A stretch of 60,611 nucleotides of DNA from an uncultured Anaerolineales bacterium (GTDB lineage Bacteria; Chloroflexota; Anaerolineae; Epilineales; Epilineaceae), in contig CAYYVH010000001.1 of assembly GCA_964475075.1 (NCBI GenBank), forward strand, positions 1 to 60,611, read 5' to 3'. Below are positions 1-60,611 of the stretch, one piece after another (the first letter of the stretch is position 1; each line of letters starts with the position of its first letter). Both the position numbers and the translations under genes were made by a program. The notes beneath the pieces are model-generated. The model did no database searches and was not told where the DNA came from. It saw only the letters and a list, made by a program, of their open reading frames with translations.

Positions 1-158
1 CCACCAGTGGCGCGCGCAGGAACTCCGCCAGGTTATTGTGCTGAGGCTCCTAAGGCAGAATCCAGTGCGCCGGCGTTCAGAATGCCCATGGAGCCGCCTG
101 ATTGTTCCATCACCCGGCGATATAGCTCGATCACCTCGCCGACGGTGAGATAGCGCAT
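1..158 (-). pseudogene. doc: Doc/Fic-family toxin, N-terminal part (runs off window); reading frame closes after 41 codons
   Basis: ATG 158-156 overlaps the upstream antitoxin stop (TGATG). MRYLTVGEVIELYRRVMEQSGGSMGILNAGALDSALGASAQ* resembles Doc N-termini (..GG..G.RD.GLLESAL.RPQ). TAA at 35-33. A neighbouring frame continues EPQHNNLAEFLRAPLV to the window edge, suggesting a 1-nt indel near 40-50. Confidence 0.5.
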
Positions 159-340
159 CAGACCAGCCGGCGATAGAGTTCGGCGTTCTTCTCGAGCACC
201 AGGTCCGCCGCCTGTTCGAAGGCCTCGTCCGGGCGTGTGAGCAGCTCGTCGATGCTGACTCGGACCAAATCCTCCGGTGAGACCTGAAGCCGCTCGGCGA
301 TCTCCTTGAGCCTCCGATGAATGAGATTTCCCTCATTCAT
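158..340 (-). CDS. small antitoxin-like protein translationally coupled to doc
   Basis: 60 aa from ATG 340-338 (MNEGNLIHRRLKEIAERLQVSPEDLVRVSIDELLTRPDEAFEQAADLVLEKNAELYRRLV). Acidic and helical; its stop shares 1 nt with the doc start. The 205-aa track ORF is an upstream high-GC extension. Family not recognised. Confidence 0.45.
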   Translation of the reverse strand: MNEGNLIHRRLKEIAERLQVSPEDLVRVSIDELLTRPDEAFEQAADLVLEKNAELYRRLV

Positions 341-545
341 TCGCGGTGGTGTGGGCGGTGCGCACATGGAGAACTCAGAAGACGTTCGTCTGGCAGGTGA
401 ATCGTGATCGTCGGCATGGTGACCTCCGTCTCGCAAGCATAGCGTGAGTGACAGTCGGAGCGCAGACCGGCTGTGTGAGCCCGTTCCCCGTCGCTGGGTT
501 CGTGCCCTGCTTCGACTGCGCGCGGAAGAGGGATCGGCGTGAGGT

Positions 546-1412
546 CTACTCCACGTCCAGCGCCATGTCCAGCGCCGGTGTGCTGTGGGTAAGCCACCCA
601 ACCGACAGGAGGTCCACCCCGGTCGCCGCGATCTCGGCTGCCGTGTTGGGCCGGATGCCGCCGGAGGCCTCGGTGATCGCCCGGCCGTCGACGATCCGCA
701 CGGCCTCGCGCAGACCGTCGAGGTCGAAGTTGTCCAACAGCACCGCATCCACGCCCAGTGCCAGGGCTTCCTCAAGCTGGGCGAGGGTGTCCACCTCGAC
801 TTCGATCTTCACCATGTGACCGACCGCCCGTTGGGCCCGCATGATCGCCTCGGTGACGCTGCCGGCGATCATCACGTGGTTGTCCTTGATCAGCACCGCG
901 TCGCCCAACCCGAAGCGGTGGTTCGACCCGCCGCCGGCGCGCACGGCGTGCTTCTCGAGCGCGCGCAACGTCGGTGTTGTTTTGCGGGTGCAGACTACCT
1001 GGGCCCGATGGCCCGCCACTGCCGCGACGATGTCCCGCGTGGCGGTGGCGATTCCGCACATGCGGCCCAGGAAGTTCAGGGCAACGCGTTCCGCCGAGAG
1101 GATCGGCCGCGCATGCCCCCGCACGACGGCGACTGTCTCGCCCGGCGCGGCGTTCTCTCCATCGGCCGTGAGTATCTCAACCTCGACGCGGGCGTCGAGG
1201 AGAGTGAAGGTCAACGCGGCTACCGGGAGGCCCGCCAAGCGCCCACCGGAGCGAGCCACGATTCGCGCTGTAGCCAAAGCGTCGAGGGGGACGATCGCAT
1301 CCGTGGTCAGGTCGCCGGCGTGGCCCAGATCTTCCTCCAGCCCACGGCGGACGATCCCTTCGTACAGGAGGGGATAGAGCGGGGCCAGGGGTGCTGGCGG
1401 ATCGCCCTTCAC
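546..1412 (-). CDS. nadC: nicotinate-nucleotide diphosphorylase (quinolinate phosphoribosyltransferase)
   Basis: 288 aa from GTG 1412-1410 (GTGA overlap with the nadB stop). Typical QPRTase sequence: ..ILSAERVALNFLGRMCGIATATR..TRKTTPTLRALEKHAVRAGGGSNHRFGLGDAVLIKDNH..VEVEVDTLAQLEEAL..DAVLLDNF. Confidence 0.93.
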   Translation of the reverse strand: MKGDPPAPLAPLYPLLYEGIVRRGLEEDLGHAGDLTTDAIVPLDALATARIVARSGGRLAGLPVAALTFTLLDARVEVEILTADGENAAPGETVAVVRGHARPILSAERVALNFLGRMCGIATATRDIVAAVAGHRAQVVCTRKTTPTLRALEKHAVRAGGGSNHRFGLGDAVLIKDNHVMIAGSVTEAIMRAQRAVGHMVKIEVEVDTLAQLEEALALGVDAVLLDNFDLDGLREAVRIVDGRAITEASGGIRPNTAAEIAATGVDLLSVGWLTHSTPALDMALDVE

Positions 1413-3166
1413 GCCGCCTCTCGTGATGTGAGCGCTGTTATCAGCACGGGATCGGATGCCGCGATTTCCACCGACAGACGGCCGGACCTGAAGCTTGCCG
1501 TGAGGAAGAGCCGCCGCTGCCAGCGGGCGTCCGGAGCTGGGAAGTCGGACCGGTAGTGCGCACCGCGGCTTTCGGTGCGCGCCAAGGCCGTGGTCGCGAT
1601 CAGCCGGGCGACGAGGAGCAGGTTGCGGGCCTCCCCGGAGGCGTGCGGCGCTTCCGCGGCCAGACCCTCCAGGGCCGCGAGCGCTGCGGTCAGACCGGCC
1701 GCGTCCCGAACCAGGCCGACCTGCTCCCACATCAACCGGCGCACGGCATCGATGACGTCCCGCTCTGCGGCACGGTTGTCGCCCGCGTGCAGGGCATCGG
1801 TCCGGTTCGCAGCGGCGAGCGGTGCGCCTTGCCCGTTCGACGAAGGTGTCGGACCGGTGCTCGGGACCAGCGCCGACTCGGCGCGACATGAGATCTGCGG
1901 GGTGGCGGACCGGATGTCCTCAGCTACCCACGCACCGAAGACGAGGGCTTCCAACAGTGAGTTGCTGGCCAACCGATTGGCGCCGTGTACGCCGGTGGAT
2001 GCTGCCTCGCCACAGGCCCAAAGGCCCGGCAGGGAGCTGCGACCGCGTGAGTCCACGGCGATGCCGCCCATGTGGTAGTGGGCCGCGGGCGACACCGGCA
2101 TGAGCTCGTGGCGGGGATCGATGCCGTACTTCCGGCACGCAGCGAAGACCGTGGGGAAGCGCGACGGGAAGCGGTCGCCCACGGCATCGCGCGCATCCAG
2201 GTAGATTGCCTGACCTTCCGCCTGCCGGCGCCAGATGGCCCGGGCCACCACATCGCGTGGCGCCAACTCCGCAAGGGGGTGCTCATCGACCATGAAGCGA
2301 TAGCCCGCCCCGTTCACCAGGACCGCCCCCTCCCCGCGCAGGGCCTCGGTCAGGAGCGGCATCGGGCCGTCCGGCGCGTGAGCGGTTCCGGCGAGGGCCT
2401 GTGGATCGCCCATCCTTCCCTTGGCCACGTTGAGTGCCGTTGGATGGAACTGGACGAACTCCATGTCCACCAAGCGAGCGCCAGCCCGGGCGGCCATGGC
2501 GTGACCATCCCCGGTGGCCTCCGGCGGATTGGTGGTGTGCAGGTACGAGTTTCCCAGACCGCCGGTGGCCAGTACGACCGCCGGTGCCAGGAAGAGCACT
2601 GGCCGGCCGTCGTCGCGTTCGGCCAGCACACCGACCACTCGCCCACCGTCGAGGGCCAGGTCGGAAGCGAACGTGTGCTCCGACACCTCGATGGCGGGCT
2701 CATGTTGGACGGTCTCGATCAGCGCGCGGACCATCTCGGTGCCGGTGGCGTCGCCCCCGGCATGGAGGATCCGGCGGCGGCTGTGGGCCCCTTCACGGCC
2801 CATCCGGAGCGCTCCGTCCGGTGCCCGGTCGAACTGTGCGCCGAGCGCAATGAGCTGCGACACGCGGAACGGCCCATCGCTGGTCAGGTGCTCCACGACC
2901 TCGGGGTCCGCCAGACCATCGCCGGCCGCCATCGTGTCGGCGGCGTGAAGCCCCGGCGAGTCATCCTTCGCCATGGCGGACGCGATGCCGCCCTGGGCCC
3001 ACGTGCTCGAACCGCTGGCAATCCGTGTCTTGGTGAGGACCACGACATGCCGGGGTGCCAGGCCCAGTGCGGCCGTCAGCCCGGCTACCCCGGTGCCAAC
3101 GACTACTGCGTCTGCCTCGACGACCTCGTCGACCAGGTCGACTGCGGCGCGCCAAATGAGCGTCAT
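1409..3166 (-). CDS. nadB: L-aspartate oxidase
   Basis: 585 aa from ATG 3166-3164 (ATGA overlap with the nadA stop). FAD-binding N-terminus [18 protein letters not shown], plus [37 protein letters not shown]. The 691-aa track ORF was trimmed. Confidence 0.93.
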
Positions 3167-4206
3167 CCTCGGACGCCCTGGCCGACCAGGAGCATGCGCT
3201 CGACGGCCAGGCGGGCGCTTGCGGCGACCTCGGGCGCGACCTCGACCTTGTGCTCCAAGGTCTCCAGGCTGCGGAGGATGTTGGCCAGCGTGATCTGCTT
3301 CATGTGGGGGCAGAGGTTGCACGGGCGCACGAAGTGCACGTCCGGGAACTCGACGGCCACGTTGTCGCTCATGGAGCATTCGGTGATGAGCATCACGTGC
3401 TCCGGGCGCGACTCGGCCACGTATTGGATCATGCCGGAGGTCGAGCCCACGAAGTCGGCGCTCTCCAGCACGTCCGGCGGGCACTCGGGGTGGGCGACGA
3501 CCTGGAGGTCGGGGTACTGCTCGCGGTATGGAAGGAAGTCCTGCGGCGTGAAGCGCTCATGCACCTCGCAGTGGCCCTCCCAGAGGAGGATCTCCACGTC
3601 CGTCTTGGTGGTAACGTAGCGGGCGAGGTACTCATCGGGGAGGAAGATCACCCGATCGGCGCCGAGCGATTCCACCACCTCTACCGCGTTGGCCGAGGTG
3701 CAGCAGATGTCGGACTCGGCCTTCACGGCGGCCGAGGTGTTGACGTATGTCACCACCGGCACCCCGGGGTGCCGGTGGCGCAGCGCGCGAACGTCCGCTG
3801 CCGTGATCGATGAGGCCAGCGAGCAGCCGGCGCGCAGATCGGGGATCAGGACCGTCTTGTCGGGGTTGAGCAGCTTCGCCGTCTCGGCCATGAAGTGGAC
3901 CCCGGCCAGGACGATGACCTCGGCCTCCGTCTCAGCCGCCATGCGGGCCAGCGCCAGCGAATCGCCCGTAAGATCGGCCACGCCGTGGAAGATCTCCGGC
4001 GTCATATAGTTGTGGCCCAGGATGATGGCGTTACGCTCGGGCTTGAGCTCGTTGATGCGGCCAATCAAGGCCTCGTGGACCGGCCACTCGATGGCGGGGA
4101 TCATGTCGCGTACCCGCTCGTAGACCGGTACCGTCGTCGCCCTACTGCCGCGCGTGCGATCCGAACAGATCTCGCCGTTTCTTCGCGCGTTATTGCCGGA
4201 AGCCAT
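3163..4206 (-). CDS. nadA: quinolinate synthase
   Basis: 347 aa. Contains [81 protein letters not shown]. The start could be the internal ATG (MIPAIEW) because the palindrome at 4221-4237 lies only 15 nt upstream of ATG 4206. Confidence 0.9.
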
Positions 4207-4220
4207 TCGACGACTCCAAT

Positions 4221-4237
4221 ATACTCAGGCTGAGTAT
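4221..4237. promoter_or_regulatory. perfect 8-1-8 palindrome ATACTCAG-G-CTGAGTAT in the nadA leader (candidate operator)
   Basis: Read directly from the sequence. It lies between the predicted nadA promoter (4298-4326) and the nadA start, next to the gene for a Nudix-wHTH regulator. Confidence 0.4.
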
Positions 4238-4297
4238 TACTACCGGCTCCAAAGCCAGGCCGGCGTCGGCCTGCTTTGGCGCCGGCCTGGCGAAGAT

Positions 4298-4326
4298 ATT
4301 CTACACGTGAGTATATGGGGTGTCAA
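4298..4326 (-). promoter_or_regulatory. sigma-70-type promoter for nadABC
   Basis: On the minus strand: TTGACA (4326-4321), 17-nt spacer, TAGAAT (4303-4298). The predicted transcript starts with a GC-rich hairpin (CCAAAGC..GCTTTGG, 4249-4279). Confidence 0.5.
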
Positions 4327-4402
4327 ATCGGATTATTCATGCGGGACGGGCGGGTGGTGGATGACGGGAGCGGTGGCGAGGACCGTGACTCTGATCTAGT
4401 AC

Positions 4403-4535
4403 GGGCTATCAGCTATCAGCTATCAGTCTTTGGGTACGGTGCTGTGGTCCGCTCGTGTGGGTGCTGGGCGCCACGGACCTTGGGAAACTTCGAAGAGTGC
4501 GGTGTATGATCGGCCGAGCTGATAGACGATAGCCC
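4403..4535. repeat. long inverted repeat built from TATCAGC units, flanking about 90 nt
   Basis: GGGCTATCAGCTATCAGCTATCAG (4403-4426) pairs with CTGATAGACGATAGCCC (4519-4535), giving a 17-bp stem with one mismatch and one wobble. An inner GGTCCG..CGGACC stem is also present. It sits between the regulator stop (4571) and the nadA promoter. Confidence 0.6.
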
Positions 4536-4570
4536 AAGCACCACGAACGCCCGGCGGTATTGGCTATCCC

Positions 4571-5653
4571 CTAATCCGTCTTCGGCAATTCCGGCAGCCC
4601 GACGCCTGGCGCCTTCCGCTCGCGGAGAACTTCGTGCCGGAAGCGGAACAGCTCCGCCGGCCGGCCGCCGGTCTGGGTGTCGTGCCGGCCCGTGCCCTCG
4701 ACGAGCCTGCCCTTCTCGACCAGGCGGCGGAAGTTGCCCTTGTGCAGCCGGAAGCCGGCGAGGGCCTCCACGACCCGCTGGAGTTGGAGCAGGGTGAAGA
4801 TAGGGGGGAGCAACTCGAAGACGACAGGGCGATACTTGATCTTGCCCCGCAGCCGGCCGAAGGCGGCTGCGACGATGCGTCGGTGGTCGATTGCCATCGG
4901 CCAACCGAGGCTCTCGCTCTCAGGGGACTGCGATGTGATCGCCGGCCCGGCGCTCTTCGGTTCGCGACCGGCGGCGATGCGGTACGCGCGGTCCCACCAG
5001 GCCTCGGCGACGAGGCCGATCTCGTAGAGGAGCTCGTAGCGCTCGAGGACGCGATCACCGTCCCAACCGGCCTCGCCCAGGCCGAAGGTGATCTCGCCGC
5101 GCTCCCGCCGCGCGCGCTTCGTTGCGCTGTTCGGCGCGCAGGCGGCCCACCGCTCCAGGACTGGGGCGATTGCGCGAGTGATGACTTCCGGCCGGCCCTC
5201 GCGCCAGTCCTCCCACGGGAAGAAGCGATAGACATCCCGCCAGGCTGCGTCCAGCTCGCCTGACGTGCGGCTCTCACGCACGAGGGCAACGTAGGCTACC
5301 GACACGGAGCGCGAGGCGCCGTGCAAATCGGCCGGGTCGCGGTACTGGTCGCCGAAGGTGTAGAGCTGTTCGACGTAGCCCAGCTCCAGACCCGTCTGCT
5401 CGCGCACCCAGCGCCGCAGAGCCCCTTCCAGCTTGTGGTCCCGCACGGGGTCGAGTGGCCCGGAGGGTAGTGTGTCGAGTGACGCGCCGTCCTCAATGAC
5501 AGCGCCGGACATCGCCACTTCGGTGTCCGGTGGGCGGTCGGCCCACTGCACCGTCAGGATGCGAGGCACCTCTCGGGTGACGGCGACGATGACCGCGTTG
5601 AGGGCGACAGTGACCGGTGTGTTCGAAGCATCTCCCACAAGGCGATTGTACAT
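4571..5653 (-). CDS. Nudix-like domain + C-terminal winged-helix transcriptional regulator (NrtR/NadQ-like NAD regulator)
   Basis: 360 aa from ATG 5653-5651 (MYNRLVGD..). The N-terminal Nudix fold has a degenerate Nudix box (LEGALRRWVREQTGLEL). The C-terminus LLPPIFTLLQLQRVVEALAGFRLHKGNFRRLVEKGRLVEGTG..GGRPAELFRF matches the NrtR-type wHTH. The gene sits directly upstream of nadABC. Confidence 0.75.
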   Translation of the reverse strand: MYNRLVGDASNTPVTVALNAVIVAVTREVPRILTVQWADRPPDTEVAMSGAVIEDGASLDTLPSGPLDPVRDHKLEGALRRWVREQTGLELGYVEQLYTFGDQYRDPADLHGASRSVSVAYVALVRESRTSGELDAAWRDVYRFFPWEDWREGRPEVITRAIAPVLERWAACAPNSATKRARRERGEITFGLGEAGWDGDRVLERYELLYEIGLVAEAWWDRAYRIAAGREPKSAGPAITSQSPESESLGWPMAIDHRRIVAAAFGRLRGKIKYRPVVFELLPPIFTLLQLQRVVEALAGFRLHKGNFRRLVEKGRLVEGTGRHDTQTGGRPAELFRFRHEVLRERKAPGVGLPELPKTD

Positions 5654-5752
5654 GATGCCCCGGCGCGGGGTAAGGCCTGCAGCCCGAGCCAACGGGCGGC
5701 CGCACAGGCAGCCGCAGACTCGTAGGTCGGCCTGCCGCCGGACACCAGCCCA

Positions 5753-5780
5753 TTGCCGGCCGTCGCGTATGTGATATACT
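5753..5780 (+). promoter_or_regulatory. candidate promoter for the bactofilin-like gene
   Basis: TTGCCG, 16-nt spacer, TATACT, with TG two nt upstream of the -10. About 90 nt upstream of the RBS AAGGAGGAG (5855-5863). Confidence 0.4.
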
Positions 5781-5867
5781 CGCCTCGACGCGGCGAGAAT
5801 GGGCTGAGGCGGCGACCGGGCGCGGCCCAAAGGCTGGTCTGACACGCCCTTAGTCAAGGAGGAGCGA

Positions 5868-5915
5868 GATGCGACGACGTTTCATGGTGATCTCTCTGGT
5901 GTTGTTCCCCTGCTG
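5868..5915 (+). other. 15-codon ORF with strong RBS encoding the first half of a lipoprotein signal peptide
   Basis: AAGGAGGAG, 4 nt, then ATG 5868. MRRRFMVISLVLFPC then TGA 5913-5915. The lipobox continuation LLIAGCVGTGF is in the -1 frame (5909-5941). The frame of 5868 is also the frame of the 6012 ORF. Confidence 0.45.
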
Positions 5916-6011
5916 ATTGCGGGTTGCGTTGGGACCGGCTTCGGGGGCGGGCGAGTCGTCACCAGCGGTACGTATACTCTCCAAAGCGGAGATGAGCTGG
6001 ATGGTGACCTG

Positions 6012-6842
6012 GTGATGTTCTCCGGCGAGGCCCGCATCGAAGATGGCGCCCGCGTCGACGGCGACGTTTTCATTGCGAGCGGCGACCTCAATGCAAGAGG
6101 CGACATCGACGGTGACATCGTCATGACTAGCGGCAACCTCTGGGTGAATGGCGAGGTCGACGGTGACATCTTCGCCACTGCGGGCTCGGTGGATCTCGGG
6201 CGGCAGGCACACGTCCGGGGCGACGTGGCCAATCTGGGCGGCCGGATCACCAAGGCCCCGGGGGCACGGATCGACGGTGCCGAATCCGAGGGTGCCTTCA
6301 AAGTGCCGGCCGTGCCTGTTGTGAGATTGGGCGTGCCGAGCTGGTCCCCATGGGGCTGGCTGGTGGGGACGCTTATCCGGGCGTTGATCATGGCTGTGTT
6401 GGCGGTGCTGATCGTGAGTGTCTGGCCGGCACAAGTGGACCGGGCGGCGTTGGCCGCAACAGCGGAGCCCCTCGTGGTCGGGCTCGTGGGCCTGGTGACG
6501 TTCATCATCCTCATCCCCGTGATTATCGCCCTGATTATCACGGTGTGCTTCAGTCCCTTGGGCTTGCTGGGGCTGCTGGTCCTCGGCCTCGCGACCCTGC
6601 TTGGTTGGACCGCCCTGGGGACCGAAGTGGGTCGGCGCATGGGTCCAGCGCTGTACCGCGAGCTGACGCCGGTGGCGGCGGCTGGCATCGGAACGGGGCT
6701 CTTGACGGTGGTCGCGGCGATCCCGTGCATCGGGTGGCTGATCTGCTTCGTCGTGAGCTGTCTCGCCCTTGGGTCGGCTATCATGACCCGGTTCGGTGCG
6801 CGTGACTATCCGGGGACGGTGGTGCCCGTGACGGAGGAGTAG
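6012..6842 (+). CDS. bactofilin-like (polymer-forming cytoskeletal repeat) domain fused to a multi-pass membrane domain
   Basis: 276 aa. N-terminal repeats are of the bactofilin type (GDVFIASGDLNARGDIDGDIVMTSGNLWVNGEVDGDIFATAGSVDL..GDVANLGGRI), followed by 4-5 hydrophobic helices. The true N-terminus is probably upstream (see 5868-5941). Confidence 0.7.
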   Translation: MMFSGEARIEDGARVDGDVFIASGDLNARGDIDGDIVMTSGNLWVNGEVDGDIFATAGSVDLGRQAHVRGDVANLGGRITKAPGARIDGAESEGAFKVPAVPVVRLGVPSWSPWGWLVGTLIRALIMAVLAVLIVSVWPAQVDRAALAATAEPLVVGLVGLVTFIILIPVIIALIITVCFSPLGLLGLLVLGLATLLGWTALGTEVGRRMGPALYRELTPVAAAGIGTGLLTVVAAIPCIGWLICFVVSCLALGSAIMTRFGARDYPGTVVPVTEE

Positions 6843-6872
6843 CACGCCGGCCTTCGGAAGGCGGCGGACAAC

Positions 6873-7952
6873 CTACTCGGTAAGTGTGGGGTACGCGAAC
6901 GCGAAGCTGCGCAGGTGGGCAATCAACGCCCAAAGCTCGTCCTCGGTGAAGATCGTCGCCCAGTACGGCATGGACGTGCCCATGCCACCCCGCACGAGCT
7001 TGCCGTAGTAGTGCATGTCCGAGGCGCCGGCCTGCGCTGCGAGGTCGGTGAAGTCGACCGGGGCCTTGGCCATGCCGTCCGGATCCTCCTCCGCGGCAGA
7101 TCGGATCGCCTCCGCGCCAGGTCCGTCACCCTGCCCCGACAGCCCGTGACAGCCGGTGCAATCCCGCTCGAAGAGGCGCTTGCCCGTCGCCCGCGCCTCC
7201 GGTGAGGTTCTGCTATGCCAGTAATGAGCGACGACGTCCCAGCGCTCCGCGGGCGACAGGCCGGCTGCTTGCGGCGCCCCGAGCGGACCGGACGCCAATA
7301 GGGCGTAGGCATCGCTCGGAGAGAGCAGGCGTGGGTCGCCCGTGGCCATCGCATCGGCCACAGGCTGGGGAGACACGGCTTGCCACAGGGCATCTCCGTT
7401 GGCAGCATCCGGCTGCGTAAAGGGTGCGAATTCTCCGGGATGGTCGGCGTCGATGTCCAGGCCCGTTGCTACCCAGTCGGTCTGGGGCGGGTCGACGTCC
7501 ATCGCGGATGCGACCGGATGTTCAGGATCCACGACCTCTATTATGCCGCGCATGCGCCAGTGCCCGGTCGTGCACCAGGCGGTGCACAGGAAGGTGAAGC
7601 GGCCCGCGCGGTCGGCGACGAAATCGACCTCCTTTACCTTGCCCGGCTCGATCCACTCCAGGTCGATGCCCATCTTGGGGATCGCGAAGCCGTGGACCAC
7701 GTCGCTGCTGGTCACACGCAGGCGCACCCGTGCGCCCTTTGGCAGCACGATCGTCTCAGGCGTCCAGCCGCCGTGATCCGCCGTGGGCAGGCGCCCCGTC
7801 AGCTCGATGACCCGCCCGGGAGCTCGCCACGACCGGACGGAACGGTACGCCAGGATTGCCAGCGGCAGGCCGATGACGACCAGGAGAACCAAACCGAGGG
7901 CAAGACGCTCGGTCCTGACGTGGGAAGCCAGACGTGGGCTTGTGGGAGTCAT
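6873..7952 (-). CDS. membrane-anchored CuA-type cupredoxin domain fused to a class I c-type cytochrome
   Basis: 359 aa from ATG 7952. One TM helix (LALGLVLLVVIGLPLAIL). DVVHGFAIP, then 35 residues, then CTAWCTTGHWRM (C-x3-C-x3-H-x2-M). C-terminal CTGCH haem motif plus GTSMPYW. The 729-aa track ORF was trimmed. Confidence 0.8.
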   Translation of the reverse strand: MTPTSPRLASHVRTERLALGLVLLVVIGLPLAILAYRSVRSWRAPGRVIELTGRLPTADHGGWTPETIVLPKGARVRLRVTSSDVVHGFAIPKMGIDLEWIEPGKVKEVDFVADRAGRFTFLCTAWCTTGHWRMRGIIEVVDPEHPVASAMDVDPPQTDWVATGLDIDADHPGEFAPFTQPDAANGDALWQAVSPQPVADAMATGDPRLLSPSDAYALLASGPLGAPQAAGLSPAERWDVVAHYWHSRTSPEARATGKRLFERDCTGCHGLSGQGDGPGAEAIRSAAEEDPDGMAKAPVDFTDLAAQAGASDMHYYGKLVRGGMGTSMPYWATIFTEDELWALIAHLRSFAFAYPTLTE

Positions 7953-7954
7953 TC

Positions 7955-9355
7955 CTATCCCAGATAGAGCCAGACGAAACCCAGGGTGAACAGCGTCAGC
8001 AAGACGCTCGTAGGCCCAACCGCCTGCAGTGTGCGCGTCCGCGTCCGTTCCTGCGCGATGCGCCAGAGGGTATACAGGGCGAAGGCAAGCCCACCCAGGA
8101 GCACGGGTACCTGCAGGTAGGGCACCATCGCCGGATAGACGGGCGTCCACGGCACGTCCCGCAGGCCGAACAGGTTCCAGCCCCAGCCGAAGGGATCGGC
8201 GATGACCGGCAGCGCGTAGCTGGCGTTGACCAGCACGAAGCCCAGGCTGAAGGCGATCCAGGCCGCCAGGCCGAGGGGCACCAGCGCATAGGCTCCGTCG
8301 ACGAACAGGGTGCGGAGCGGCACGGCGTCCAGTCGGGCCAGCTTGCGTCCGACGGCCGTCGTGCCCAAGAACAGCCCCGGGATCACCAAGAGGTTGAGGC
8401 TCAGGAACCCGAGCGCGTAAACCAACCACCAGTCCAGGCGCGCAAGCCTGGCGGCGTCCTTGAGCACGCCCCACGGCCCCAGCAGTACGGCGGAGTAGGC
8501 GAGGGCGCAGGTGAGCATGATGAACGCCTTGTACGCCTCGTCCAGCCGCCGACCCTTGGCTACGAACAGGTCGAGACCCGGCGCACGCACGTTGACGGCG
8601 ATGTTGTCCATCGTGCAGGTTTTCAAGCACTCCGTGCACAGGCCGCAATAGGTGTTGCGCTCCAGGCTGCCGGGAAAGACCAGCCACGGGCAGCCGAAGC
8701 CGCGCTCGTTGCCCAGGTAGCAGTCCTTCGTGTTGTGGGTCCGGCACACATCCACGTCCTTGACCCGCAGCTCGGTTGGAGCGGCGGTGGCGTACAGGCC
8801 GATGAAGCCGCCCACCGGGCAGACGTAGCGGCAAAAGGTGCGCCGCTCGTAGACCAGGCTGAGGACCAGCGCCATCAGGATGAAGGCGAGCAACACCGCA
8901 CCAGTGGCAACGGGCTGGGTCAGGATGATGGAGCTGAACAAGGCCACACCCAGGAAGCCGACGTTCTGGAGCCAGATGTTTCTGAACCTGCGCGGCCAGC
9001 GCTTGCCGAGCGACCAGAGCTTGCGGCGCCCGGGATGCACGAAGCTCTGGCGCTGCAGCCACTCACCCAGCGCGGGAATCGGGCACATGGTGCACCAGCC
9101 CCGGCCCAGGACGGGAATCAGTAGCATGATCAAGAGCGCCCACCAGACGATCCAAACGAAAATGATGCTGAAGTTCCGGTTGCCCACCGTGGTGCCGAAG
9201 AACGCCGTGAGCAGGACGATGACGAAGAAGGCCATGCCGGCCAGCACGAGCACGAACTGCAGGGGCCGCCAGCGCAAAACCCGGCCGATCAGGGGGATAC
9301 CCGTCAGATCGAAGCGCCAGGTCGAGTCAGGGCGGACGACCGGCCGTTCGGTCAC
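7955..9355 (-). CDS. integral-membrane polyferredoxin (NapH/NosR/MauN-like 4Fe-4S binding protein)
   Basis: 466 aa from GTG 9355-9353 (GTGA overlap with the upstream stop). Multiple TM helices. Cys clusters GWCTMCPIPALGEW, FCRYVCPVGGFIG, CYLGNERGFGCPW, YCGLCTECLKTCTMDNI. Confidence 0.8.
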   Translation of the reverse strand: MTERPVVRPDSTWRFDLTGIPLIGRVLRWRPLQFVLVLAGMAFFVIVLLTAFFGTTVGNRNFSIIFVWIVWWALLIMLLIPVLGRGWCTMCPIPALGEWLQRQSFVHPGRRKLWSLGKRWPRRFRNIWLQNVGFLGVALFSSIILTQPVATGAVLLAFILMALVLSLVYERRTFCRYVCPVGGFIGLYATAAPTELRVKDVDVCRTHNTKDCYLGNERGFGCPWLVFPGSLERNTYCGLCTECLKTCTMDNIAVNVRAPGLDLFVAKGRRLDEAYKAFIMLTCALAYSAVLLGPWGVLKDAARLARLDWWLVYALGFLSLNLLVIPGLFLGTTAVGRKLARLDAVPLRTLFVDGAYALVPLGLAAWIAFSLGFVLVNASYALPVIADPFGWGWNLFGLRDVPWTPVYPAMVPYLQVPVLLGGLAFALYTLWRIAQERTRTRTLQAVGPTSVLLTLFTLGFVWLYLG

Positions 9356-9849
9356 GGCCGCGTCATCCGATCTCCCTGGCCCTGGACCGTCAGGAAACCG
9401 AGGGTCAGCATGGTGCCTCCGGCGACGACGATCAGCGCTGCCACGGCACGCCAGAACGGTGTGTTGGGACCGACGACCAGCTCGCCGATCATGAACGGGT
9501 GCATTGAGCCACAAGTCACGGAGCACCGGAAGCGGAACTTGCCCACCCGGTCGGCGACGAACGTAGCCTGCGCCGGCTTGCCCGGCTCGGCGGTGATGTC
9601 GACGTCGTAGCCGTCGATGAAGACACCGTGTACGACATCCGTCGAGTGTAGGTTGATGGTCACCCGATCACCCAGGTTGACGCGGACCCTGGCTGGTTCG
9701 AAGGCGAACATGCGGGCGTGGAGATCCACCTGGCGCTCCGTCGGCGCACCCGTGCCTGCCGGCAGGGGCGCCAACAGCGCCGCCAGGGCCAGCAAGACGG
9801 TCGTTCCGGCGGCAAAGGCCGGCCGTGTTCGGCTCAGTGTTCGTGGCAT
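9352..9849 (-). CDS. secreted CuA-type cupredoxin with C-terminal membrane anchor
   Basis: 165 aa. Signal peptide (AGTTVLLALAALLAPLPAG). DVVHGVFI, then 34 residues, then CSVTCGSMHPFM, the spacing of the canonical CuA ligand set H-x34-C-x3-C-x3-H-x2-M. C-terminal hydrophobic helix. Confidence 0.8.
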   Translation of the reverse strand: MPRTLSRTRPAFAAGTTVLLALAALLAPLPAGTGAPTERQVDLHARMFAFEPARVRVNLGDRVTINLHSTDVVHGVFIDGYDVDITAEPGKPAQATFVADRVGKFRFRCSVTCGSMHPFMIGELVVGPNTPFWRAVAALIVVAGGTMLTLGFLTVQGQGDRMTRP

Positions 9850-9918
9850 CCAAAACCTGGCCGGGGCGGTCGGTTCAGCGGGGGCTCAAGTACCCGAGAT
9901 GGGAGACAAGCTCTGACT

Positions 9919-10362
9919 CTAACCCTGTTCGTCCGTCGAGGGCCCGAGACCGCTGTAGCGGTTGACGATCACCTTACGCATCTCGTCCACGCTCTTGCCC
10001 TTGCGGGTCATCACCATCACGTCACGCGTGATGTCCACGCAGATGCCTCAGCCGAGGGCGTGGTTGTCGTACTGCAGGACGACGCCGGGGCCGTTGTCGG
10101 CGGCCACATAGCATTCGTAGTTGGACGTGTGGCCCACCGCGTTGCAGCCACAGAAACAGGGGATCTGTTCGAGTAGGTCCTTGTTGACGATGGCGAAGCG
10201 ATAGGCTTCCTGCACGTTGGTCGGAGCGCTCTGAAGCTCCGCGGGCAACTGCGAGACCGGTGCCATCTTCAGCTCTACCTCCGGCTCGTCACTGCTGCAG
10301 GCCACCGTCAGGAAGCTGACGAGGATGCCCGCCACTAGGGCGGGCCACAGCCGTCTGGACAT
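9919..10362 (-). CDS. PCYCGC-motif lipoprotein with an in-frame TGA (codon 105): candidate selenoprotein or Cys-to-stop pseudogene
   Basis: ATG 10362. Lipobox LTVAC. IPCFCGCNAVGHTSNYEC..YDNHALG[TGA 10050-10048]GICVDITRDVMVMTRKGKSVDEMRKVIVNRYSG..; TAG at 9921-9919. The 42 codons after the TGA stay open and keep the family pattern (H..CxxC..GKS..E.R..I..Y). Confidence 0.6.
10015..10033 (-). promoter_or_regulatory. SECIS-like hairpin 14 nt downstream of the in-frame TGA
   Basis: RNA CAUCACG-CGUGA-CGUGAUG: a perfect 7-bp stem and a 5-nt loop containing GU. The loop begins 21 nt after the UGA. Confidence 0.4.
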
Positions 10363-10611
10363 GTAATACCCACGACCTTTCAGGGCGGATACGGTTCTAT
10401 TGATGGTCAAAACGTACGCGGAGTATAGCACTCGGGCGGTGCCCCCAACAAACCGGGCATCAGCCGCGCTGCCGCACCGTGTTTGGCCAATAGATCACCG
10501 TGGACGGGGCCTGGTCAGACGGTAGCCGGTCGGTGATCGTCAGCACCGGGCCGTGCCGGCGCAGGTCCGACTCCCATCGGGCTCCTCGCCTGCAAGCCTC
10601 GCAACGAAGGC

Positions 10612-10640
10612 TTGACAATATCGGGGTCCGGCGTTATACT
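10612..10640 (+). promoter_or_regulatory. near-consensus sigma-70 promoter
   Basis: TTGACA (10612-10617), 17-nt spacer, TATACT (10635-10640). Confidence 0.6.
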
Positions 10641-10675
10641 CGCCTGGTGAGTCTTTCGGAAGGAGGACCGTGCTA

Positions 10676-10759
10676 GTGCGCTACGTCAATTGTCTTGTGG
10701 TGAGGGCGCCGGATTGCGGCGCCGATGCGCCATGGCGTGGTGCGCCCATGGACTTATGA
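10676..10759 (+). CDS. 27-codon leader-type small ORF
   Basis: GGAGGA (10662-10667), 8 nt, then GTG 10676. MRYVNCLVVRAPDCGADAPWRGAPMDL, then TGA 10757-10759. The stop lies inside one arm of two mutually exclusive hairpins. Coding status unproven. Confidence 0.35.
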   Translation: MRYVNCLVVRAPDCGADAPWRGAPMDL

Positions 10760-10776
10760 GTTGACATAAGCAACTC

Positions 10777-10814
10777 AACCGTGGGTGTGCTAGCCCAGCC
10801 GCCCACGGTTTTTT
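10777..10814 (+). terminator. intrinsic terminator closing the leader transcript
   Basis: AACCGTGGG..(16-nt loop)..CCCACGGTT followed by TTTTTTG. Confidence 0.7.
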
Positions 10815-10919
10815 GTTGCCAGTAAAACCTGTACTTTGGCCAACGCGCCGTGGGAGACATAACCCGCGGCGCGTTCTCTTTGGGCCCTGTGAGGCGGAAC
10901 CCAGGAATCTAGGAGGTGA

Positions 10920-11909
10920 ATGGTGACAGTTGAGACTCAGACCCAGACCCAGACCCAGACTGCTGACAAAGACATTATCGCGGACCGCACTGGAGAAATG
11001 AAAATGGCGGTTGAGATGCTTACTTCGACAATCGAAAACCGGACGCAAGTGAACGGGCTGGGGTCAGAGGACGACGGTACCCAACACCTCGCGCTCGAGA
11101 TCAGAGGCGTCACCAAGGTCTTCCGGTCCTCGCCGGGGTTCATCAAGCTGCTCCGCCGCGGCCGGGCCGCCGAGGGCAAGCGCGTCGTCGCGGTGGACAA
11201 TGTGAGCTTCAGCGTGGAGGCCGGGGAGATCTTCGGCATCCTCGGGCCCAACGGTACAGGCAAGAGCACCTTGATTCGCCTGATCTCGACCCTCCTCATC
11301 CCCGACGAGGGAGAGCTACGCGTCTTCGGCCGTGATGTCGTGGCCGAGGAGGCCGAGGTCAAGCGGATGATCAATCGGGTGTCCGTCGAGGCGTCCTTCT
11401 TCAAGAAGCTGACACCCATGGAGAACCTCATGTACGCCGCCCGGTTGTACCGGGTGGACGCTCGCCGGGCGCGGAAGATGATCGTTGAGATCCTCAACCG
11501 CCTCGGTATCGAGGACGATTCAATCGGATCACCCATGGAGAACATGTCGCGCGGCATGCAGCAGAAGGTGGCGATCGCCCGTGCCTTCCTCTCGTCGCCG
11601 ATCATGCTCCTCTTGGACGAGCCGACGACGGGTCTGGACCCGCATTCCAAACGGCAGGTCCAGGCCTTCGTGCGGGAGATCATGGCAACGCACCATACGA
11701 CCGTCCTGTTGACAACCCACGACATGTACGAGGCGGACGCCATGTGCGACCGCATCGCCATCATCGACAAGGGCCGGATAGTCGCTCTGGACACGCCGGC
11801 CGGGCTCAAGCAGATGATCAGCCGCGACGGCGAGGAGCCGACACTGGAGGACGTGTTCCTGGAGCTCACCGGCCGGCAGCTGAAAGACGAAAAGGAGGTG
11901 ACGCCATGA
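10920..11909 (+). CDS. ABC transporter ATP-binding protein (ABC-2/DrrA-like exporter type)
   Basis: 329 aa. RBS AGGAGGTG. Walker A GPNGTGKST, signature MSRGMQQK, Walker B LLLDEPTTGLD, H-loop TTH. About 55-aa N-terminal extension with a (TQ)4 repeat. Confidence 0.9.
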   Translation: MVTVETQTQTQTQTADKDIIADRTGEMKMAVEMLTSTIENRTQVNGLGSEDDGTQHLALEIRGVTKVFRSSPGFIKLLRRGRAAEGKRVVAVDNVSFSVEAGEIFGILGPNGTGKSTLIRLISTLLIPDEGELRVFGRDVVAEEAEVKRMINRVSVEASFFKKLTPMENLMYAARLYRVDARRARKMIVEILNRLGIEDDSIGSPMENMSRGMQQKVAIARAFLSSPIMLLLDEPTTGLDPHSKRQVQAFVREIMATHHTTVLLTTHDMYEADAMCDRIAIIDKGRIVALDTPAGLKQMISRDGEEPTLEDVFLELTGRQLKDEKEVTP

Positions 11910-12742
11910 CGGCTGCGATTGGGGAGCTAAGGGCGAGTTACGCCTTCGTTGAACGCAACATCAACCTGGTCAAGCGCTACTGGGGATGGGAGCTGGTGTG
12001 GATCGCCTACACCATTGCCAACTCCCTGGCGGTGGTGCTCATCGCGCGCGGTGTCAACGGCGCGGTGGGGTCCACGCCCCTCACCCAGGAGCACGTCGAC
12101 CGGCTCGTGCTCTTCCTAGCCATCGGCGCGCTCGTGTGGCACTACCTGGCCGTCGTGTTCGAGGTGGTCAGCGATATGATCAGCTGGGAGAGGTGGGAGG
12201 GTACCATCGAGTATACGTTCATGGCGCCCGTTCGCCGCGCGACCCACATGATCGGGACGACGCTCTTCTCGGTCGTGTACGGGCTCGTGCACACGGCGGT
12301 GATCCTGGCCGTGATCGTCGTCGTGTTCGATCTGGACATGAGTCGGGCCAACTACTTGTCGGCCGCCGCCGTGCTGATCGTGGGCAGCCTGAGCTTGATC
12401 GGAATCGGCATCATGGGTGCCGTGCTGCCGCTCCTCTACCCCGAGCGTGGCGCACAGATGACCCATGTCGTACAGGCGATGTTGGTGCTCGTCTCGGGGG
12501 TCTACATCAAGCCGAGTGAGATGCCGGAGCCGCTCAAGACGATGTCGCTGTTCAGCCCGGCGCGCTATGTCCTGGACGGCATCCGCCGGGCGCTCATCGA
12601 CGGGGCTGGGATCGCCGAGCTCATGCCCACGATGGTGGGCCTATTCGTCGCGGGACTCGTCCTGATTCCCATCGGGGTGAAGGTGTTCGGCTGGGGCGAG
12701 CGCTTCGCCAAGCGCACCGGCCGGCTGAAGAGGAGTGGTTAG
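11906..12742 (+). CDS. ABC-2 type transporter permease
   Basis: 278 aa from ATG 11906 (ATGA overlap with the ATPase stop; RBS AAGGAGGTG). Six hydrophobic helices; the N-terminus LRASYAFVERNINLVKRYWGWEL is typical of ABC-2 permeases. Confidence 0.85.
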   Translation: MTAAIGELRASYAFVERNINLVKRYWGWELVWIAYTIANSLAVVLIARGVNGAVGSTPLTQEHVDRLVLFLAIGALVWHYLAVVFEVVSDMISWERWEGTIEYTFMAPVRRATHMIGTTLFSVVYGLVHTAVILAVIVVVFDLDMSRANYLSAAAVLIVGSLSLIGIGIMGAVLPLLYPERGAQMTHVVQAMLVLVSGVYIKPSEMPEPLKTMSLFSPARYVLDGIRRALIDGAGIAELMPTMVGLFVAGLVLIPIGVKVFGWGERFAKRTGRLKRSG

Positions 12743-12745
12743 GCG

Positions 12746-13011
12746 ATGGACATCCAGGTCCGCAAGTTCATACCCGGCGACCACGAGTCGGCCGTGGTCA
12801 TCAGCAACCGGGCGTACCCGGAGTACCCCGAGACCGTCGAACGGTGCTCAAGCTGAAGGCGATCCGGTACGCCGCTGACCACGGTGTCCGGGTCCTCAAG
12901 ACCTGGAACGAGACGGGCAACGAGGGTATGCTGAAGATCAATACTCAGCTGGGCTTCGTGCGCCAACCGGCATGGATCGAGTACGCAAAGGACCTAGGGG
13001 GCGCGGAGTAG
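12746..13011 (+). pseudogene. GNAT N-acetyltransferase remnant (internal deletion plus frame change)
   Basis: MDIQVRKFIPGDHESAVVISNRAYPEYPETVE.. stops at 12854-12856. A second frame then reads LKLKAIRYAADHGVRVLKTWNETGNEGMLKINTQLGFVRQPAWIEYAKDL (TAG 13009-13011), which looks like a GNAT C-terminus. The acetyl-CoA binding core is missing. Confidence 0.55.
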
Positions 13012-13245
13012 GGAGAGAATCCGTTCAGCCGGGACTGGGCGCACCCTCCGCGCAGGCCTCAAGCCGCGCCCACTTGGCGGACTAGCGCGGGATCGAACAC
13101 CCCTGCCGGCGCATCGGCGCCCTCGGTTGCACGGTCTAATTTGTCGATAAGCTCCAGGGGCCTGTCCGTGCCGGCTGGCACAGGGGTTTATACGGAGGGG
13201 GCAGTGGTTGTCCCCCGTCGGGTCCGGCGCGGAAGGAAGGCATCC

Positions 13246-16200
13246 ATGACCCATGTGATCCGGGGCCGTCTCGCCGGCGTGCTGCTGGCGATCTTGGCTG
13301 TTCTCGCCCGGGACGGGGCCCATCCGGCAGTGCTGGCCGACGGGCCCGGCGTGCTGCGCGACAGCTACTACGCGGTGTATCTCCCGGTTACCGTGCCACC
13401 GGTGCCGGTCGTCTCCGCGGCCCAGTTCTCCCCGGAGCGCGGCTTCTACGAGGCACCGATTGCCGTGACGCTCACCACCGATACGCCGGGTGCCGTGGTC
13501 CGCTACACCACGGACGGCCGCGCGCCAACAGCCGACCAAGGCACCGTCTACTCGGGTCCCGTGCGTGTCGCGACGACCACCGTGCTGCGGGCCGCGGCTT
13601 TCCTGGAGGGTTACGAAACCTCGGAGGTGACCACCCACAGCTATCTCTTCCTGAACGACGTCGTACGGCAGCCGGCGAAGCCGACGGGCTTCCCGTCGAC
13701 CTGGGGGGTGTTTCCGGCCGGCAGCGCGGCCGGTCTGGCCGGCGAGCCCATTCCGGCCGACTACGAGATGGACCCCCGGGTCGTGAATGACCCACGCTAC
13801 CGGGATGAGATCGCCGACGACCTCACGGCACTGCCGACCATGTCCGTCGCCACCGCTCCCGGGGACATGTTCGGCGCCAGCCGGGGGATCTACGCCAGTC
13901 CCACGGGGGAGGGCGCGGCGTGGGAGCGGCCGGCCTCGGTGGAGCTCATCCATCCCGATGGGCGCCCGGGGTTCCAGGTCAACTGCGGCATCCGCGTCGC
14001 CGGTGCGTGGAGCCGGTTGCCCGACGGTACCCCCAAGCACTCGTTCAGCCTGCACTTCAAGTCGGTGTACGGCCCGACCAAGCTGCGCTACCAGGTGTTC
14101 CCCGATGTGCCGGTGAGCCGCTTCGATAACCTGCGGTTGCGTGGGGGGCAGGCCGACAGCTTCCCCTTCTTCCCGCTCAAGGCACAGTACGTCCACGACG
14201 AGTGGGGGCGCCGTACCCAGGCCGACATGGGCTGGGTGTCGGCCTCCGGCATCTTCGTCCACCTCTACCTGAACGGTCTGTATTGGGGGCTCTACAACGT
14301 GGTCGAGGAACCGACGGCCTCCTTTGCCGCCGAGCACTTCGGTGGGGACAAGGATCATTACGACGTGATCAAGGACTACCACCAGGTGGAGGACGGCGAC
14401 CTCGATGCCTACGCTGCTCTGACCAAGACGCCGCGCATGACCGATCTGACTATGCGCGAGCGATACGAGCGCGTAGCCCAGCTCCTCGATCTCCCCCAGC
14501 ACGCCGACTACACGCTCGTCCAGATCTACGGCGCAAACCGCGACTGGCCCCACAAGAACTGGCGCGCCGTCCGCCATCGGCTCCTGGACCAGGGCTTCCA
14601 GTTCTTCGTATGGGACATGGAGCACGTGGTCCAGCTGTGGGGCTTCGACGCGCAGGGGTACAACGCCGATACGCCCGGTGTGGACGGCCTGCACGGCTGG
14701 TTGAAGCAGTTCCCGGAATATCGCCTGCTGTTCGCCGACCGGGTGCGGCGGCACTTCTTCGACGGTGGGGCGCTGACCCCCACGGCGGCCCGGGACCGCT
14801 ACCGGGCGTTGGCCGATGTTATCGACGGCCCCATCGTCGCCGAGTCGGCGCGCTGGGGAGATGGAGGACCGGGTGAGCGGACGCGCAACGAGAACTTCTC
14901 CATCTGGTCCCACTACTGGAAGCTCTACGGCCGTGACTATCCCCAGAACCGGGATGACCACTGGCGGCCGGAGCGGGATCGGCTGCTCACTGAGTTCTTC
15001 CCGGTGCGCACGCGTATCGTGCTGGCGCAGTTGTGCCGGGAGGGTCTCTACCCACCGGTTGCGGCACCAGCCTTCAGCCAGTACGGTGGGCCGATTCGCC
15101 CGGGCTTCCGGTTGGCCATGTCGCCCGGCGGGGCGGGTTGTGCCGGGTCCCGGCGCGATGGGGTGGTTTACTACACTACCGACGGCTCCGATCCGCGGCA
15201 GCCGTGGACCGCAAGTGGGGGGCAACCGTGGTCCGGTCTCGTGTCGCCGCGGGCGCGCCCCTACACGATGCCCGTGCACCTTGCCGGGTTCACGGCCGTC
15301 AAGGCCCGCGTGCTGGCCGGCGGCACCTGGAGCGCCCTCACCGAGGCCGTCTTCGGCACGCCGCACATTGCGATCACCGAGATCATGTACAACCCCCATG
15401 GCGGCAGTGACTACGAGTTCATCGAGTTCCAGAACCGGGAGGACGTGGCGGTGGACCTGTCCGGAATGAGGACGGAAGGGATCACTACCACGCTGCCGTC
15501 CGGTGCCCGCCTGGCGCCGGGGGAGCACTTCCTGCTCGTGCGGGACGCCGTGGCCTTCCGGGATCGCTATCCCGGGGTGGTCATCGATGGGCTGTACGAG
15601 GGCAAGCTGGCCAACGAGGGCGAGAGGCTGCGCCTGCGAGACGCGACGGGCGACGAGGTCGTGTCGGTGACCTATGACAACGAGGGGTTCTGGCCGCTGG
15701 CGCCGGACGGCGGGGGTCACTCGCTTGTGGTCGAGAACCCGGACGGGGATCCTAACGATCCGGAGAATTGGCGGGCCAGCACGTTCATTCGCGGCTCCCC
15801 GGGTGAGGCCGATCCGCCACCGCCCTACGGGCGCGTAGTAGTGAACGAGGTCTTGGCCCACAGCCCCGCGCCGCTGGAGGATGCCGTGGAGGTGTACAAC
15901 ACGACCGCCAGCCCCGTGGACATCGGGGGCTGGTTCCTGAGCGACGATCGGACCGAGCCCACGAAGTACCCAATTCCGTTGGGCAAGGTCGTTCCTCCCG
16001 GTGGCTACGCGGTGGTTTTCGCCGAGAGCTTCGGCGCCGATCCCGGGGCGGGCTTTGCCCTGAGCAGCAAGGGTGAGACGGTGGTACTGGCCTCGGCCAC
16101 GGCGGGCGGCCACCTGACGGGTTACCTGGCCGGGGCGACGTTCGGCTTGTCGGAGGAAGGCGTATCGTGGGGGCGGCACCGGACTAGCGCCGGAGTGGAG

Positions 16201-16851
16201 TTCGTCCCCCTCAGCGCACGCACCTTCGGCGTGGATGACCCCCAGACCGTGGAGGACTTCCGTCAGGGAGAGGGCGCTCCGAATGCCGGTCCGCGCTTCG
16301 GGCCCGTGGTCGTGAACGAGCTGATGTATCAACCCGCCGACGGCCGGGCGGAGTTCATCGAGCTCTACAACCTGAGCGCTCGGCCCGTCGCCCTCTTCGA
16401 TCAGGGCCTTCCGGAGAACACCTGGCGCTTCGTGGACGGGATCAGGTATGAGTTTCCGCCGGGGGTCGTGATCCCGGATGGGGGATACCTGCTGGTTGCC
16501 GGCACCGACCCGGACACATTCCGCCGCCAGTACGGCCTGGATGACGGGATCGCCGTCATGGGCCCCTTCGACGGCAAGTTGAACAACGGCGGCGAGCGGG
16601 TCGCGCTCGCCAAGCCCGGTGCGCCGAGTGACGGCGAGTTGCCCTACTACGCCGTCGACTGGCTGGATTACGACGACCGCGAACCGTGGCCGACCCGCGC
16701 CGCCGGTGGCGGTGCCGCGCTGGAGCGGATTTCGCCGTCAGGCTACGGCAACGAGCCACGGAACTGGTCCGCCCTGACCGACGGGGGCACGCCGGGGAGG
16801 GCCAACACGATGCCGGTGATGGTCTATCTACCAGGGCTGCCGAACGGTTGA
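13246..16851 (+). CDS. secreted CotH-family protein with an N-terminal chitobiase/Fn3-associated domain and three lamin-tail (LTD) domains
   Basis: 1201 aa from ATG 13246 (RBS GGAAGGAAGG). Signal peptide. CotH core (FSLHFKSVYG.., HDEWGRR.., LYLNGLYWGLYNVVEEP, ANRDWPHKNWR). LTD-like ITEIMYNPHGGSDYEFIEFQN, VVVNEVLAHS..VEVYN, VVVNELMYQP..EFIELYN. Confidence 0.85.
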   Translation: MTHVIRGRLAGVLLAILAVLARDGAHPAVLADGPGVLRDSYYAVYLPVTVPPVPVVSAAQFSPERGFYEAPIAVTLTTDTPGAVVRYTTDGRAPTADQGTVYSGPVRVATTTVLRAAAFLEGYETSEVTTHSYLFLNDVVRQPAKPTGFPSTWGVFPAGSAAGLAGEPIPADYEMDPRVVNDPRYRDEIADDLTALPTMSVATAPGDMFGASRGIYASPTGEGAAWERPASVELIHPDGRPGFQVNCGIRVAGAWSRLPDGTPKHSFSLHFKSVYGPTKLRYQVFPDVPVSRFDNLRLRGGQADSFPFFPLKAQYVHDEWGRRTQADMGWVSASGIFVHLYLNGLYWGLYNVVEEPTASFAAEHFGGDKDHYDVIKDYHQVEDGDLDAYAALTKTPRMTDLTMRERYERVAQLLDLPQHADYTLVQIYGANRDWPHKNWRAVRHRLLDQGFQFFVWDMEHVVQLWGFDAQGYNADTPGVDGLHGWLKQFPEYRLLFADRVRRHFFDGGALTPTAARDRYRALADVIDGPIVAESARWGDGGPGERTRNENFSIWSHYWKLYGRDYPQNRDDHWRPERDRLLTEFFPVRTRIVLAQLCREGLYPPVAAPAFSQYGGPIRPGFRLAMSPGGAGCAGSRRDGVVYYTTDGSDPRQPWTASGGQPWSGLVSPRARPYTMPVHLAGFTAVKARVLAGGTWSALTEAVFGTPHIAITEIMYNPHGGSDYEFIEFQNREDVAVDLSGMRTEGITTTLPSGARLAPGEHFLLVRDAVAFRDRYPGVVIDGLYEGKLANEGERLRLRDATGDEVVSVTYDNEGFWPLAPDGGGHSLVVENPDGDPNDPENWRASTFIRGSPGEADPPPPYGRVVVNEVLAHSPAPLEDAVEVYNTTASPVDIGGWFLSDDRTEPTKYPIPLGKVVPPGGYAVVFAESFGADPGAGFALSSKGETVVLASATAGGHLTGYLAGATFGLSEEGVSWGRHRTSAGVEFVPLSARTFGVDDPQTVEDFRQGEGAPNAGPRFGPVVVNELMYQPADGRAEFIELYNLSARPVALFDQGLPENTWRFVDGIRYEFPPGVVIPDGGYLLVAGTDPDTFRRQYGLDDGIAVMGPFDGKLNNGGERVALAKPGAPSDGELPYYAVDWLDYDDREPWPTRAAGGGAALERISPSGYGNEPRNWSALTDGGTPGRANTMPVMVYLPGLPNG

Positions 16852-16858
16852 GGGTGCG

Positions 16859-19051
16859 TCAGGGTGTATTGTAGGTGTGCCGAACCACCGTCGACCAATC
16901 GCCTATCACCCACAGCGTCCGCCGTGTTCCCTGGGAGGACGCCCGCAGTGCGCTCACGGGCACGTTGATGACCATGTGCTCGCGCCACGCGGTGCCGTTG
17001 AAGTGGATTACGGCACTGTACTCGCGACCCGGCTCGTAGCCCGGATGGCAGCACACGAAGGCGGCCCAAACGTCGTCGGGGGCGACGGCGATCAGGGCGA
17101 CCAGCCTGGCGCCGAAGGGTAGCGCGTTGGATCCGTCCGCACGGCGCAGTGGCTCGGGGGCGGCGAAGCTCTGCCTGGCGAGAGGGACAATGAAGTTCTC
17201 GCCGGCAGCCCAGGCGGTGCCGGCATCGATGGCGGTCGCGGCGATCAGATTGGCGCCGGGCAGGATCCATTCGGCGGTACAGCCATTGGGCTGCGGTGGC
17301 ACGCAGCCTGGCGCCATTGAGAGGACGACCCCATTCCCGACAGCCCACATGTGGCCGCCGGGTGCTCTCACAATGCCGTTCAGCGCTGTCGGGTCCCGCG
17401 TTCGAGCCCGCTCGCGCCAGGCCTGACCGTCGAACTGCCACACCCGGCCGAAGCCATCGGCGCCCTCACCCGCGGCCCAGACCTCGCCCGCGGCGTTCAC
17501 ATCGACGGCCTGGAACCGGCCGGCCGATGAGTCGGCGCGCGTCACCCAACGCCAGCGCCCGAGGGGGCCGCGCGCCCGAAGGCTGACCGCGTTGTCGCCA
17601 ACCGCCCAGACCTCGCCCGCGGCGGCGTCGAGAGCGTTGAGGCGCGGCAGTGCGCTCGTCCCGCTTCCGGATCCGGCGACCGGGTTCAGGCCGGAGCTGT
17701 CGAGCGTCAGCAGTCGTGAGCCGGCCGCCGTTTCCGCCAGCAACCAGTGGCCGGCCAGTGTTGGGGCAAGGTCCATCAAGCGGTGGCGCCGACGGACGCG
17801 CGTCCACGCGTCCGCAGCGGTGTCGACCGTCCAGACCTCGTCGCCCCAAGCATATACGACGCGCCCGTCGCTCAGCGGCACGATGGCCCTATTCCCATCC
17901 GGCCCACCAGAATCGAGGGCTTCCGGAGGTGTGCCCAGCGGCTCGGGGTCGCTGGCCCCCCTAACGTAGCGGTACAGCAGTGGATCCGGATCCGGGCCTG
18001 GTGAGACGCCGACCCATATCACGGGGTCGCCCCTTTCCGGCACCTGGAGATATACATCCACCAGCTCGCGGCCCGGCCGTTCGAAGCCGGCTGGTTGCCA
18101 GCCTGAGCTCGGGTCGTAGCGCCAGCCCACCAGCGCCAGTTCTGCGGACGGAGCACCCGGTCCCTGGCCGAAGGCCCATCCAGTGCTGCCGTTGTCGGTC
18201 ATGGCCAGCTCGCGGGGATAACCCGTAGCTCGCACTATGCTCTGCCAGCGTGAGTCGTCTGCGCTCCACTGTATGAACTGCCCACCGGAGGGCAGCTCAC
18301 CGCCGACGGCCCATGCCTCGGCGTGCTGCTTCTGGCTGATGAATACCTGCACGTCCGTCAGCGGCGGCAACTGAGTGGCATCGCTCGTCTCGTCGAACCA
18401 CCTGGGGCCCGCCGCATCCTGGCGCAGCGCCCGCAACGCGGCGTGATTCCGCGTTCCCTCCGATTCCTCTCCCACGGCCCACCCATCGCCCCGGTCGGTG
18501 ACATGGACCGATCGCAACACAACCCGGTCGTTCGTGCCGCCATCGGGCTCCACCCAGCAGCCGTGTCCGTAGCGCACGATTACATCCCGGTCACCGACGG
18601 CCCAACCGCAGGGCGGTTGCGGACACGCGCGTGTTTCCCCGCTCTCGATGGACATGTCGTTCAGCCCGACCAGCGCCATGCCCAACTGCGGCGCCCACTC
18701 GGGGACCGTCCGTGCGGAATCGAAGGACGCAAATTTGGCCACCCCGTCGCCGATTGCCAGCACGCCTCCGTCCTCGCTGGCGAACAGGTCGCTCACGCGG
18801 CCGAAGCCACCACAGAGCACAGCCCAGTCCGTCTGGTCCAGGCCGGGGCATTTGGGCACGAATGGCGATGGGGGCGCGCAGCTTTCGCGGTGAGTTACGG
18901 CCACAATGGGCAGATGCACCGTGCGGGCCGGATCGGCCCGGGCGTTCGGGGCGGGCGACCGGGCGGCGGCGACTGCCTCAATGCCCGGCAGAAGGCACAG
19001 TAGTAGGGCTGGACACAGGACCAGGGCGCGGCGCAGCTGGGGTGGCAGCAC
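16859..19051 (-). CDS. secreted beta-propeller-like repeat protein
   Basis: 730 aa. Signal peptide. About 9 recurrences of a [GAVM]W[AV][VAI]G[DEGN] blade-like motif (GWAVGD, GWAVGEE, AWAVGG, VWAVGDN, VWAAGEG, MWAVGNG, AWAAGEN, LWVIGDW). Family not assigned. Confidence 0.7.
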   Translation of the reverse strand: MLPPQLRRALVLCPALLLCLLPGIEAVAAARSPAPNARADPARTVHLPIVAVTHRESCAPPSPFVPKCPGLDQTDWAVLCGGFGRVSDLFASEDGGVLAIGDGVAKFASFDSARTVPEWAPQLGMALVGLNDMSIESGETRACPQPPCGWAVGDRDVIVRYGHGCWVEPDGGTNDRVVLRSVHVTDRGDGWAVGEESEGTRNHAALRALRQDAAGPRWFDETSDATQLPPLTDVQVFISQKQHAEAWAVGGELPSGGQFIQWSADDSRWQSIVRATGYPRELAMTDNGSTGWAFGQGPGAPSAELALVGWRYDPSSGWQPAGFERPGRELVDVYLQVPERGDPVIWVGVSPGPDPDPLLYRYVRGASDPEPLGTPPEALDSGGPDGNRAIVPLSDGRVVYAWGDEVWTVDTAADAWTRVRRRHRLMDLAPTLAGHWLLAETAAGSRLLTLDSSGLNPVAGSGSGTSALPRLNALDAAAGEVWAVGDNAVSLRARGPLGRWRWVTRADSSAGRFQAVDVNAAGEVWAAGEGADGFGRVWQFDGQAWRERARTRDPTALNGIVRAPGGHMWAVGNGVVLSMAPGCVPPQPNGCTAEWILPGANLIAATAIDAGTAWAAGENFIVPLARQSFAAPEPLRRADGSNALPFGARLVALIAVAPDDVWAAFVCCHPGYEPGREYSAVIHFNGTAWREHMVINVPVSALRASSQGTRRTLWVIGDWSTVVRHTYNTP

Positions 19052-19064
19052 CTCGGACCCTACC

Positions 19065-19805
19065 TCAGCTCGTGCTCCCCGTGCCGGCCGTCGGCGTGGC
19101 CGTCGGTGCCTCCGTGGGGCGAGGTGTCGTCGTCGGTCGGCCGGTCTGCGTCGGCTCCGGTGTGGAGGAGGCAGGCAACGCCGGAGGCGATAGCGGCGTG
19201 AGCGTGGCCGTGGGTGCCTCAGCGGTCGGCACCACTGTGTCCGTCGGGTGCTCCCGCTTGGGCTTCGCCCGGTGCGGCTTTTCCTGGGGCGCGTCCCCTG
19301 AGGTTGCTGGTTCCACCACCGGCGAAGGCACGAGCACCGGTGCGGTGTCGGGCAGGCGCGGTGGCTGTGGCGAGGGGGATGCTTCGGGAAGGAGCTCCGG
19401 CACCTCGGACTGGGCCTCGGTGGACGGTGCTGTAGAGATGCCCGCGGGCGCTGAAGGGGGTGGCACGAGGGGCGGTCCCTCGCGCGGTTCGGGAACCGTG
19501 ACGGGTGCCTCGGCCACGGGAGCGAAGCCGCCCAAGACCTGTTGGCGCAAGTCCTGGTTCACCACCAGAGCTGCGGCCAAGGCGGTGCCCATGGCGATGA
19601 TGAATATCGCAATGAGTGCTGGCATGCTGGGCACCGTTGCCCGACCGATGCGCGGCCACGCCAGCGGCCAGGCTCGATGGGTGACGGGGCGGTTCAAGAG
19701 GTCTGCGCGGAGCTGGGCGCGAAACTCGGGCCGCGGACACACGACCTCATCGGCCCCCAGTGTCTCGGCCAAGGGGTCGTGCGGTTCGTAGCCCAGCTTA
19801 CGCAT
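19065..19805 (-). CDS. membrane anti-sigma factor candidate with Pro/Thr-rich extracytoplasmic tail
   Basis: 246 aa from ATG 19805 (8-nt overlap with the sigma gene end). One TM helix (ALIAIFIIAMGTALAAALVV). Called from its position immediately after an ECF sigma gene; no ZAS motif was seen. Confidence 0.6.
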   Translation of the reverse strand: MRKLGYEPHDPLAETLGADEVVCPRPEFRAQLRADLLNRPVTHRAWPLAWPRIGRATVPSMPALIAIFIIAMGTALAAALVVNQDLRQQVLGGFAPVAEAPVTVPEPREGPPLVPPPSAPAGISTAPSTEAQSEVPELLPEASPSPQPPRLPDTAPVLVPSPVVEPATSGDAPQEKPHRAKPKREHPTDTVVPTAEAPTATLTPLSPPALPASSTPEPTQTGRPTTTPRPTEAPTATPTAGTGSTS

Positions 19806-20340
19806 ACCGGGTCGCGACACGGGAATCTCCTTCCAGGTGCTGGCGCAGGCGCTCCCTCGCACGGTGTAGCCGCTTGTGCACAGCGGTGGGTGTGCAGGCC
19901 AAGACGTCGGCGATCTCTGGTGGTGTCATGCCGGCGAAGTAATACAGGCCCAGTACCTCCTGATCAGCTCCCGACAGCTGGCTCAACGCGGCCCGGACCG
20001 CGGCCCGCTCGTCCAGCCGCTCGTGCGGGTCCGTCCTGGCGTGCCGCCTCGTGAACGGCACCAGCTGCCTCAGCTTCTGCTGCCGGTGGTGGTTGGCCAC
20101 CAGATTACCGGCGATGCGGTACAGCCAGGCCGCGAACGGTACACCACGAAGCTCGTAGCTCTCGATTGCGCGCAACGCTCGCTCCCACACCGCGGCCGTC
20201 AGATCCTCGGCCACCGTCTCGTCGCCCACACGACGGGCGATGTAGTGATAGACTGCGTCGACATGCCGATCATATAGTGCGCCAAAGGCCTGACGGTCGG
20301 TTCGCGCCGCTTCAACCAGCCAGTCCTCGTCACGGTGCAA
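19798..20340 (-). CDS. ECF-type RNA polymerase sigma-70 factor
   Basis: Region 2 (FGALYDRHVDAVYHYIARRVGD..AEDLTAAVWERAL) and region 4 (LSGADQEVLGLYYFAGMTPPEIADVLACTPTAVHKRLHRARERL). The TTG 20340 start has the RBS GGAAGGGGAG; GTG 20394 is an alternative. Confidence 0.85.
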   Translation of the reverse strand: MHRDEDWLVEAARTDRQAFGALYDRHVDAVYHYIARRVGDETVAEDLTAAVWERALRAIESYELRGVPFAAWLYRIAGNLVANHHRQQKLRQLVPFTRRHARTDPHERLDERAAVRAALSQLSGADQEVLGLYYFAGMTPPEIADVLACTPTAVHKRLHRARERLRQHLEGDSRVATRYA

Positions 20341-20499
20341 GGTGCTCCCCTTCCGAGATATAAACACGCGAGGCCCGTCTTGCTGACAGGTCACTTTCCG
20401 CGTCTAACCGCGCACCTCTACGGAGGAGTATAGCCGTACGGGCAACCACCCACAAAGAGCCCGATTCCGTTGACGTTTCGCTCCCCATGCCCCGTTCGC

Positions 20500-21993
20500 C
20501 TACTGCTGCCTGGCGAAGAGGATCGAGACGTCGTCCTCGTAGCGCCGCATCCAGTTCGGCGACCTCTCGGCGCGTTCGGCGAGCCCGGCGGTGAGCTGGT
20601 CGTCCTTGGGAAGGAGCAGGTAGTCGATCTCGTACGCTGCCAGGTCCTCTTCCCAAGCCTCGCCGGTGAGGATCTCGAAGTACGTCCGGACGAAGTCCGC
20701 ATCGTACAGATGTACCCGCCCGTCGAAAAAGGCGCGCTGCTGGGGCCAGAGCCGCCAAATCAAGTAGTCCCCGTAGTCCTGCGGATGGAAGGTGTGGCCG
20801 GTGACCTTCTCGCGCCGGAGGTAGTCCATGGCTCTGACCGGGGTGCCAGCCTCGATCAGGTCGGGGCGCAGCGCCTGCAGCCCCAACCGCGGGCGAACCC
20901 AAGGTGAGAGCAGTAGCGTGAACAGCAGCAGGCACCCGACAAGAAGCGTGTTCAACATCGGTAGTTCCGTCGTTCGTTTCCGGGCCGGTGCGTCCGTGGC
21001 AATCTGCCGCACGAGGAGAGGGGTGCCGACCAACGCGAACCAGATGCCGTTTCGTACGGAGGCCAGGCCGAACGCGGCGAAGGCCAGAAACAGAACCAGG
21101 GCGGTCAGGTTCGGACGGCGGCCGTACACGAAACCCAGCAGCACGATGAAAAAGGGACCGAAGAACGTCAGCACGTCGCTGCTGTCCCTGATGCTCGGTG
21201 GTTGCCATTCGGTCACGAACGTCTGTGACGCCGGATCGGCTTGCAGCTGCCGAACGTACTCGTAGACGTGCCAGGTCTCGGGGTTGGCAAGAGCGGCCAG
21301 CGCGGTGACGCCCAGGATGAGCGCCAGCTTCCCGAGTGCAGGCGACCCGGGGGGTGCGCGGTGCGGCCACCCGGCTACCCGGCGGACGCTCTCGGAAGCC
21401 AGCACCAGCCCGATGAGGACCAGCCCGAGCACGAACGCGCCGTGCAGGTTCACCCATGGCACCATCAGCGCCGGCAGCAGCCATAGGCAGTCACGGCGCT
21501 GCTCGATGTAGCCCAACAGGACCCAAACGTACGCAGCGAAGAAGACGAAGGAGAAGACTTGGGCCCGGATGTTGCTGTACAGGCCCAGCACGAGGGCGGC
21601 AAGGAGCAGGCAGAGCGCTACATGTCGACGGTTGGCGTTCGCCTCGAGGCCCGTTCGGTACACGAACAACAGCGCCAGCACGAGCAAGGCCGTGTTGAAC
21701 ACTATCAGCAGCTGAAAGCCGCCGGCGAGATGCACGATGTGGTAGATGACCGCGCTCAGCCAGCCGTATAAAATGAAGGGCCTTCCTGCTTGCGTGAAGG
21801 AGAATAGGTCCTCCCGCGGGATCTGCCCCGACTCGACGATGACCTGCCCCGCCTTGAGCTGCCACCAGAAGTCGAGCCTGCGCAACGGGTGCATGAAGCC
21901 CATCCAGGTGACCATCAACGCCGGCAGCAGCAGCCAGATGTGCACGAGCCTCACTCGCGGATGGCCCGTCTCCGAGTCGCCCGATGTTCCCAT
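20500..21993 (-). CDS. large polytopic membrane protein, putative GT-C-like glycosyltransferase (paralogue of the N-terminal part of 46699-48972)
   Basis: 497 aa from ATG 21993. Contains RRLDFWWQLKAGQVIVESGQIPREDLFSFTQAGRPFILYGWLS, compared with DPDLWWHLRSGEYVVEFGIPDHDPGFSFTAADQKWFMHEWLS in the other copy. At least 10 TM helices and a soluble C-terminal tail. Family not assigned. Confidence 0.65.
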   Translation of the reverse strand: MGTSGDSETGHPRVRLVHIWLLLPALMVTWMGFMHPLRRLDFWWQLKAGQVIVESGQIPREDLFSFTQAGRPFILYGWLSAVIYHIVHLAGGFQLLIVFNTALLVLALLFVYRTGLEANANRRHVALCLLLAALVLGLYSNIRAQVFSFVFFAAYVWVLLGYIEQRRDCLWLLPALMVPWVNLHGAFVLGLVLIGLVLASESVRRVAGWPHRAPPGSPALGKLALILGVTALAALANPETWHVYEYVRQLQADPASQTFVTEWQPPSIRDSSDVLTFFGPFFIVLLGFVYGRRPNLTALVLFLAFAAFGLASVRNGIWFALVGTPLLVRQIATDAPARKRTTELPMLNTLLVGCLLLFTLLLSPWVRPRLGLQALRPDLIEAGTPVRAMDYLRREKVTGHTFHPQDYGDYLIWRLWPQQRAFFDGRVHLYDADFVRTYFEILTGEAWEEDLAAYEIDYLLLPKDDQLTAGLAERAERSPNWMRRYEDDVSILFARQQ

Positions 21994-22221
21994 GGTGTGC
22001 GCTCCGTCCGATGTCCGCCCCCGACCGAATTGTACGGGCGAATTGTTCGCGCTGGTAGTTGCACTCGGCGGGGTAGGTCGCGCGGGTTCTTCCCTGCCGC
22101 GGTTTCCGACTCGCTGACGACTTCTTAGCGTGACCTTAACGTATCTAAACGGCGAATGGTCGTACACTGCATGCGTCGATGCATAGGGCATCGGTCAGAC
22201 TGACCAAGGGGGGTTACCCAA

Positions 22222-22386
22222 ATGCACACGTTGTTCCAGTTCATCCACGATGAGGAAGGTGCCGATCTGGCGGAGTACGCTCTCGTGCTCGTCCTCATCT
22301 CGATCGCGGCCATTGTGGCAATGACGACGCTGGGTGGCCAGATCTCCGCTGTGTTCCAGAAGATCACCGATACCCTGAACTTCTAG
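22222..22386 (+). CDS. flp: Flp family type IVb pilin
   Basis: 54 aa, below the ORF-track cutoff. MHTLFQFIHDEEG/ADLAEYALVLVLISIAAIVAMTTLGGQISAVFQKITDTLNF with the Flp G/xxxxEY processing motif. RBS AAGGGGGG. Confidence 0.9.
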   Translation: MHTLFQFIHDEEGADLAEYALVLVLISIAAIVAMTTLGGQISAVFQKITDTLNF

Positions 22387-22446
22387 ACACTTCGGAACCA
22401 TCGCGAGTGCTATCGGCGACTCACACGCCGCGAGCAAAGCGGCTTG

Positions 22447-22478
22447 CTGGGGGGATCCGCGTCGATGGGTCCCCCCAG
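22447..22478 (+). terminator. strong hairpin after flp (possible attenuator)
   Basis: CTGGGGGGA..(14 nt)..TCCCCCCAG. A 9-bp GC-rich stem with no clear U-tract. Confidence 0.35.
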
Positions 22479-22574
22479 CCGGCTTCTGGGGCCAGGGTTA
22501 ATCAGTAGGTCACCTGCCGGCAACCCGGCACGAAGTGGGCGGGCTGCAGGGTCGTTTCCTCAAGGGGGTCATCC

Positions 22575-23252
22575 ATGCTGAGTGCCCGACGATATATCGG
22601 CATTGCGGCCGTAAGTGCGTTCGCGGCTGCGATGTTGTTCTTCATGTTTCTCCAGCGCTTGAATGCGCGAACGGATGCGGCCATCGCCGAGCGTCGTGAG
22701 GCGGTGGTTGTCGCCAAGCAGGCGGAACCGGGCCAGTTACTGACGGAGGACATGCTAATAGTGAAGAAGGTGTTCCCGGCCAACGTTCCGGAGAGTGCAG
22801 TGACGGATCCGGGCGAGGCGATCGGTAAGACGGCCTCCGTGCGCCTGTACTCCGGCGAGGTGCTCCTGCGCGATCGCCTGGGGGCTGTTAGCCGCGTCAG
22901 TGCTGCCGGTGCCGTGCCGCGGGATCATGTCGCGTTCGCGCTGGCGATCAGGGCGCATACCGGCGTGGCCGGGCTGATAGCGCCCGGCGATAGGATCGAC
23001 CTGCTTGGGGTAGTGTCGGCAGATGACAAAGCACCCGTTCACATCCTGTTGTCCAACATTCGGGTGGTGGGTGAGGCCGGGAGGTCACCCTTGGCCGATC
23101 CGATCGCCCTAAGTGCAGCCACGCCGACACCGGCTCCGACGACCGCGAGCCGGTTGCTCATTCTCGACCTGGAGCCGGAGCAGGCCGAGACCCTGGCCGA
23201 CGCGCTCGAGACGAGCACCGTGTACGTGGCACTACGATCGAGTAGGCGGTAG
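22575..23252 (+). CDS. cpaB: Flp pilus assembly protein CpaB/RcpC
   Basis: 225 aa. N-terminal TM helix. SAF-like region (VVVAKQAEPGQLLTEDML..) and C-terminal domain (GDRIDLLGV..LLSNIRVV). Confidence 0.85.
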   Translation: MLSARRYIGIAAVSAFAAAMLFFMFLQRLNARTDAAIAERREAVVVAKQAEPGQLLTEDMLIVKKVFPANVPESAVTDPGEAIGKTASVRLYSGEVLLRDRLGAVSRVSAAGAVPRDHVAFALAIRAHTGVAGLIAPGDRIDLLGVVSADDKAPVHILLSNIRVVGEAGRSPLADPIALSAATPTPAPTTASRLLILDLEPEQAETLADALETSTVYVALRSSRR

Positions 23253-23255
23253 GCG

Positions 23256-24545
23256 ATGGCAAAATCGACGAACGGTTCAAGTCGGAAAACTGCGGACGGA
23301 GGGAGAATCCGCACCCTGGTGGCAGCGGGCGATGCCCGCACCCAGGCTGTTTTGCTGTCCGCGGTCAAGGGGGCCGGTGATGTTGAGATCGTCGGCGTGA
23401 CAACCGATGCCGATGTCGCGCTGAAGGTGGTGCGCCAACGCCGGCCCGAAGTGGTCATTGTGTCCCTCAATCTGGAGCCCATCTCCGGTACCGACCTGAC
23501 ACGCGAGCTCCAGCTGGAGTTCGGCGGCATTGCCGTGATCATCGTTGCCGAGCAGTCGGGGCTGGGAGCCTTCAAGTCGGCCATGCACGTCGGCGCCAGC
23601 GATTTCCTCGTGATGCCGTTCGAGGGTGACGAACTGCCGGCAGCTGTGCGGCGGGCCCACCACTTCATGCGCGAGCGGTCCGAGCGCGGGCAACCGGTGT
23701 CCTCGGGAGGCCGGGTAGCCGTCGACGGCCGGATGGTGGTTATCTGCGGCGCGAAGGGAGGCGCTGGCAAGACGGTGCTGTCCACGGGCGTGGCGGCCAC
23801 GGCCGCCCGGCATTTCCCCGGCCAGGTTTCGCTTCTCGACCTCGATCTTCAGTTCGGCGATGTCGATCTGTTCTTCAATCTGGAGGGCGATCGCAACTTG
23901 CGCAGCTTGGGCCCGGTGCTGCAGGAGCTCGACCGCGAGGCCGTGAACTCGGTCGTCCAGACGACCTCGACCGGCCTGCGCGTGCTCTTGCCGCCCGCCT
24001 GGCCAGAGGACGCCGAGATGTTCCACGCCGAGGATCTATCGGCTTTGTTGCTGTTCTTCAAGCGCACCTGCCCGTTGACGATCGTCGACACCGGTGGGCG
24101 TTTGGACCCGTCGCTGCTGGCTGCCTCGCAAGATGCGGACCTGCTGCTGCTGGTGACCACGCCGGAGCTGCCGGCGATGCGCGACACGGCCAAGATGTTG
24201 GCCTCCTTTGGCCGACAAGACATCTCTCCGGACCGGCTGGCGGTGGTGGTGAACCATGCTACGCGCTCGCGGGGCTTCAACGCCTCGACAGTGGCGCGTA
24301 CGCTGGGCCAGGAGCCGCTGGCGGTACTGCCGTTCGACGCCGGTGCGTTGGATCGGGCGGCCAATCGTGGCGCCCCGGTCGGTGGTGGATCCAGCCGTGG
24401 TGGCCTGACGGATGCGATCGACCGGCTGACGGAAGCCGTTGTCGACCGCCTTGACAGTCCCCATCTGGGGACAGGACGGACCGGTGGGACGGCGAATGGG
24501 CGCCGCCGCGGACGGCGAAGACTGATTCCTGCGTTGGCCAAATGA
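23256..24545 (+). CDS. cpaE: TadZ/CpaE-like pilus localisation ATPase with atypical receiver domain
   Basis: 429 aa. The N-terminal REC-like fold has Ser at the expected phospho-acceptor position (EVVIVSLNLEP). ParA/MinD deviant Walker A is VVICGAKGGAGKT. Confidence 0.85.
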   Translation: MAKSTNGSSRKTADGGRIRTLVAAGDARTQAVLLSAVKGAGDVEIVGVTTDADVALKVVRQRRPEVVIVSLNLEPISGTDLTRELQLEFGGIAVIIVAEQSGLGAFKSAMHVGASDFLVMPFEGDELPAAVRRAHHFMRERSERGQPVSSGGRVAVDGRMVVICGAKGGAGKTVLSTGVAATAARHFPGQVSLLDLDLQFGDVDLFFNLEGDRNLRSLGPVLQELDREAVNSVVQTTSTGLRVLLPPAWPEDAEMFHAEDLSALLLFFKRTCPLTIVDTGGRLDPSLLAASQDADLLLLVTTPELPAMRDTAKMLASFGRQDISPDRLAVVVNHATRSRGFNASTVARTLGQEPLAVLPFDAGALDRAANRGAPVGGGSSRGGLTDAIDRLTEAVVDRLDSPHLGTGRTGGTANGRRRGRRRLIPALAK

Positions 24546-25912
24546 ACCCCGTAGCGACTGACGGCATCCGGTCCTTCGCCTCACGACAGCGAACCGATGG
24601 GGGGTTCATCCCCGTTGCGGTCGTCAAGCATGCAGTGCGCGACCGAGTGTTTGCTGAGATCGATCCGTCCGAGCTATTGGCACGCCTGCGGCGTGATCCG
24701 GCGGGCGTACGGGCCGAGTTGTCCGATCTGGTGTTGGGGATCGTCGCTGAAGAGGGCTACCTGCTTACCGAGGGCCGCCGTCGCGAGCTCCAGGGCTACA
24801 TAATCGACGAGATCTTGGGTTACGGCCCGATAGAGCCTTTCCTCCACGACCCTGAAGTGGAGGAAGTCATGGTCAACAAGTACGACGAGGTGTGGATCGT
24901 CCGCCGCACGCGAGGCCAGGCCAAGATGGAGCTCACCGGTGTCTCCTTTGACGATGTGGAGCACGTGCTGCACGTCGTGGATCGCATCATCGGGCCCATC
25001 GGACGGCGTGTGGACGAGAGCACGCCGCGCGTAGATGCGCGTCTGCCCGATGGGTCGCGCGTAAATGTCATCATTCCGCCGCTGGCGCTCGACGGGCCGA
25101 CGGTCACCATCCGGAAGTTCCCCGAGATCTTCCTGACAATGGACGACCTTATCTATACCTATGGCAGCGTGAGCGAGGAGGTGGCCGAGTTCCTGCGCAC
25201 CTGCGTCGAAGGTCGGTTCAACGTCATCATCTCCGGTGGCACCGGGTCCGGAAAGACCACGCTTCTGAATGCCCTGTCCGCCTACATTCCCGACCACGAG
25301 CGAATCGTAACCATCGAGGACACGGCGGAGTTGCAGGTGCATCGCTACAAGCCACACGTCGTGCGGCTCGAGTCGCGGCCACCAAACCTGGAGGGGCGCG
25401 GTGCCGTCACGATACGTGACCTCGTGGTCAACAGCCTCCGGATGCGCCCGGACCGGATCGTGGTCGGCGAGTGCCGGGCCGGTGAGACGGTGGACATGCT
25501 GCAGGCGATGAACACCGGCCACGACGGTTCGCTCACGACGGTGCACGCCAACTCGCCGTCTGAGGCAGTCTACCGCCTGGAAAACATGTTCCTGATGAGC
25601 GGCCTCCAGGTGCCGGTGATGGCCATCCGGCAGCAGATCAGCATGGCGATTCAGCTCATCGTCCAGCAGCGGCGCATGCCGGACGGCAGCCGCAAGGTCA
25701 CCCACGTGACGGAGATTGTGGGAACCGAAGGCGACAGCATCGTCAGCCAGGACCTCTATGTCCTCGACGGACAACACCTGGCCGATACGGGTGCGAGGCT
25801 GGCACATCTAAACAAGCTTCGCATGAACCTGACACAGCTGCCGCCCCTCTCGATCTTCGACCGGATGACCGACGCCGAGGAGTACGCCCCCAGGCTCGCG
25901 GGGGGAGTGTGA
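24542..25912 (+). CDS. cpaF: CpaF/TadA secretion ATPase
   Basis: 456 aa. Walker [33 protein letters not shown]-type box, [12 protein letters not shown]. Confidence 0.93.
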
Positions 25913-26868
25913 TGGTACACCAGACGTTCTTCTTGGGGCTTGTTGCCAGTGTGTCGCTCGGGGTCTTCACAGTGATGGGGGTGCTCAGTGCCGTAGCCTG
26001 GTCGCGCAATCGAAGCTTGTTGATGCGCCTGGCGCACTATGTTGAGCCCCATCTCAAGCCGTCCGACGCCAGCGCGCTGGATGCGCGTCTCGAACACCTG
26101 GTTGGCCTGACCGAATTTGGGCGGGACTTCCTGCGCGATTTGAGACAGCTACGCCTGGGTCCGCGCCCCGGCCGGCTGCTGTTGTACGGCGTGATCGTAG
26201 CCGGGGCGGCGTACGTCGTGGGGTCTGTGCGTTTCGGCTCCAACGTGGCGGCATTCGGCACAAGCGGTGTCACGCTCGCGGCACTCTTCGGCTTCGTGCG
26301 CTGGCGTGCCGGGCAGAGCTGGAAACACTACCGCCGGCAGCTGCCCGAGGCGCTGCACGTCATATCCAGCGCTTTGTCCGCTGGTGCGTCCCTGAGCCAA
26401 GCGCTCAAGCACGCGGCGCGCGAGACCGTGCCGCCGCTGCAGGGGGAGATTCAGCGCGTGGTAGAGGATGTGGAAGTTGGAAAGACGCTCGAGCAGGCCC
26501 TGACCGAGCTGACCCAACGGCTGCCGCTGCCGGAGTTCGATATGGTCATCGCCTCACTGCTCATTCAGCAGCGCAGTGGCGGCAACCTGGCCGAGCTCCT
26601 GAACGAGACGGCTCAACTCATCAAGCAGAACGAGGAGTTGCGCCAGGAGATGGGCGTGCTTACCAGTCAGGCGCAAGCCTCAGCCCGGCTCATCGGTCTC
26701 CTCCCGGTCGGGTTGTTCGCCTATCTGTATGCCAGCAATCGCTCTTTCCTCGGACCGTTGCTCGATACGGGCATGGGCAACATGATGCTGATCATTGCGT
26801 TCGTCTGCGAGATCGTCGGATACTACGTCGTCTCACGGATTGCGACCTTCAGCGAGTTTCAAGTATGA
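25909..26868 (+). CDS. tadB: TadB (type II secretion system F family) inner-membrane platform protein
   Basis: 319 aa. 4-nt overlap with cpaF. T2SSF core (LPEALHVISSALSAGASLSQAL..). Confidence 0.85.
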   Translation: MMVHQTFFLGLVASVSLGVFTVMGVLSAVAWSRNRSLLMRLAHYVEPHLKPSDASALDARLEHLVGLTEFGRDFLRDLRQLRLGPRPGRLLLYGVIVAGAAYVVGSVRFGSNVAAFGTSGVTLAALFGFVRWRAGQSWKHYRRQLPEALHVISSALSAGASLSQALKHAARETVPPLQGEIQRVVEDVEVGKTLEQALTELTQRLPLPEFDMVIASLLIQQRSGGNLAELLNETAQLIKQNEELRQEMGVLTSQAQASARLIGLLPVGLFAYLYASNRSFLGPLLDTGMGNMMLIIAFVCEIVGYYVVSRIATFSEFQV

Positions 26869-27812
26869 ACCTCATCGACCGTACCCTGCCTGTGTTCATC
26901 GCGGCTGCCGCGGGCGGTGCCGTGGCCTTTGGTTTGCTCGTCTATCTGATGCAGCGCGTCAACCGGAATATGCTGGAGCGACTGCAGGCGTCGGTGATGG
27001 CCGCGAATCCCGACAAGACGGTCGACGTGATCTCCGAAGCGGGCGGGCTTCTGGGGGTACTGGTGAGATTCGCTCGCATTCTGCGCGGTATCAGGCCCAT
27101 GGGTGAGCTCATGGCTCGCGCGACGCCACCGTCCCGTCACCACGCGCTCAACGAGCGGATTGAGTCGGCGGGCATGCGCGAGTACTTGACGCCACAGGAT
27201 GTCAGCGAGGCCCAGATTGTCGGTGCGCTGGGCGGTTTCGTGATCATGTTCCTGCTTGGGGGCGGGTTCTCGCCAAAGGCCTTCGCCCTCGCCTTGGTGA
27301 CCGGCGCCGTCACCTATCGCCTGAGCCTGGTGCCCATCACCAACAACATCCAGCACCGCCAGGGGCGGATCCGGGGCTCGTTGCCCAAGTGCGCCGACAT
27401 CCTGGTCGTCGCCGTCGAGGCCGGCATGACCTTCGACCGGGCGATCGCCCTGTATGCCGAGCGCTTCGGTGGGCCGCTTACCGAGGAGCTGCGCCGAATC
27501 CAAGAGGACATCAAGGTGGGACACCGTCGCCGGGATGCCTTCCAGGCGGCCATGGACCGGGTGAATCTGGACGACTTGTCCCGCTTTCTGAGCGCCATCC
27601 TGCTGGCCGAGCGCTTTGGGGTGCCCGTGGCGATGGTGTTGCGAGATCAGTCCGAGGCGCTCAAGCTGCGCCGCACGCAACGCATCCGAGAGGCCTCGAT
27701 GAAGGCCCCGATCAAGATGCTCATCCCGACGGTGTCGTTGATCCTGCCGGCCCTGCTCATCGTCCTCCTAGGCCCGATGATCGTCATCGTTGCCACGGGC
27801 GGGCTGTTCTGA
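26865..27812 (+). CDS. tadC: TadC (type II secretion system F family) inner-membrane platform protein
   Basis: 315 aa. 4-nt overlap with tadB. T2SSF core (LPKCADILVVAVEAGMTFDRAI..). Confidence 0.85.
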   Translation: MNLIDRTLPVFIAAAAGGAVAFGLLVYLMQRVNRNMLERLQASVMAANPDKTVDVISEAGGLLGVLVRFARILRGIRPMGELMARATPPSRHHALNERIESAGMREYLTPQDVSEAQIVGALGGFVIMFLLGGGFSPKAFALALVTGAVTYRLSLVPITNNIQHRQGRIRGSLPKCADILVVAVEAGMTFDRAIALYAERFGGPLTEELRRIQEDIKVGHRRRDAFQAAMDRVNLDDLSRFLSAILLAERFGVPVAMVLRDQSEALKLRRTQRIREASMKAPIKMLIPTVSLILPALLIVLLGPMIVIVATGGLF

Positions 27813-28360
27813 TGAAAACGCTCTGGATGCGGATAGGCCTGGCGCCCGGCCTCGCGCGCGATGAGTCCGGCGCGGTGTTGGCCGAGTTCGCGTCGGTGTT
27901 CCTGATTTATTTGATGGTGGTTGTGGCGACGTTCCAGATTTCCCTCTGGGCGTTCACCATCACGGCCACCCAGTTCGCGGTGTGGGAAGGTTGCCGCGTG
28001 GGCTCGGCAGTCTACCAACCACAACCCCCAGATGGCACCACACCCGGGGGGCTGCGCTCGCAGTTGGATCGGGGAGCACCCGAGGACGCGGCTGGAGCAG
28101 CCTTCGCTGCCATGGATCGCATTGAGCAGGTGTTGACCTGGCTGCCGCTCACGCAGGACTACAGCGATCTGACGGCAGCGGTGGAAGAGGAGTTCGTCTT
28201 GCCGGGCGAGGAGGGTGTGCGTGAGATCACCGCCTCGGTCAGGGTCAGCGCGCCGGTGATGTTCCCCTTCGCCGAGGAGTGGCTTCCCGAGGGTAGTGGT
28301 GGCCTGTTCGTTGTGCAGCGCGCTTGCCGTCTGCGCCTGGCACGGTTCTACAGTTATTAA
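27812..28360 (+). CDS. TadE-like pseudopilin
   Basis: 182 aa from ATG 27812 (TGATG overlap with tadC). TadE N-terminal motif DESGAVLAEFASVFLIYLMVVVATF. Confidence 0.75.
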   Translation: MKTLWMRIGLAPGLARDESGAVLAEFASVFLIYLMVVVATFQISLWAFTITATQFAVWEGCRVGSAVYQPQPPDGTTPGGLRSQLDRGAPEDAAGAAFAAMDRIEQVLTWLPLTQDYSDLTAAVEEEFVLPGEEGVREITASVRVSAPVMFPFAEEWLPEGSGGLFVVQRACRLRLARFYSY

Positions 28361-28399
28361 ACTCGAGCGTAGGGGGCTCTTGTGGGGAGGTTGGGACCG

Positions 28400-28930
28400 A
28401 TGGCGATAACCGCGAGTGGAGCTGTGCGGCGCCGGACCATATTGGAGCGTGTGGTCAGTCGCCTGTGCGGAGAGGACGGCTCGGCATTGATGGAATTCGC
28501 CGTGTCGCTCCCCCTCATGGCTGTCATGCTCGTGGGGGGATCGGCCGCCGTCGTGCTTGTTCAGGCGCGCTTCGCCGTGCAAGTGGCAGCCCGTGAGGCG
28601 GCGACGATCGGCGGTTACGTCGGCACCACTGTCGATCCCTACAATACGACGATTGCCGAAGCCCGCGCGGGGGCGGAACGAGTGCTCCTGGATCATGGAC
28701 TCGCGCTCGAAGACGCGACAATCACATTCGACGGCACCTCGGAGACGCTCGAGCGGGGCAGCCTCTTCCAAGTGCAAATTGAGTACGGGGTGACGCTGCC
28801 CCTCGTGTCGGCACGCTTCCTCGGGCAGGAGGAAGACCTGGTGTTCACCGTGCGCAGTGTCGCGGTGCTTCCGATTCAACAGTATCAGGCACGTTGGCCA
28901 TGTCCATCAGACGATCCCTTGTGCAACTAG
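28400..28930 (+). CDS. TadE/TadF-like pseudopilin
   Basis: 176 aa from ATG 28400 (RBS GGGGAGG; GTG 28382 is an alternative). Motif EDGSALMEFAVSLPLMAVMLVGG. Confidence 0.75.
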   Translation: MAITASGAVRRRTILERVVSRLCGEDGSALMEFAVSLPLMAVMLVGGSAAVVLVQARFAVQVAAREAATIGGYVGTTVDPYNTTIAEARAGAERVLLDHGLALEDATITFDGTSETLERGSLFQVQIEYGVTLPLVSARFLGQEEDLVFTVRSVAVLPIQQYQARWPCPSDDPLCN

Positions 28931-29025
28931 TACACGCTGGCGCAAAACCACGGACAGTTCGCGCCCGTCCGCTCACTGCGCCAGACAACGGCAGAAAGCC
29001 TGTAGGGGCACGGCATGCCGTGCCC

Positions 29026-29586
29026 ATGGTCCGCCAAAGCGATGAGTTATGGCAGCACGGCAAACCGGCGTATGCCTCCTGCCGCGGGGTACTAGGCCGT
29101 GCAGGGCAGCCGCTGCTTGTCCGGGCGAGCCGGCTCCGCCGTTTGGGCCGCTCGCTCTCGGACGAACGCGGTGCGGTCCTGATCCTCACGGTGATGATGA
29201 TGCCAGTGATGTTCGGCTTCCTGGGGCTCATGCTGGACGGGTCGATGCTTTACGCGGCACGGCGCGAGTTACAGGACGCGGCGGATTCCGCTGCCCTGGC
29301 CGGTGCGATGCAGGTTGATCTCGGCTATTTCGCCCGGAAGGGGCGGTGGCGGATTGCATTCGACATGAATCTCCCAGGCGCCCGGACGGCGGACGAGGCG
29401 GTGCAGGAGGTCTGTGCGCGGTATGGCGTGACGTGCGAGTCGTCGGTCCCGTGGTACTACAGACGCCGCTTGATCAAGGTGACTGCGCGGACCGAATTCC
29501 GTACGCTATTCATACAGCTCCTGACTGGCCAGAGGCAGTACGAGATAACGGCGAAGTCCAAGGCGATCATGGTGCCGGCATATTGA
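29026..29586 (+). CDS. TadG-like pseudopilin (N-terminal TadE/G-like motif only)
   Basis: Motif DERGAVLILTVMMMPVMFGFLGLMLDGSMLYAARRELQDAADSAALAGA. The start is uncertain (ATG 29026, or an in-frame TTG near 29140). A perfect 20-nt palindrome (29006-29025) abuts ATG 29026. Confidence 0.65.
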   Translation: MVRQSDELWQHGKPAYASCRGVLGRAGQPLLVRASRLRRLGRSLSDERGAVLILTVMMMPVMFGFLGLMLDGSMLYAARRELQDAADSAALAGAMQVDLGYFARKGRWRIAFDMNLPGARTADEAVQEVCARYGVTCESSVPWYYRRRLIKVTARTEFRTLFIQLLTGQRQYEITAKSKAIMVPAY

Positions 29587-29621
29587 CGTGTTGACGCTTC
29601 TCGTATGGGGAAGGTCGTGAA

Positions 29622-31208
29622 ATGATAGGGGAACTGATAAACGGTGCGTACCACGTTCTGGGAGAGCTCAGGGGCTCCACGCGGCCAGGACTCTGGCTGG
29701 CGCACAGTCTGGTCACGGGCGAGTTGGTGACGCTGGCTGTGCCGGCCCCCGGTGGTGATCCGCCGACTGCCGACGGTTTACGGCGGGAAGGTGAGATCTT
29801 CGGCGAGATCACCAACCGCCACGTCCAGGCGGTGGTGGACTGGAGTTGCGACGACGTCCTCGTGGTTTGGGCATACCTGCCGGCCTGGACGCTGGCCACT
29901 GCCCTGCGCGCGGCGCCACCTCCGAGCGTGGGCGCCGTGATGCGCCTGATGCTCGAGGTGTCCCAGGGCCTATCTGCGGTACACAGCCGCGGTGCGGTGT
30001 ACTGCGGGCTCCATCCCGGCCGGATCCTGGTCCAGCGCGACGGCACTGCCAGTCTGGCAACGACGCCAGAAGCCGTCCTGGCCAAGCGAGGGCGGCTCGT
30101 GGCGACCGGCCCGCCCCCTGAGACGCCGGTTCGCTATCTGGCCCCCGAGCAGATCGAGGGCGCCGCCGGCGGGCGCTCGGACCTGTACTCCCTGGCAGCC
30201 GTCGCCTATGAGTTGCTCACGGGCCACAAGATCTACACCAACCCCGACTCCGTGACGCTGGCGGTCGAAATATCGAAGACCACCCCGCCGCCACCATCGA
30301 CCTACCGGCCGGATCTGCCGCCGGAGGTGGATGACCTCTTTGCATACTGCCTGGCCCGCAAACCCCAGGACCGCCCCGGCAGTGTGGCGGCCCTCGTGCC
30401 CTATCTCAACAAGCTCCTGTCCAGTGTGGCTGGACCGGAAACCGAGTCCCTTGCATTCCGCCTCGGGTTGCACCCGGTCGCCTATCCGCTGCTGGCCAGC
30501 GATACGGACCGTGCAGCCCTCTTCTCGGCCGTGTCCGTGCCAACCGGTGGTCAGCCCCAGCAGGCGGATGCGGCGATGGCCGAAGAGGCCGGCGCAGGCG
30601 AGATTGCCCGTGCGGCGGATGGGTCCGACGGAGATGGGAACGGGCCTGCCGGGCGGCGCGAACTGCTCGACGGTCGTCGGCATGCGGGTTCGGCACCAAG
30701 AAGCTTCAGCTCGGATCCGGCGTTTTGGCCGGCCTACCTAGTAGCCAGCGACGGCAGAACATATCCGCTCGAGACGGCTGACGCCACCGTCGGCCGGCGC
30801 GGGACGAACGGTGTCGCGCCCGACATTGACCTTCGTGATCTTGATTTGGGAATGGTAGTCTCGCGGGAACACGCCGCACTGCGTTTCCACGACGGTGTTT
30901 GGCACGTGATCGGGCTAAAGGCCCGGAACGGTACGTGGCTGAACGATCAGCGGCTGACCCCGGGTTCCGAAATGCCCCTGAGTCCAGGGGACCGGCTCCG
31001 TCTGGCCAGTCTGGAGCTGGTGTTCCGAGGCGATCCGCATCGTCGGCAGGACGAAGATGAAGATCGCCCGATGGACGTCACCGATGAACCCCCCTGGGCG
31101 TCCGACGAGACCGGTCAGCTTGAGGCTCTGCCTCAGGCTGACGATGTCCGCGCTCCTCCACGCCCGACGATCGACGTTTCGGACGGGGAGGAGCGGGGGA
31201 TGCCTTAG
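29622..31208 (+). CDS. pseudokinase (degenerate Ser/Thr kinase fold) fused to a C-terminal FHA domain
   Basis: 528 aa. Kinase-like fold retains YLAPEQ and DLYSLAAVAYELLTG. It lacks the VAIK Lys (LVTLAVPAPG), HRD (YCGLHPGRIL) and DFG. FHA: ATVGRRG..VVSREHAALRF..ARNGTWLNDQRL. Confidence 0.8.
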   Translation: MIGELINGAYHVLGELRGSTRPGLWLAHSLVTGELVTLAVPAPGGDPPTADGLRREGEIFGEITNRHVQAVVDWSCDDVLVVWAYLPAWTLATALRAAPPPSVGAVMRLMLEVSQGLSAVHSRGAVYCGLHPGRILVQRDGTASLATTPEAVLAKRGRLVATGPPPETPVRYLAPEQIEGAAGGRSDLYSLAAVAYELLTGHKIYTNPDSVTLAVEISKTTPPPPSTYRPDLPPEVDDLFAYCLARKPQDRPGSVAALVPYLNKLLSSVAGPETESLAFRLGLHPVAYPLLASDTDRAALFSAVSVPTGGQPQQADAAMAEEAGAGEIARAADGSDGDGNGPAGRRELLDGRRHAGSAPRSFSSDPAFWPAYLVASDGRTYPLETADATVGRRGTNGVAPDIDLRDLDLGMVVSREHAALRFHDGVWHVIGLKARNGTWLNDQRLTPGSEMPLSPGDRLRLASLELVFRGDPHRRQDEDEDRPMDVTDEPPWASDETGQLEALPQADDVRAPPRPTIDVSDGEERGMP

Positions 31209-31214
31209 GAAGAG

Positions 31215-34200
31215 GTGAATGCGATGAACATGAATCCCCACACCACGCAACTACGTGCGGGCGGATACGTCGTCCGTCTCCGTCTGTCTCTCTCGGCTGC
31301 GATGCTGGCGGTGTTCCTCATTGGGCTGACCGCTGGGACGCCCTTGCACGCGGCGGCGGTGCCCCACGAAGGGGCAGCCGCGCCGGGTGTGACGCTGCGC
31401 CAGGTGCACCAGGGCGAGCCCCAACCCTGCGCTGTCGACGTGATGTACGTTCTCGACATTTCCGGCAGCATGGCTCAGGAGTATCCAGGCCCGAGCAACA
31501 AACTGGACGCGGCGAAACAGGCCATCGTCACGATGAACGCCGAAATCGAGGCGCTGGGCACCAATAGCCGTGTGGCGTTAGTCTCCTTTCGTGGCGAGGG
31601 GCAGGGCACGGGTAGCCCCCCGCTCTACCCGAGCTACGTGAACCTGGTTAGCGGCCTGACTGAGAACTTCGCCATATTCAACAACAAACTGATGCAGCTC
31701 CGGGCGAGTGGCGGGACGCCGACGGCCAAGGCACTGAAGACGGTGGCCGATACGTTCCCTGGTTACTTGGACGATCAGGAGAACCCCAATGGCAATCCCC
31801 GGCAACCGGTGGTGGTGCTGGTGTCCGATGGGGTGCCGACGATCAACTTGAGCAACCATGGCTTCCAGGACGCCTATGTGCAAGAGGTCAGCCTGTTTAA
31901 CGACGACGGCCAGTTCCTGTCACCCGACGTGGTTCGCACCGCGGGCCGCTACTTCCCCCAATACAGTGAGTATGCAGGTGATCCCTTGGCAGACACCATG
32001 GAGCAGGCGGCGTATCTCAAGTCCGCGATGCCGGACGCAGTGGTCTATTCCGTGGCGGTGCAGTCTGTGGCGGATGGGATCTTCAACGACGACGTTCTGC
32101 GATACGTGGCAGATGTGGGGGGAGGTTTCTTCTTCTTCGCAAACGATGCGTCGAGCCTGACCGACAAATTGGCGAATATCCTCGACCTCGCCTGTGGCGT
32201 TCCGACGGCCACACCAACGCCCACGGACACGCCGATTCCGTCACCGACAGCTACTCAAGGCGCGTCACCGACGGTTCCTTCCGCACCCACCGAGTGCGAG
32301 CTCTATCCGATCGCAATCGACGCCGACGTGCTGGTGGGTGCCGAGCCCGGCGACGTCATCTACGACATGCTGAACGGCGTCGGATCCGACAAGTTTGGGT
32401 GGCTGACCTGGACCGGTGGCACGAGCACGGCAGCTCTGTGTGAGAGTCTCGCGCCGCCAGGAAACTACGAATCGTACGTGAATCCCTATGATCCCAACGA
32501 CCATGTGATCTCTATCAGGGACTGGGTGCGCGGTCGGAAAGGGGTGTCTGCCAGCTCCTGCGTGCGGAGCGTGCTGAACGTGCTCCAGACGATGGACATC
32601 GGTGTGGTGCTGTGGGATCGCGCAAATGGCGGCGGTAACAGAAGTCGCTACCGCGTGGCTGGCCTCGCTCAGGTACGCATCGTCGATTTCTACCTTTGGG
32701 GCAGAGACCGTCTATCGATCCGCTATCTGGGGCCAGTTGACGAAGGGACGGATTACTGCCTCCCTGCACCGACGCCGACCGAGACGTCTGAGCCGGAGCC
32801 GACGGACACACCGGGATCGGGGGGAGGCGAAACGGGAACGCCGGTGCCGACCGCCATGCCGACAGCCACGCCGACAAACACGCTGTACCCGACGAGTTCG
32901 CCGTACCCGACGAACACGCCATACCCGACGAACACGCCGTATCCCCCGCAGACTCGGGTGCCGTGCCCGCCCACACCTCCGCCGCTGCTCGGCGGTTCGG
33001 ATCATGACCCGAGCGACCGAGGGTCCGGTGGCGGCGCGCGCGGGTTGGTCGCGCGCATGGGGCAGTTTCTGGCTCGGCTTCTCGGACGGAGCGACTCCGT
33101 GGCGGAGTCTGCGCCGGAGTCGGATGTACCCGAGGGCAGTGGCAGTGGCTCGCTGGCGGGATGGTGCGTTTCGTTCGAAGGTATGACGGACCTCGGTGAC
33201 GAGTCGGAGTGGGCATACACCGTGGAGCCCTGCCCGGATGACCCACCGACAAGAGACCTGAGCCACTGGGATCTGAATCTCAGTCCGGACGAGCACAGCG
33301 TGACGACGGCATCGCCGGATGGCTGGCAGGTCGGCGTGAACCCGCGCTCAGGCTTCTACGGTATCAAGTGGGACTACAGACTTCGCAAGTACGGACAGGG
33401 CCATACGTTCACGTTCCGCCTGTCCGGCGTGTGGGAGGTCACCGAGAAACCGGTGCACGTGAAGGCAGGGCGGAGAAACGCATTCGGGACCATCGATGGC
33501 CCGTCCGCCGTGCAGGTGGTCACGCCGACGCCGGAGCTGACGGCAACTCCCACCGACACACCGACGCTGGCTCCAACGCCGACGGAATCCACCAGGAGCG
33601 CGGCGCCGACGTATACGCCGCGGCCGACGTATACACCGGCGCCTACATTAACTCGCGCGCCGACCTGCGTTCCAGCCTATACGCCGACGCCTGAGGCGCC
33701 GCCGAGTGCCAGCGTGACACCTGGCCCGGGTGGTGAAGGCGATGCCTGCTGGCGAGGCACGACCAATCCGGAGGTCGGCGTCGGGGCGTGGTGGCGGCTC
33801 AACGCCGACGACACGGTCACGGTTCGCATCACCTTCTCGCGGGGCTTCGTCGACAACACCTACGGTGCGAATGCCGTGGGCTGGGAGAACTCCAAGAAGG
33901 GGGTGCACACGTTCCGTGACCTGTACAAATCCGACCATGTCATTCTCGGTCTCACCGACGCGAATGGCGTGGTGCGGATGGAGGTGAAGACCGACTATTT
34001 GACGGGCGATTCGTCTGTGCCCTCTGGATACAGGAGCATGGGTGTCTGGGGCGGCGACGGCAGGATGATCTCGGGCAACATTGCCGACGTCGTGAGTGCG
34101 ACGAGCTCAATGGACATGAACTTCAACACCTACGGCTACGTGCTGACGACGGACTCGCCGGCAACAGACAGCGGGTACACGCCCAACCCGGCCTACCCGA

Positions 34201-35162
34201 ACTGGATCTTCGATGTGTGGTACGAGGTGACGGTCAAGCAGAGCGCGTTCGGTTCGGCGGGCTTTGGCGCACCCACCATCGACCACGTGCACGCCAGTCC
34301 CAGCAAGACAGGCAACAACACCGAGCCGGTCGTACCTTCTGACTGCCCGACGCCGACGCCGACCGTCGGGGCACCGCCACCGGCACCCGACACGCCGACC
34401 GTCACTGCGACGTCTGGGTCGACGGCGACCGCCACGGCAACTCCGACGTCAACCCGTACGTCCACACCCACAGGGACGACGACTCCCACGGCGACGCCAG
34501 GCGGCAGCCGGGCGGTGCTGGACGCGTTCGATTGCTCGATAGTGGGCTCCTTCTGCTCCTTTGAGGACTACCTGGGAGACCTCGGTTTCGCCCAGGAGAC
34601 CCTCATCGACATCAGCGACGCACTGCCGAGCGTTGACTTCGACTGGAGTACAATCGACAGAGACGAGCACGGCAGTCCGTGGCTGGAGGCCGCGGTAAAC
34701 GCCCCGATCTGGTTCTGGATCGACGAGGGCTATGAGTACACGGAGTACCACCACGGCGACACGCAGCTGTTGATGCAACCCCTGGGCGAGTCGGCCTGGT
34801 GCCTCGGCGACGGTCCGCAGCCGGCGTTCAGCATCGAGGAAGGCTACGCCTTCGAGGTGCCCTTGGATGAGCTGGCGACCATCAACGTGGATGACCCCGT
34901 GATGGAGCTTCCATTGCCGCGGTTCGAGTATAGCAGCCTGGGCCAGCCATACCGTGTCCCGGTGGGTCCGAACAAGGACGTGGCGGCCTTCCAGGCGACG
35001 TTGGTGACGACCTGGCAGCTTTCGGGAACCATCGACGGCGTGCCCATCGATGTCCCCGTGCCGGTGTGCGACACGCAGTATATTTGGGTGCGGCAGATCC
35101 AGTCCATCCTCGCGCCGGACAAGTGGCACGAGCTCCCGGAGTGGTTCTGGTTCGGGCCGTAA
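31215..35162 (+). CDS. very large secreted vWA-domain protein with Thr/Pro linkers (putative Tad-associated adhesin)
   Basis: 1315 aa. GTG 31215; ATG 31224 and 31230 are alternatives. TM/signal segment. vWA with an intact MIDAS start (VLDISGSM..SGGTPTAKAL..VVVLVSDGVPT). Several TP-rich linkers separate domains I cannot assign. Confidence 0.8.
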   Translation: MNAMNMNPHTTQLRAGGYVVRLRLSLSAAMLAVFLIGLTAGTPLHAAAVPHEGAAAPGVTLRQVHQGEPQPCAVDVMYVLDISGSMAQEYPGPSNKLDAAKQAIVTMNAEIEALGTNSRVALVSFRGEGQGTGSPPLYPSYVNLVSGLTENFAIFNNKLMQLRASGGTPTAKALKTVADTFPGYLDDQENPNGNPRQPVVVLVSDGVPTINLSNHGFQDAYVQEVSLFNDDGQFLSPDVVRTAGRYFPQYSEYAGDPLADTMEQAAYLKSAMPDAVVYSVAVQSVADGIFNDDVLRYVADVGGGFFFFANDASSLTDKLANILDLACGVPTATPTPTDTPIPSPTATQGASPTVPSAPTECELYPIAIDADVLVGAEPGDVIYDMLNGVGSDKFGWLTWTGGTSTAALCESLAPPGNYESYVNPYDPNDHVISIRDWVRGRKGVSASSCVRSVLNVLQTMDIGVVLWDRANGGGNRSRYRVAGLAQVRIVDFYLWGRDRLSIRYLGPVDEGTDYCLPAPTPTETSEPEPTDTPGSGGGETGTPVPTAMPTATPTNTLYPTSSPYPTNTPYPTNTPYPPQTRVPCPPTPPPLLGGSDHDPSDRGSGGGARGLVARMGQFLARLLGRSDSVAESAPESDVPEGSGSGSLAGWCVSFEGMTDLGDESEWAYTVEPCPDDPPTRDLSHWDLNLSPDEHSVTTASPDGWQVGVNPRSGFYGIKWDYRLRKYGQGHTFTFRLSGVWEVTEKPVHVKAGRRNAFGTIDGPSAVQVVTPTPELTATPTDTPTLAPTPTESTRSAAPTYTPRPTYTPAPTLTRAPTCVPAYTPTPEAPPSASVTPGPGGEGDACWRGTTNPEVGVGAWWRLNADDTVTVRITFSRGFVDNTYGANAVGWENSKKGVHTFRDLYKSDHVILGLTDANGVVRMEVKTDYLTGDSSVPSGYRSMGVWGGDGRMISGNIADVVSATSSMDMNFNTYGYVLTTDSPATDSGYTPNPAYPNWIFDVWYEVTVKQSAFGSAGFGAPTIDHVHASPSKTGNNTEPVVPSDCPTPTPTVGAPPPAPDTPTVTATSGSTATATATPTSTRTSTPTGTTTPTATPGGSRAVLDAFDCSIVGSFCSFEDYLGDLGFAQETLIDISDALPSVDFDWSTIDRDEHGSPWLEAAVNAPIWFWIDEGYEYTEYHHGDTQLLMQPLGESAWCLGDGPQPAFSIEEGYAFEVPLDELATINVDDPVMELPLPRFEYSSLGQPYRVPVGPNKDVAAFQATLVTTWQLSGTIDGVPIDVPVPVCDTQYIWVRQIQSILAPDKWHELPEWFWFGP
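32883..32948 (+). repeat. in-frame 18-bp tandem repeat (about 3.5 units) encoding (L/P)YPT(S/N)(S/T)
   Basis: CTGTACCCGACGAGTTCG / CCGTACCCGACGAACACG / CCATACCCGACGAACACG / CCGTATCCCCCG, within a linker of the vWA protein. Confidence 0.7.
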
Positions 35163-35299
35163 GCTACTAGGGATGACCGCGGAAGAGACGTCGGGTCGGC
35201 AGACGGCTCGGGGGGAGGGTCGGTGCGCGATCCATGGGTGCGGGAAGGCGTAGTCCGGCTCCCCTTTCCCTTGGTTTGGCGTTGCCCTAAACTTGCACC

Positions 35300-36463
35300 G
35301 TGAGGGTGGGGATCGAGCAGCGCATCAGGGCGCGGGCCCACGCGCTCGGCTTCGAACTCGTCGGGCTCTGTAGCCCCGATCCGGCTCCACGGGACGTTGC
35401 GGCGTACCGCGCGTGGGTCGCCGCCGGCCTGGCCGGAGAGATGGGCTACATGGCCCGGCCGGATCGCGTGGCCAGAGTGGTTGACCCGCGGGGGGTGCTC
35501 GACGGGGTGCGGAGCATCATCGTCGTCGGCAAGTACTACTTCACGGCGCGTCTGCCGCCCGAAGCACGAGGGGATCCGTCCCGCGGGCTGATAGCCTCCT
35601 ACGCATGGGGCCGCGATTACCACGACGTGATGGCGCCGCGCCTCCGCGCGTTGGGCGAGCATCTGGCCAAGGAACTCGGGCGCGCCGTCTCGGCGCGCGA
35701 ATACGTGGACACCGGACCTATCCTGGAGCGGGAGGCGGCGGTGCGGGCCGGGCTGGGATTCGTCGGCAACAACACCATGCTCATCCACCCCCGGCGGGGC
35801 TCCTGGCTCTTCCTGGGGGAGCTCCTGGTGGATGCCGAGCTGGAGTGGGTGGCGGCGGATCGGCGCGGAACCTGCGGGCGGTGCGTGCGCTGCCTGGTCG
35901 CCTGCCCGACGGACGCCTTTCCCGAGCCACGGGTCCTCGACGCACGGCGCTGCATCAGCTACCTGACGATCGAGCTCAAAGGCGCCATACCGCGCGACCT
36001 ACGGTCACTCGTGGGGAATCGTATCTTCGGCTGCGACGTATGCAGCCAGGTCTGCCCGTACAACCGCCAGCATGCGCAACCTACCGGCGACCCCGAAATG
36101 AGCCCGAACCCGAACCAGGACCAGGCGGCACCGCGGCTGCTGGACTTGATCGGGCTTGATGACGCCACGTTCCGGGCTAGGTTCCGGGGCACGGCGATCG
36201 CACGACCGCGGCGGCGTGGGTTTCTGCGCAACGTGTGCGTGGCGTTGGGAAACTGGGGGTCACCGGAAGCCGCGACCGGGCTAGGGGAGGCGCTGAGGGA
36301 CCGCGAGCCCCTCATCCGTGGGCACGCGGCGTGGGCGCTCGGTCAGGTAGGCTCGCGTTCGGCGAGGGCGGCCTTGGCCGCGGTTAGGGCGCGCGAGCCC
36401 GATGCCTGGGTACGCGAGGAGATCGAGTTGGCCCTCGATGCCTCAGACGCCCCGACCGGGTGA
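35300..36463 (+). CDS. queG: epoxyqueuosine reductase
   Basis: 387 aa (GTG start). GEMGYMARP, two ferredoxin motifs CGRCVRCLVACP and CDVCSQVCPYN, CISYLTIE, C-terminal HEAT-like repeat. Confidence 0.9.
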   Translation: MRVGIEQRIRARAHALGFELVGLCSPDPAPRDVAAYRAWVAAGLAGEMGYMARPDRVARVVDPRGVLDGVRSIIVVGKYYFTARLPPEARGDPSRGLIASYAWGRDYHDVMAPRLRALGEHLAKELGRAVSAREYVDTGPILEREAAVRAGLGFVGNNTMLIHPRRGSWLFLGELLVDAELEWVAADRRGTCGRCVRCLVACPTDAFPEPRVLDARRCISYLTIELKGAIPRDLRSLVGNRIFGCDVCSQVCPYNRQHAQPTGDPEMSPNPNQDQAAPRLLDLIGLDDATFRARFRGTAIARPRRRGFLRNVCVALGNWGSPEAATGLGEALRDREPLIRGHAAWALGQVGSRSARAALAAVRAREPDAWVREEIELALDASDAPTG

Positions 36464-37258
36464 ACCCGAGTCCGTGGCGGCTGGTTCGGCTCGGCGAGTC
36501 AGCGCCTCGAGCAGAGCCAGCTCACCGCGCAGGCTCTGCGGGAACACGGCCGGCACGCGATCCCTGTATTCGCGGTATTCGTCGCCAAAGCGCTCGATGA
36601 GCTCTTCCTCTTCCAGCTCGTACCAGACCGGGTGCCAGACGAAGACGAAGACCACCGCCAGCAGCATGGCATAGGCCGAGCCATTCCAAAGGCCGAAGGC
36701 CAGTGCCAGGCGGTCGAGCCCGGAGTAGAGGGGGTGCCGCAGCAGCTCGTAGACGGACCACGACAGCCGCTTGCCCTCGTCGGGGTAGTAGTTGTACAGC
36801 AACGCCAGGGTGTCGATGCCGGCCACCCGGATCGTCCGCGCCAGCAGGAGCAATCCGGTAACGACCAGGTAGACGGCTAATGCGCCGGCCACCAATCGGG
36901 GAACGAGTCGAATGTAGTCCGCCTCCGGCACGGCACCGCCGTTGAAGAGGATATAGAACAGGCTACCGAGCACCAGCCCGCCCGCCACCAAGAACCGGTT
37001 GAAGAAAGCCACGCTGTAAGCTAGGCTGAAGCGCCGGGTGCCGAAGACGGATTGGCTGATCAGCCAGTGTGCAGCGCCGAAGACCGCAAGCTGCAAAACG
37101 AAGGCACCGAAGGGGCTCTTACCCTCGACGTACAGAAGCAACCACAGCACGACGGCAAGTGCCCCCAAGACCGTCACCACCGCCCGGAAAAAACCGCGCG
37201 GCGTTGTCAGCTCCGGGACCCTCTCGGTGAGAACCGGGATACCAGGAATCAGGGCCAT
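36443..37258 (-). CDS. ICMT/PEMT-family membrane methyltransferase
   Basis: 271 aa from ATG 37258. Polytopic. C-terminal catalytic region with LLRHPLYSG and ..EEEELIERFGDEYREYRDRVP. The 3-prime end overlaps queG convergently by 21 nt. Confidence 0.75.
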   Translation of the reverse strand: MALIPGIPVLTERVPELTTPRGFFRAVVTVLGALAVVLWLLLYVEGKSPFGAFVLQLAVFGAAHWLISQSVFGTRRFSLAYSVAFFNRFLVAGGLVLGSLFYILFNGGAVPEADYIRLVPRLVAGALAVYLVVTGLLLLARTIRVAGIDTLALLYNYYPDEGKRLSWSVYELLRHPLYSGLDRLALAFGLWNGSAYAMLLAVVFVFVWHPVWYELEEEELIERFGDEYREYRDRVPAVFPQSLRGELALLEALTRRAEPAATDSGSPGRGV

Positions 37259-37470
37259 GATGTTCCTCGTTGTGATTGTCGTAGGGCTTGAGCGGTGGGG
37301 CCGCAGGCGACCGCGCATCCAAGTGGCGAGCCCGTCGCATAGCACTTTTGGCGTGCACGGCCGGGCCGCCGAGGGCAGACTCTATGTCAAGGGCGCGGCG
37401 ATGTCAAGTGAGCGCGCGCGGGCCGGGTGACCCACGCGCCGTCGATCCGGTGAGTCTCGCCCGAATGACG

Positions 37471-37911
37471 TCAGCCGAGGAGCAATGCGGCGAGACCGCC
37501 GAGTGCCAGGAACGGACCGAAGGGGATCCGTGAGCGCCGCGCCATCCGCTTCGTCGCAAGTCCCACCAGCACGACGACGGAGGCGGCCAGTCCGGTCAGA
37601 AAGAGCGCGCCCAATATACCCTCGATTCCCAGCATCGCGCCCACGAACGCGGCCAGTTTGACATCGCCCCCGCCGGCTGACGCCCGGCCGTAGAGGAACA
37701 TCGGCACTACGAAGGCCACTGCGCCCACTGCTGCACCGACGAGGGCACTGGCGCCCACTCCAAGTGAGAGGGCCACGATCAGTGCCACACTTGTCGCCGG
37801 AATGGTGAGCGCGTTCGGGATGCGCCGCGCGCGCAGGTCGGTCCAGGCCGCTGCAAGGAGGACGGCGGCGTAGAACACGACCAGCACGCTTGGAGGATTT
37901 TCCGTTACCAT
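37471..37911 (-). CDS. cpaA: A24-family prepilin peptidase (CpaA/TadV type)
   Basis: 146 aa. AAWTDLRARRIPN and GGGDVKLAAFVGAMLG carry the two catalytic Asp motifs. The start shares 1 nt with the stop of the upstream kinase gene (TAATG). Confidence 0.85.
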   Translation of the reverse strand: MVTENPPSVLVVFYAAVLLAAAWTDLRARRIPNALTIPATSVALIVALSLGVGASALVGAAVGAVAFVVPMFLYGRASAGGGDVKLAAFVGAMLGIEGILGALFLTGLAASVVVLVGLATKRMARRSRIPFGPFLALGGLAALLLG

Positions 37912-40900
37912 TATTCCGACAACTCTGTCAGCCCGTCGGGCAACTCAGTTGCTGCCCCGTCCGGCAGGGCCGCGATGCCGTCCAGTGGCCGAGTGTCATC
38001 GGCCGCCACATCCAGGAAGGGCGCCGGTCCTTCTGTCCATCCCCCGTACGCCGTATCCAGGTCGTTGTCCGATCGCGGCCAGATTCCGAACCGCGCACGG
38101 AGGGCGTGTGCCAGGCGGGAGAACGGACCGCGTCGGCGGAATTGTTCGTCCTGGACGGCCGTGTGGAACGCGGCGGCCAGGATTCCCGCCTCGCCACAGC
38201 GCGCCTCGGGGTCGGGATCGAGGGCGCTTTGGAGGACGGTGGCGTAGGCTGGGGGCAGCTCACCTGCGGCGCCGGCTCGCCCGGTGAGGGCGGCGACGGC
38301 GAGGGCTCCCAGGCTATAGACGTCGGCGCGAGGTGAGATCTCCTCGCCGGCGATGAGCTCCGGCGCGGCGTAGAACGGCGTACCAGTCCGGGGGCCGTCG
38401 GGATCGTCGCCGAGGCGGCGGGCGATGCCGAAGTCGCACAGCTTGACCTGGCCGTTGGCTCCCAGGAGGACGTTGCCGGGCTTGACGTCGCCGTGGATCA
38501 CGCCATGGGCGTGGGCGGCGTCGAGCGCGTCGGCGACGCCGTCCAGGATCGGCGCCAGCTCCTCGTCGGAGAGCGGGCCGTGCTCCCGTATGAAGTCGGC
38601 CAGGCTCTGGCCATCCACGTGCTCCATGACGATGGCAGCCTGCCCATTGAAGCTGGCGATCTCGTGGATTACGACCACGTTGGGATGATTGAGTCTTGCA
38701 GCCAGGGCCTCTCGCTGGAGCCGTTCGACGGCGGCGGAGCCCTCGAAGGCTGGTCCGGCGAGGATCTTGACGGCAACCGGGCGGTACAGGTTGACGTCAC
38801 GGGCGAGGTAGACCTCGCCCAAGCCGCCCCGCCCTAGGGGGGCCTCGAAGCGGTACTTGCCCCAGCTGGTACCGACTAGGGGGAACGGAGCGGGTCCCTG
38901 CCGGCCCGGGTCCGAATGGGTGGCTGAGGCCCACTCGGCCGAGGCGAGGGTTGCCGTCTCCGGTTCGACGAACGGATCGTCGCCGTCCCTTGTGTCCTCA
39001 TCGATGCCCTGGGCTGGCGCGGGTTCGTCCGCGACGTGCCCCGCTGCGATGACCGCGTCTGCACTCGGCGTCTCGCGTGCCTCACGCCGCCGAGCGGCCA
39101 GATCGTTGATCCGCGCGCGGAGGGCGTGTGCCAAGCGGGAGAACGGACTGCGTCGGCGGAATTGCTCGTTCTGGACGGCCGTGTGGAAAGCGGCGGCCAG
39201 GATTCCCGCCTCGCCACAGCGCGCCCCGGGGTCGGGATCGAGGGCGCTCTGGAGGACGGTGGCATAGGCTGGGGGCAGTTTACCGGCGGCGTCGGCTCGC
39301 CCGGTGAGGGCGGCGACGGCGAGGGCTCCCAGGCTGTAGACGTCGGCGCGAGGCGAGATCTCGTCGCCGGCGATCAGCTCCGGCGCGGTGTAGAACGGCG
39401 TACCGGCCCGCGGACCGTCGGGATCGTCGCCGAGGCGGCGGGCGATCCCGAAGTCGCACAGCTTGACCTGGCCGTTGGCGCCCAGGAGGACGTTGCCGGG
39501 TTTGACATCGCCGTGGATTACGCCCTGGGCATGGGCGGCGTCGAGCGCATCGGCGATACCGTCCAGGATCGGCGCCAGCTCCTCGTCGGAGAGCGGGCCG
39601 TGCTCCCGGATGAAGTCGGCCAGGTTCTGGCCCTCCACAAGCTCCATCACGATGGCGGCATGCCCTTCGAGGCTGGCGATCTCGTGGATGATTACGACGT
39701 TGGGGTGGCTCAGCCCCGCAGCCAGGGCCTCTCGCCGGAGCCGTTCGACGGCGGCGGAGCCCTCGAAGGCTGGTCCGGCGAGGATCTTGACGGCAACCGG
39801 TCGTTCCAGGTCGAGGTCTGAAGCGCGGTAGACCTCACCCAGGCCGCCCCGCCCGAGGGGGGCCTCGAGGCGGTACTTGCCCCAGGTGGTGCCGACGAGG
39901 GCGAAGGGCGCGGGTCCCTGCTGACCGGGCTCTGGACGTACGGCTGAGGCCCACTCGGCCGACCCGAGGGGTGCTGTCTCCGGCTCGATGAACGGACCGT
40001 CCCCGTCCCTCGTGTCCGCATCGATGTCCTGGACTGGCGCGGGCTCGTCGGCGACGTGCCCCGCCGTGATGGCCTCGTCCGCACTCGGCGCCTCTCGTGC
40101 CTCACGCCGCCGGGCGGCGATCGCCGCCAGATGCTCACGCAACTCCGTGCTCCGGCCCAAGAGGGTGCCGCGCACCCGAGGGATGACCGGCGGCACCGTT
40201 GGATGCCGCAAGCGGTCTCGTGCCGCCTCGCGTGCAGCCCGGACTGTTAGGCGCAACTGCGCCAGCATCTCTCCCTGCCCCACAGCTACGTGCTCAAGCC
40301 GCCCTGTACGCCATAGACCCAAATAGGCCAGGGCAGCAGCGGAAGCTACGAACACGAGTCCCAGGAGCCAGGGTGACGGGACGAAACCGCCCGCCAAAGT
40401 GCTCGAAATTGCCCCGGTCTCTCGGCCGCCTCCCCCTCCCTGGGCCACGGCGGCAGCGGCGGGCTCGATTGCGCTGGCGAAGGTCGTTTGACCCCGAACC
40501 GCGCCCACATCGGTGAGCCCGGCCAGCTTCAGGGTGTGGGTGCCCGGCCCGAGCGGCGCACGGAACGTCACGCGCCTGGATGCCGCAACCCGGGTGACAA
40601 TCGCCTGGGCGATCGGATCGACGTCGTCGGCCGGGACGACGGCCCAGTAGCCGCCACCGGTGCTCTCCGCCAGCCGGCGCAACTCGGTCGCGTCTTCACT
40701 TCCCTGGCGGCCGAGGTGGACCACGAGGACCTGTGTATCCGTCGCACGGGCCGACCGGATGACATCGTCGACGGTCCGGTTACGGCAGTTAGACGCCTCG
40801 ATCTGGGGGCCGCTGGTCAGGAGCACTACGGCCCGTGCCGGCAGTGGCGATCGAGCTGCCTCGTCCACGCCGGCGCTCGCACCCCGCCAGGTACAGCGTG

Positions 40901-41441
40901 GGCCGCCCAGGGTGAGGGGCAGGTCCTGGCTGCTGAGCCGCGTTGGGAAGTCGGCGAAGGAGTGGATGCGTTCCGGGCCGCGGCCGAAGCTCACCACGGC
41001 CACTCGGTCCACGCGGGGCCTCACGTGGCGGGCGATGGCCCGCACGGCCGCATTGGCCAATGCGACCTGGCCCGGCTGTTCCATGGCCGCGCTCCGGTCC
41101 ACGACCAGCACCACGGCGGCGCCAGCCGGCGCAATCCGCACTGCCTGCGCCTCGACGGCCTGCTCGCCCACTGCTACGGCACTGAGGCTCAGCTCCGTGC
41201 CCCGATCGGGGCGCACAACGGTTGACACAACCGCCTTGCCGTCGGCGGCCGCCAGCGTCCGTACCGGCCCGACGTGCAGTGTGTCTGCCAATTGGCCGCT
41301 GGGCATCTGTGCGGGAACGTCCGTCGGAGTGCCCGTGCATGCGGTTGCCGCCAACACGGTGGCAACTGTGAGCCCGGCGATAATGGGCGGATAGCGCGAC
41401 CAATTCACAGTCTCATAGCTCACTTGGCTGTGGCTCTCCAT
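37911..41441 (-). CDS. lipoprotein-type vWA-like ectodomain, TM helix, and two tandem Ser/Thr protein kinase domains
   Basis: 1176 aa. Lipobox LAATAC. vWA-like region (VVLVVDRSAAM..VVLLTSGP). TM helix PWLLGLVFVASAAALAYLGLW. Each kinase unit has LGRGGLGEVY, VAVKIL, VIHGDVKPGNVLL (non-RD), CDFGIA, GTPFYxAPE. Confidence 0.85.
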   Translation of the reverse strand: MESHSQVSYETVNWSRYPPIIAGLTVATVLAATACTGTPTDVPAQMPSGQLADTLHVGPVRTLAAADGKAVVSTVVRPDRGTELSLSAVAVGEQAVEAQAVRIAPAGAAVVLVVDRSAAMEQPGQVALANAAVRAIARHVRPRVDRVAVVSFGRGPERIHSFADFPTRLSSQDLPLTLGGPRCTWRGASAGVDEAARSPLPARAVVLLTSGPQIEASNCRNRTVDDVIRSARATDTQVLVVHLGRQGSEDATELRRLAESTGGGYWAVVPADDVDPIAQAIVTRVAASRRVTFRAPLGPGTHTLKLAGLTDVGAVRGQTTFASAIEPAAAAVAQGGGGGRETGAISSTLAGGFVPSPWLLGLVFVASAAALAYLGLWRTGRLEHVAVGQGEMLAQLRLTVRAAREAARDRLRHPTVPPVIPRVRGTLLGRSTELREHLAAIAARRREAREAPSADEAITAGHVADEPAPVQDIDADTRDGDGPFIEPETAPLGSAEWASAVRPEPGQQGPAPFALVGTTWGKYRLEAPLGRGGLGEVYRASDLDLERPVAVKILAGPAFEGSAAVERLRREALAAGLSHPNVVIIHEIASLEGHAAIVMELVEGQNLADFIREHGPLSDEELAPILDGIADALDAAHAQGVIHGDVKPGNVLLGANGQVKLCDFGIARRLGDDPDGPRAGTPFYTAPELIAGDEISPRADVYSLGALAVAALTGRADAAGKLPPAYATVLQSALDPDPGARCGEAGILAAAFHTAVQNEQFRRRSPFSRLAHALRARINDLAARRREARETPSADAVIAAGHVADEPAPAQGIDEDTRDGDDPFVEPETATLASAEWASATHSDPGRQGPAPFPLVGTSWGKYRFEAPLGRGGLGEVYLARDVNLYRPVAVKILAGPAFEGSAAVERLQREALAARLNHPNVVVIHEIASFNGQAAIVMEHVDGQSLADFIREHGPLSDEELAPILDGVADALDAAHAHGVIHGDVKPGNVLLGANGQVKLCDFGIARRLGDDPDGPRTGTPFYAAPELIAGEEISPRADVYSLGALAVAALTGRAGAAGELPPAYATVLQSALDPDPEARCGEAGILAAAFHTAVQDEQFRRRGPFSRLAHALRARFGIWPRSDNDLDTAYGGWTEGPAPFLDVAADDTRPLDGIAALPDGAATELPDGLTELSE
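38075..40118. repeat. direct tandem duplication, 2 x about 1020 bp, inside the kinase gene
   Basis: Segments starting at 38091 and 39111 align at a 1020-nt (340-codon) offset. I counted about 16 mismatches in the first 300 nt aligned by eye. Similarity ends near 38075 and 40118. Confidence 0.85.
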
Positions 41442-41699
41442 CCGAGAAAGCTAATGGCTCCGTATTGACTTGACCGTGGCATCACGCCCGCCACGCGGCA
41501 CGGGGTACCTTCCGCGATCCGTCGGTTGGACGGCGGCGCACAGAGTGCATCCCAGTGCCGCTGGGGGCGCACTCCAACGCATGTATCCTACGCACAACAA
41601 GGCGCGAAAAGCGTTAAGATGCCTTTAATTCGGCGCAGGTTGGCCTGCGGCCGGCGAATCGCCTATACTGCGAACGGATTGGAGTTGGAGGGCAAGAAC

Positions 41700-42494
41700 T
41701 TGCGCTGCCCGATCATAGCCGGCAACTGGAAAATGCACAAGACCTTGGTGGAGGCGCGTGTGCTGGCCGAGGCCGTTGCCGCCTCCGTGGGAAACCTCAC
41801 CGACGTGGAGGTCGTGTTGGCGCCGCCCTTCACCGCGCTGGCGGCGGTGGCCCAAGCGGTGAGCGATTCTCGCATTGCGGTGGGTGCCCAGGATCTGCAT
41901 TGGCCGGACGAAGGTGCCTTCACCGGGGCGATTAGCCCGGTCATGGTGAGGGAGTTGGCCAGCCACGTCATCTTGGGCCACTCGGAGCGAAGGTGCCACT
42001 TCGGTGAGACCGACGCCGACGTCAACCGCAAGGTCCACGCGGCGCTGGCGCACGGTCTGGTGCCGATCATCTGTGTGGGCGAGACCGAGGCCGAGCGCGA
42101 TGCGGGGCGAACGGACGCAGTGGTGCCCCGTCAACTCAACGCGGCGTTGGAGGGCGTGGCCGTCGACGAGGTTGCCCGGGCGGTGGTGGCATACGAGCCG
42201 GTCTGGGCGATCGGCACGGGGCGGTCCTGCGATCCGCGCGAGGCCGAGCGCGTGGCCTCACTGATCCGGCACGTGTTGGGGGATGCGTTCGACGTCCCGT
42301 CGGCTGCGGCTGCGCGCGTGTTGTACGGCGGCTCGGTGAACCCTGGTAACATCGAGGGCTACGTATGCGCCGAGGCGATCGATGGTGCCCTGGTGGGTGG
42401 GGCCTCGCTCGCGGCGGCACGCTTCGAGGCGCTCGTGCATCGCGCCAGGGGGGTGTACGTTCGGCAACCGACGATGGGTGTCCATTGGGGCTGA
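41700..42494 (+). CDS. tpiA: triose-phosphate isomerase
   Basis: 264 aa from TTG 41700 (RBS GGAGGG). IIAGNWKMHK, ILGHSERR, ICVGE, AYEPVWAIGTG, YGGSV. Confidence 0.9.
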   Translation: MRCPIIAGNWKMHKTLVEARVLAEAVAASVGNLTDVEVVLAPPFTALAAVAQAVSDSRIAVGAQDLHWPDEGAFTGAISPVMVRELASHVILGHSERRCHFGETDADVNRKVHAALAHGLVPIICVGETEAERDAGRTDAVVPRQLNAALEGVAVDEVARAVVAYEPVWAIGTGRSCDPREAERVASLIRHVLGDAFDVPSAAAARVLYGGSVNPGNIEGYVCAEAIDGALVGGASLAAARFEALVHRARGVYVRQPTMGVHWG

Positions 42495-42501
42495 GGGGGA
42501 G

Positions 42502-43140
42502 ATGGTGAATCAGGATGACCGAGCGGGCAGCGCCGTGATGCTCGAGCAGATCGCGGGCGAGGTGAATAGCTGCACGCTATGCCGTTTGCACCAGAGTGCA
42601 ACCCAGGGGGTGCCCGGGGAGGGCTCTGATGGGGCAGCAGTGATGTTCATCGGAGAGGCCCCCGGCTACCACGAAGACCGGCAGGGTCGTCCGTTCGTTG
42701 GCGCGGCCGGCATGTTATTGGAGGAGCTGCTGGCGGGCATCGGCCTGCGGCGCGAGGACGTGTTCATCACGAACGTCGTCAAGCACCGCCCGCCGGGAAA
42801 CCGGGACCCGCAACCGGATGAGATCGAGACTTGCCAGGGTTTCCTGGAGCGTCAGATCGAGCTGTTGAACCCCATGGTCATTGCTACCCTGGGGCGCTTT
42901 GCCATGGAGCACTTCATGCCCGGCGGCAAGATCAGCCAAGTGCATGGCAAGCCACGGCGCGTCGGGGGCCGGGTCTTCGTGCCTCTGATCCATCCGGCGG
43001 CGGCTCTCCATCGCGGCAGCTGGCGCCCGCAACTCGAGGCCGACTTCCAGGCTCTCAGGCAGGTGTTGGAGGATACTCCCGGCGATGCCGTCGATCCGAT
43101 CCCGGCCGAACCGCCGGCTGAACAGCTGAGCCTGTTCTAG
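42502..43140 (+). CDS. uracil-DNA glycosylase, family 4
   Basis: 212 aa from ATG 42502. CTLCRL, FIGEAPGYHEDRQGRPFVGAAG, and a HPAAAL-type motif. Confidence 0.88.
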   Translation: MVNQDDRAGSAVMLEQIAGEVNSCTLCRLHQSATQGVPGEGSDGAAVMFIGEAPGYHEDRQGRPFVGAAGMLLEELLAGIGLRREDVFITNVVKHRPPGNRDPQPDEIETCQGFLERQIELLNPMVIATLGRFAMEHFMPGGKISQVHGKPRRVGGRVFVPLIHPAAALHRGSWRPQLEADFQALRQVLEDTPGDAVDPIPAEPPAEQLSLF

Positions 43141-43183
43141 TGCTCCGCCACATGAGAACGAAAACGTACCGGCTCATCGTGAT

Positions 43184-44875
43184 GTGGCGGAGCACCGGTT
43201 GCCTGACATAAAGCGAGAGAATCCCGTGGCTGATGAACTCCTACGCATCATACCCCTGGGCGGCATGGGTGAGGTGGGCCGCAACCTGACCGTGATCGAG
43301 TATGGCGGGGACATCGTCGTGGTGGACTGCGGCCTGATGTTCCCCCAGAGTGACATGCCGGGGGTCGATCTCGTCGTGCCCAACTTCAGCTACCTGGTGG
43401 AGCATGCTGACCGGATCCTCGCGTACGTGATCACTCACGGGCACGAGGATCATATCGGCGCGCTGCCCTATGCCCTGCCACATGCGCCGGCACCGGTCTA
43501 CGCCACGCGGCTGACCCGTGGCCTGATCGAGGTTCGCCTCAAGGAGCACGGTCTGCTCGACTCTGCCGAGCTGGTGACCGTGACCACCGACGACGTGATC
43601 GAGTTGGGTCCGTTTCGGGTCGAGCCGTTTCGGGTCAGCCACTCGATTCCCGATGCGGTCGGATTGGCCATCGACACGCCGCTGGGCCTCGTGGTGCACA
43701 CGGGGGAGTACAAGTTCGACCTGACGCCAGTGGACAGCCACGTGACCGACATCCACAAGCTGGCCGAATTCGGTCGCTGCGGCGCGCTCGTGCTGCTATC
43801 CGACAGCACCAACGCCGAGCGGGCGGGACACACACCGTCGGAGGCAACCGTCCGCGATGCGCTCCAGCGCGTCTTCGAACGGGCCCAGGGACGGATCATT
43901 ATCGCCACCTTCGCCTCGAACATCTCCCGGGTGCAGGAGATCATCAATGCAGCTCGTAGCTTCGACCGCAAGGTGGGCATGGTCGGGCGTTCGATGGAGA
44001 ACAACACGGCCATGGCGCGTAAACTCGGCTATCTCCGTGCCGACGATGGGCGGATTCTGGGCGTGCGGGAGCTGGAGGACCTGCCGGACGAGGAGGTTGT
44101 GATCTGCTGCACGGGAACGCAGGGCGAGCCCACCTCGGCGCTGGTGCGAATGGCCAACGATGACCACCGTGACATCACCCTGAAAGAGGGTGATACGGTG
44201 GTGCTCTCGGCCACGCCGATCCCTGGCAATGAGGAGTTGGTGCACCGCACGCTGAACAACCTGTTCCGCCGGGGGGCCAACGTGCTCTACCAGGCTCTGA
44301 CTCCCGTGCACGTCTCGGGGCATGCCAGCCGCGAGGAACAGAAGCTCATGCTGCGCCTGATCTCCCCGCGCTACTTCGTACCGAACGGCGGCGAGTACCG
44401 CATGTTGGTGCTGCACGCGGGGCTGGCCGAGGAGCTGGGGATGCGTGCCGAGGACATCTTCGTAATAGAGAATGGCCAAGTGCTGGAGCTCGATGGGCAG
44501 AGCGCGCGTTTGGGCGAGGAGGTCGACGGCGGCCTGGTCTATGTGGACGGTTTGGGAGTAGGCGACGTTGGCCAGGTGGTCCTCCGTGATCGCCACCACC
44601 TTGCCCGCGATGGCTTCGTAGTGGTCGTGGTGGCCATAGAAGCCAAGACCGGGAAGCTCGCTCGCGAGCCCGAGGTCCTGACGCGGGGGTTTGTCTACCT
44701 GCGTGAGGCGAGCGGGCTGATCGAGGACATGCGCCACTTCGTGGTCGAGCTGGTCGAGCAGACCCACGGGGCGCACGATGTAATAAGCGATGACATCCGT
44801 GATGAGTTGGGGCGCTTCATCTACAAGCGCACGAAGCGCCGACCGATGGTGCTGCCCATGGTGCTGGAGGTCTGA
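43184..44875 (+). CDS. rnj: ribonuclease J
   Basis: 563 aa. LRIIPLGGMGEVGRN, metallo-beta-lactamase HGHEDHIG, beta-CASP and C-terminal domain. The exact start (GTG 43184) is uncertain. Confidence 0.92.
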   Translation: MAEHRLPDIKRENPVADELLRIIPLGGMGEVGRNLTVIEYGGDIVVVDCGLMFPQSDMPGVDLVVPNFSYLVEHADRILAYVITHGHEDHIGALPYALPHAPAPVYATRLTRGLIEVRLKEHGLLDSAELVTVTTDDVIELGPFRVEPFRVSHSIPDAVGLAIDTPLGLVVHTGEYKFDLTPVDSHVTDIHKLAEFGRCGALVLLSDSTNAERAGHTPSEATVRDALQRVFERAQGRIIIATFASNISRVQEIINAARSFDRKVGMVGRSMENNTAMARKLGYLRADDGRILGVRELEDLPDEEVVICCTGTQGEPTSALVRMANDDHRDITLKEGDTVVLSATPIPGNEELVHRTLNNLFRRGANVLYQALTPVHVSGHASREEQKLMLRLISPRYFVPNGGEYRMLVLHAGLAEELGMRAEDIFVIENGQVLELDGQSARLGEEVDGGLVYVDGLGVGDVGQVVLRDRHHLARDGFVVVVVAIEAKTGKLAREPEVLTRGFVYLREASGLIEDMRHFVVELVEQTHGAHDVISDDIRDELGRFIYKRTKRRPMVLPMVLEV

Positions 44876-44878
44876 GCC

Positions 44879-44917
44879 GGTACGACAGACGCCATCCTCG
44901 GCTGGTCGTACCTTTTT
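44879..44917 (+). terminator. intrinsic terminator after rnj
   Basis: GGTACGAC..(18 nt)..GTCGTACC followed by TTTTT. Confidence 0.7.
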
Positions 44918-45129
44918 CGGACCGGTATCGTCTTTATTTGCCCCTGGCCGTAAGAGACTGTAACCTTAGTACATCAGAATTACAGAAGAACCGGTTGTAC
45001 GGACGGTTCTTTGCACCACACAACTATCTCCTCCTCCTTGCAGGAAGGGGCCGGGCCAGGGGCAGGCCCGGCTCCTTCATAATGTATGGGGCATGGGTGA
45101 TGGGTAACCGGAGGTCGCCCGTCAACTCC

Positions 45130-46626
45130 TCACGAGGCGCCTTCCGCGCCGATGAGCCCAATGGCGCTCATCGCCAGGGCCACGATCAGCCAAAGCAGCG
45201 CGAAGGCGTGGGGGTAGGTGAAGAAGTAGTGGTCGGCCATGCCACTGGTAAGGGCTGCCGTCAGTGCGGCGAGGCAGCCCAGGAGGACCGCCCGCAGTCC
45301 ACCCGGCGCCATTCGGTGCCAGGCGACGGCGATGCGCGTCAAGACCGCACCGATGAGTCCGAGGAACGCCGCCAGGCCTACGAGGCCCATGGTTTCGGCG
45401 ATGATCAGGTACAGGTTCGACACGCCGCGATAGAGGTCTACATCGCGCACGTCGCCGAAGCCCACACCAAAGGCCGGATAGCGCTGGATCAGTTGCAGCG
45501 CGTCCCGGTACTCGCCCAGCCGCATCTGAGTCGCCCTGTCGGCCGCGACGAGACCGGCCGCGAAGTGATCCACATAGGCCGCCGTCCACGGGATCAGCCG
45601 CGCCAGGGCCAGTGCACCGATGGATGCCAGCAGGACCATTGTCAGCAGCCGCCGGTCGCGCACCAATCCTATGACGACCACGGCTGCCGCCAACCCGGCG
45701 AGGGAGCCGCGGGAGACGGTGGCCACCAGCGCGACCGTCATGATGGCCGCCATGACGCCGGCCGCTCTGCGGGGGATGAGTGGGGACCGGCTGATGATCT
45801 GAGGCAGCAAGAGGGCCGTGACCACGGCTAGCATCCCGCCGAAGGAGTTGGGGTCGATAGAGGTTCCGGTGGCACGCTGGAGCCGTGCCGGGTCGTCATT
45901 GATGTAGCGCAGCACGCCGGGTCCGCTCGGGTAGTCCACGACCCGCAGCAGGGAGAGGACCCTGACCTCGAGCGTGTCGGGCAGCACGTACAGCCCCAAC
46001 CCCAGGCAGGCGGCCAGGAATCCAAGCGTCACGAGCGCGAGGAAGACGCGCCGTAGGCCGGCGCGGTCCTCCATGAGGTGAGCGACGACGAAGAACAGCC
46101 CGGCCCCGAGTACGAGCTCGCCGAAGACTCGGATCTGGTTCTTCGTCGGCATGCCGTGGGCTACCCCGGCCAGTAGCGCGGTGGCGGCCAGCCCGATGAA
46201 AAGGAGCACTCCGGGTGATAGCGGCGGCCAGCGGAATGCGGTCTGCTCGCGGGTGGCGATCCGCACCACCCAGATCAAGTACAGCATGCCCAGGGCCAGA
46301 TCGAGGAACGTGGGGTTGAAGCCGATACCCAGCGGAATGGCGCCGAAGGGGATGAGGATAATGACGGCCAGCACGGCCACGAAGGCCGCATCGATGTCGT
46401 GCAGAACGAAGGGCGTAATGCCCAGTGCGACGACGGCGGCAACGGCGACGAGGGGGTGCACGAAGACGATGGCGGCCGCCCCGAGGACGACCAGGAGGGC
46501 CCCGCCAATGAGGATTGCCCGCTGGGCAGCTGTGGGATCGTCGGCCAGCACCCGCTCGATCGAGATCACGGCCCGAATGCTAGGGTGCCCCGGAGCGCGC
46601 GTCAAGAACTCGACCCACTGGTCCAC
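45130..46626 (-). CDS. O-antigen ligase/polymerase-like (Wzy_C family) membrane protein
   Basis: 498 aa with at least 10 TM helices. Central loop ..TVSRGSLAGLAAAVVVIGLV.. and overall topology are typical of O-antigen ligase-like proteins. Confidence 0.7.
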   Translation of the reverse strand: MDQWVEFLTRAPGHPSIRAVISIERVLADDPTAAQRAILIGGALLVVLGAAAIVFVHPLVAVAAVVALGITPFVLHDIDAAFVAVLAVIILIPFGAIPLGIGFNPTFLDLALGMLYLIWVVRIATREQTAFRWPPLSPGVLLFIGLAATALLAGVAHGMPTKNQIRVFGELVLGAGLFFVVAHLMEDRAGLRRVFLALVTLGFLAACLGLGLYVLPDTLEVRVLSLLRVVDYPSGPGVLRYINDDPARLQRATGTSIDPNSFGGMLAVVTALLLPQIISRSPLIPRRAAGVMAAIMTVALVATVSRGSLAGLAAAVVVIGLVRDRRLLTMVLLASIGALALARLIPWTAAYVDHFAAGLVAADRATQMRLGEYRDALQLIQRYPAFGVGFGDVRDVDLYRGVSNLYLIIAETMGLVGLAAFLGLIGAVLTRIAVAWHRMAPGGLRAVLLGCLAALTAALTSGMADHYFFTYPHAFALLWLIVALAMSAIGLIGAEGAS

Positions 46627-46698
46627 CGCACATCGGTTGACACCGACGGCGGGGATGCTATCCTAGTGCTCCGCCAGTCTGCCCTAGATGACCAGCCC

Positions 46699-48972
46699 AT
46701 GACTGTTAGAAAGCTGTTCGCCTTCCTCCTGCTACTTTCCCCGGTGGCGGTCGTTGTTCAGGTGGCGCTCGACCCGGATCTGTGGTGGCATCTGCGGTCC
46801 GGAGAGTATGTGGTTGAGTTTGGCATTCCCGACCATGATCCCGGCTTTTCCTTCACCGCTGCTGACCAAAAGTGGTTCATGCATGAGTGGCTCTCAGACG
46901 TTGTGGTGTACTTGATTCATCAGTCCGTCGGTCTGTGGGGATTGAGTCTGGTGTTTGCGGCCGTTGTGGCGGTGACGTTTGCGCTGATGTATTGGACCAG
47001 TGTAGGGCGGCCGTACCTGGCTGGGTTCATCGCCTTCTGGGGACTTGTCACCACTGCGCCGTTCGTGAATGCGCGCCCGCAGATGCTCAATATTCTCTTC
47101 GCGGCCGCCTTCGTCACCATTGTCGAACGGTTCAAGGATGGGCACTTGTCCCACCGGTGGCTATGGTTGTTGCCTGCCCTGACGGTCGCCTGGGCCAATG
47201 CGCACAGTGGCTTCTTGTTGGGTATCGCTATTCTGGGCGTTTACGTCGTCGGCAGTTCTGTACAGCTGTTTTTCCCAGGTGGTGATAGACGTGAACTGGC
47301 TTGGCCGGATATTCGGTATCTTGCAGCTGTGACGGCGGTGTCTTTCCTGGTTTCGATCATCAACCCCAACACGTATAGGCTGTGGCTCTATCCGTTTTCG
47401 ACGACATTGGCGAGCAAGGCGATGCAGACATACATCGCCGAATGGCAATCCCCTGATTTTCATGTGTGGTATTTTTGGATCTTCGGCCTGATGCTATTGA
47501 CTGCATTGGTTTCATTGAGCTTAAGCAAAACTGCACCTACCGTGACCGATCTACTCTTCCTGGTTGGCTCCGGGGCGGCCGGGTTGCAGTCGATACGCCA
47601 CATCCCGATTTTTTCGGTCGTCGCCATCCCAATCATGTGCCGCCACCTGTTGAGCGCCGCCGAGGGAACGCGCCTGTACGGCGTTCTTAGCGGCGAGAAG
47701 CCGGAACAGCCGTTGTCGCCCATGATGTCTCGATTCAACCTGTTGTTTGCCGGTGCTGCTGTTCTGGTGGCCAGCTCTTGGACGGTGCGCGTGTTGTCGC
47801 AAACTGATGAGGGGATTCGAGCCGTCTATCCGGTTGCGGCCGTGGACTACCTGGAGCGAACCGGCCGTGCGGACGCACGCATTTTCAACGACTATGGGTG
47901 GGGCGGTTACCTGATCTGGCGGGGCATCCCGGTGTTCATTGACGGTCGCGCCGATTTGTACGGTGACGATTTCATTTTTCAGTACCAGAAGACAAACAAC
48001 GTCGAGAAGGATTGGCGTGTCCCCCTTGATGAGTTCGAAGTGGATTATGTGCTTGTCCGCGGGGACAGCCCCCTGGCGGCGCTTCTCACGGAAAGCCAGC
48101 AGTGGCAGTCGATCTACGATGATGGCTTGGCCCAGATCTTCGATCGTGTTGCCGGGAGTTCCGCGCGCGAAGCGATCCCCCCGGGTCCAGTCGTCGCACC
48201 GCTTGAGCTACCATCCGGTGCGGTGCCGTCTGCGACAACGACGGCAACCGGCCGCCGGCCGGAGTCGGGCGCGCGTGCCGAGAGGCTCAGGGTGGATGTC
48301 CTTGGCGTACGGCCGCACGATCCGGCGGCCTTCACGCAGGGGCTCGTGTGGCACGCCGGGGCGCTCTACGAGAGCACGGGTCAGTACGGCCAGTCCACGC
48401 TCCGTGAGGTGGACCCGGCGACGGGCGAGGTCCGACGGCAGATCGAGCTGCCGCCCGAGCAGTTCGGTGAGGGGCTGGCCCTCATCGGCGATCGCCTCGT
48501 CCAGGTGACTTGGAGGGAGCACGTGGCCTCTGTCTATGACAGGCGTACGTTCGAGCTGATCGATGAGTTCGGCTACGAGACGGAAGGATGGGGTTTGTGC
48601 TTCGACGGTGAGCAGCTCGTGATGAGCGACGGCAGCCCAAACCTCTACTTCCGCGACCCCGACACGTTTGAGATCGTGGGTAGGATCGCGGTGACGCTCG
48701 ATGGCGTGCCGCTGGGGCGGCTGAACGAGCTGGAGTGCGTCGGGGATGTGGTCTATGCCAACGTCTGGCAGACTGATTTGATCGCCAGGGTCAACAAGGG
48801 GACGGGGGCAGTTGAAGCGGCGATCGATGCGTCCGGGCTGCTGACGGGTTCCGAGGCCCAAGGAGCGGATGTGCTGAACGGCATCGCGTTCGATTCCCGG
48901 AACAATACGTTCCTGATCACCGGGAAGTGGTGGCCGAAGCTGTTCGAGGTGCGGTTCGTTCCGGCCGAATGA
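46699..48972 (+). CDS. fusion: GT-C-like polytopic membrane domain + C-terminal glutaminyl-peptide cyclotransferase (beta-propeller type)
   Basis: 757 aa from ATG 46699. The N-terminal part is paralogous to 20500-21993. The C-terminal part from about 48285 (HDPAAFTQGLVWHAGALYESTGQYGQSTLREVD..GEGLALIGDRLVQVTW..GWGLCFDG..NELECVGDVVYANVW..VLNGIAFD) is characteristic of plant/bacterial-type glutamine cyclotransferases. Confidence 0.8.
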   Translation: MTVRKLFAFLLLLSPVAVVVQVALDPDLWWHLRSGEYVVEFGIPDHDPGFSFTAADQKWFMHEWLSDVVVYLIHQSVGLWGLSLVFAAVVAVTFALMYWTSVGRPYLAGFIAFWGLVTTAPFVNARPQMLNILFAAAFVTIVERFKDGHLSHRWLWLLPALTVAWANAHSGFLLGIAILGVYVVGSSVQLFFPGGDRRELAWPDIRYLAAVTAVSFLVSIINPNTYRLWLYPFSTTLASKAMQTYIAEWQSPDFHVWYFWIFGLMLLTALVSLSLSKTAPTVTDLLFLVGSGAAGLQSIRHIPIFSVVAIPIMCRHLLSAAEGTRLYGVLSGEKPEQPLSPMMSRFNLLFAGAAVLVASSWTVRVLSQTDEGIRAVYPVAAVDYLERTGRADARIFNDYGWGGYLIWRGIPVFIDGRADLYGDDFIFQYQKTNNVEKDWRVPLDEFEVDYVLVRGDSPLAALLTESQQWQSIYDDGLAQIFDRVAGSSAREAIPPGPVVAPLELPSGAVPSATTTATGRRPESGARAERLRVDVLGVRPHDPAAFTQGLVWHAGALYESTGQYGQSTLREVDPATGEVRRQIELPPEQFGEGLALIGDRLVQVTWREHVASVYDRRTFELIDEFGYETEGWGLCFDGEQLVMSDGSPNLYFRDPDTFEIVGRIAVTLDGVPLGRLNELECVGDVVYANVWQTDLIARVNKGTGAVEAAIDASGLLTGSEAQGADVLNGIAFDSRNNTFLITGKWWPKLFEVRFVPAE

Positions 48973-50522
48973 TGCCGTTCCTGGCCGCACTGCCGATTCT
49001 GGTGGTGCTGGGGCTAATGGTCGGCTTGGGCTGGGGCGGGTCCAAGGCGGGTCCGGCGGGGTGGCTGGCGGCGTTGGTCGTGGCCGGCCTCTTCTTCGGG
49101 GGGGGAGCGGAGCTGCTGTTCTACAGCCAGCTCAAGGCGCTCTTCCTCAGCCTGTTCGTGCTCTACATCATCTGGTTCGCGCTGGCGTTGTCCTACGTGG
49201 TGCGCGAAGCAGGGGCGCTGGATGCGATCAGCACGGGCGTGGCACGCTTGACGGCCGACCGGACGATGCAGCTATTGATCCTGAGCTGGGTGTTTTCCTC
49301 TTTCGTGCAGGGCGTCACCGGCTTCGGCGTACCGGTGGCGGTGGTGGCGCCGCTCCTCATCGGGCTGGGCTTCCCGGCCGTCACCAGCGTCGTCGCCGCT
49401 AGCCTGGGGCACGCCTGGGCGGTAACGTTCGGCAGCGTAGCCTCGTCCATCTACGCCTTGATCGCCGTTACCGGTTTGGATGCGCCGACGCTGGTGCCGT
49501 GGTCGGCGGCCATGCTGGGCGTGACGTGCATTCTCTGCGGGCTGGTACCCGCATACCTCCACCGTGGTTGGTCCTCGCTGCGCCACGGATTGCCGGCGGT
49601 ACTCATCATCGGCGCGGTCATGGCCGGCGTGCAGTATGCCGTGGCGGCGAGCCGGCTGTGGAGCCTGGCGTCGTTCCTGGCAGCCATGGCCGGGTTGCTC
49701 GCCGCCGGCGCCCTGACGCGCCTGCCGGGCTATCAGGGTACGGACGAGGAGCAGGATTCCAACCGCGCCCATACGGATGACACCGGGCGGATGAGCCTCC
49801 TATCGGCGCTCGCGGCGTACCTGGCCCTCCTCGCCGTGGTCATCGTGGCCAAGCTGGTGTCCCCGGTTGGTGAGCTGGTTGACCTGGTGCAGCTGAGCTT
49901 CGATTTCCCGGAATCGCGAACCGCCTTGGGTTGGGTGAACCCGGCCGGACCCACCCGTCCTCTGAGCGTTTTCGGCCACACCGGTGCATTGATCGGCTAC
50001 AGCTCGGTGATCGCCTACGTCATCTACCGGCGCCAGGGGTGCTATCGCCCTGGCGCGCTGCGTCAGATCGTCGGCCAGACGGTGCGAACTTCCGTCAGGC
50101 CTACGGTGGGAATCACGTTCCTGGTCGGCATGGCCCTCTTCATGGCCGACAGCGGCATGACCTTTTCGCTGGCGGAGGGACTCGGCCGCGCCGTGGGCCC
50201 AGCCTTCCCGCTCCTCGCCCCCTTCATCGGTGCGCTGGGGGCATTCGTGACGGGCAGCAACACGAACTCGAACGTCCTCTTCGCCGGGTTGCAGCAGCAG
50301 ACGGCGGAGATGCTCGGGGTGAGCGGCCTGATCATCCTGGGGGCGCAGAATGTGGGCGGGGCGGTGGGCAGCGTGGCCGCTCCCGCCAAGGTGATCGTCG
50401 GCTGCAGCACCGCTGGGCTGGCCGATCAGGAAGGGCGGGTGCTACGGCTGAACCTCGTCTACACGCTGATCATCGTCGCCCTCACCGGCGTGTTGACCGT
50501 CGCGTTGACGTTGGTGTTCTGA
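48969..50522 (+). CDS. lctP: L-lactate/glycolate permease family transporter
   Basis: 517 aa from ATG 48969 (ATGA overlap with the upstream gene). LctP-type sequence (FVQGVTGFGVPVAVVAPLLIGLGF.., GALGAFVTGSNTNSNVLF). Confidence 0.85.
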   Translation: MMPFLAALPILVVLGLMVGLGWGGSKAGPAGWLAALVVAGLFFGGGAELLFYSQLKALFLSLFVLYIIWFALALSYVVREAGALDAISTGVARLTADRTMQLLILSWVFSSFVQGVTGFGVPVAVVAPLLIGLGFPAVTSVVAASLGHAWAVTFGSVASSIYALIAVTGLDAPTLVPWSAAMLGVTCILCGLVPAYLHRGWSSLRHGLPAVLIIGAVMAGVQYAVAASRLWSLASFLAAMAGLLAAGALTRLPGYQGTDEEQDSNRAHTDDTGRMSLLSALAAYLALLAVVIVAKLVSPVGELVDLVQLSFDFPESRTALGWVNPAGPTRPLSVFGHTGALIGYSSVIAYVIYRRQGCYRPGALRQIVGQTVRTSVRPTVGITFLVGMALFMADSGMTFSLAEGLGRAVGPAFPLLAPFIGALGAFVTGSNTNSNVLFAGLQQQTAEMLGVSGLIILGAQNVGGAVGSVAAPAKVIVGCSTAGLADQEGRVLRLNLVYTLIIVALTGVLTVALTLVF

Positions 50523-50940
50523 CCGGGCGGTCGTTCAGCCGTCCGTCGGGGAACCACCGGGGATCGGCCACGCCGAGGGGTAGGTCCGTGAGCCGCTCGG
50601 GCTCCCCGCCGTCCAGCGACATGAGGTGGAGCTGGGGCTTGTCGGGATGCTTCGGGCCGCCCAGCTTGTTGTCCCCGCCGTTCTCGGACTTGCGCACGAA
50701 GGCCAGCCGCCGCCCGTCAGGGCTGACGGCAGGCTGCTCGCTGGATACCTCGGCTGAGGTCTGGGGCCGTGCGTCTCCACCGTCGTCGGGAACCCACCAG
50801 AGGCGCGTCGTCCCCTTGTTGGCTTCCATGTCGTAGGTGGTCACCGGTACGATAGCGAAGCTGCCGTCGGGGGCCGGCGCCGGCACGCCCACGCGCGGCA
50901 GGGCCCACAGGTCTTCGACGGTCATGGTTCGGTGTGGCAT
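50482..50940 (-). pseudogene. S9-family (acylaminoacyl/prolyl oligopeptidase-like) peptidase, N-terminal beta-propeller fragment only
   Basis: MTVEDLWALPRVG..SPDGRRLAFV..LHLMSLDGGEPERLTDLPLGVADPRWFPDGR matches S9 N-termini for about 134 aa. It then turns into an Arg-rich tail that overlaps the lctP 3-prime end. The catalytic domain is absent. Confidence 0.55.
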
Positions 50941-51144
50941 ATCACAGCCTCCTTGCGATCACGCTGTCCTATCGAACGGCTGGGCTTTTCGGCCAGCACA
51001 GGTGGCGGTGAGCCCGCCACGGGTGTCGGTCACCGCTCCCCGGACGCGGCTACTGGGACGGGCCGATGGCCGCCAGATCTGTACGGCCGGCTAAGGCCGG
51101 ATGCAGCGGTGGCCGAATTGCCGGGATTATTTGTTGACACGCCC

Positions 51145-51240
51145 CTAGGGCTCGTCGGTTGGGAACTCAGGTGGTTGGCAAGCAGCCGTTGCCAGGACCA
51201 AGACCAACATCGGCGCCAGTACGAGGGAACGGCTGAACAT
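51145..51240 (-). CDS. 31-aa micro-lipoprotein candidate downstream of the S8 peptidase
   Basis: RBS GAGGAGGAGAGG, 5 nt, then ATG 51240. MFSRSLVLAPMLVLVLATAAC/QPPEFPTDEP with a lipobox LATAAC. 29 nt after the peptidase stop on the same strand. Confidence 0.35.
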   Translation of the reverse strand: MFSRSLVLAPMLVLVLATAACQPPEFPTDEP

Positions 51241-51269
51241 GGTGGCCTCTCCTCCTCGGGGATCACTGC

Positions 51270-54200
51270 TCAATCTTGGGCGAGGTGACAATAGGGTAGG
51301 TAGACTGGCGAGCCGGGCCCAGCTGCCTGCCAGTGGCGGATCTCGGCTTGAGCTTCGGTTCCCAGGTTCGCGGGGTAGCTCAGCAGGAACCCGGCCGGCC
51401 CGGTGGGCGGTCGGGGATCGCAGCCGAGCTGTACGTCCACGCTGCGGCTCTCACCCGGTCCTACCTTGAGCCCGCCGACGGGCGACGCGGCGGCCCGGCC
51501 GTTGGGTCCCGTTAGCGACAGGCATGCCAAAGCGGCCTGGTCGAAGGTGAAGGCGGCACCAAGCTCGAGTCCGTCCGGGGCGGCATCCTGACCGGGGAAG
51601 GTTCCGGTCACCGGATGGTCGCCCGCCGTTTCCATGGCCAACACGGCGAAGCGGAAAGCGACGTCTCCTCTCGCGAAGTCCAGGCCGAGGCTCTCGGCGC
51701 TGACCTGCAGGGCAGATGTCGTCTCGTCCAGGTCAAAGCGCTGGCCGAAGAAGGATGTGTTGGTCTGATCGAAATCGGGCCGTAGCGTAGCGGCGATCAG
51801 CGGAGCGTGCGCGACCAACCATCGGTTGGCCAGCTCCGGCATGTGGATCACGTAGCGCCCCGGGCGGTTGAACACGACCCGATCGAAGGTGCCGTCCAGG
51901 TCCAGATCCAAGTAAACGTAGAACTCGGCCTCAAGGGGCAGCCGGCGTTGCCCCCGTGTGTGTATGGCCCACTCCAGCACGAAGTCTCCGGGGTCGGACG
52001 CTATCGGTCCGAAGCGAACTCCCACGGCGTCGATGTCCAGCTTGGCGGGGAAGGACGGGTCCTGGGCAGACTCGGCGGGATCGGTGCCGGCCAGGGCGAA
52101 GGCCTCGACATCCCCCTCGGCACCGCAGGAATTGGTCCAGCTGAGGCGGCGGACCTGACCAGTATAATGGAAGACCAAGGGCCCGCGCACCGCTGGTGTG
52201 ACGCAGGCATGACTTCTCGGTAGCAGGTGGAACGGCACGCTAACGGTCTCGCTGCCGAGCGGTGCCCCCTGGGAGTCCTGTGGCGTGATCCGTACGAAGC
52301 CCTCGATTTCCAGCTCTTGAACGCCTGCCTCCTGGTTGACCAAGGACAACCCGCGAAGGTTCCACGGGCGGAGCTTCCGTGGGTCGATATGAAGGAGGAC
52401 ATCCACGCGACCCTCATCGCCGCCGCCGATGGTCAGGCTTTCCGGTCGGACAGTGACGGTCACGCCCTGCCCGGCGTCCTCGTCCGCGAAGGCAATCGCC
52501 GTCTCGGCCCGGTAGGTGCGGGGCTCGCCCGAGAGATTGCGCACGGTTAGCCGGCGCGCGATCTGGACTGCGTCGTCCAGAACGTGGATGTGACCGAACC
52601 CCAGTTCGGCGATTCCCTCGTTGGACCGGACCAACGTCGTCCCCCGGGCGCTGCGCCAGGCGTTCACCCGGCCCGCGCCCTGCCGGGCGACGGCAGCTGG
52701 AGGGCCGCTGTCGCCATTCTCGAGGCGGACGACGGGATCGGCGTAGTTCATTACCATGGCCGCGATATCGGACGAGTCGAGGCCGAGCTGCGCCTCGGAA
52801 TTGCGTTGTGCTACGAGCGCCGCCACGCCGCTCACGAAGGGGGTGGCCATGGACGTGCCGCTGTGAGTTGCACCCGACATGCCACCGGCCCGGATGGCCG
52901 AGAAGATGCTGGAGCCCGGAGCGGTGATCTGGGGCTTCAGTGCCCCGGTACGGCTGGGGCCGCGGCTGCTGAACGACGAGATCGTGTCGGTCAAGTTCTC
53001 GACCTCGACCTCCAGCTCGGGGCCCATGGCCGCCGTCACGGCGGTGCCGCCCTCGAGCAAAGCCCTCAACCGCAGGCCCGGCTCGCGGTCGATCATCACC
53101 GCCGGGACTGGCGGTGGGTTGGCGCAATCGGAGGGCGCGCCGCAGCCCATGACGCCCTTTTCCTCTTCGTTGGTGAACACGACGGCCGCAATCGCCTTCT
53201 CCTTGGCGGCGTTCCAGAGCTTGTCGTAGTACGTGCACTCGCCCCGCTCGATGAGGGCGATCTTGCCCGTGAGATCCTGGGCCGGCGGCGGCCGATTCCC
53301 TGCCTCGTCGTTGCAGGCCAGGCCGTACCAGCCCAGAGGCTCGGTGATCGGACCGGTGACACCGAGCCGTGGCGTGAAGTCGGCTTCCAGGGCGGTCGCC
53401 CCCAATGTGACGGTGTTGGCGCCGCTGATCCACTCCGCCAGGATCCCGCGCGCCTTCTCCGCCTTGCCCGGTGGGTAGGCGCTGGCCACGCTCAGGGCTA
53501 GCGTGGCAGCGCCGGGCTGGCCGACGATGAAGGGTGTCGGGCCCGAGTCGCCAGCCGACGCCACCACGGTGGCACCGGAGCGGACCACGGCGTCGACAGC
53601 CTCGTCGATGGCGGGCAGCCCCGTTGCCCACGGGAAGCCCATGCTGAGGTTGACCACATCGATCTTCCCGTCCGGGGGTTTCCCGGGCACTTCCAGGCCC
53701 ATGTTGTGGGCGACGATCCACTCCAGGGCGCCGATGGCGAGGTCGGTCCGCGGCGGGGCGCCGATGGGGCTGCCATACACCTTCAGGGCGACCAGGCTGG
53801 CGCCGGGGGCCACGCCGGCGTGGACCTTCTCCGTTCCCTCGCCGGCGATTACGCTCGCTACAGCCGTGCCGTGAGCCAGCCCGTAGGGCTCCAGCGGGTC
53901 GTCATCGGGGTGGGGCACGGTGTCGCATTGAGGGAAGGGCACGGGCAGGCGGGCGCAGTCCGGTGAGTAGTACTGGCCGGCCAGATCGTAGCCGCCCACG
54001 ACCTTGGCCGTGGGGAACGTGCCCGGCTCCACCACGTTCTCGTCGTTGTCGTAATAAGCCGTGCGTGTACCGGATCCGCCGAAGGTGATGTGCGTGTAGT
54101 CAAGCCCGGTGTCGACGACGGCGACGGTGACGTCACGCCCGTCGAAGCCCAGTTCCTCGCGGACCTGGGTCGCACCGATGTACGGTACGGCATCGGCCAG

Positions 54201-54719
54201 ATCCGGCTCGAGGATGGGCATCCGGGAGACGGCGACCACTGAGGGCATTCGGGCAATAGCCGCCATCTGGTCGGCCCTGGCGTGGACCAGGAAGCCGTTG
54301 TGCACCACCTGGTAGGCGTCGACGACCACCGCGCCGGTGTTCTGGATTGCCATCAAGGCCATATCCTGGCGGCGGGTGATGGCGTCGCGGAGAGAGTTCG
54401 AGGTGGAGGGGGACAAGGGGTGCCGGTGCACCGGAGGAGCGTTCGTATCCTCGCCGAGAGCACCGCCCCCGCTGGCCTCGTACAGCTCCCAGAGCGTCGG
54501 GCCCTCGAGGCTGACGAGGAGGCTCACCTGATCCTGGTGTGCTCCGGTGCACAACGGGCCGGCCAGGTCTGGTCCGTTTCCGGACACCACCTCCAGTCCC
54601 AGTACCGGCAAAACCGCCGGCGGCAATTCGACCCCCGGTCCGAGCACCCCAAGGATGAGCAGGGCCGCCAGGGTGACGGCCGGCGGCAAGGCTGCATACC
54701 GGAGGAATGGTGGATTCAT
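51270..54719 (-). CDS. secreted S8 (subtilisin-family) serine peptidase with PA domain and long C-terminal extension
   Basis: 1149 aa from ATG 54719. Signal/TM segment. Catalytic VAVVDTGLDYTH (Asp), HGTAVASVIAG (His), GTSMATPFVSG (Ser). PA-type insert. About 450-aa C-terminal region unassigned. Confidence 0.88.
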   Translation of the reverse strand: MNPPFLRYAALPPAVTLAALLILGVLGPGVELPPAVLPVLGLEVVSGNGPDLAGPLCTGAHQDQVSLLVSLEGPTLWELYEASGGGALGEDTNAPPVHRHPLSPSTSNSLRDAITRRQDMALMAIQNTGAVVVDAYQVVHNGFLVHARADQMAAIARMPSVVAVSRMPILEPDLADAVPYIGATQVREELGFDGRDVTVAVVDTGLDYTHITFGGSGTRTAYYDNDENVVEPGTFPTAKVVGGYDLAGQYYSPDCARLPVPFPQCDTVPHPDDDPLEPYGLAHGTAVASVIAGEGTEKVHAGVAPGASLVALKVYGSPIGAPPRTDLAIGALEWIVAHNMGLEVPGKPPDGKIDVVNLSMGFPWATGLPAIDEAVDAVVRSGATVVASAGDSGPTPFIVGQPGAATLALSVASAYPPGKAEKARGILAEWISGANTVTLGATALEADFTPRLGVTGPITEPLGWYGLACNDEAGNRPPPAQDLTGKIALIERGECTYYDKLWNAAKEKAIAAVVFTNEEEKGVMGCGAPSDCANPPPVPAVMIDREPGLRLRALLEGGTAVTAAMGPELEVEVENLTDTISSFSSRGPSRTGALKPQITAPGSSIFSAIRAGGMSGATHSGTSMATPFVSGVAALVAQRNSEAQLGLDSSDIAAMVMNYADPVVRLENGDSGPPAAVARQGAGRVNAWRSARGTTLVRSNEGIAELGFGHIHVLDDAVQIARRLTVRNLSGEPRTYRAETAIAFADEDAGQGVTVTVRPESLTIGGGDEGRVDVLLHIDPRKLRPWNLRGLSLVNQEAGVQELEIEGFVRITPQDSQGAPLGSETVSVPFHLLPRSHACVTPAVRGPLVFHYTGQVRRLSWTNSCGAEGDVEAFALAGTDPAESAQDPSFPAKLDIDAVGVRFGPIASDPGDFVLEWAIHTRGQRRLPLEAEFYVYLDLDLDGTFDRVVFNRPGRYVIHMPELANRWLVAHAPLIAATLRPDFDQTNTSFFGQRFDLDETTSALQVSAESLGLDFARGDVAFRFAVLAMETAGDHPVTGTFPGQDAAPDGLELGAAFTFDQAALACLSLTGPNGRAAASPVGGLKVGPGESRSVDVQLGCDPRPPTGPAGFLLSYPANLGTEAQAEIRHWQAAGPGSPVYLPYCHLAQD

Positions 54720-54737
54720 GGTGGGGCAAGACTGTAG

Positions 54738-54887
54738 CACAGGCCGGGGTGTGTCCGAAATCGCCATGCCGCCGTGATGCACAACAACGGGTTGACCGAG
54801 ATCATCTCCACCGACAAGCACTTCGATCAGATCGAGGGTGTCACCCGCCTGGACCCCCTGGCGCTCTTCCGTCATGTTCGGCGGTGA
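54738..54887 (+). pseudogene. PIN-domain (VapC-like) toxin C-terminal remnant
   Basis: ..AAVMHNNGLTEIISTDKHFDQIEGVTRLDPLALF.. resembles the last approximately 35 residues of VapC toxins. No N-terminal part or antitoxin gene is present. Confidence 0.35.
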
Positions 54888-54890
54888 ACT

Positions 54891-56264
54891 CTATCCCCTT
54901 GGCCGATATGCGTTCGTGGCCTCGGGCAGCAGCTTGCCGACGATCTCCCCGATTCGCGTCAACACCGTCCGATCCTCCGTGGCGGCCAGGACGTAGAGCT
55001 TCCACAGCCCGCGATAGGCCAACTCCAGGTCCCGCAGGCGCGGCACCCGGTCGGCGAAGTCGGCTAGCGGCCGGATGCCCTCGACGCCGGGGAAGCGGAC
55101 GTGGGTCTGGGCCTCCTTGAGCTGCATGTGCCGGGCTGGGCAGTAGAGGGCGACCGTCGGTGGAGCGATCCCCGCTCCTTTCAGAGCCTTCTCCACCTCT
55201 TGCTCGAAGGCGCGACGCGCTTCGTGGCGCCCGGGGGCGAAGAAACGGTCGACCAGCTCCTCCTGCGCCGCCTCGTTGGCGTAGAGCGGGAACACGCAGG
55301 CGCGCTTCAGGAGTTGGCGGGACCGGAAGCGGCGGATGATCTCCCGGTGCCGGGCGGCGGCCTCGGAGTCGGCGGGCGCATGGGCTTCCAGGAGGTGCAA
55401 CAGCGAGTCGTCGGTTTGGTCGTAGAGGACTTCCGGAACCAGGCCGCCGTGCAGCAGTGAGCTTTCCGCCACCTGGGCGACCATCGCGCCGGCGGTGATC
55501 TTGGCGTGATGGTAGTAGACCCGCTCCGAAAAGAAATAGCGCGCATCCAGCACCCGAACCAGCTCGCTCAGGATGTCCTCGCGCACCAGGCCCCGCTTGG
55601 CCACGTCCACGAACAGGTGGCCGGTGTCACGATCGACCATGAAGTAGTTGACGATCCGGTCGTCGTAGACCAGGTTGAGTCCGGTGTAGTATGCGTCCCG
55701 CCGGAGGTAGTCCAGGATGTCGGCGCAGACCGTGTCAGACAGTAGCTCGCGCCAGTAGGGGGGGATGCGTGGTAGATCAGGCTCGTTCGCGGGCAAGAGG
55801 GTCGACAGGACCTCCTCTCGGAGTTCCATCTCATCCAACACGGCCCCGATGCCCGTGTCTGGCGAGAGCGCCTGGCGGAAACGCGCCGGCGAATCATGGC
55901 GCTCGAGGATGCCGCTTTGGTCCTCGATGTTGTGCCCGAAGGGAATGTGGGTGATGTCGTGGACCAGGGCGGCTGCGCGGAGGATCCGTGCCTCGTCCTC
56001 GGCGATGCCGATGAGCTCCCGCGGGGCCAACGAGCGGTTGAGGTTCACTGCCTCGACGAGGCGCACCACGAGGTGCATCGTTCCCAGGGAGTGCTCGAAG
56101 CGGGTGTGCTGCGCGCCGGGATAGACCAGGTGGGCGGTGCCCAGCTGCCGCACGCCGCGCAGGCGTTGCATCTCCGGCGTGTCGAGGAGGCGCAACTCCT
56201 CCGCCGTGACGTGGATGTCCCCGTGCACGGGGTCCCGGATCACTGCGTGGCGCTGGGGGGGCAT
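54891..56264 (-). CDS. HD-domain dNTP triphosphohydrolase-like protein (dGTPase/SAMHD1 family)
   Basis: 457 aa. IRDPVHGDI, RLRGVRQLG, TRFEHSLGT, AALVHDITHIPFGH. Same strand, 30 nt after metK. Confidence 0.8.
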   Translation of the reverse strand: MPPQRHAVIRDPVHGDIHVTAEELRLLDTPEMQRLRGVRQLGTAHLVYPGAQHTRFEHSLGTMHLVVRLVEAVNLNRSLAPRELIGIAEDEARILRAAALVHDITHIPFGHNIEDQSGILERHDSPARFRQALSPDTGIGAVLDEMELREEVLSTLLPANEPDLPRIPPYWRELLSDTVCADILDYLRRDAYYTGLNLVYDDRIVNYFMVDRDTGHLFVDVAKRGLVREDILSELVRVLDARYFFSERVYYHHAKITAGAMVAQVAESSLLHGGLVPEVLYDQTDDSLLHLLEAHAPADSEAAARHREIIRRFRSRQLLKRACVFPLYANEAAQEELVDRFFAPGRHEARRAFEQEVEKALKGAGIAPPTVALYCPARHMQLKEAQTHVRFPGVEGIRPLADFADRVPRLRDLELAYRGLWKLYVLAATEDRTVLTRIGEIVGKLLPEATNAYRPRG

Positions 56265-56293
56265 GGTTCACTCCTCGCGCGGGCTGATAACGG

Positions 56294-57568
56294 CTACGTT
56301 GCCGCTTCCTCCACCGCCCGGTCCGTGCTTGCCCGCGCCGAGTCCGGCTCGCCCAGGCCCACGGCGGATGCCAGCACCGCCGCGCGGTCCGTGTTCTCCC
56401 ACGGCAGATCTAGGTCCGGTCGGCCGAAGTGGCCGTAGGCCGCGGTCTGCTTGAAAATGGGGCGCCGCAGGCCCAGGTCGCGGATGATGACCCCCGGTCT
56501 CAGGTCGAAGTGCTCCTTCACCAGCGTGCGGATGCGCTCCGGGTCGATCTTCTCGGTGCCGAACGTCTCGATGTTCAGTGACACCGGCCGGGCTACGCCA
56601 ATGGCGTAGGCGACCTGGATCTCCACGCGGTCGGCGATCCCGGCGGCCACGAGGTTCTTGGCTACCCAGCGCGCTGCATACGCACCCGAACGGTCCACCT
56701 TCGTGGCGTCCTTGCCGCTGAAGCAACCGCCGCCGTGACCGGCCATGCCCCCGTACGTGTCCACGATGATCTTCCGCCCGGTGAGCCCAGCGTCTCCCAT
56801 CGGTCCGCCAATCACGAAGCGCCCGGTCGGGTTCACGAGGAACCGCGTGTCCTGTATGTACTCGACGGGAATAGACGGCTTGATGACGTGCTCGACGACA
56901 TCATGTTGTATCTGCTCGCTCGATACATCATCGTCGTGCTGAGCCGAAACCAGCGCCGTAGCAACGCGTACCGGCGTGCCGTACTCGTACTCCACGGTCA
57001 CTTGGCTCTTGCCGTCCGGGCGCAAGTAGGGCAGCAGTCCGCTCCTGCGCACCGCGGCCAGGCGCCTCGTCAGGTTGTGGGCCAGGTGGATCGGCGTCGG
57101 CATCAACTCGGGCGTTTCGCCACAGGCGAAGCCGATCATCATCCCCTGGTCGCCCGCGCCGATGGCCTCGATCTCGTCGTCGGTCATCTCCCCCCGCCTG
57201 TGCTCCATGGCCTCGTCGACGCCCACGGCGATGTCCGGCGACTGGCCCTTGATCGAGGTAATCACACCACAGGTCTCGCAGTCGAAGCCGTACCGGGCAT
57301 CGGTGTAGCCGGCCTGGCGGATGGTCTCCCGCACGATCTCGGAGATATCCACATACCCCTTTGTCGTGACCTCACCCATGACCACCACCAGCCCGGTCGT
57401 CACGGCTGTCTCACAGGCCACACGGGACATGGGGTCTTGGGCGAGCATGGCGTCCAGTGTGGCATCCGAGATCTGGTCGCAGATCTTGTCGGGATGGCCC
57501 TCGGTCACCGATTCGCTGGTGAAGACGAACCGGGGCGAGGTTAGCAGGGAATTCGTCATCGCGATCAT
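56294..57568 (-). CDS. metK: S-adenosylmethionine synthetase
   Basis: 424 aa. [62 protein letters not shown]. Confidence 0.95.
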
Positions 57569-57580
57569 CGCTCCTTGTGT

Positions 57581-58870
<1,290 letters not shown>

Positions 58871-58923
58871 TTATGGCTCCTTGTTTCGCTGTCTCCGAGC
58901 GTCGTGTCGACGGTCGGTTCGCT

Positions 58924-59112
58924 TCAGGGCGGTTGAACCGTTCTGGCGAGCGCCGCAGCGGCGCCGATCGCCGAATTCCCCCGGGGCGCCACGTCACGAA
59001 TGGCGTCGGCGACCTGGCCAACGGTGCTCAGAGATAACACCTTGAGTCGCTCCGGAAGGAGCCGTTGGTCGATCGTCCGGACGGTGTCGTCTTCCCAGAA
59101 AACGGTTCGCAT
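58924..59112 (-). pseudogene. mtnA: methylthioribose-1-phosphate isomerase (MtnA/eIF-2B family) N-terminal remnant, 62 codons
   Basis: MRTVFWEDDTVRTIDQRLLPERLKVLSLSTVGQVADAIRDVAPRGNSAIGAAAA.. matches MtnA N-termini (..W.DG.V.LIDQ..LP......C....EV..AI..M.VRGAPAIGV.AA). It then stops; full-length proteins are about 340 aa. No RBS. Confidence 0.6.
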
Positions 59113-59121
59113 GGCTGGCAC

Positions 59122-59151
59122 AAAAAACGTCTCTCCGGCCACGGAGAGACG
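59122..59151 (-). terminator. intrinsic terminator (expression platform of the SAM-I riboswitch)
   Basis: Minus strand: CGTCTCTCC-GTGGCC-GGAGAGACG followed by TTTTTTG, 13 nt after the aptamer P1 3-prime strand. Confidence 0.8.
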
Positions 59152-59164
59152 CGCGTTCGAATCC

Positions 59165-59269
59165 CTCTCATCTGCCAGGCGATGGTCCGCCTGCCGGAAT
59201 TGGCACCTGGACTGTGGTCTGGTTGCCGGGGCTTCGCCGGGCCGGTCCCTCCACCCCTCTGGATAAGAG
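59165..59269 (-). promoter_or_regulatory. SAM-I riboswitch (S-box) aptamer
   Basis: Minus strand: CUCUUAUCCAGAGGGGUGGAGGGACCGGCCCGGCGAAGCCCCGGCAACCAG..GGUGCCAAUUCCGGCAG..GCAGAUGAGAG. It matches the conserved S-box core (UUAUCAAGAG.GGUGGAGGGA.UGGCCC..UGAA.CC.GCAACC...GGUGC.AAUUCC.GCAG...AGAUGAG). P1 is CUCUUAUC/GAUGAGAG. Confidence 0.9.
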
Positions 59270-59295
59270 CGCACGCTGTGCGATTGTCGGCGGCT

Positions 59296-59323
59296 ATTCT
59301 ATCACACGGGCAGCGCGGGTCAA
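59296..59323 (-). promoter_or_regulatory. promoter of the S-box leader
   Basis: Minus strand: TTGACC (59323-59318), 16-nt spacer, TAGAAT (59301-59296) with an extended -10 TGa. About 25 nt upstream of the aptamer. Confidence 0.6.
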
Positions 59324-59396
59324 AACCGGCATGGCAGCATGTCGGTGTGCGCCATGCCGGTGCGGGTCGAAGACGCGTGTCGAGTGGAGGTGAGTG

Positions 59397-59504
59397 GTGC
59401 ACGCGGATGCTGTTGAACACGGAAATGGCGTGGCATCCGTGGTCGAAGTCTCCGAGGCTGATTTCGAAGAACAGGTCCTCCGGCGCTCTCACACCTGCCG
59501 GTAG
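59397..59504 (+). pseudogene. thioredoxin-like N-terminal remnant (low confidence)
   Basis: RBS GGAGGTG then GTG 59397. ..GVASVVEVSEADFEEQVLRRSHT resembles thioredoxin N-termini. The frame hits TAG-TCG-TAG (59502-59510) just before the expected WCGPC motif. PVVV appears in another frame and no CGPC motif follows. Confidence 0.25.
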
Positions 59505-59888
59505 TCGTAGGTCAATCGGCGGCCGGGCGGCGGTGAGACTGCGGCGGCCCGGGCTATACTTGCCGAGATGATGCACTCGCCCGTATCCCGGCCCCGGCGC
59601 CGGAAACACCTGCTCCTGGTCATAGGCGCTGCCCCCGGCCGGGCTCGTGGAGCCCGCCGTTGGCTCGAGAAGTCCGGCGGCGACTTGGACCTGTTCGTGG
59701 AGCTCATCGACTTCCGGGAAACTCGCCACTTCGTCCGCTCGGTCACCGAGCACCGCGCGCAGTACGAGCGGTTGTACCCACAGCTGCAACCCTGACCACG
59801 GTCAGGCGGGTTGGTCCTTCACGGCGGGGGGCCGTGGCCGGCCAGGTAGACGACGTTCGGGCTTCCCAGATGGTGCGACCCGGGCTAA

Positions 59889-60611
59889 CATGGCAGTCAT
59901 GGCGAAGGTGACTGGTCCGTCGGAATCGCCGTCCACGCCCGCCCAGCTCGTTGAGACGCTGCGCCGGAAGATCCGACGACATGCATACCTCTACTATGTG
60001 CTCGATGCACCGGAGATCACCGACGCGGAGTACGATTCCCTGGTCGAAGCGCTGAAGGAACTGGAGGCGGAACATCCTGATCTGTTGACCCCGGACTCGC
60101 CCACCCAGCGCGTGGGTGCCGAGGCGGCCGAGGGCTTCGAGCGTGTCGCCCACGTGGAGCCCATGCTCTCCCTGGAGAACGCCTTCGACGCCGCGGCAGT
60201 CACCGCGTGGGGGGAGCGCATCGCCCGCCGCCTGGGGCCCGGTGCGATGCTGGATCGCTTGGGATTCGTGGTGGAGCCCAAGATCGACGGCGTGGCGGTG
60301 TCGCTGACATATCAGGACGGGGTGCTCGTGCGGGGCTCGACCCGCGGTGACGGCATCGTGGGCGAGGACATCACCGGCAACCTCCGAACCGTCCCAAGCG
60401 TTCCCCTACGGATACCGGTGGTGGCCGACGGGCTGCCCGACGGACTGGTCGTGCCGTCCGAGGTTGCAGTGCGGGGCGAGGTGTTCATGCCCCTGGGCGC
60501 CTTCTCGGATCTGAACGCGCGGCTCGAGGCGGCGGGCGAGCGCCCGTGCGCCAACCCCCCCAACGCGGCCGCCGGGAGCGCGGGGCAGCGCGACCCCGCG
60601 GCGACCGGGAC
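59889..60611 (+). CDS. ligA: NAD-dependent DNA ligase, N-terminal part (runs off window)
   Basis: Open to the window end (241 codons). RHAYLYYVLDAPEITDAEYDSL, SPTQRVG, MLSLENAF, adenylation motif VEPKIDGVAVSL, TRGDG..GEDIT.NLRT. Confidence 0.9.

Follow-up and report, generated by a model that had tools for sequence, protein, structure and literature searches.

Our analysis indicates that the in-frame "stop" codon TGA at 10050-10048 of a minus-strand lipoprotein gene, located in the 60.6-kb stretch of DNA that we analysed (hereafter the window), almost certainly encodes selenocysteine (Sec). Judged from comparative sequence evidence, the gene at 10362-9919 very probably specifies a single 147-residue lipoprotein of the PCYCGC/CYCXC family, in which the UGA at codon 105 would be decoded as Sec under the direction of a hairpin in the coding sequence. 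Reading UGA in this way would generate a U-G-I-C motif at the position where relatives carry C-x-x-C, and the hairpin would act as a bacterial SECIS element for the SelB/Sec-tRNA(Sec) complex. This agrees with the first-pass annotation, which had proposed the gene as a candidate selenoprotein, and the proposal is now supported by the pairing of Cys and TGA in one column, by 18 TGA-containing sequences, by selection on the region after the TGA, and by the co-occurrence of the hairpin with TGA.

The candidate selenoprotein gene is complete, spanning 147 codons from an ATG at 10362-10360 to a TAG at 9921-9919 on the minus strand. Its translation opens with the M-[ST]-R-R-L-W start common to homologues and the window protein, followed by a signal peptide and lipobox (…LTVA-C22; 10362-10297) whose lipid-anchor Cys codon lies at 10299-10297. 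C22 is kept in at least 90% of 110 homologues, and from this lipobox motif we infer that the product is a lipoprotein. The family motif P-C-F-C-G-C (P68-C73) is encoded at 10161-10144, and past the TGA the frame remains open for 42 codons (GICVDITRDVMVMTRKGKSVDEMRKVIVNRYSGLGPSTDEQG); the first-pass description of the in-frame TGA and of the open codons up to the TAG was accurate throughout. Cys108 (10041-10039), which would be the partner of Sec in the UxxC motif, lies 3′ of the UGA and is made only upon read-through. With Cys substituted for Sec, the read-through protein matches Pfam PF13798 (PCYCGC) at 92.6 bits, well above the gathering threshold of 25 bits, and the match runs across the TGA (residues 28-142; profile positions 32-147 of 153). 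By comparison, the 104-residue open reading frame stopped at the TGA scores 57.6 bits, and the 42-residue tail by itself still matches the end of the model. In public records, the product of this gene appears as a protein of 104 aa, and the JGI annotation presents the tail as a separate 54-aa open reading frame starting at the GTG at 10038-10036.

The first-pass annotation had also placed the TGA at the first Cys of the second CxxC of the family, and alignment of orthologues bears this out. The column corresponds to C105, and all 110 full-length homologues carry Cys there. Across these homologues, C69, C71, C73, C84, C108, H78 and H101 are equally invariant; in the window protein, position 105 is U. 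Among the fetched DNA sequences, the residue-105 codon is TGA in 18 nucleotide-distinct sequences and TGC or TGT in 73. The 18 TGA forms consist of the window, all nine reference-genome relatives found, seven metagenome loci and one further sequence (L091), such that 17 relatives in addition to the window carry the TGA. The reference-genome relatives are metagenome-assembled genomes labelled Chloroflexia, Anaerolineae, Caldilineales or Chloroflexota. On a neighbour-joining tree, TGA forms fall in at least six lineages, with two Cys forms (L011 and L012) nested within the main Sec clade and one Sec form (L040) nested among Cys forms. Downstream of the TGA, Cys108 is encoded by TGC in 15 TGA forms and by TGT in three, so the residue has been kept through synonymous change. 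The post-TGA codons have a dN/dS of 0.18, compared to 0.12 for the upstream core (dS ~1.4), which indicates that these codons are under purifying selection and that the tail is translated.

These observations leave a negligible probability for the simplest alternative, in which a TGC or TGT changed to TGA in a single record, either as a fresh pseudogene or as a base-call or assembly error, with a tail that is decaying or was never separated. Such an origin would need only one base change, and public gene callers do treat TGA as a stop. However, 18 nucleotide-distinct sequences, drawn from independent assemblies and separate lineages, share the TGA at this column. A JGI assembly made independently from the same organism has the TGA as well, and one systematic error across assemblies from different sequencing projects is implausible. 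The tail, moreover, is not decaying, since purifying selection acts on it while synonymous divergence is saturated. Recurrence and dN/dS together exclude the fresh pseudogene and the base-call error that the first-pass annotation had listed as alternatives. Genetic-code reassignment of UGA was also considered and rejected, because four relatives (L002, L003, L008 and L009) terminate the same gene with TGA.

It is also highly improbable that the locus is a split gene, in which UGA terminates a 104-residue lipoprotein and the tail is re-initiated four codons downstream. There is indeed an in-frame GTG at 10038-10036, the one at which JGI called its separate 54-aa open reading frame, but the three codons between TGA and GTG (G-I-C) are conserved as protein, including the invariant C108. 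In addition, the GTG is not itself conserved, being ATC in L015 and L045 and CTG in L009. A tail made separately would have no signal peptide and could not reach the compartment of the exported N-terminal part, and the protein is a single polypeptide in all 73 Cys forms.

The putative SECIS element lies within the coding sequence at 10033-10015 of the minus strand. It begins 14 nt downstream of the TGA and comprises a 7-bp stem, CATCACG (10033-10027) paired with CGTGATG (10021-10015), that closes a 5-nt loop, CGTGA (CGUGA in the RNA; 10026-10022), located 21 nt downstream. The bSECISearch model, as summarised in PMC13188914, allows a loop of 3-9 nt, a stem of 4-16 bp and a spacing of 16-37 nt; it also requires a G at loop position 1 or 2, with U or G as the next base, and an MFE of at most -7.5 kcal/mol. 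The window hairpin satisfies all of these published constraints (5-nt loop, 7-bp stem, loop G-U, 21 nt, -7.7 kcal/mol). However, within this window of 66% G+C, 147 of 1476 TGA trinucleotides (~10%) precede a hairpin of at least 7 bp with bSECIS geometry, so passing the model says little, and the proportion rises to ~70% when 4-bp stems are allowed. The z-score of the 69-nt fold is only -1.74. The geometry, the GU loop and the distance reported in the first-pass annotation are therefore correct, but its argument from a single sequence is far weaker than it seemed: given the chance rate of ~10%, the hairpin of the window alone is weak evidence and becomes strong only by comparison with relatives. 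At the gathering score, Rfam returned no match to the hairpin, its only match in the window being a SAM riboswitch (59165-59269); curated models capture few of the short bacterial SECIS hairpins, and this null carries little weight. Ten other TGA read-through candidates in the window, with high GC3 on both sides, were rejected on the basis of wrong-frame or antisense-frame composition (GC2 0.61-0.78; rich in Ser, Arg and Ala).

Comparison with relatives separates the two forms of the gene. The hairpin core ATCACGCGKGACGYGATG is found in 18 of 18 TGA forms and in none of the 73 Cys forms (Fisher p = 2e-19, uncorrected for phylogeny), and the consensus fold of 14 TGA forms is exactly the 7-bp stem of the window hairpin, which is the only structure common to all 14. 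Across the six hairpin codons of the TGA forms, pS is 0.000 as opposed to ~0.65 in the flanks, and the hairpins of TGA forms average -7.2 kcal/mol, compared with -1.6 kcal/mol for those of Cys forms. The second loop position is always G in the TGA forms, followed by U in 15 and by G in three. Stability varies among the Sec forms, with -6.1 kcal/mol for the T-variant stem alone and -3.9 kcal/mol for L040, whose stem contains an A-C mismatch. The closest contrast is between L091 (TGA) and L094 (TGC), which are 87.5% identical across the 120 nt 3′ of the Sec/Cys codon; the Cys form differs by the synonymous changes CGT>CGC and GAC>GAT, both at sites that are invariant among Sec forms. Likewise, five Cys forms encode the very same peptide, ITRDVM, but do so with the codons ACC/CGG/GAT/GTC and do not fold. 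These patterns are consistent with a hairpin exapted from the codons of a conserved I-T-x-D-V-M peptide that were already prone to pair (AUCAC...GUGAU). A perfect stem with a G-U or G-G loop would then have arisen in Sec forms through freezing of the synonymous positions and of an Arg codon (CGU/CGG).

The same peptide raises the question of whether Sec is inserted at the UGA while the 19-nt hairpin is a by-product of the ITRDVM codons, with the real SECIS located elsewhere or differently structured. We assign this a very small probability. The peptide does predispose to AUCAC/GUGAU pairing, and in eight of 72 Cys forms every one of the seven stem positions is paired. With longer flanks, RNAfold prefers an alternative pairing with a duplicated GUGAUG in the window sequence, and none of the seven stem pairs shows a double, compensatory change among the TGA forms, because the element is essentially invariant. 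Against a by-product, the synonymous sites are frozen exclusively in TGA forms (18/18 versus 0/73) and Cys forms encode the identical peptide with other codons. Moreover, the competing fold needs a GUGAUGGUGAUG duplication that no sequence other than the window and L009 has, while the 7-bp stem is the one structure common to the 14 sequences folded together.

A further alternative is programmed read-through that is free of selenium, with the hairpin promoting insertion of a standard residue (Trp, Cys, Gly or Arg) or setting the ratio of short to long product. The identity of an inserted residue cannot be read from sequence alone, and searches of the window and of 396 kb of related loci turned up no machinery for Sec decoding. 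Specifically, ARAGORN, which may miss tRNA-Sec of the 8/4 type, found no tRNA-Sec, or indeed any tRNA, in the window or the 17 Sec-form loci, and motif scans together with tblastn using E. coli SelA, SelB and SelD gave no selA, selB or selD within the window and the 396 kb, a small fraction of the genomes (best E = 0.28). This null is uninformative because very little of each genome is covered by these sequences. For the Chloroflexi, tRNA-Sec and selenoprotein-rich genomes have been reported, including tRNA-Sec of the 8/4 type. Selenium-free read-through is left with only a small probability, given that UGA at an invariant Cys that is probably redox-active or metal-binding is a specific signature of Sec, that the hairpin has SelB-type geometry with a G-[U/G] loop, and that the family is catalogued as UxxC selenoproteins in a phylum known to decode Sec.

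A second gene of the same cluster, encoding a DUF1573 protein, also argues for selenium, as it repeats the Cys/UGA pattern and has a G-U-loop hairpin of its own with a spacing of 19 nt, close to the 21 nt of the PCYCGC gene. In L001 and L002, this gene lies within 3 kb of the PCYCGC gene and carries TGA at the U of G-C-U-P-P, a position that is Cys in L091 and L023. Three of the stem pairs in its hairpin show compensatory changes. A DUF1573 gene is found alongside the PCYCGC operon in 23 loci, with TGA in 18 of 20 copies examined; the 60.6-kb window has none. The TGA/Cys pair in L001 and L002 is an independent sign of Sec decoding in genomes that carry the TGA form of PCYCGC.

Regarding family membership, the NCBIfam model NF041379, "CYCXC family (seleno)protein", aligns with the window protein over positions 12-89 of 90 at 59.4 bits (E = 3e-16). 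NF041379 is an equivalog model with a curated cut-off of 90 bits, so the window protein falls below it, as do ten related sequences (eight other Sec forms and two Cys forms) scoring 56-75 bits. This pattern identifies the window clade as a sister subfamily that lies outside the equivalog yet is homologous over essentially the whole model. The single Sec in UxxC that NF041379 describes is present here as U105-G-I-C108, and because the domain has only one CxxC, the putative Sec column is presumably the same as in the NF041379/OS_HP4 family. Two reviews (PMC9312934 and PMC13188914) already list "CYCXC family protein (OS_HP4), PF13798, UxxC" as a selenoprotein family, and both credit OS_HP4 to Zhang & Gladyshev 2007 (PMC1976440). 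The main text of that paper contains no description of OS_HP4, and the GOS paper has only OS_HP1 and OS_HP2 among its listed families. The first-pass annotation had implied that the family was not listed as selenoproteins; these entries show otherwise. The family is not new as a selenoprotein family, and the window gene is a mis-annotated new member of it.

The PCYCGC gene heads an operon that is conserved alike in Sec and Cys forms. Directly downstream on the minus strand is a gene (9849-9352) for a 165-aa cupredoxin (Pfam COX2 and Cupredoxin_1) with CuA-type ligands C-x3-C-x3-H-x2-M (CSVTCGSMHPFM) and a C-terminal membrane anchor, homologues of which follow the PCYCGC gene in 78 fetched loci. 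It is followed by a gene (9355-7955) for a 466-aa polytopic membrane protein with 4Fe-4S motifs (Pfam Fer4_5), which is conserved in 63 loci and resembles NapH/NosR, although its NCBIfam matches to NapH/MauN and NosR are weak and far below the cut-offs. The next minus-strand gene (7952-6873) encodes a 359-aa protein in which a membrane-anchored cupredoxin of the CuA type (CTAWCTTGHWRM) is joined to a c-type cytochrome (CTGCH; Pfam COX2 and Cytochrom_C). Homologues occur in 69 loci, a count that includes some weak or partial matches overlapping those of the 165-aa cupredoxin. CopB-like P-type ATPases adjoin the operon in some loci. This conserved context suggests an extracytoplasmic redox or copper role for the PCYCGC lipoprotein.

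A structure model of a Cys homologue (P0003; 63% identical, pLDDT 86) places the CxxC at the start of helix 108-122. Taking this model as a guide, our best guess is that UxxC at the helix N-terminus would form a redox-active or Cu(I)-binding site that faces outward from the membrane and cooperates with the invariant CxCxC, His and Cys residues. Such a site could serve the proteins encoded just downstream, namely the two CuA-type cupredoxins and the NapH-like ferredoxin; reduction or metallation of the CuA cysteines would be one way of doing so. A Foldseek search of the PDB with the P0003 model gave nothing significant (best E = 5). The CxxC region also has a ferredoxin-like match (2z8q, E = 0.002-0.004) over a short Cys-containing stretch only. 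Three signals that hint at CcmH are weak and non-significant (Pfam E = 0.07 for the tail; PDB 2kw0 at E = 0.41, and at 0.03, with profiles; 2kw0 at Foldseek rank 2 with E = 6.3 and a target-normalised TM of 0.52), the 2kw0 match covers only the helix that follows the CxxC, and the CxxC is not colinear. CcmH is kept as a functional analogy only.

It is tempting to speculate that the OS_HP4-like PCYCGC protein and the OS_HP2-like DUF1573 protein form a joint selenol module on the external side of the membrane in Chloroflexota for copper handling or CuA maturation, a proposal that we regard as tentative and rather unlikely to hold as it stands. The module would serve an undescribed electron-transfer unit composed of two orphan CuA cupredoxins, one of them fused to cytochrome c, and the NapH-like ferredoxin, and the Sec and Cys versions of both components would have been swapped repeatedly. 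Were this proposal true, it would provide the first functional context for both families and a rare use of Sec outside the cytoplasm for the assembly of metal centres.

The interpretation of codon 105 as Sec has direct consequences for annotation, as the window gene and at least 17 Chloroflexota relatives are split or cut at the UGA in public records. This arises because members of the clade score too low for the NCBI model by which the Sec would be flagged, and a subfamily-adjusted model or cut-off would fix this systematic error. In addition, the locus offers an unusually clean natural experiment on the origin of a SECIS element, in that Cys relatives have the coding hairpin half-formed, UGA forms have it frozen at every synonymous site, and nested, apparent Cys revertants have it relaxed again. 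The conserved operon, often with a second predicted selenoprotein and sometimes with a CopB-like ATPase, provides a testable functional context for two selenoprotein families.

Several features of the window clade are shared with systems that are already known. Like OS_HP4/NF041379, it combines a C-x-C-x-C motif with one putative Sec in UxxC and has Cys homologues. In contrast, the window protein is longer (147 aa versus ~90 aa for the OS_HP4 model) and adds a lipoprotein signal peptide and linker, and the window clade comes from Chloroflexota whereas OS_HP4 comes from a deltaproteobacterial symbiont of Olavius. OS_HP2/DUF1573 (PF07610, NF041425) is likewise a selenoprotein family of the Olavius symbiont, encoded by a separate gene with a different fold. 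The PCYCGC-associated DUF1573 protein scores 26.5 bits against NF041425 (cut-off 100) and has its putative Sec in G-C-U-P-P, as opposed to the UGC or UxC given for OS_HP2 by the reviews. The Cys-form PCYCGC lipoproteins of PF13798, such as P0007 of the Anaerolineae (named 'PCYCGC motif-containing (lipo)protein' by NCBI), share the lipobox of the window protein and its invariant Cys and His columns. Chloroflexota members of this group share the operon of the window and differ in having Cys at position 105 and a hairpin that is not frozen, while the Cys form AOT13_14730 of Parageobacillus thermoglucosidasius (PMC13068155) adjoins an Fe3+ binding protein and not CuA cupredoxins. The analogy to CcmH, Sco and TlpA concerns the arrangement of membrane-anchored, outward-facing proteins with a Cys pair at a helix N-terminus, encoded near CuA or cytochrome c genes. 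Finally, the window hairpin conforms to the bSECIS consensus in being a stem-loop inside the coding sequence just 3′ of the UGA, and it departs from that consensus in being unusually short and unusually invariant in sequence.

The PCYCGC-family lipoprotein gene (10362..9919, minus strand) runs from an ATG at 10362 to an in-frame TGA at 10050-10048, codon 105, after which the frame stays open for 42 codons and ends at a TAG (9921-9919). The TGA is followed by a hairpin, CATCACG-CGTGA-CGTGATG (10033-10015, minus strand), with its stem starting 14 nt and its loop 21 nt after the TGA. The first-pass annotation had described this arrangement as a candidate selenoprotein, and its observation holds as written, since the sequence and the domain scores across the TGA agree. 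Reading the TGA as Cys gives a 147-residue product whose residues 28-142 match Pfam PF13798 (PCYCGC) with 92.6 bits, a match that crosses the TGA; the truncated ORF reaches 57.6 bits, and the 42-residue tail by itself also matches the end of the model. Taken singly, the window sequence proves little. At a G+C content of 66%, hairpins of at least 7 bp with published bacterial SECIS geometry follow 147 of the 1476 TGA trinucleotides in the window (~10%), and ~70% pass once 4-bp stems are allowed. The local fold reaches a z-score of only -1.74, and an Rfam search of the window returned no family matching the element; its sole match was a SAM riboswitch (RF00162; 59165-59269, minus strand; 92.5 bits). 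Because chance hairpins are common, the z-score is weak and Rfam offers no match, the case for a selenoprotein must rest on relatives.

A protein search identified 173 homologues. Ten of these, not counting the product of the window itself, span 103-104 residues and all stop at the same point (...HALG); the nearest full-length homologues read ...HALG-C-GICVDIT.... When 110 full-length homologues are aligned, neither the column of the TGA (C105) nor C108 shows any variation, and C69, C71, C73, H78, C84 and H101 are likewise invariant. All nine reference-genome relatives, comprising MAGs labelled Chloroflexia, Anaerolineae, Caldilineales or Chloroflexota and one labelled only 'uncultured bacterium', carry TGA at the codon-105 column followed by 40-45 conserved codons. 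With 80 loci added by a metagenome scan, the totals are 18 TGA (Sec) forms, all nucleotide-distinct, and 73 Cys forms, counting the fetched loci L091 and L094. The TGA persists even between deeply diverged sequences, the lowest protein identity being 42% (L009). The TGA forms occupy at least six lineages of a neighbour-joining tree, in which L011 and L012, both Cys forms, sit inside the main Sec clade and L040, a Sec form, is placed among Cys forms. In addition, P0111, a Sec form, shares one 90%-identity protein cluster with P0122, a Cys form. This nesting and the mixed cluster show that Sec and Cys have been swapped repeatedly, P0111 and P0122 representing a recent switch. The two proteins correspond to loci L091 and L094, whose DNA is 87.5% identical in the 120 nt that follow the Sec/Cys codon, and they may offer a natural matched pair for experiments.

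The codons after the TGA evolve under protein-level constraint. In the main clade, dN/dS is 0.18 for these codons and 0.12 for the upstream core, at a dS of ~1.4, where synonymous divergence is close to saturation. At the three positions directly 3′ of the TGA the residues stay G/S-I-C although the codons vary synonymously (GGC/GGG, ATC/ATT, TGC/TGT). The dN/dS comparison, which the first-pass annotation had proposed as a check, thus indicates a tail conserved as protein and not decaying, and together with the synonymous variation it rules out a pseudogene or sequencing error. The tail could instead be initiated separately, as implied by the JGI assembly of the window's organism (contig KVRMV2_100038917), where it is called as a 54-aa ORF starting at a GTG. 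However, this GTG is not conserved, being ATC in L015 and L045 and CTG in L009, and initiation there would drop the invariant C108; the purifying selection and the synonymous variation at G/S-I-C also speak against it. The same JGI contig (L010:5595-5769) differs from window 9919-9935 by a 1-nt indel at the extreme end of the gene, so that 15 further codons (…DEQGLESELVSHLGYLSPR) stand in place of the TAG; the window's gene end is favoured because homologues terminate near …GPSTD(E)Q. Reassignment of UGA is likewise rejected, as L002, L003, L008 and L009 use TGA to terminate this very gene.

The hairpin is tied to the TGA. Its core, ATCACGCGKGACGYGATG, is found in 18/18 TGA forms and 0/73 Cys forms, and the element agrees with every constraint of the published bacterial SECIS consensus model, which bears out its earlier description as SECIS-like. 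Across the six hairpin codons pS is 0.000, versus ~0.65 in neighbouring codons. TGA forms always use ATC, ACG, CGT or CGG, and GAC, with GTG in all except L040 (GCG); among 72 Cys forms, ATC occurs in 40, ACG in 12, GAC in 19 and GTG in 21, and codon 8 is mostly Gln. Five Cys forms encode the identical peptide ITRDVM with other codons and no fold. Relative to L091 (TGA), the element of L094 (TGC) differs at two synonymous sites, CGT>CGC and GAC>GAT, one change abolishing the loop G-U and the other making the closing pair weaker. When 14 Sec forms are folded together, RNAalifold recovers the 7-bp stem and 5-nt loop and nothing else, with no compensatory covariation because almost nothing in the element varies: the only differences are C-G/U-G at the stem base, U/G in the loop and one A-C mismatch (L040). 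The ITxDVM codons favour AUCAC/GUGAU pairing, and 8/72 Cys forms pair fully. Given this predisposition, the SECIS-type element looks to have been exapted from coding sequence and later frozen. With an invariant Cys column, 18 TGA forms, a constrained tail and a TGA-linked hairpin, the selenoprotein interpretation is very likely right.

A second Sec-type gene accompanies the operon elsewhere. A DUF1573 gene (PF07610, OS_HP2-like) lies alongside it in 23 loci, and 18 of the 20 copies examined have an in-frame TGA at E-G-C-U-P-P (L001:709-711; L002:579-581; 16 further loci, e.g. L021:5412, L025:5534 and L078:7667); the Cys forms, at L091:9791 and L023:3831, read G-C-C-P-P. A 7-bp hairpin with a GUU loop lies 19 nt after the TGA and shows compensatory changes in three stem pairs. 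Because L001 and L002 each hold TGA forms of both genes, within 3 kb of each other, the pair is independent evidence that UGA is decoded as Sec in these organisms. The window itself has no DUF1573 gene. Searches of the window and of 396 kb of loci turned up no tRNA, SelA, SelB or SelD, an amount of DNA too small for this to be informative. Published work on Chloroflexi describes tRNA-Sec as well as selenoproteins, and among the MAGs reported are some holding 46-49 selenoprotein genes.

The PCYCGC protein carries a signal peptide along with a lipobox Cys that at least 90% of homologues keep, and the Arg-Arg of the window protein's signal peptide is not conserved; we infer from this that the protein is exported by the ordinary Sec translocon and takes part in extracytoplasmic metal or redox chemistry. 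Its gene heads a conserved operon, with three partners at window 6873-9849 (minus strand): a 165-aa cupredoxin whose ligand residues follow the CuA pattern C-x3-C-x3-H-x2-M, a 466-aa NapH/NosR-like membrane protein (membrane ferredoxin) with 4Fe-4S motifs, and a cupredoxin of the same CuA pattern fused to a c-type cytochrome. Homologues occur in 78, 63 and 69 fetched loci, respectively, beside Sec and Cys forms alike. The cluster contains no catalytic oxidase (haem-copper oxidase subunit I) or NosZ, and its gene content reads as an 'orphan CuA' electron-transfer module. CopB-like P-type ATPases (His-rich N-terminus, CPH motif) adjoin it in several loci, directly upstream of PCYCGC at L094:147-1382, also in L095 and L072, and more weakly in L049, L053 and L058, which hints at a copper-related operon. 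Divergently, at window 10920-10970 (plus strand), an ABC-transporter ATPase with a putative start codon opens with a short Thr-Gln repeat (MVTVETQTQTQTQTADK), which at the DNA level is a repeat of the hexanucleotide type. A confident AlphaFold model of the Cys homologue P0003 (pLDDT 86.4, pTM 0.75) has the CxxC at the N-terminal end of helix 108-122; none of the solved structures compared was similar, and similarity to CcmH recurred without significance in any comparison. Our best guess, from context, is a selenol/thiol redox or Cu(I)-handling site serving the CuA proteins.

The novelty implied by the first-pass annotation does not extend to the family level. PF13798 is already a recognised selenoprotein family, with Sec in the domain's sole CxxC: NCBIfam has NF041379, 'OS_HP4_CYCXC: CYCXC family (seleno)protein', and two reviews (PMC9312934, PMC13188914) list CYCXC (OS_HP4) among selenoproteins, under PF13798 and with a UxxC motif, both attributing it to the 2007 Olavius algarvensis symbiont study (PMC1976440), whose main text names only OS_HP1 to OS_HP3. 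We found no literature description of the Chloroflexota lipoprotein subfamily, its SECIS or its operon; PCYCGC is mentioned in just two papers, both on subjects other than selenium. More interesting are the clean evidence of how coding sequence became frozen as a SECIS, the recurrent exchange of Sec and Cys, and an operon linking OS_HP4-like and OS_HP2-like selenoproteins to CuA-type cupredoxins. For DUF1573, the Sec position may differ from the UGC or UxC given in the reviews (PMC9312934, PMC13188914), and the match to NF041425 reaches only 26.5 bits (cut-off 100). Against NF041379 the window protein gives E = 3e-16, with positions 12-89 of the 90-position model aligned, and its 59.4 bits lie below the cut-off of 90; scores for eight further Sec forms and for two Cys forms range from 56 to 75 bits. 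The PCYCGC gene, truncated or split in public records, is thus wrongly annotated and belongs to a sister subfamily of a selenoprotein family already catalogued; it does not represent a new family.
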